Below are positions 1-37,061 of a DNA stretch of 37,061 nucleotides, piece by piece (position 1 is the stretch's first letter; every line of letters starts with the position of its first letter). The translations under genes were made by a program, and so were the position numbers. The DNA is from Atractiella rhizophila (taxonomy: Eukaryota). A model generated the notes under the pieces. It saw only the letters and a list, made by a program, of their open reading frames with translations, did no database searches and was not told the DNA's origin. Where the stretch lies: positions 1-37,061 of the forward strand of contig MU271633.1 of assembly GCA_021432655.1 (NCBI GenBank), in the 5' to 3' direction.

Positions 1-132
1 AAGCAAAGGCTCAGCTTCAACGTTCTTCTTGTCTCCAGGGACAACAATGAGGTCGTCAGACTCCTCGTATGAGGGTGGCGCTTCGATAGGCTGCTCCTGA
101 GCGGAAATAGGAAGGGGGGCTTTAGAATCCAT
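1..132 (-). CDS. 5' end of an unknown protein (runs off the window) with a PPSY motif
   Basis: ATG at 132-130 opens a frame running to base 1: MDSKAPLPISAQEQPIEAPPSYEESDDLIVVPGDKKNVEAEPLL. It has protein-like composition and a PPxY motif. Not in the ORF track. Confidence 0.65.
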   Translation of the reverse strand, partial: MDSKAPLPISAQEQPIEAPPSYEESDDLIVVPGDKKNVEAEPLL

Positions 133-1900
133 AGTTGTGATTGCTGGTGCGTAGAAAGCAGGGACAGCTAAGGTCGTCGTTCGTGGTTCTGGACACGGTG
201 ACACTGCTTTGTGAGTCATATACTGTTCGTTTTCACTCCGTCAGACTCATATTGTAATGGCTACAACAACTATTCATTAATCATAAGGATGATACGTAGA
301 CACCTATAGGTCTAGAACGAATGTACTCGAGGTTGCTTACTCATGGAAAAGGCTGGTTTGAGCTGGTGCTGCTGCATTTGAAGGATTTGAGGATGATAGT
401 AAATGAAATGGTCAGTTATCCTTCTGTGTGTCCATCCCAGCAATAGCCTTTGTCCTCTTACAGTTGCTGAAGCCGTTTACGGTATCGTCTAAATGCCAGT
501 GGGCGAAAGACGAAGCTTAGCGATTTAGAAATGTTATAATTATACGACTTCTTAGCAACTCTTTCACGGAAGCAAATCCTGCAGCGATTTCAAAGCTTGC
601 TATCTATGCGTGATGTTGTCTTTAGATTAAACAGTCTAGCATCTTTAACTAAGAAAGATGAGAGCTCTTGATAGCACCATGCTCCTGTTTTATGTCTGAC
701 TCGACAAGTCATATATGAGTGGCTAACCTGGTAGTCAAAATGGTTACAGAAACTCGAAGTTTGATATTGACACGCCCATGATCTTTTGACGATCAGCACC
801 TTGCAAGCTTTCAGCCTTGTTTCAGCGCAAATTCACCTGTCAATGGCCTTAGCTTCTACGCACAGACATCTTCGAAATTGAGGCCGAGCACGAAGGCAGA
901 ATACTTACCCGTTGATGCAATATGATAAATTCGAAAAAGATTTAGTCAATTGCCTGCCTACTGCTACCACTATTTGGAAATGGAACAAGACAATGTAGTA
1001 TACATGGATTTGAGAAATGCTCAACAGAGGCCTGCTGTCTTCGAGTCATATGGCTTTCCTCGGGGTTACATTTGATGACCTGGTGTGTTGAATATCATCA
1101 TCTGTTCAGCATCTACACGAATCCACGGCGAGCGCGATCAGCCCCAATCATCCTAAATTTCTCCCGTTCTTCCAACTGATGCTGAGTTCCTTCATGTTCC
1201 CATTGAAGGTTTCCGTGCCCAATATTGAATTTAGACCAGGGATTGTTTTCCTGTGCTGTACTTCCAACTTTGATCTTGAAATCGCAACTTTGAGGATCAG
1301 CGGATCGTCCCCTCTTCAACCTTCCGGCAGCTGGCGAATTACTGCAGTTGTTGATAATTGAGCAAAAGTAGATGGAAGAGAAGTAGGAACAGTGGACGAA
1401 GCATGCCACCGCCATCTTCAGCCAGCACTTCAACCAGTTCGATGTGCACAAGGCAGCACAAGACGTCCTACATCGATCGATCCGAGGTAGAATTGCAAGG
1501 AATCTCCGCTTGATCTGCCTCTGATTTCACACTTGGAGCAACCATGTATCCCACACCTCTGTTTCGGCAGAGGAAGAAGTTGGAGTCCCCGCATTTACCT
1601 AGCATTAGCCAATATTTCCCCTCTTCAAGATTTGACCGAGAATTGGCCAAGCTTCGGGTTCAACGAGGTTCAAACCATTCACCTTGCATTCCGGTTTGCA
1701 ATCAACGCAACGAAGCAGTCCCTTTCAGAATAACAACCGAAAGGACCGCGAGAGATATGACCGCAACCAAGACGCTCCTATTCTGGGTCACGTATAAGAG
1801 GCTAAGGATCGTCCCGCTACTTTTCTTTCCTCCAAGGCTTGCACTTCTAGACCAAGCGCTTCGTTCCCTTCGACGATCTTGAAGAGGAAAATCCAAAGTC

Positions 1901-4228
1901 ATGGACGCTGTCGTAGCTCAGAATCGTGGTCCCAATCCGGGTCCTTGGTACAAGAGGAAGGATATTCTGGCGCTGAACTTGTTGCTCACGTCCTGTTTGA
2001 TCACCTCGGTATGTCGCATACCCTCGCTCCTTCTTCAGTTGACCTGTGGTGAAGTCTGCCAATGGATTCGACGCCTCCAGTATGGGAGCTCTTCAAGCTC
2101 TCCCTCCCTGGGTCGGTACGTTATCCCCTAATGAAATGCTCCGATTTGGCCTGACTTGCCGGTCACAGCGTTCTTCAACGATCCCCAAGGTTCCACTCTT
2201 GGCCTGTTCGGAGCTATTCAGGTCAGCGCGTCACGTCTTTTCAAGCTCATGACTGACTGTAATTCCCAGAACATCGGCTCGCTTTGCGCTATCCCCTTCT
2301 CCCCCTTTGTCGCCGATATACTTGGTCGCAAACCTTGCATTATCTTCGGATGTCTAGTCATGATTTTGGGCGCGGCTCTCCAAGGTGCTGCTCAGAATTT
2401 TGGGACGTACATTGCTGCTCGTGGTGTCCTGGGATTTGGTCTTCAATTCGCTCAATCTGGTGCGTCTCAAAGTAAATTGAGCTTTTCTTTCTAATCGCCT
2501 TGTAGCCGCTCCTATGTTGATTACCGAATTGGCCTACCCAAGTCAAAGAGCTCAGATCACTGCCATCTTCAATTCCCTCTGGTATACAGGAGCCGTCGTT
2601 GCGTCTTGGACGATCTATGGAACTTACCAAATCGATAACAACTGGTCCTGGCGTATCCCCGCTCTCTTGCAAGGTGTTGCCCCTGTCTTCCAACTCAGCT
2701 TGCTCTTTTTCGTTCCCGAATCCCCTCGATGGCTCGTCAGCAAAGGCAAGGAGGACAGGGCTGCTCAAGTCATCGCCAAGTATCACGCTCGCGGGTGAGC
2801 ACCTTTTTCTCGCTTCAAATCAAACGACCTGAACCATGCTCTAGTGACATCAATGATCCCCTTGTCACTTTTGAAATGTCGGAGATCAAAGAAGCCCTGG
2901 CTCAAGAAGAGGAGATCAAGAGGACCACCAACTTCTTCAGCCTCTTGAATACCAGGGGAAATCGCAAGCGTTTCTTGATCATTACGGGTATTGCCTTTTT
3001 CAGCCAGTGGTCCGGAAACGGTCTCGTGTCTTATGTACGTTTGTTATTAAGACTGCTATCAGTGCTGATCACTCTCATCACCTGCTCAGTACATCGTACC
3101 GGTGCTGAAGGATGCAGGTATCACCCAGGTTGGTTTCGTTCTGTATCCATATTTCGTCGCTGAAGATCGAGACAGCAAAGTATTATCCTTCTCATCAACG
3201 CTGTGAGATTTATAGTTAAATTAACGTTAGCCGTGACTTATGATCGCAACAGCTGCTCGCTGTCTTCAACACCATCATGGCTGTTGGTGCCGCCGTTCTG
3301 GTCGAACGACTTGGTCGCCGCACGCTCTTCCTCGCATCAAACATTGGCATGCTGTTTATGTGGACGATCTGGACTTCCCTCGCTGTCAGTTTTTTGCTTA
3401 ACAGGTAAATTCATCTAAACAGCTTGGGTAAATAGGGAACGTACGAGGAGCAAGGCAACGAGGCGGCTGGAAAAGCTGTCATTGCTTTTGTAAGCTCTTC
3501 TCAGCTTTGAAGAGAATACTCCTAACCGGAGTACTTCTTAGATCTTCTTGTACTATGCGTTCTACGATATCGGTGCGCCTTCCATATTGTCGTGGACCCG
3601 CTTTTGACCGCTGAATTTGACAGCTTATTCCCCTCTACTCGTGGCGTACACTGTTGAAATTCTACCCTTCAACCTGAGGGCTAAAGGTGTCGCATTCATG
3701 AATTTCTGCGTCAGTGCCAGGTGCGTAGGATCCCATACCTTCCTGATAAAGTCTTTCGTTTTTGTTAATGTGGGCCACAGTTTGGTGTTCAATCAATACA
3801 TCAACCCCATCGCTTTGCGCCACATCCATTGGTGAGCCTCTTCTATGTCTTAAATGTTCAAATATCTCATTGGTTACTAGGCATTACTACCTCGTTTACT
3901 TGGGATGGTTGGTTTTCGAGCTCGCCTTTGTTTGGAAGCTAGTTGTAGAAACCAAGGTTTGTTTCATATCCCCAAATATCAGACGCCAAGACTCAATCTC
4001 TTCATCTACGCAGGGATTGACCTTGGAAGAAACTGCTCTCCTGTAAGAAGGTTTCGTCGGTGCCATAACATCGTACTAACGTGGAACAGATTCGACGGCG
4101 AGGACAAGAAGAATACGTTGGAGAGGCATGCTGCCGACAAGGCGCAAGGCGCCGGCGTTCAGGAACACGACGTTGCGAGCTTGAGCTCGGACGGAAAGGA
4201 AATGTCCTTCGACGACAAATCTGTTTGA
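1901..4228 (+). CDS. MFS sugar porter, lactose permease/cellodextrin transporter (Lac12/CDT/LacP)-like; 16 exons
   Basis: Manual splicing of 15 GT-AG introns gives one frame with sugar-porter motifs NGFDASSM, DILGRK, PESPRWL, FFSQWSGNGLVSYY, VERLGRR, YTVEILPFNLRAKG and ETKGLTLEE. Confidence 0.92.
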
Positions 4229-4652
4229 ACTACGATTTGTCCTTGAATTTCTGTCTGATATGTAACCTGCTGGGCAATCCATGATATGCTTTGGGATGAC
4301 TGCTTAATTAATCTCCAAAATGGTTGTGAGATACACCCTGTATAATCAATCTATGCATTCCGAGGAGTCTTCCCACATAGTCGTCGCAGAACTCTGAACC
4401 TGTCCCAATATATCACGTGTTCGCCATGGTCACTACAGCTCCAAGCTAAGCTTTCTTCCTGCTACTCGACAGCAGTGGTAAGAACCATTTTCTTTAGTCG
4501 AATTAATTTGTAAAGGTTACTCTGACGCCGATTGAGGCGTTGGACGATCAAAATATCTAGGAGAAGCAAGTGGGTGAGCGGGTGAGCTGTTGCATACACC
4601 TCAATTACCCTGACAAGAACTTCTCAAACAGCGCGAGTGATCGGTTTACGCT

Positions 4653-5792
4653 ATGGACCGCCTTCCAAAGGAGATATTCATGCAGATAGTGCCATTCCTA
4701 GACGACGCTTCTTCAAAACAAGATATTTCTCGTCTTTGCTTGCTCTCCAAGTCATGGCTGCCTTTCGTCCGCTCGATCCTTTATTCATGGGTGGATCTCT
4801 CTCCCATCTGGCGGCTGGAACTTTTCTACTTTACTTTACTGTCGCACCCAAACTATGCGCCATTGGTCAAAAGCCTGAAGTTAGCGCTCACAAGCTCATT
4901 TTTTCCCCAGCAGGAGCTCGGGCAGACGGTCTCCGAAGGGGATCCTTTATCTCGACTCACCGCCATCGTGGAATGGACGAAGGACACATTAAGATACCTC
5001 TCCCTTAAAGCGGAAGGATTGGACCTGCTGGACATCCGCCAGGATGTTTTCACCTCTGCAGTTCCGATTGTACTCTCATTCCCACACTTACAGTCGTTTC
5101 ACCTCGATACGTTTTCTGGGATGCTTGATCTTCGTACGCTCATGGGAATGCTCCAGCAAATGCCACACCTTCTCGACCTTTCCCTGTCCTTCATCCGCTC
5201 CTCTGCGCCGCTAACGCAGGATGCTTCGTTGCTGTCTAATGTGGCCCAACAACCCCAGTACTCACTACAGCGCCTATCTTTCAACTACGTCTTTTTATTA
5301 TCTGCAGAAGAACTCAAATTCATACTGGGGCGAACTGAGAGAGGACAACAAGGCACGCTCAAACATCTTCGATGTTGCTGCTTCACTCATACGACTGATG
5401 TGGTGCGGGAATGGGGGGCATCAATAGAACATCTTTCGCTAGATAATAGTCTCGGGTTTTTGGATTCATTCATTGCTGAAAGTCAGGAAAGCCTCCAAGT
5501 GTGCCAAAAGCTACAAGTCATTGTATTAACTGGCACCATTGCTCGAGGAGGAGTCGAGATGCTGGAAGTAGTTTCTCAGACAGTGATCAAGGTGGTATTG
5601 AAGGACCTGATTCGATTGCAGAATTTGGATCCATTCCTGGAAAGACTTCAGTACAATAGGATTGCGAGTGAAAAGGATAGGTGGTCTGTAAAATGTATCG
5701 AAGTGGAGAGAGTGGTGGAAGGGTGGACTGGAATCGAGTCGCTTGCGGAGCGGTTTACATCGTGCGGTGTACTTCTTCGTTGGACCAAGTAG
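4653..5792 (+). CDS. F-box protein with Leu-rich (RNI/LRR-like) body, intronless
   Basis: 379-aa ORF. The N-terminus MDRLPKEIFMQIVPFL...LCLLSKSW...LY matches the F-box pattern, followed by repeated LxxLxL segments (LRYLSL, LQSFHL, LLDLSL, LQRLSF, LKHLRC). Confidence 0.8.
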   Translation: MDRLPKEIFMQIVPFLDDASSKQDISRLCLLSKSWLPFVRSILYSWVDLSPIWRLELFYFTLLSHPNYAPLVKSLKLALTSSFFPQQELGQTVSEGDPLSRLTAIVEWTKDTLRYLSLKAEGLDLLDIRQDVFTSAVPIVLSFPHLQSFHLDTFSGMLDLRTLMGMLQQMPHLLDLSLSFIRSSAPLTQDASLLSNVAQQPQYSLQRLSFNYVFLLSAEELKFILGRTERGQQGTLKHLRCCCFTHTTDVVREWGASIEHLSLDNSLGFLDSFIAESQESLQVCQKLQVIVLTGTIARGGVEMLEVVSQTVIKVVLKDLIRLQNLDPFLERLQYNRIASEKDRWSVKCIEVERVVEGWTGIESLAERFTSCGVLLRWTK

Positions 5793-6320
5793 AAATCATA
5801 TACTATGCCGTTGATGTAAAATACATGCGCATCAAGTATTGAAACCTCTTTCACAAGTTGAGTCAGGAGTCCAACGAAATAAACCAAAACCGGATATTAC
5901 GATATTACATTCTATACGGAACCTATTCCTTAACTAATCCTTTTCTTTCACTTCTCCATGATACGAACTAGAATTGAAATTCCTTCCCAGGCACAATCGA
6001 CGCAATGACACTGGGTTTCTGGGCTCTCTTGGATGGCGCGTTGGCTGCCGGCTGCCAGCGCAACATAGAGATCGCGACTATGGAGGCATTGGACCAGCCC
6101 AAGGACTTGTCAATACCCACAAAGATTGGTTCCCAGACAATGCTATACATAGTGATAAGTCCGAGTCCATGGCACATTGTTTGCTTTTTCAAATTCTGAT
6201 GGCGTAGCGAAACAGGCCAGCTAGCAGCATCAACCAGGGCATCAACACGAAATATCGACGTTATATCAACGTTCAGTCAACATCACCTTTGTTCTCGCTG
6301 CAACAGCCAATTCGCCATAG

Positions 6321-7018
6321 ATGTCTTCGTACGGTACGATCTCAACGGCAAACGCTCCTCAAGCACTCGGGCCGTACTGTATCTACCTTCCATTCAATTA
6401 CTTAGTTTTGGACTGATGGAGCTACAGCACAGGCGACCAAAGCTGGCGGTCTCATATTTACTTCCGCTCAAGGAGGTGAGGAACTCTGGGAATAACCCTT
6501 TGGTGTAACGTTTTGGCCTGCGTTCTTAGGCTTCGATCATACTACCATGACGCTCGTCCCAGGTGGTGTGGAAGCTCAAGCTGTCCGTCAATTCTCTTAA
6601 GGTTGAAAATGATCTGACGAGTGAAATTATCATTGTGTAGAAGAAAGTCCTTGAAAATATGACTGCCATCGTCCGCGCCGGAGGCTCAGATATACAAGAC
6701 ATCGTCAAAGTCACCGGTAAATACTTCATCATTCAAGCAGAACGCTAATAAAGACGCATATGCGCAAGTATTTTTCTCAGACCTGAACGATTTCGCGAAA
6801 GTTAATGCTGTCTACGCGGAATGGTTTGGAGAGCACAAGCCAGCAAGAAGCGCAGTTGAGGTGCTTGTTCGATAAACTTTTTTCACAAAACTGACTAAAA
6901 CGACAGGTCGCAAAGCTCCCGGCTGGTTGCCTCATTGGTTAGTCTCATTCCGGTTGTTAAACAGGCAAGTGACACGAATTGTGTAGGCATGGAGTGCATC
7001 GCAATTGCTAAGAATTGA
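6321..7018 (+). CDS. RidA/YjgF/YER057c/UK114 family imine/enamine deaminase (Mmf1/Hmf1-like); 7 exons
   Basis: Spliced product [36 protein letters not shown]...[55 protein letters not shown] has the GPYSQA and catalytic-Arg PARS motifs. Six GT-AG introns; absent from the ORF track. Confidence 0.93.
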
Positions 7019-7164
7019 TGGCTGCTAGTAATGATGTAGCTTTAGTCTTGTCTTGTCACCGTCAATCTAGCAACTGCTATGGAATTAATGGTATTGAGCC
7101 TCGAAATTTGTGCGGGAACAGAAATGAAATTATGTATCCACCCATTCCAAAAGTGGCAAAGCTC

Positions 7165-7881
7165 TCACCGTGCTTCAGTCCTCTCTTCCACTTCCTTCAC
7201 TTTCGGCGGAAGGACTTTAACACCCAACCTCCTATCCCTCCCCAACTTCTCCGTTTCTCTCGGCAACCTATCTTCTCTACTCCTCACAATGCCAACGTAG
7301 AGCTTGCTCTTTCGCTTGTAAACCAGATTTTTTAGCTGGGGATTCCAGAAAGGGTTCTCCATTCCGGTAGGCGGGAGGATGGGGATCGTTGGAGGAGTCG
7401 GCCAGCGGTAGAAGCGCACGAAGCCAGGGATGAGAGCGTGAAGTGTGTGGTCGCGAGCTATATACACCTATGTCCGTAAAAAAGAGGCACAGAATCAGCG
7501 AGTGCAAGGTAGCGGAAAGAGAGGGAACTATACGTGTTGTCCAGCGTGAATCTTCGTTCCCCGTTGTCTCACTAGAATCTCGCCAGCTTTCACTTCTACA
7601 CCTTTTTACCACCAAACAAGTTCAGCCTACAATGGGAACAAAGAGTCAACACCCGGACCTTCCCAGCGTTTGATACCCAGTCTCCTTCCTCGAGAATCAC
7701 GTCCATTGTTGGTGTAACCTGCAGCTCGCTTCGTCGCAGTTCGCACTTGCTGGCTGCAGACTGTTGACGCAAAGAGAAAGAATCAGTACTATTTAGATAG
7801 TTGAATGTAGGCATACGCACAGGAGAGGAAAGACGAAGCTCGGTGTGAGAGCGAGAGAGCGTGAGAAGAGGAAATGAGCAT
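7165..7881 (-). CDS. MRP7: Mitochondrial ribosomal protein bL27m; 4 exons (7881-7821, 7760-7659, 7601-7534, 7467-7165)
   Basis: A Ser/Arg/Leu-rich presequence is followed by [72 protein letters not shown], the L27 signature. Exon phases are consistent. Confidence 0.93.
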
Positions 7882-8274
7882 CGTTGTAACTTGCAAAAAT
7901 TTGAGTCATGGTCTGTGGCATCCCTGTGCACCTCTTAACTGCAGGCTTCAAACAAAGCATGGATGTTAGAAGTGAATGTTCCTGTAAATGAGGTGATTGT
8001 GCGTCTTGCTGCTTACTATCTCACTTCTCGTTTGTCGAGTGAGGTATTTTAAAGGAAAGTGTGGAAGTAAATGTGACGTCTGCCGCTCTTTGTTGAGTCT
8101 TGACCATTGAAGTGGGAGGTAACTGTGTAGGCGAGTTGTATGTGTATTCAGACGAAGCTCTAGATATTCCTTAGAACAACATTTGTAGGCGGCCAGATTC
8201 TGCCATGAACGGCATGTTGTTATTTTGTTAAGACTTGTGCATATTTTTCTGCTGTAATAGGGAATGAAATCTAT

Positions 8275-9001
8275 TCATACCATACTCTCTACTAACGACT
8301 TGATCAAAGCCTCTACAACGGCGACAGCTCCTCCTATCTCAGTTTCTGCTAATGGTGGGATATGAAGAAACACGATGTTCCTCTTCCCTCGCTTTCCCAT
8401 CTCCCTCAATCCGACGTAATAAATGAAACCGCAGACAAAGTTGCCGACATCGTCTCGCAGTTTCACCTCAACTTTTCTGCCCTCCTTCCTAGCTTTCCCT
8501 TTTCCGCCTCCTCCAAGAGTCAATGCACGAACGCCAATCTCCCATCTCTCAACCACCGTATCCAAGTCCAAGTCGGACGCTAACACGTCTGGGTCCTTCC
8601 CGAAATTCTGCTTGGACTCTCCTCGAGTGAAGACCTTCCCCTTGTTGTCAGGCATCTCGTGATAGCCTTCCTTCTTCGCTGAGCGTTCGAGGGTAAAATA
8701 GTCGATTTCTTGATCCAGTCCGATGTGCAAGACGAGGTCAGGATCATGTTCGTTTATGAGAGCAGGAATGAGGGAGTGGATCGCATGGTATTCTGATTGC
8801 ATGGCTGTGGAAGGAGTGATAATGGTGACGTTCGGGTAAGAGTTGATGGTGGTGGGAAGTCTAGACACGATGAGCCAAGAGGGATTGATGACGACTTTGT
8901 TAAAAGACTGACATCGTCAAAGTTGTCAGACATGTAAGAGTGAAAGATTGACGGCACTAAACCCCAAAACCAGTCACCAATACTTTAACTCCTCCTTCCA
9001 T
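8275..9001 (-). CDS. Pyroglutamyl-peptidase I (peptidase C15); 2 exons
   Basis: Exon 1 MEGGVKVLVTGFG splices to SFNKVVINPSWLIV. Motifs PDLVLHIG, TLERSA (Glu), GNFVCGFIYY (Cys) and FLHIPP (His) are present. Confidence 0.92.
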
Positions 9002-9965
9002 GATTGCCCTGATTACTTTGAAATTTACGGCTTCGTGGGATGCAGTCGAGGCTGCAGAAGAAAAGTTGAATAAGCTTCACAGAGGCGAGTCATTACACAT
9101 GTCATCCACGAGTGAAAGCCGAACAAGCCCTCTGAGAAGATTGTTCTTACAGCCAGGTAGCAGACAGAAGTAGCATCATCATGAGACGTTGTAATATTTC
9201 ATGACTGCCAGTGACTCGCGATCACAAGATCAGGCAGGACAACGTCACTGGCCTGAGAATTGCTACATTTCGACGGCATGACCGCTTCAAACAAGAATCC
9301 TCTTGAAAAACGACAGAAAACCGACCATACCAAACTACTGCATAGCGAAGTCGAAGAAGAAAGTGGAAGGCGTTGAGTGGGGTTGAGTGATTTTGGCAAC
9401 GTTTACAATGCTTGAGTAGACGAGAAGTAGAGAGAAGCGTCCAAGTTTTGAAAGTATAGTTAGATAGAAGATAGACTTGGACGTGAAATAATCAATCAAG
9501 TAAATAATACAGACTGAGGGAGACTGCCGCAGAGAAGAAGGCAAGAGTGATTAAAGCACAACATCTTTACAGAAGAGAAATAACCCAAACAGGCGAACGA
9601 AGAAAATCATAAGCCGGGTATTTTGGAAAACGATGTTGTGTTGGTATCGGTTCGCCAACAGCGGCAGGGTGTATTGGTGAAAGGGGGAATAAACCGAAGA
9701 TGAGCGTTATCGAGCATATCTTCGTCATACTTTTGATCCGATCCGTAATCGTCACGTTACGAGGAACAGAAGAGCATCGTCAGTCGTAAATGATTTCGCT
9801 GAACGTAAGGGTGAACTGGGATGAAAAGAAGTCGAACTCTTTGAGATTCCGGCGGCATTTCCGACGGAAAAATTTGCACACATCGATCGTGGGAAGTCAT
9901 AAGGCACTCATCTCTCCTACAAAAGAGGAGCGCTCGTCCTCGTCCAATCGTTTCTACCCGTGGGA

Positions 9966-12091
9966 TCAACTGGAATCGCGGTTTTGCCAGATTTCGACGA
10001 GCTTATTGACATGTCCTCAATCGATTTGTTTATTCGGAATGGATACACTTCAGACGGCCATTTCTTGGTCCCTATGCTGGAAGAAGCTGTCGAGGGCATT
10101 GGCGAGTCTGGGCGGTACACTCCAGGGGGAGGCAACAGGCGTGCATCGTACTTAGAGCGTGGCACACGAGGATGCTCATCTATTCAAGAAATTTTTAACA
10201 ATGACGACGTTGTAGCGGCTTAAAGGACGTACAGATCTGCGCGCTCCTGTGTTTCCTTCCTTCTCGTCGATGATCCTCTCCTGGATCCATTTCGATTCGA
10301 AGTCCTCCTCCGTGCTTCTTCCACTTCTGATCAAATTCATCAGCTGAGCTGTGCGACATGCTCCCAATACCAGAGTCCCAACTGGTTCTCCTCGACGTAT
10401 CATGTCCGTTCCAGAATGCAGAATGAGTTGAAGGGGTGGAGGAGGTTGAGGAGGTAGCATCTGGAGAAGGGAGTCCAGACATGGCACGATAGGGTATGAC
10501 AGGTAGAGTGCTTGTGTTTGAGAGAGGCGAAGACTTGACCGGAGCATTTGTAACACTGGAACGGGACTTCATGCTCTTCGAACTGCCTGGAACGTAGCTG
10601 GCGCTGACGGAGCGTCGTCCTCTCCTATCAATCCCTTCCGTACCTTCAACCATGAAATAGGCATGTGGATGAGCGGACGTAGGCGATCCTCTACCTTCCA
10701 TCGTTTCTGCAATGCTTGGTTGGTATGCTTCCGGCACCAAACCGTTCTCGGAAGTATTGACAGGAGACGGTGAGAATGCAACGAGATCAAAGTTGAAATT
10801 GCTGAACTTTTTGGGAGGAGAGCCCATTGGCGCGGCGGAGGCTTGATGCTGTTCGAAATCTGCAGACGAGACGAATCCCGTCGTACTCCTTGAGCGCCAA
10901 TGACCCAGGCCAGAAGCAGGCTTCGGTCCCTCCCACAACTTGCCTCTCAAAACCGGTCCCCATTGCTCCCTCTCCCCCACGTTATCGCTGTATCTCCTCA
11001 CCAATGGAGGGCGAGAAATGTTCTCCTGTGACCCTTCCGCTCCGACGTTCGAAGGATTATTCGGCTCATTATTTTGAGATTCCTTCGCTGCCGAGTATTC
11101 CGTCACCGTAGCTTGAGATGAAAAACTAGCTCCAGATTCATAGCTCAATCCAAGAGCGCTGGTACGCTGACGGTAATCTTCTTCATCGTCTAAGGTGGTT
11201 GTTGTGCCATCTTCGGCGTCCTTGCCCTCCTGAATCATCTCCGGTTTGTCCACAAACCTGACCTGGGAAGGTCGTCTTGGTATCGGTGCTGCAAGGTCTT
11301 TAATCTGTGAACGTATGGGTGAAGAGGTCGACGACGACGACAGACGTTCTTCCCTGAAAGACTGAATCGTAGACGATACGGACGCTTCGGCTACGACGGG
11401 CGATCGTTGTGGAGAGTTGACCAAACGACTGCCTACTCCATGATGTCGAGTGAACCTGGGTCGTGAGGACGAGTGATCGCGCCTTCGAGAGGAGGAGGAT
11501 TTAGAATGGAGGGATGACGAGAGGGATTCGGACGAGGCATTAAGAGGTTTATTGGAGAGATGATGAAGGGATGAAGGACGGCGAAGAGTGCGAGGTGAGT
11601 GACTAGCATCCCCCACTTCTGCTTCCTCGTGCTTCCCCTTCTCACTCGATCTAGAACTCTCTGCGAATGTCTTTTTCCCATCACTCTCGCCAAAGCTGAC
11701 CGCCCTCCTCCTCACCATGCCTGGACGTTTTCGACGAGATCGAACCACGACCTTCTTCTCGTCCTCTTCGACATCCCCATCCCCTTCTGCATCTGAAGGG
11801 TTGTACCGCTGGCGAGAAACGCCAATCTTCAACGCAGACATGGGCGGTAAGGACTCCCACGCATCGGACTGAATCTGAACGGAGAGACCTTGTATCGAGA
11901 GGTTCAGGCTGAGAGCAGCGAGAGGATGTGCGAGTGAGAAAAGAGTCAAACAACGCTCGAGTGCATCCTTCAGTGAGAACGTATCATCTCCCCATTCACT
12001 GTGCAAACAATGGGACCATGCGTACCTCCAGTGATTTTGGCTTTTTGATCAAACGACTATCTGACTTGTACGTGACGATGATTGTATCCAT
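9966..12091 (-). CDS. Unknown protein: small folded N-terminal domain plus long Ser/Arg-rich disordered region
   Basis: Exon 1 MDTIIVTYKSDSRLIKKPKSLE is joined by a gtacgc...gaag intron to the 603-aa ORF, then splices to YEHPRVPRSKYDARLLPPPG. The 3' end is 9966 (LVEIWQNRDSS*) or 9917, depending on the last intron. Confidence 0.7.
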
Positions 12092-12512
12092 TCCGTGTTC
12101 TCGAGAGCAAGATATCGAAAGCGCTTGCACAAAGCGAGAGTGAGAAAGTGACGGGAGGAGTTGAGGATGGAGGGTGGTGTTCGAGATGAGATTGGGTATT
12201 TAAATCTAGGTCTACGAGTGGAATTAGCTCGAGGGCATCACGATCGCGAGTTCCAACCTGGAGTCTTGAGCCGACTTCAACCCAAGGCAGCGTCCCACAA
12301 ACCTGCGTTGGCAACACCGACCTGTCCGTCGCGAACCGGTTCTCCCTTGCTCCCTTACACGTCAAAGGGCAGCCTCAAAGGGAAGGAAAGATTAGAAGCT
12401 GGGCAAGGTTTATGAAGCTGCGCACATCTCCTCCGATCCTTTTCGGCGACCCTAATTCTGAACTTAACCTAAATAAACTGCAGGACCTTCAACAAATCAT
12501 CATTCAGCACAA

Positions 12513-13521
12513 TTAGCATTTCATGGCATTGAGACATGCGTGGGCAACGTCGTGAAGGGCAAACGGGCAGAGATACGTAAAAGGCAGGCTGTATCTGTAC
12601 TTCCTCTCAACAACTTTCAACAAGTCATCACCGAGCTCTTTGGGCTGCTTTGCTTCGTTATCGTGAAAGCGCTCATCTGACCTTCTGAAATATGTATCTT
12701 TTCCCATCGTTTTTCTGAAACCTCCAAACAGATTTGTCCTCGAAACCAGATCGCCGAAAGATAAGTAGTCCAGGGCGCAGAGGTCTCCCAAATCATCGGA
12801 GTAAATAATCCAAGCATTTGCAATGCGCAATGCAGAACTCGAACCCAGCTGCATACCTTGGTGGGTTTGATCCTATGAGGTCAACCAACCTAGATAAGGC
12901 ATTAGCGAAGGTCTAAAAGTACTTCACTTCTAACTTGACTTCCCTCTTCCGATCAGGTAGAGAGGTCCCGACATTTCTCCACAACCGTTACGATCAGTTG
13001 AAATTCTTGACAGGGTAGTTCAAGTTGGATGTATGCATTGGAGGAGGGGAAGGAACGAGTTGACGTGAATCTGACCATGCCTCTCTGCCGCCCGATGGCA
13101 GAGCAACTCTGATTTTGGCAAGCGACATTCCACATTGATGAGCGATGCGATAATTGATGTCGGGAGCATCGATATCGGCCTCCTCCCAAGGAGGAAGCAG
13201 AGAGTGCCACTGAGTTATGCTTCTCATTCAAGAATTCTTCCACTACCACCGCAATCAATTGAAAATTCTCAATTCCCTGTGGCCTGTTGCGCTGCATTTG
13301 ACAGTTTTGAGCTTTTGATGCATGGCGTGAGGACGGGACCAACAGACATACTGCACTCTGCGAACGCGTCGAATGGTAGGCAGGTCATTTGCAAGTGGGT
13401 GCTTGCCAAATTGAAATACGGCCTGGTTGGGCGCACCGTTTGTTTGTACAATTCTTGCTTTGAGATTTGAAGGACGATGGGCAGCACAACTTGAAGGATC
13501 AAGACGCCGACGCTTTGACAT
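12513..13521 (-). pseudogene. Possible decayed or lineage-specific coding remnant
   Basis: Overlapping protein-like segments lie in different minus-strand frames, with an internally duplicated FQLIxxVVE peptide. I found no consistent splice model. Confidence 0.25.
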
Positions 13522-14246
13522 CAACCTATTTACAGATGCGCATCTGCCAAGTCTCAGCCCATGAATCTTGTAGCTCAAGTCAAGGCAGCAAACTGGGACA
13601 TCTCGGAAGGATTCAGCTTCTGATATGTCGCGATCACTCTTATAGCAAAGGAACTATGCAGCCAGGATACAATCATCGATTATCTAGTAGGATTATGTGC
13701 CTATCAAAATGCTAGCGATCTATGGGTCGCTTTATCGGTCACAGCGATAGTGAGACTGATATTGACGGACACAAAATGGCTTCCCACTTGAGAGACCTTT
13801 AAGTGATATGTAATGCTTTAGCAAAACGGGATGAGGTATTATCACGCTTCTTTTTGAATTCGTGTGTCATCTCTCCCAGGAAGTTTACCTGTTGGATTTT
13901 ATGCTTTGCGTTTCGTGCAACGAACCACAGAATATCGTTATCCAACTGAAATCGATGGAAAACTCACCTGGAATTTGCAAGGCAATCCTTTGTAAATATT
14001 ATAGGGTATTCCGAAGGTAGAAGGATTCTTTGTCAACCCACACTTTGAAATCGAGAGGAATGCGCCTTTCACGACTCTGTAAGTGTTCCCACAAAGGAGT
14101 TAAGTCAAACTGGACTTTATTTTCGCACATGATAAGTATCGATTAACCTCATGTGGCATAGCAAACAATAAATCACGGATGATGATGCTCCCACTTGTCA
14201 ATAGCTATATCCCGTAGATAAATGAAATCCAAGAACGGCGCACCGC

Positions 14247-17015
14247 TTATGTACTCGTTTGGATTCCATATTCCTAGATGGGTCAGGACATTGAGTATAC
14301 GCACCCCAGAACGAAAGCAGGAAACTTACCGCGGTGAGAGACTCGAAGATCACCATCCTCCAAATTTTGATCACGAACTCAGTCGACTCGTCTTCGAGCA
14401 CCTAGATTCAGCCAACGTTTCCATTAAAAGAGCTCCTCAGTTGAACAAAGGGAAGGAGATGCGAACCGGTTCAATCTCTTCCACCAATTCACCAGGCGAT
14501 TTACGGTTGCGAATGTGGTCGACGACAGCAGTGACCAATTCTTCTTCCTCCTACAAGTGATAACGAGCAGCGGTAAATAGCCTGCCTGTAGAAGAAAGAG
14601 ATGACGCACAAGACCAAGATATTCGACTATTTTCTTGCGAGCAAAGGGCTGTAGCTTGTTCGAAATGATGTTCTGCGGAATGAGGGAATTCCGAGAAGGA
14701 GAGACAGTGTCAGCGATCAGGTAGAGCGAGTACTCACGGGCTTCAAGCCATGCATAACCACGAGAATGGAGAGTGAACAGGAGAACAGAGAAGGAGATAC
14801 AATGAGATGACGCAAATAAAGCGACGAGAGCAAGCGCACCTCATATCCCTCAGTTTAATGATGAGGATTCACCAGAATCTAGTACTCGGACAAGAGAAAG
14901 AAAAATGTAAGTGAAAGGTGCGCACCTCATCCAGCATATTCCATTTCATCTGCCAGCTCCACAAGCCTTCTTTATCAGCCGGAATCATATTGACGATCTC
15001 CAAGATTTGTTCCTGACCCTTCTGAATCCTCTTCTCCTCCTCCTCCTCCTCGTCTTCTTCATCCTCCTCATCCGAGTAATTGATTGGCACCAACTGCCTC
15101 TTTTTCTGCGCTGCCTCTTCTTCATCTTCATCCCCTCCAAGGACCCTACGATGCTCCCTGGCCCTCTGCTGTTCTCCCTCTGTAGGTTTGAGACGCGTCA
15201 TTGTAACACCAAGAGAGAGTTTGATAGGTGTCGAATCGTCCAACGAGATGCCCGTCTTCCTCTTATTCTCCGACATTTTGGCAAACATCTCCGCTTGTTT
15301 GTTCAAGAAGTCTTCACTCTCCTTCTTCAACATCTCAAGCTGCATGATCTCCAACTCGCCGTCCTGAGCATCCATGTCCCTCTCTCTCTGCCTAAACGGT
15401 CCACGGATTGCTCTCCACCGCGCGCGGTCAGAATAGAATGTCTCACGACCCTTCTCAATCTCTCGCTCGTCGTCAAAATTCGCCAGCCTCTCACGCATGG
15501 AGACGCGATCCCGATCTTCTTGATCAGCCATCATGGTCTCCCTCTTCCTATCTCGATCCTGCGCGTTCGCTCTTGACCGCTCTCGGTTTTCCCATCTCCT
15601 CTCCCGATCCCTGAACGCCATCTCAAGCTCTCTCCTCCGTCGGTCCAACCGTCGACGCTCTTCGTCTTCATCCGTCGGTTTCGTCGTGGAAATATTTTCG
15701 TCTTGACCCCGTTTAGCAGGAACGAAGCCCATATTGTTCTTCTCGCCTGCTCCCTCTCTCTCCCTATCTGGACTGCCTTTCCTCAATGCCGCACCTCGCG
15801 CACCCCATCCTCTTCCAGGCCCAGTAGGTACACTGTTCTCCCTCGCTCTTCCAGCATCCTCTCCTGACTCCGTCTTCTCTCCCGTATCTGGCCTCGATGG
15901 TTCCCTCACTCTCTGTGGTACCGGATCGGAGGCTCTCACGCCTTGCTTCTCAGCCCTTTTCTCAGCCTCTCTCTTCGCCGCTCTTTCCCTAAAGAAGGCA
16001 ATTTCTCTCGTAATCATTCCCCTGCTCTCCTCTGGCAGATCGTCAGGTCCTAAATCCGCAAGGTGCATGTCGACACGTAGAGGGCGAGGCTGCATATGTA
16101 AGCCGGGAGTACTGGAGGTGGCGACAGGATCGAGGACGGAGAGCAAGTGAGAGAGGTTTGAGCGGATGGAAGCGAGCGCTTCGGTTTGTTCGTCACCTGA
16201 GGGACGAGAAGAGGCATAGGTGTCCAGTCGCGCTCGCACTTTGTCATCGGCTTTTACCTACACCTGCGTTTTTGGCGTTCGGGGAACAAGAGAAAGGACT
16301 AACCATAAGTGTCTTCGTGTCACCGCGCGGTCCTTTCACTTCCGCTCCATTCACGATTTCGAGGCAGCGAAGGACTGTCTCTGGGTCTCCATATTCAACA
16401 AATCCAAATGGCTTGGGGATGCCGTTGGCATCCTTGATCCTTTTTAGGGTGACGACAGGTCCAGCAATCTTCCATGCCAGAAGAACAATCAAAATTCGAT
16501 CCGCTAAGCCGCCACAGTATAATGGAGGAGAAGGAGAATACGTACATTCAGGATCTGTTCCAGCGCACCATCGCTCAGTCCATCCACCACACTCCCGACA
16601 AAAAGCTGAAACCTCTGCTCTGGAGGTATGAGCGCAGCCAAATTCTGTTGTGGAGGCTGTACTTGAGGAGGCACAAAGCCCTGTGGCGTTCCCGGTGCGT
16701 AAGGGATATTGAGATTTGGCGGTGGCGGGAGATTTGGCGCTGCTCCTGGCGCACCAAGGCCTGGACGCATTGGCAGACCGGGAGTGCCAGGCGGATGGCC
16801 GAAGGGAGAACCGGGCATGGGTATAGGCATTGGAGGTGGCATTTGCATGCCATAAGGTGAAGAAATGAAGGGAGGAGGATGGGGACCGGGGGCGGGTGCA
16901 GACGTCGGGAAGTAGGATGCTGGTCTTGTGGTTTGCTGAGAGAATGGAGGAGGAGGATAGCCTGTTCTTCCGTCAGAAGAGTACGTGTTGTAGATAGCAG
17001 CATACCGTTATACAT
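14247..17015 (-). CDS. SNU71: U1 snRNP-associated splicing factor RBM25/Snu71 (Pro-rich, RRM, RE-rich, PWI)
   Basis: Starts with a 10-nt first exon (MYNG|YPPPP). RRM LFVGSV...KPFGFVEYGDP, Arg/Glu-rich middle, and PWI domain IPADKEGLWSWQMKW...KKIVEYLG...FVIKIWRMVIFES. Ends EYGIQTST* at 14247. Confidence 0.9.
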
Positions 17016-17131
17016 CCTTACTCGCTGTTCCTCGCGAGTAGCAATAAGTGGATTCGTTGTAGAAAGTGCAAGTGGAAGTAAGTCGGCGTCTTTCCATTCT
17101 GAGTTCAACAAAAGACCAAAGCAATGAAGCC
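17016..17131. promoter_or_regulatory. Compact bidirectional promoter between RBM25/SNU71 and SEC6
   Basis: Only 116 bp separate the two divergent predicted start codons. Confidence 0.6.
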
Positions 17132-19725
17132 ATGGACTCAAAGGGAAGTGCAGCAGCAGTTATCGCAGAGGTATGGTCTTCATACATGCTCAGGAATCCC
17201 CACAAGAAACACATAGTCTAGTACCTGAAACACCCAGACGATCTCATCAAACTGCCGACTGTGCGAAAGAAGATCCAACGCGAGAAAGCATTGCTGGAGG
17301 TCAAGCTGAAAGAGAGCGCAAAGGTTCAGCTAGATGCTACTAAAGAGGTCTGTACTCTACTACATGCTGTTTCCAAGGGAGAAGACAGAGTAATTTGTGT
17401 TGCAGGGAATCGAACGGCTGGCGAAGGCTAGGTTAGCCATTTCTGGCATCAAAGAAGACTTTGTAGTCATGGGGAGGTTGAGCAAAGAGGAAGTGGATAT
17501 AGAGGGATGGAACATGTTACAGGAGGTCTGCTATTGTTCATTCTCTCTACCTGAAGTGGAAGCTCACCCCACGACTCAGGTCTCCCGAGTTCATCGCAAC
17601 TTCGTGCTAGCTAGTGAGACAACCACAAACCTTCGGAACCTCCAAACACGCATAAAAGCGGTAAAGAAGCTGCTGTCAATCGACCGTGCCGACCCATTAG
17701 GTCCATCTAAGAACCTGCTACAAATCCACTACCAGGTTTCAGAAATGGAAAAGTTCCGGAACGAGACTGTCATGCGGGCAAAGAAGAGCACGCCGGAGGA
17801 GAAGAAGACGTTGGATCGCTATTTTGAGCCGGTGGGAGAGTTGTGAGTCTCTTTTGTGCATCCGGGGCTCATACTAGGGCTGAGGAGAGACAGAATAGAA
17901 GAGTTCGAGGCTCACTATCTTCTATTAGCGGGAAGTATACTAGAAATAGTACGCAAAGGAAACCCAACTGTTGTGATTAAAATTGTCAAGATTGCAGAGG
18001 TGGAAGGTGCGCTAGATGAGAAGAGTGTCACAATCAAATTGTTGCGCAGGCAGAACAATGATGTCAGTACGCTTCTTGTTTCTAAGGGGATCTTTAACCG
18101 CTTGTGCTTGATAGATTGCGGCACGGTTTGACTACATGGAAGCTGCCGCGCGCAATATCAAACGATACCGTGCCAAAGTGCTCGATGCCATCCGCGCTTC
18201 CTGCAAGACAGCCATGGAGCGCAAGTTCGTCTCAAATCGTTCTGACCCGGTTGCATTCCTGGAAGACCTTGCCTGGATGTTCGACGATCTGGAGCTTGTC
18301 CGCGAGTTTCTTGTCGATCGTTTTCCCGCCGATTGGAACATCGAGCAACAATTCGTCAAGGCTTACCATAAGGCTCTGTACGAGTTCTTGAAGAAGTTGA
18401 CGACCGCGGATGGTGGTGTGGATGCGGCTTCTTTGCTTGCGATGAGCCAATTTGCGAAGGAATACAAGAAGTCGATGATCGCTAGTTATGGCAGTGATGA
18501 ATGGATCAAGCCACCCCTTTTCGATGACAAGGCGTCAGAGTTAATGGAAGACTACCTTAACGTGATCGTGAAGAAGATGACGGAATGGACGAACAACCTC
18601 ATGAAGACCGAAACCAAAGCTTTCGGCGATAGAGAGCAGGAGCCCTCGAAGGATGGCGATAACAAGTATTCGCTCACCGGCTCCGTCATCTTTTTCGAGA
18701 TGCTCAATCAGCAGGTCAACCTTGCTCTTGATTCGAATCAGGCACTCACGCTATCCAAAGTCGTGGAATCCAGCAACAAAGTCATGCGCGATCAGCAAAC
18801 GCTCTGGGTCAAGACGCTTGACACCGAGTACAAGGCATACGAGAAAGCTCCTAACACAGTTGCCCCTGGTCTGCCAGAATATACGATGGCCCTCGCAAAT
18901 GATCAAGTGAAGAGTGCCAACTTCGCCGAAGCAATGTCCAATCGACTCGAACCTCTCGTCAGTGAAAAGTACAAGGATCGCATAGCAGATTCAATTAACG
19001 ACGCGATGGATGGATATCTAGATGTCGCGAAGAGGTGTATACAGGTACTCATCGACATACTTTTCAATGACATCAAATCGGCAGTTTCGGATCTTTTCTC
19101 CTCGAAGTGGTATAACGAGTCTCCAATTGAACAAATCGCAGCGACGATCTCGGATTACATGCAGGACTACAAGAACGAACTGAACTCCAATCTCTTTGAT
19201 CTCGCGCTGGACGACGTGATCGACACTTTCTTGGTCAAGTACATTGATGCGATGAGGAAATGTGGAAAGCTCAAGATGCCGCAAGCAATGGATAGGATCA
19301 AAGAGGATGTTAGGAAGATGGTCAAAATGTTTGCCACCTATAAGCCGCCAAAGGAGCTGGAGGAAGACTTCCGGGTGCTCGATTCCATATTGGCTCTCCT
19401 CTCATCATCAAAAACACTCTTCGCGCTGGATTACTATCAAGTTCGTTTTCGCATCTTCTCCCTATATTTGTTTTGAAGTTGACGGTTAACCCTGGTATTT
19501 CAGTTCGCGAAGGAATACGGTCCACAACTCAAATTCGTCGAATCCATCCTGAAGGCGCGAGACGACCTGGACAGGGGATCGACCTCGGACCTGATAGAGA
19601 CTATACGTCGAAAAGCAGAGTCGACCGAGGCTCCTGCAAACCCGACAATTTTCGATCGACTCCCTGCAGCCACCGGTTTGATGGATAGGATTCAGGGACA
19701 GCTTAATGCCAGCACTCCAAAGTAG
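17132..19725 (+). CDS. SEC6: Exocyst subunit Sec6/EXOC3; 7 exons
   Basis: Motifs YLKHPDDLIKL...REKA, NLLQIHY, VIKIVKIAEVE, FPADWNI and YTMALANDQ in a long helical protein. Six GT-AG introns keep the frame; ends ASTPK*. Confidence 0.92.
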
Positions 19726-20247
19726 ATGATTTCTTCATCCCCTGTACTACCATTTGTTGTGCATTGCATCATTTCGTTCACTGTGCATTCTGGACTAATC
19801 AAGAGCGAGCTGTGTCGAATTCAATTCCCTTACACTCCTGCAGTTTTTCAAGGAGCAGCGTGAAGAGTAAAACAATATGCTCCTCACTAGTTCCAGCATA
19901 AAGATGTAGGTAGACATGCTCAATTTGTAGTATGGTGATCATAAATCGGTCCAGCTTGCTTACTCCTTGAGAAGCTGCTTGCTTCCCAAACGAGCAGTCA
20001 CGGACCAGTAGCCCTTCAGTAAACACCCTTGATCGCTTTCGTGGCTATTATCTCTCTCTTCATCACATTTCCCCCTCGCCAGTTTTGTCTGTACTCGCAG
20101 TTTGGAAGTTGGCGTTCAAGTTGATCTTGATCGGTTGTTGATCGCTCTCTGCGTCATTCACATTCATCATTCAAAACGACGAGCCTCTCCCCAATCCTCT
20201 GCAGGATTCATCTCAGGTTGCCCCTCCAGACCAAGTTCCTACCCAAG

Positions 20248-21668
20248 ATGTCAATCTCCAACAAACTCTCAATCACAGATGTCGACCTCAAGGACAAGCG
20301 CGTCCTAATCAGGTAAGGTCCCTCTCTGTTAGCTCGTCCCGACGCTCATAGTCGCATGTGAATGGGTGAAGAGTGGACTTCAACGTTCCACTAAAAGAGG
20401 GAAAGATAACCAACAACGCCCGTATTGTTGCTGCTCTCCCTACCATCAAATATGCCCTCGAGCACGGAGCAAAGAGTCTGATCCTCATGTCTCACCTCGG
20501 CCGCCCCAACGGTTCACCGAACAAGAAATACTCCCTCGCTCCCGTCAAGGACGAGCTTTCCAAGCTACTGGGAAAGCCCGTTACGTTCCTACAGGACTGC
20601 GTGGGGAAGGAGGTAGAGGAGAAGGTGAATGCTGGGCAAGGGGGAGAGGTCTTCCTTCTCGAGAATCTGAGGTTCCATATCGAAGAAGAAGGCAAGGGAG
20701 AGAACGAGAAGGGAGAGAAAGTGAAGGCTGGAAAGGAGGATGTGGAGAAATTCAGGAAAGGATTGACGGCATTGGGAGATGTCTACGTCAACGATGCTTT
20801 TGGCACCGCTCATCGTGCTCATTCTTCCATGGTCGGAGTACAGCTTCCTCAGAAAGCGGCTGGATTTCTTATGAAGAAAGAACTTGATTACTTTGGGAAA
20901 CACATTCTCGAAGATCCCGCCAGACCTTTCCTTGCGATCCTCGGCGGAGCAAAGGTCAAGGACAAAATTCAGCTGATCGACAATCTCCTGGACAAAGTCA
21001 ATTCCCTCATTATTTGCGGTGGCATGGCATTCACGTTCAAGAAGATCTTAGAAGGGAAGGAAATTGGGAAGTCTTTGTTTGATGAAGACGGAGCCAAGCA
21101 AGTCCACACCCTCGTCGAGAAGGCAAAGAAGAATAATGTTTCTGTGACTTTCCCGGTTGATTTCGTTGCCGCTAAAGAATTCAAGGAAGACTCCGAACCT
21201 ATCCCTGTCGGTGATTCTGTACCTGGGGACCTTATGGGATTGGATTGTGGAGAAAAATCGAACGAGCTCTTCGCAAAAGTCATCGGGGAGAGCAAAACTA
21301 TTCTTTGGAATGGACCCGCCGGTGTTTTTGAGTTCGATAACTTCGCGAAGGGCAGCAAGGCCATGTTAGATGCCTGTTTGAAAGCTTGTGAGGAAGGAAA
21401 GACCGTTGTTGTTGGTGGAGGCGATACCGCCACTGTTTGTGCCAGTCCGTCATTCCTCCCTTGCGTTGTGCTCTCAGAATGCTGATGAAACTCTGCAGAA
21501 TATGGCGTTGAGGACAAGCTTAGCCACGTCTCAACTGGTGGTGGAGCGAGCTTGGAGTTGCTCGAAGGCAAGGTTCGTTCATTTCCTTCTGCAAGAACCT
21601 TGGCCGGAAAGCAATCTGACTTTGTCATCTAGGAACTCCCTGGCGTGGTTTATTTATCCGACAAGTAA
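20248..21668 (+). CDS. PGK1: Phosphoglycerate kinase; 4 exons
   Basis: Motifs [75 protein letters not shown] and [21 protein letters not shown]. Confidence 0.98.
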
Positions 21669-21977
21669 ATCAAGTTCGTTTTCTTTGTCTAGCTCCCCTG
21701 GTACTTATTATCTCGGTTAGAAAACGAGCAATGTTGTAAAACAAAATCAATGCTTAGACTTCGGTGTAGACACAGGACTGAACAAATGGAACGAAATGAA
21801 GGAATGTCACTTGTACTACGTATCTACAGCTTTGCACTTTGACACCGGGTATAAGCAAAAAAATGAAGGATATTAGAATGTCCTGTTGTCAAACCAATTT
21901 GTCGAAATAAAAACCCAAATGAAGTCAACGAGCGAGTAGGAATTTCGAAGTGTCCACATAAAAAACGAGTCAATCAA

Positions 21978-24900
21978 TCAACCCTCCTCAGTCGAAACCT
22001 GATTTCTCCATCGATTGACAGTGTCGTTCAATGCCGGATTGTTGAATTCAGGCATCCCCATACTGCCCCCATCCTCGTCATCGGCCATCCTCATGAAATT
22101 AGGAGCCATTGGCATCGGTTGTGGCATCGCCATCCCCCCAAAACCCATACCCATCTGAGGCATCGACATCGACATCGGCATCATAGAGGGATGACCCATT
22201 CCCATTCCCATCCCCACCACCACCATCACAACCACACCCATCCCCATTCCACCCATTCCCATCCCCATCATCGACAGATGCTGATTCTGTTGCATTTGCG
22301 CCATCATCAAAGCCTGAGCTTGAGCCTGGGCGTTCACCATATTAAGGTTGCTCTGTCGCATTACCAGAGGAACGTCATCGTCATCCTCAGAGCGCCCGTG
22401 AGCCATCTTCAGTGCGAGCGGAACATCGTCGTCATCTTCCCCGCCTGTCAAAGGGTGTCTTTGCCCCTCTAATGCGAGCTGTGTGGCACGATAAGCAAGC
22501 GGCTGCTCGTCATCATCCGAATCCTGTCCCTGCATGACAGAACGCGTAGAGTTCGGCTTTTTCGGAGTAGATTTCTTCGGTAGCATAGACAGAGGTACCT
22601 CGTCATCCAAGGAATCATCGTCTTTGGATAGATCGTCCAAGGCGGGAATATTGAGGAATTGTGAGCTGGTGGTGGCTTTTGTCATGCGTTTCTTGTCAGC
22701 GACCTGAGCCAGTGGTACATCATCTGAATCAGATTCATCTCTGTCGTACTGTCGATTTTGTTGCATTTGCAGAGCAGGAGAAGCATGTCCATGATTGGAA
22801 CTCGGGAATGCCTGATAGCTGTTTACAGATATTGCCTTCGACTTTGTTGCCATGTGAGTTGGGCGAGATAGGCTGAGAGGCATGATGGGAGGTGTAGGAG
22901 AGCGTGGATCGGATTGCATGCGAAGGTCTTCTTTTTCGTGGGAATGAGCAGAAGTTTGGTCATCCCTGTCGGCGTCAAACCAAGAGTTCATGTTCTGAGG
23001 AAGTGACTCGACTGTAGGTAACGAAAGGGTAGGAGGGACGAAATGACCCAGAGGAACGTCGTCATCTGAATCTAATCAGAACTACAGTCAGGGAGTCATT
23101 CTTTGATATTATGAAGGATGAGCCAACCATCGTCTTCCTTTTGTCCATTTCCCTCTACTTCCTTCTCCATCGCCTTGCTCTTCCGTCTCAGCTTTTTGGA
23201 ATCCTTTTCTTGTTGCTTTCTCTCCTCTTCTTTCTTCTCCTTCTGCTCCTGAGCTTCGATCAGCTTTAGTTTCTCTAACTCCTTCTGCAGAAAGACATCC
23301 GGGCCAAAAAAGCTTTGAGTTTTCGTCATACCGGGTCTTTTTCCACCATCTGAAGCGGTGGCAAGCCCTGCGCCTGGAGGTGCGAGTGAAGCTGCAATTC
23401 CAGTTTGATCCGAGTTCGTACGGGAAACGAAAAGTCGACTCGGAGTCTGCACCAATCTTATAACGCCTCGTTAACGGACGGAAACTACAGAGATTGCCAT
23501 GCACTCACTTGTTCCGTTCTTTCCGAACCGCATGCCTCCTCTCGATATCGTCCATCAAGCTCCGCCCAAATAACTTCCCCACCGGCCTGCGTTCAACCAT
23601 CAGCGTAGGGGCTTCCTCTCCATCCTCTAGCCGCATTTCTTCTTCAATCACTACCCAATCCGACTCATCCAAATCCTCCCCATTCTCGATCTTTTTTCGG
23701 ACTCTGTATCTGGGATCCAACGGTTCTGGTAAGACTAGAATCTTTGGCCGAAGGCTCTCTTTGAACCGTGGACGATCTTCGATTTCTCTTTGCATTTCCT
23801 CCAGATGTTTGGGGTCCAGGCGTGAAGAATAAGAAAGACGTTTCATGTCCGGAGTCATATTATCACGTTCTGGGTCGTCTTCGAGATTAGCTCGAAGGGA
23901 GGCACGGCTGACTGGCCGTGGAGCCATGGATGGAGGGAGAGCAGCTTCTTCGGCAGTCAGAGGTTCGATATCTGATTTTGTTCGTTTGCGAGAACCTGAT
24001 GAAAGATCTCGGAGCATGACAGACGAAGAGAAGGAATGCACAGGCTTATGCACGGATCTTGATGCCAGGAACGATGGGGTTGTACCAGCATTCAACATCG
24101 ACATAGCATTCATTGAGACCGCGCGATTTCTGTCGTGATCTTTCCGCTCCTTTTTGAGATCTGCAAACCAATCATGATTCTCTTCTGCCGCTGGTTGGCC
24201 CAAAGGAAAGGTCAAAAAGCTGGTTGTGAGCGGCCCAGCTGATGCAGCGATCTTCGGATCAAAATCGTCGAGAGCCACAGATTTAGGCCGTCCACGATTT
24301 AGGACACTACCCGTTCCCGCTGAGGGAGATACGACGCCAGTTGAGGAGGTCCTTGCTCTTGCAGGGACCGAGACAAAAAGGTCATCAAGGGCCACAGATT
24401 TTGGACGACCGCGTGAGAGCAAGCTCGCACGGTTGTCCTCTGGCTGGGTGGAAACACTCCCCATAGGAACTGAAAGGGAATGGGAAACTTCGTTGAAAAC
24501 TGATCGAGGTCGTGGACGATCCAAAACGCTCGCGCTCCCAAGGCTCCTACTCCGTGCTCTTCTGAGCGAAGGGCTCTCAGTCTCCTTCAGCGGGGTAGTG
24601 GCGATCTCTCCTTTCAATGCCGCGATTTTAGCTTTGATCCTCTCGAGTTCGGTGAAACCATCACCCTCCTCCTTTCTCAGAACCTCGATGTCTTCGGATA
24701 CTTCAAAGGAACTCTTTGGACGACCTCGGTTAAGAACGCTGCTTCTCTCCTTGTCGGGACTCGACTCTCTCTTTCGGAACGCTGCCAACTCTTCCATAAC
24801 CTCCCTCCTGCCTGTGTCCAGAGAAACAGCACGGTGATGCTCTTCCTCCCTTTCAGCTGCTTCATGTTGCCCCTGTGGTCTTTCTCCCCTCCTGTACCTC

Positions 24901-25985
24901 TCAAAGTCGAGTGCTGAATATTTTTTCTCTTGCTCCTTCCTCTCCTGCTCCCTCGCCTTCCGCTTGGCCACAACTCCTTCGGCTTCTGAATCGGAGAAAT
25001 CGAGACTCTTCATACTATGAATGCTTCGAGGACGTCGACGGATGGATTCGGGGACTATGCGAGGGGAGGCAGACTGAGGACGATCGGGAGGGGTAAGTTG
25101 CCCCGTTTCAGCCGCTTGTCCTCTGGACGAGGAGGGATTTCTAGGGAAGTTGAACGATTCAAAGCGTCTCCCGATCCGTGGGGGAGCTTTTAGCTCGTCG
25201 TCGATACTCTCGAAAGTCTCTCCAATCGTGAGCTGGGACGGACCTGCACTCATGCCCCTGTTCAGCACGTCAGGCAGACTTCGAGTCTCGAGCCTTTCTT
25301 CTTCGTCTTGCTGATTCGAAGATCCAGCTTCAGCACTCTTCAGGAAATTCTGGAAATCAAATTCGCTCTTCGCTCTTCCACGTTCCTGGGCTCTCACTCC
25401 ATGATGCTTCGCCGTCTGACCACCGGAGAGGTTCTTCATGAACTCGTCCAGTCCATAATCCTTCGCCAGCTCTTCTTCCTCCTGAGGTTCCTCGTTCACG
25501 ATTCCTCCAGCTCCGCTGTTTTCAAAGAAAGCAGGTAAATCCAACGTCCTGCTCCCCGGTGTTCCCGGGCCATCCATAGGAGGAAGATCGAGCACTTTAC
25601 TACCTCCTCCAAACTTGAAGTCGCTAACCATACTATTAGGACGAAAAGTGCTGATCCTCTTGTCCCTCATCGCTACCTCAGCGTCTGGACCAAAATAATC
25701 ATCTTGTTTCTCTTCCACCTCCGTAGTCTTCTTCTTTAAGAATGGAGATAGTATGGCGGATTCGGCCGCTCGCTTCCTGCTACCAGGAGGTCGCGCAGCA
25801 TCCGGTTCGTCTTCATCGTCGTCGTATTCGATCAGCGCGGCGGCTAGCTGGATGCGGGAAAAGAGAGGAGCGGAGGGAGGTGGAGGCTTTACAGGAGGAG
25901 GGGAGGGTAGTGGTGGTGCCTTCGTGTTGGGAGACGGAGCAGCAACATTGGATTTAGAGGAGTGCGAGCGCTTGAATAGAGGCAT
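21978..25985 (-). CDS. Large disordered protein with RGRPKS and DDDVPL repeats and a Gly/Met-rich tail; 3 coding exons
   Basis: The 829-, 119- and 337-aa ORFs are joined by GT-AG introns near 23509-23458 and 23128-23073. The start is probably MPLFKR at 25985, after a 5' UTR intron. Confidence 0.8.
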
Positions 25986-26706
25986 AACTGGCACCTATGG
26001 TTCTAAGTTGATAAATCAGCTGCTTTGTAGGAACTCGATATCATGAGCTTTGCGTCCACCATCCATACATTTGCGTTGGTTACAGCATGCTTGCTTGGCT
26101 GCACTGTGGAGCAATGAAGCAGAAACTGCAAGGTAGCCATACCACGGCTCGTTATATGGCATATGATGGCTTTTAAACGTCAATCGACTAAGCTCTCTAG
26201 CTCCGACTGTGGTATGGAGTTGCAGGTTGCAAATTACTCGCTACAGTAGCTTGCTCCTGCACCAATCTCGCCGGTATTTGTACAACCATACCACTTGGAG
26301 ATGTCTCCTCAAGTGTTCATCTGGATCTCATTGACAGAGCTGGAGGGAGAGCACTCTGGGCAACCACGAAACGAACACGAACAGCAGCTGTCTCCCCAAT
26401 ACTGAGATTCAACTAAACGCACCTTGCCTTAGAACCCAGAACAGACTCAAATGGACCTCAAATACTGAAAATATCCTCACGAAATAAACCTCGGTAACCT
26501 GTTCCACCCTGCTACTGCACAACTGTGCTTCCCAAAATGGTGCAGCGGTCGGAAGTGCTAGACCATCCTCTTCCCGATATGAAAAGACATTGATTTCACA
26601 TTGGCACTTTAGCCGACTTCAGCGCTTCAGCTTTGTAATGTACATGATTGCCTAATGTAGTCATGGGCCAAACTGGCCATATGTGAACACCATGAATATG
26701 AATTTA

Positions 26707-28502
26707 CTATCCCAGCGCACTTAGATCCAGACGACCGACAACGTCATCGGCATTCACACCATTCACATCCCTCCAGCTATAATCCGTGAAAAGGTTCTGA
26801 AACCACCGCGTGCCATCTTTCCCTCCATCGTCTCGACTTAAAGAGCCTCCGTCCTCCAAGTCTTCGAGGAGCTCCTGAGTGAGGGCGATGTTGAGGTTCT
26901 CGGCGAGAGCGACGTCGAGCGTCGTCGCTCCTTTTGGAGCGGGCGGGAGAGAGGAGAAAGGATCTTCTTGCTCTTGGGCGGGTGAAGATTCGGCGGACGG
27001 GTTGGTTTGAGAGGTTAAGAGGAGGACGATACGGTCTGCGAGAGCTGGAGAGGCGTAGTATGGCGTGTAGAGGATGGATAGTCCGGAAGGAAATGTCTTC
27101 ATTCGAATCAAGGGAGAACTGGACACGGTTGAAAGGTGTCGGGATGCTTTGAGGAGATCTTCCGGCGAAACAAGAGCTAAGGCGCGCTGGTTCAGAACAA
27201 GATTGAGAAGAGAGTAAGAGAAGGTACTGACAAACACGACGTGCGCGATTCCAAGCGCACCAAACTTCATCGAGACTCATGATCCCCTTCCCACGCTCGT
27301 CAGCCATCAACCCTTCGCCTTCTCTTCCGCCCTTGAGGCGAACACCGCGTCCGTTGAGGACGCCGACCAGCTCTCGACATAGCTCCAGTCCGTCTCCATC
27401 CATCACTGCTGGCTCGACCAAACCGAGAGACAGCAGGGTGCTCTTAATACTGGTGGTATCCGTTCCCGCCGATTGTGCCTGATCGAGCTTGGTGCTCAAT
27501 GCTTGCGCTTCAGTCAATGCATCCTTGTATCGGTACATGAGAGTGTCGAGGTCCGCGAATGCGGATTGGAGGTCGGAGCGCTGGGTTTCTGCTTCGATGT
27601 CAATGCGCTTGATGAGCCCATCTAACATCGCCCCCTCAGCGACTTAAGTCGAGAGTAAGAGGGAAAGCATACCGATCCCTATGAGAATCTCTTTCTTTGC
27701 TTCCTTACCAGCACCGGCGGCGGTCTGAGGAGTGGGGAGAGTGACCCAGGCGCGACGTGAGATGGCCCGCTTGAGATCCTCGTAGAACTTTTATCCCCTC
27801 CTTGTCGAAAGCTCAGTCGAACCTCTTCCTCCTTTGCCGCTGATGAGGGAACGGTCGCTGGGAGAGAGGCTGAAGCGAGGGCAGATCCGCATATCTCGCA
27901 ATGGGAGAGGGAAGGATGGTTGAGGTACGTGCACGCCGGACAAGATATCCGTATGTCGTCTGGAGTTACGGCAGGAGCGGAAGGCGAAGAAGAAAGGGAT
28001 GTGACGGCGGGCGAAGGATTTGGGGTAGACGACGACCGCTTGACTCCGCAGAGGGTGCATTTCGCGTGTTCGGCGCCATTCGAGAAAGCGCAAATGCTGC
28101 ATACCCAACTCGCACCTGCCTCCACGTCGTTCGACTCTGCGATATCTGCGGATGAGGTCGACTGCGGCCCGAGGAGGAGTGTGATTTTGGCGCTTGAGCG
28201 CAAGAAGCCGATCCAGGATTCGGTGCGTCGGACGTCCTTGAGGAGGATGTAGAAGGATTCATGCTCGGGACGTGTGGGATGGTGGTATATCAGCCGGTGG
28301 GACGTGAGATGGACGGTGCCTGATGGATGGGATGGTTCCTTTGACTTTCTGGCCACGGCGTGCCATGAGTAAGGCTTAGAAGGGACAGTAGAAGATTGAC
28401 AAACCCACGATAGATGCCTACTGCGTCCTGGGAAAGCAGTATAGACTCGTTCGCGTAGAGCTGAGCGGAGAGATGCACTGTCGATAAGCTGTGCAAATAC
28501 AT
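26707..28502 (-). CDS. VPS36: ESCRT-II subunit Vps36 (split GLUE domain, two NZF zinc fingers, EAP30 winged-helix region); one frameshift
   Basis: Motifs LLSQDAVGIY, GTVHLTSHRLIY, WVCSICAFSN...CTLCG, CPACTYLNHPSLSHCEICG, LSFRQGG, AFADLDTLM, WNRAR and DDGGKDGTRWF. The frame breaks near 27790. Confidence 0.93.
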
Positions 28503-29062
28503 TATGTCTTTTTATTCATGTCTTGATAAGTGAAGTATCCGACTCCATCGGCATCTCCGCTCCACTTCTGCTTTGGATATCCGATCAATGTTAGCGACAC
28601 TCCGCGGCTTCAAAGGGACGACCATCACCTGTCAGCAATCGGCATCTGCCACCTGACCTGTCGCTACTTTGAACTACTCCGGACCCCAGACGTCAGGCCA
28701 TCGGGTCACGAATCTCGGACAGACTCCGACTCATCCCAGGCAATGGTAACAAGCATGCACTGAGGCCACTTTCAAATTCAAATATTCAGCCTCCCAGCTT
28801 ATTTCAAACCGCCATCTCCAACGAGCACGGCGATTACTCCAGGGCTGAGTAGAAAGGGCCGTATCCAAGCAAGTGCGCCAGTGTAAGTCGTCTCCGTCGG
28901 TATGATATCTCCGGAGTGAGCGAGCGTTCAGGCTGGACACGGCGTACTCGGATTAATCATCTACAATACACCTTTAAGCTGGCCTTCAGCACGCCATACT
29001 GCTAGTCGGCTCCACGCCACCTACGATTTCAGCTCTCCTCTGAACCACATCGCCGAACCAAC

Positions 29063-30168
29063 ATGCTCCCTCGGCCTCTCGTCATTTCCCTTCTCGCCAT
29101 CGCCGTCTCCGCCGTGCCCACGAACGTCACCGTGGACGACGCGGATCCCTCCATTATCTATAGCGGGGTCTCTTTTTCCTTTTTGCTCTTAGGACTCCTT
29201 GCTCATGGGTTAAATATAGGTGTGGACCACGCAGTTCTCTGGCGTTTCAAATTTCGACCAAACCCTCCATTCCTCCTTTGACCAAGCCGCCTTCGCATTC
29301 TTTCAGTTCAATGGCACCGCCATACGATATTCGACGGACCACGGACTGGCCCAGTGTGTAATGGATGCGGACAGCACTCAGGCGGTTCGTTTATTTCTCC
29401 ATCGTTTCAAACAGGGACGCAGTGTGATGAATATGCAGATCACTTTCAATTCTTCAGCTCCAGAGTTCAATGGACAGCAGACTCTCTGCACGTTCACACA
29501 GCTCGACGCTACCGTCACTCACTCCATCACCATTCGTAATTTAGAAGCCAAAGGTGTGTTTTTCCCGTCACAATGATGACTCCGGATTTAATGACTCCAC
29601 GGCAGGTGTGGATGTGGATGCCTTCATCTACACCTTCGATCCAGATCCCAATGGCTCTCTCTCGTCGACCACGAGCACCCTGCGCTCCTCAACTCCGACA
29701 TCGCACTCTACGCCAACGTCCAGCACCACTACTAAATCCTCCAGCTCAAATAACCTCGCTCCCATCATTGGCGCCGCGGTTGGAGGCGTCGTGGCTGCCT
29801 GTCTCCTCGCCGCCCTCTTCTTCTGGTGCCGGCGTCGCCGTCGTCAGTCCAACTCGAAGGCGGAGTACCCGACAGGAACACGACCCGACGTAATCTCCCC
29901 TCCTCCGCCGGCTCCTTACACCATCGATTTCAACACGGTCATGCCTGACATGTCCATGGCTGCACCCGCGAGGTTGGCGAGCACGACCCCGTCACAGTCT
30001 ATTTCTCGAATGAGCAATGGCACGCCTGGTGCTCGGTCGACAGCGAGCGGTGGCCTGAGGCAGAGTTTCGGCGTGCAGAGAAGGCTGTCTAACGTCGATA
30101 AGGTACCGGATACCTACGTCGACTTCAGAGGAGGGGTGATGTATGCCGGCAATCCCCCGACTTCTTAA
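29063..30168 (+). CDS. Type I membrane protein: signal peptide, extracellular 'VDDxDPxIxY' domain, Ser/Thr stalk, single TM helix, basic stop-transfer and PPxxxY-type tail
   Basis: Begins MLPRPLVISLLAIAVSA, then NVTVDDADPSIIYSG|VW...FQFNGTAI...HSITIRN...DAFIYT, then IIGAAVGGVVAACLLAALFFWCRRRRR. Three introns. Confidence 0.85.
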
Positions 30169-30837
30169 CTCATCAACTTTTTTCCTTGTGTAAAAGGAGG
30201 ATCCGACTACCGTGCCGTGAACCTCATCATATGACCTTGTCATCGATTTACCCTTTTCCAAGGTCGAGGCAATCCACTACGCTGCTTTGAACTAAAACTC
30301 GCATCGTTTTATTGCTTATTCACACTTGAGTACTTAGGTTTTTGTGTTTCAGTTCGCACAGCATGGGATCGCTCATATATCTACTTGCAGTTTTGGTGCT
30401 CCTGTTTCTTCGAACTTTATCGTTTTCTGCCGTAATAATCCTGTTGATATCTCTCCTTCCCATGGAACCTTCTAATATGATACAACAATGGGATTCGCCT
30501 ACGAATCTACCAACCGTCCTGTCTTGTTCCGAGGCTGCGACCTCCATAACTTGTTCATCGCTGTCAGAATATTTTGCTTGCAGTGTATGGTTTTCGCTCT
30601 TGGATCAATCGACCAGAACATCTGCCCTTCGTTTGCTCACAAGTCCGGAATCTTCCAATTGGTTCCTCGATCCATCAGAAAAACGGTCTTACAAGCTTCC
30701 TCCTCGGGCGAGCTCGAGATGCAATCAGCTCTGAAGTCTATATAATCAGAACTCTGACATGTCAAAAGACTTCCGTAAAGACTCCACGTCCTTTATTTCG
30801 CCTATCCAGTCGCTCATTTTGTTCAACTTCGATATCC

Positions 30838-32774
30838 ATGCACTTTTCAATCCTTCTCGCCGTGGCAGCCTTCGCCAGTGCTGCCCAAATCAACAAATCC
30901 CTTTTCCCCAAAGGAGCCCTAGACAAAACGACAGTCATCCCGAACGTACATCTAGGTCCCGTCAATTTCACTAACAGTCGGCCACAAGATGAACGCCTCC
31001 AGCCGACCAAAACCGTCCAGTCCCAGACTTACAGTCACTTTGTAGCCGTGAACGTAACCTCGGCTCGTGGGGGACGATTGCTCCAACCTATCGCCCACAG
31101 CGGTAACGTCAAGGCTGGTTCCCTGAAAGGGGAGGTCGGGAGTCGCGGTGGTATTCTACTCCGTCCCGTCCATTGGACAGCGAGCCCCCAGCAGTTTCAG
31201 AAATCCACGACCCTTGTTGGGGAAGAACAAGCTCCTCGAGGTGGAATATTACTGCACGAGTCTACCACCCTCGCCCTTGTCCCCGATACGCAGTTAGCAG
31301 CCGATAGTTCAGAAGAGTATCAGAAGGCTACGACCTTGGTGGAAGGGGATCAATCTGTTCGAGGCGGTAAATTGCTGATCGAATCTTCCTCTATCATTCC
31401 GGTCGAAGGTACGAAGTCAGCCATTATTCCTTCCGAAGAACAGCTCCTCTCGTCCATCGCGAATAAGGAAGAAGGCGAAGATGTCATGAAGTTGGTACCA
31501 GTCGGTGAAGAGTCGTCGCGTGGAGGAATTCTTTTGGATTCGGTGACTGTGCCTGAAGATTCGCAAGAGCTGGGTCAGAAGCTTGTGCCAGAATCGTTCA
31601 GTTCCAACACTGTCCATGGTGAATCCGAGGAGGCGAGTAAGAAGTTTGTTCCCGTCGGCCAGGAATCACCTCGAGGTGGAACTCTAGTTACAGCCGTTTC
31701 TTCTACCACCATCGCCCCCCCTTCTGTGGTGTCGAACACAAGCATTTCTACTCTCGCCGATTATGAGGCTGCCGGGGGAATCACAGATTCGCAGATCTTG
31801 AACTTTGCGCTGTCCTTGGAGTATCTTGAGCACAGGTCTGCTCACACTCTCATTATTCTTTCTTTTGGTTAAAAGTTTGCCGCAGTTTTTACACTCAAGC
31901 CTTGAAGAAATTCTCTGCCAATGCTTTCGCTCAAGGGGGGTACAAGAGCAGTGTACGACGCAAGCTTCAAACGATGCACAGGGAAGAAGGAGAACACATC
32001 GAGTTTCTGAAAGGAATATTAGGCTCTGATGCCCTAAAACCCTGCACCTACAAGTAAGTCGCTTTCTTCCTCGATGAACCGCACCCACTCGGGTAAAAGG
32101 TTCAACATCAAGGATGTCAAACAAGTGATGACGCTCAATCGAATCTTCACCGGAGTCGGTGTCTCCGCTTATATTACCTCTTCCGCCCTCCTTGATGCCC
32201 ATGCCTATGTTCGTGCAGCGGCGTCCATCCTCTCTGTCGAAGCTCGTCAAGCTAGCTGGTCTGCCAACCTCATCGACGGCGAAGCCTTTCCTACGGGTTT
32301 CGATAGTGCCCTGTCCCTCGCCGGAGTCGCGTCTCTTGCGAAAAGCTTCGTCGTTAACTGCCCCAAGGAGAATGCATCAAAGATTGGAAACATCACGAAG
32401 GGAAGCAGTGCTTGGAAGACGTTGACGGTGAAGGGGAAGACAGTCGCGGGAGAAAAAACGGAACTGGTCTTTGACAGGAAGATGGGGAAGCCGTATTGGG
32501 CAGCGTGGATCCACGAGATGAGGTTAGTTTTCTGTCATCCTCTTTGGGCTCTTCTGAAAGATCGAGTTAGTGTTGATTTTACTAAGATCAATGCGAGAGG
32601 TGAAACTGTGGTATGCCTTCTTACAAGCCTGCCCCGAGGATGCGCTGATTTTTGGGTCATGGCCAGATCCCAAATGGTCTGAAGGGGCAAGTTTATGTGG
32701 CGATTACGAAGAATCGGGACGAGCGAATTCGTGATAGTGATGTTCTTGCAGGGTTGGCTGTGGTTGATCTGTAA
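30838..32774 (+). CDS. Secreted Rds1-like ferritin-fold protein with a repetitive N-terminal extension
   Basis: Signal peptide MHFSILLAVAAFASA. Ferritin-like region ITDSQILNFALSLEYLE.FY, EEGEH, PCTY, GVGVSAY, AAASILSVEAR, and C-terminus IPNGLKGQVYV...LAGLAVVDL*. Confidence 0.85.
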
Positions 32775-32991
32775 ACGCAAGTTTCTAAAGCTTTGAGTAT
32801 TCTATGTTCTTTTATCAGCAAGCATGTAGGAAATTGAATGTTGACCGTAGTATTATTAACACTTGCAAATGTCCTCGCATGAAATGGTTTCGGAAAGTTG
32901 CAGGTCCTGAACAGCTAGCCTTGAATGTGCCACATTGGATCTCCTCAGAAGAATTGCACGGGCACATTAATGCTGAACATAATCTATCAGT

Positions 32992-33671
32992 CTATCGTAG
33001 CGACGAAACTAGCTCCTATTGACCATTCTTGGTCTGTCACGTGTCTCACTCAAAGGTAGGAAACGACAAACCCTTTCAACCTTTTGAACTGCTTCCTTGA
33101 ATTGTCCAACACGAGAAGCACAATCAAGAGTCCGGTCGGGGTTTGTTCTGTTCGCGGACGATTGTTCATCTCACCTAGACAATATTCAAAAGGAACGCAC
33201 TTGTAACACTCAACAACCTCCTGACGTGCTTTCCACACACTGGGCCAGCTGGTTTCCAGATTCCTCTCCTCCTTCAATCGTTCCACCTTCCTCCTTACCT
33301 CCTCCAAGTCCCCCTCCAGCAGCACGCTACTTGTGATCCCATCCTCGACCTCCTTATCCAAGTTCTCCTTCTCCAGCTCTGCCGATATCTTCGCAGCTAT
33401 CTCATCTTCCTCGGCTCGTAGGTTTTCGACTTCGCGAGCAATTTTCGAGCGTATGTGAGAGTCTAGGACCTCCTGGCGAGACTGGGTAGGGGTAGTTGAA
33501 GGTGAACCTGGCGAGTTGGAGGAATGTGAAAGCTCGGATATGACGCTGTTTGAGAACTGCCTTCCTGCGTCAGTTGTTGCAAAAAGTATGCAATGAAGAA
33601 TTACGGACACCGACAGAGGTAGGATAGCTCTCCTCCTGCGAACCCGCTTCTTTTGAGCCAGAAGACCCCAT
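32992..33671 (-). CDS. MIC19: MICOS subunit Mic19 (DUF1690); 4 exons
   Basis: Myristoylation-type start MGSSGSK, then FSNSVISEL, RQEVLDSHIRSKI...ELEKENLD, a C-x10-C motif (VVECYKTNPDRTLDC) and ELVSSLR*. Confidence 0.88.
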
Positions 33672-33782
33672 CTTGCCAATTTACTTTCTGTTAGTCTCGA
33701 ACCAAACCAACAGTCATTGAGTCATTCTTTTACTGTCGAGTCATCCAATCAGGTCCTCTTTGCTGCTACCTTTTGAAAGACG
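33672..33782. promoter_or_regulatory. Compact bidirectional promoter between MIC19 and GCD2, containing TGAGTCA
   Basis: 111 bp between the divergent ATGs; TGAGTCA at 33718-33724. Confidence 0.55.
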
Positions 33783-35308
33783 ATGTCCCCTGCTCCCACT
33801 CCAGCAAGCGCTCTTCCCAGCACGGGCAAGGCGAACTCAAAGCAGGATAAGAAAGCAGATAAAGCAGCACGCCGGCAGGCAGCAAAAGGAGCCGCACCCG
33901 CTCCCCCTTCAACAACCAGCTCAGCAAAGCCGTCAAATGGACCGACAATCAACGTCAATGTCAACAAAGCGCCTGCGATCACAACGTCCGCCGCGCCAAA
34001 CAATAGATCTACGAAAGAAAAGCTACCCGTAACTCCAACCGCCACAACAGTCGCTTCAGTATCAAGCGCTATCGATCAGCCCTCTCATGCCATTTCTTCG
34101 CTCTTGACCCATCTCCCGTCTGCTACCAAACCGAATAATGTCCTACCTCCGAATCCAGTGCACCCCAAAGTTCAGGCGCTAGCGCTTGAATATTCTACTT
34201 TCGCCATAGCTGGGAGCAATGCTCGAGCAATTGCTATGCTTGAGGCTTTTAAACAGGTATGTCTTCCTCACAACCTGCGTCTGCTACTAAGTTGCACAAA
34301 CCAGGTCATTAGAGACTATCGAACACCGAAATCTGAAGCTCTATCGCGGCATCTTCTCTCCCATATATCGCACCAAATCTCCTACCTCGTTGAGCGAAGT
34401 CGGCCACTGAGCACCAGCATGGGAAACGCCATCCGATATCTCAAATGGGAGATCACAAAATTGGGCCAGGAGAAACAACGAGGAGAGGACGAGGTACCAA
34501 ACACTATTTTCGATAAAATTTGACTCACAGATCCTAGGCAAAGGCGCATTTGATAGAAACGATTGACTACTTCATTCGAGATCGAATCGTCCTTGCTGAT
34601 AAGATCATACAAGATATCGCTTGCTCCCGTATTAAAGAAAGCGAAGTAGTGATGGTATATGGACGGTTTGTTTATAACCCCTCTCTGTTCGTCTGTGGCT
34701 TGACGCAAAACTATAGGTCGTCGGTCATTGAATCTGTCCTTCTTGCTGCACATCGAAGCGGCAAAAGGTTTTCCGTCATCGTGGTGGACTCGCCACTCCT
34801 CCACGAAGGACGTACCCTTCTTCCGCGTTTGCTGTCCCTTGCTCCGGCAATCAGTGTAACCTATCTCCTCCTTCCATCCGTCGGTTCACTTCTCCAGTCT
34901 TCAACCCCTCCCACGCTTTTCCTTTCTGGCGCACACACAATTTTCTCGAACGGGAGCGTCATGGCTCGATCCGGTACATCTCTCATTGCTTCTTTAGTCA
35001 ACAAGAAAGGAGGGATACCGGTTGTATTCTGCTGCGAGACATACAAGTTTTCTGAAAAGGTTGCCCTTGAGAGCGTCGTCATAAACGAGCTTGGTTGGTC
35101 CCCTCGCCCCTCCCGCCTGCTCTCAGCTAACCTTGTTCGTATTGCAGCACCTAAAAAGAAAGGCGGGATGGAGAACGAGCTGCTTTACGACGTTACCACA
35201 AGCAGCAATGTCACTTGTGTCATTTCTGAGGCTGGAATGGTACCTGTGGAAAGCGCCGCAATTTTGCTTAGAGAGTTTAAGCCTATTCTTGCTGGAGCGG
35301 AGAGCTAG
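33783..35308 (+). CDS. GCD2: Translation initiation factor eIF2B delta subunit; 5 exons
   Basis: Motifs VHPKV...IAGSNARAIAMLEAFKQVIRDY, RPLSTSMGNAIR, FSVIVVDSPLLHEG, FSNGSVMARSGT, PVVFCCETYKFSEKV and LLYDVT. Confidence 0.93.
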
Positions 35309-35474
35309 GTTTACTAGGTGCAGGAGATAAAATGTATAGCAGTCATAGCTTTTTCTTGTATGAAAAGGAGATTGGATCAGCTTGAATTTGAAACTAGACG
35401 TCACGGACAAAATATGCACAATATACACCACAAGTCCAAATCATGCAGAGAGACATCAAGCGGATAGAGCGGCA

Positions 35475-36523
35475 CTACGGCTTCGGAATCTTGAGGGTCT
35501 TAGACACCATCGCCGCTGCCCAAGCGCCATAAACAGCGCTGAACCAATGTACTTCCAGGCCTGTCGTGTTGTACAGTCCAGCCCATATACCAAATGGCAG
35601 TCCTTTTTCTCCTAAATACTCTCCACGTCGCAAACAAATCGCCCAGAGCCCAATAACAACAAGGGAGGTGGGTATTGGGAGACCCTCGAAATATTTGGAC
35701 TTGCCGCTTGCGTCTTTGGGGAGGGAGGCGACTGTTGCGTTGAAACGAGCGAGACGAGCGATGCCACAACAAATGAACATAGTCAAGATGGAGACATCGA
35801 GAGGGGTGCGGAGGCCCATCGTGAATCCTACTAGAGCGGGAGCAACTCCGAACGACAGCTATGGCACCTTATTAACGAAGCAAAGAGAGGTTAAAAGATG
35901 GTTGAATAACGAACTGAGTCGGCGAGAGAGTCGAGTTCCTGTCCAAGCATCGAAGACTCATTGCGCCAGCGTGCAACTTTGCCGTCCAAAAAGTCGAAGA
36001 TCAGCCCACCCAGCGGAAAGAACAAGGATGCCCAAAGATGGGATTTGTCGTTGGACAGCAGATAATTGGCCGACGAAAAGACGGACATCGAGCCGCACAC
36101 GCCATTCATGAGTGTGACAAGATCTGCAACTCGGAAGTTGCTACGCAGCGCCTCTCAGCCCATTCATAGTAAAACGTAGAAAGCCTCACCGAACTAAGGA
36201 GAAATGCCTGTCATCGTCAACGAACTGCTTGAGGTGCTGCTGTTCACTCTTCTGCTTCTCAGTCTTCTCTTCCTCAACAGCTACCGAATCGCTGCTTCCA
36301 TGGCCCTTTAGCGCACCCAGAATATCTTGCTTCCCCTGTGCGATATTTACACTCTCACGTCGTGAGGCCAATGCTTCTGCAATGGCTTCAGTGGGAGGTG
36401 AGGGTGCCGGTTTTGCGGAGATAGGTCCTTCTGAGGGAATAGTAGCGGTATATTCAGCAGCAGTTCCTGGACCGGGATAAATGCCTGTCAATCAGAAGCT
36501 GCGATGGGATGCTAACCAGGCAT
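35475..36523 (-). CDS. CHO1: CDP-diacylglycerol--serine O-phosphatidyltransferase (phosphatidylserine synthase)
   Basis: [22 protein letters not shown], the CDP-alcohol motif [40 protein letters not shown] and SKTLKIPKP*. The start codon depends on a 32-nt first intron and is less certain. Confidence 0.95.
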
Positions 36524-36900
36524 AATGTATCACGTATGAAGTTTTTCGCTTGCTTGTTTTTGAGCTTTCGGTTTTTCGTCACAACAAAGTTAGTCGTAAG
36601 TTACGGGGGCAGACAGGTGTCGTTATTGGGGAGCAAGTAGGCGCTCCTTAGTGGTCAGTGGTCGTGGTCGATTTCGTGGTCGTTTTGAGACATTACATCA
36701 CCAAGCTTCGCATTCTTCTGCGCATCTTTCAGGAGGAGTCAAGGCGTAATCAGGTTCCATACCACATCCTGGTCCTAGGATTTCATGCTGCGGCATGGTT
36801 TAGCTACGTTCTAAGGATCGATCCCTTCCGATTCGTATATAACACTTCTGGTCGATCCTTATGACAACTAAACTCGTTCGTGTTTGAGTAGGCAACGAAA

Positions 36901-37061
36901 ATGGCACCTTGTGACTGAGTTCTCGTCTGTTCAGCGCTCTCCTTTACTGATGTTGAGGGTAGCCATTCTCCTCACTGGACTTCACTGGACCCAACCCTCC
37001 CTCCCCGGCTGGGGATGGAGCGAGGAGCGCGTCAGAACCGGCTTAGCCAAATGCGAAGAGA
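36901..37061 (+). CDS. 5' end of an unknown protein (runs off the window)
   Basis: ATG in an aaaATGG context, a 10-nt exon, and a 52-nt intron (36911-36962, branch ctgat). The frame is then open: MAPSILLTGLHWTQPSLPGWGWSEERVRTGLAKCEE. Confidence 0.6.

Follow-up and report, generated by a model that had tools for sequence, protein, structure and literature searches.

The phosphoglycerate kinase (PGK) gene of Atractiella rhizophila carries a real intron at its 3' end, with an acceptor used in RNA, a dominant donor downstream of the stop codon and a cytosolic product, and the cryptic PTS1-like tail that lies behind this intron, KRAML, has probably been selected. Our main reading, which we hold at a probability of roughly 0.6, is that tandem 5' donors around the PGK stop codon give rise to a minor, putatively peroxisomal isoform. 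Most messages are spliced from the donor at 21674, losing a 47-nt 3'-UTR intron but retaining the TAA and encoding cytosolic PGK, while a minority would use the weaker donor at 21665, lose the stop, gain five residues and end in ...KKRAML. The two basic residues before A-M-L would make this end a weak PTS1 for Pex5, and a small share of PGK may thus enter peroxisomes. There, if the analogy with Ustilago maydis holds, it would join peroxisomal GAPDH in keeping ATP and redox in balance.

The PGK gene and its last intron

The features of the gene are collected in Table 1, with positions given in the window, that is, the whole stretch of 37,061 nucleotides that was analyzed. The product belongs to family PF00162, which identifies it as PGK, and its top match in the protein database is the A. 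rhizophila PGK itself (P0001, 100% identity over 415 aa), a cytosolic glycolytic enzyme whose annotated product ends in ...YLSDK and has no PTS1. This is the single PGK-family match in the whole assembly; the gene is therefore single copy and there is no tagged PGK paralogue. The neighbors of PGK are ordinary, with Sec6 upstream (18115-19725), a convergent low-complexity gene with no Pfam match downstream (21978-25994), and, farther on, Vps36 (26777-28515) and an eIF2B-family subunit (33777-35308).

Table 1. Features of the PGK locus and of the splice sites around its stop codon
Feature	Position	Strand	Remarks
PGK coding region	20248..21668	+	open frame; 415 aa; cytosolic end ...YLSDK
PGK exons	20248-20312, 20372-21444, 21499-21572, 21633-21668	+	
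Upstream (cryptic) 5' donor GTAAAT	21665..21670	+	overlaps last Lys codon and stop; splicing from it would remove the TAA
TAA stop of the cytosolic form	21666..21668	+	followed by ATC; differs from the UGA-CU readthrough motif
Downstream (dominant) 5' donor GTTCGT	21674..21679	+	past the TAA; hexamer identical to the intron 3 donor
47-nt 3'-UTR intron	21674..21720	+	removed in all transcript contigs seen
Branch-point-like CTTAT	21704..21708	+	by sequence likeness; ends 12 nt before the intron end
Common TAG 3' acceptor	21718..21720	+	RNA joints
Start of last exon, cryptic tail (K)KRAML-stop	21721..21739	+	in frame with both donors

RNA data were taken from 4 runs (X15, X1, X16, and X3) of the 24 listed, all as assembled contigs; one of the four is recorded as RNA, and spliced joints were present in all of them. 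PGK introns 1, 2, and 3 were seen as RNA joints in three, four, and three of the runs, respectively. At the 3' end, the joint 21673^21721, a GT..AG intron of 47 nt that keeps the stop, was found in every run, with a depth of 9750 in X15, whereas the 56-nt joint 21664^21721, which loses the stop and was the junction to look for under the sequence-only reading of this locus, was found in 0 of the 4 sets of assembled contigs. That reading had correctly placed GTAAAT, CTTAT, and a TAG acceptor 56 nt from the donor, and its acceptor is now confirmed by RNA in all four runs; removal of the 56 nt indeed leaves a 420-aa protein ending in ...SDKKRAML, with the new TAA at 21737-21739. The extent of the intron was not confirmed, the RNA intron starting at a second donor that it had not included. 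In PGK introns 2 and 3, too, the branch motif ends 12 nt before the intron end, as CTTAT does here. Junction-dependent decay obeys a 50-55 nt rule, and the 21673^21721 junction, only 5 nt past the stop, is too close to it for such decay.

The locus therefore has two donors 9 nt apart, one on either side of the stop, and one acceptor. The upstream donor had been described as good, which is an overstatement given that GTAAAT lacks the G at +5 that GTTCGT has and that is present in 12 of the 13 other donors of A. rhizophila PGK (4) and GAPDH (9, deduced from its 337-aa open frame). When matching consensus positions are simply counted, the two donors nevertheless tie at 7/11 each, and since one GAPDH donor is GTATAA, an A at +5 is usable in A. 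rhizophila. Any gene ending in AAG-TAA yields the upstream donor for free, so the donor alone is no sign of selection; a GT stands at the corresponding place in 15 of the 17 fungal PGK loci described below. No other donor/acceptor pair near the stop gave a short PTS1-like end with an intact C terminus.

The weight of the missing 21664^21721 junction is mixed. Rare forms can survive in the contigs, given that a minor intron 3 joint persisted in X15 with a depth of 27 against 13456 (∼0.2%) and that retention of intron 3 is visible in X15, at low depth, and in X1. Contig assembly, on the other hand, drops rare variants, the 9-nt difference between the products of the two donors would probably form a simple assembly bubble, and the contigs considered leave out 603 pieces as well as 7 loose ends. 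The minor intron 3 joint spans 65 nt (21568-21632) and would be explained by a GC donor that precedes the normal donor by 5 nt; it was discarded as a source of a PTS1, since it changes the reading frame and no PTS1 results, and it looks like splicing noise. Strain variants were absent from 21665-21673 and 21721-21739 across the four runs, a stretch too short to speak for conservation.

The KRAML tail and other fungal PGK loci

Among the three frames behind the proven acceptor, an early stop and a short tail are found in the PGK frame only. We compared this tail with two null sets, using patterns that were set after the tail had been seen. The first set consisted of the other YAG sites of the window, 1839 in number, to each of which the same two bases were joined. 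Tails of no more than 16 residues that end in a basic residue and [SAC]x[LM] appeared at none of them, and the looser [SAC]x[LM] end at 14. Shuffles of 21721-21850 gave the stricter end in 36 and the looser one in 157 of 20000 cases. A chance origin of KRAML is unlikely given that the basic residue plus [SAC]x[LM] end occurred at 0/1839 control acceptors.

We then considered 80 metagenome PGK loci, 72 of which had a readable 3' end, the remaining 8 being dropped from the counts. A locus was scored when it offered a donor no more than 9 nt from the stop, an intron of 40 to 75 nt, and a short tail ending in [SAC][KRHNQM][LM]; Met at -2 was admitted on account of AML, and GAG acceptors were also admitted. 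Loci with at least 78% identity to a database fungal PGK were classed as fungal (n=17, of which L017 and L018 are near-identical) and the rest as others (n=55), although some of these may be early-branching fungi. PTS1-like tails were predicted in 9/17 fungal loci and 0/55 others. The Fisher test restricted to the 16 fungal and 16 other loci offering any GT..AG pair gave a p of 0.0008, and counting by GT..AG pair gave 13/90 fungal against 0/37 other (p 0.011). The tripeptides are canonical in 8 of the 9 scoring fungal loci, and the count becomes 8/17 without Met at -2.

The ninth tail is the same as that of A. rhizophila. At locus L010 (∼1395-1470), which is 89 to 90% identical to the PGKs of Sordaria, Copromyces, and Diplogelasinospora (Sordariales), a donor in the same last Lys codon and a predicted intron of 46 nt lead to an identical KRAML end, and the contig keeps this candidate intron unspliced. 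Many ascomycete PGK loci fit a layout of this retention type, judging from predicted splices. At two loci, L011 (SRL) and L050 (ARL), the PTS1 tail can be reached either by a predicted splice or by readthrough of unspliced RNA, because the intron length is a multiple of 3.

Among 226 database PGK proteins, PTS1-like extended ends were found in 3 (AKL once and PNL twice) and an AML end in none. The 3' ends of relatives, which had been suggested as a check, thus speak in part: PTS1-like tails are predicted in 9 of the 17 fungal loci, all from distant fungi, but no close relative of the A. rhizophila PGK was found, with none above 73% identity among the proteins and none above 72% among the 80 metagenome loci. 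The claim that a cryptic tail can be reached here by splicing likewise stands in part, backed by the real acceptor, the null tests, and the other fungal loci but not by the stop-removing junction, which was not seen.

AML as a peroxisomal signal

As had been stated from the sequence, AML is non-canonical, failing [SAC][KRH][LM]. It does fit the plant class [SA]x[LMI] with upstream basic residues, and the excerpts of PMC3487989 describe such ends as working in plants when basic residues lie upstream, while those of PMC3355810 list two peroxisomal proteins of Arabidopsis with SML and, from rice, one orthologue of an ARL protein with AML. A fungal test of AML was not found in the parts of the literature searched, which included excerpts of PMC9133605, PMC12316961, and PMC2448379.

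The A. rhizophila genome has Pex13. Among its 13 AMP-binding_C matches, four distinct genes end in a basic residue and AKL, one in GKL, and one has no PTS1, as is the case for one of the two acyl-CoA oxidase genes; none of the acyl-CoA synthetase and oxidase ends read was AML. A search of the genome for [RS]AM[LF] returned 80 matches, of which 30 were translated and 8 read closely, and none of these was recognizable as the end of an enzyme.

Two other glycolytic genes of A. rhizophila have 3' ends worth recording. In GAPDH (L007 2589-2665, G000:C1042), a K-R-A-P-L-stop tail lies in frame past two TAA codons and could be attached by a predicted 48-nt GT..AG intron, whose weak donor precedes the stop by 8 nt, or by a 57-nt GC..AG intron; this KRAPL and the KRAML of PGK have the K-R-A-x-L shape in common. 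At the end of the same contig (L007 ∼3100-4295) stands a tandem repeat of the 3' half of this gene, which begins within an intron, shows a few substitutions, and may represent either a second allele or an artefact of assembly. The TPI matches (L134 and L135, on G000:C330 and C386) correspond to one intronless open frame of 258 aa in an intron-rich genome, with an unusual 3' end at which the apparent stop shares bases with a consensus GTGAGT donor; a frame downstream of it ends in ...SRLTRL.

Known systems and routes to the tail

Peroxisomal forms of glycolytic enzymes hidden behind a stop codon are known from other fungi. The Aspergillus nidulans PGK gains a PTS1 by differential splicing (Freitag, Ast, and Bolker 2012, via excerpts of PMC3798809 and PMC12316961), the U. 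maydis GAPDH gains one by splicing in ∼10% of its mRNA, and the U. maydis PGK and TPI do so by readthrough of UGA-CUA (excerpts of PMC3798556 and PMC4207609); further excerpts treat the splicing and readthrough cases of Aspergillus and U. maydis (PMC9549241, PMC10688622, and bioRxiv 2021.11.08.467853). The Atractiella case resembles that of A. nidulans in the enzyme, in a tail, here a putative PTS1, that is hidden past the normal stop and would be attached by 3'-end splicing, and in what would be a minor isoform. It differs in that the cytosolic form is itself spliced, through tandem donors and a common acceptor, in that the isoform is predicted and its tripeptide is AML, with Met at -2, and in that the organism is a basidiomycete of the Pucciniomycotina. 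With the U. maydis GAPDH, PGK, and TPI it has in common that they are basidiomycete glycolytic enzymes with a cryptic PTS1, putative in Atractiella, and, as in the readthrough cases, the main mRNA carries the tail in frame past the stop. In the malate dehydrogenase (MDH) of Yarrowia lipolytica and Aspergillus fumigatus (excerpts of PMC7491326), the making of a PTS1 is likewise decided by closely spaced tandem splice sites of a terminal intron, but those are 3' acceptors 4 nt apart, combined with retention, whereas the PGK of Atractiella has 5' donors 9 nt apart. Peroxisomal PGK in Atractiella or the Pucciniomycotina was not the subject of any paper that our literature search listed.

It could be that A. 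rhizophila has no peroxisomal PGK and that the last intron is an ordinary 3'-UTR intron, the tail being due to chance or an unreached remnant of an ancestral cryptic PTS1. The stop-keeping junction is the only one seen, in all four runs, the upstream donor requires no selection, and AML, besides being non-canonical, finds no support among the A. rhizophila protein ends read. The same facts count against our main reading: 21664^21721 is absent from the four runs even though X15 kept a neighboring joint at ∼0.2%, and the upstream donor, which has no G at +5, comes with the AAG-TAA end in any case. A further point against our main reading is that a predicted PGK splice of Y. lipolytica went undetected in RNA-seq according to the excerpts of PMC7491326. 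We nevertheless consider an exclusively cytosolic PGK somewhat unlikely, given null rates of 0 to 0.8% for such a tail in the PGK frame, the identical KRAML in L010, and the tails predicted in the other scoring fungal loci. Nor is silence of the contigs decisive, since they drop rare variants and leave so many pieces and loose ends out of view, and since a peroxisomal splice form can be very scarce, the GND form of Candida albicans making up ∼0.1% of the mRNA in the excerpts of PMC7491326.

The tail might instead be reached by stop-codon readthrough on the spliced mRNA that we observed. With 9 nt between the two donors, the message that has lost the 47-nt intron carries KRAML in frame three codons past the TAA and reads ...SDK-stop-IKKRAML-stop, and readthrough is the mechanism that the U. 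maydis PGK employs. The stop context, however, is TAA-ATC and not the leaky UGA-CU(A); UGA-CU is required for efficient readthrough in U. maydis, and exchanging UGA for UAA or UAG lowers it (excerpts of PMC4207609); two donors falling in one frame is, moreover, a 1 in 3 chance. Readthrough is thus a weaker rival than alternative-donor splicing and appears improbable to us, splicing being the likelier route in Atractiella, whereas the U. maydis PGK uses readthrough. On unspliced RNA, readthrough meets another stop first and ends in ...IKFVFFV-stop, with no PTS1. The sequence-only reading had assigned cytosolic PGK to retention and the peroxisomal form to splicing of the 56-nt intron. That intron is well formed, and the retention-type layout of many ascomycete PGK loci, together with the unspliced L010 contig, is in its favor. 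In A. rhizophila, however, the depth of the bin 21676-21749 equals the contribution of its exon part alone in all four runs, so no contig covers 21676-21720, although X15 and X1 do show retention of intron 3. Splicing from 21674 leaves the stop in the common message, and retention is therefore not the source of cytosolic PGK; this version is largely refuted and we give it hardly any credence.

Splicing from tandem donors accordingly remains our main reading. A bolder proposal, which we regard as doubtful, is that KRAML works as a fungal PTS1 not reported before and is common to PGK isoforms of one ascomycete and one basidiomycete, with two routes to the tail in A. rhizophila (the upstream donor, or readthrough after removal of the 47-nt intron), and that the GAPDH of A. 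rhizophila may carry a matching KRAPL. GAPDH and PGK would then form a peroxisomal pair under splice control, marked by a K-R-A-x-L signal typical of the lineage. The concept of the cryptic PTS1, in print since 2012, is unchanged by the PGK case. If our main reading is true, AML would join the fungal PTS1 repertoire, and predictors keyed to a basic residue at -2 would miss it; the choice between cytosolic and peroxisomal PGK would rest on a compact 9-nt tandem-donor switch, and cryptic peroxisomal glycolysis would reach a root-endophytic fungus of the Pucciniomycotina.
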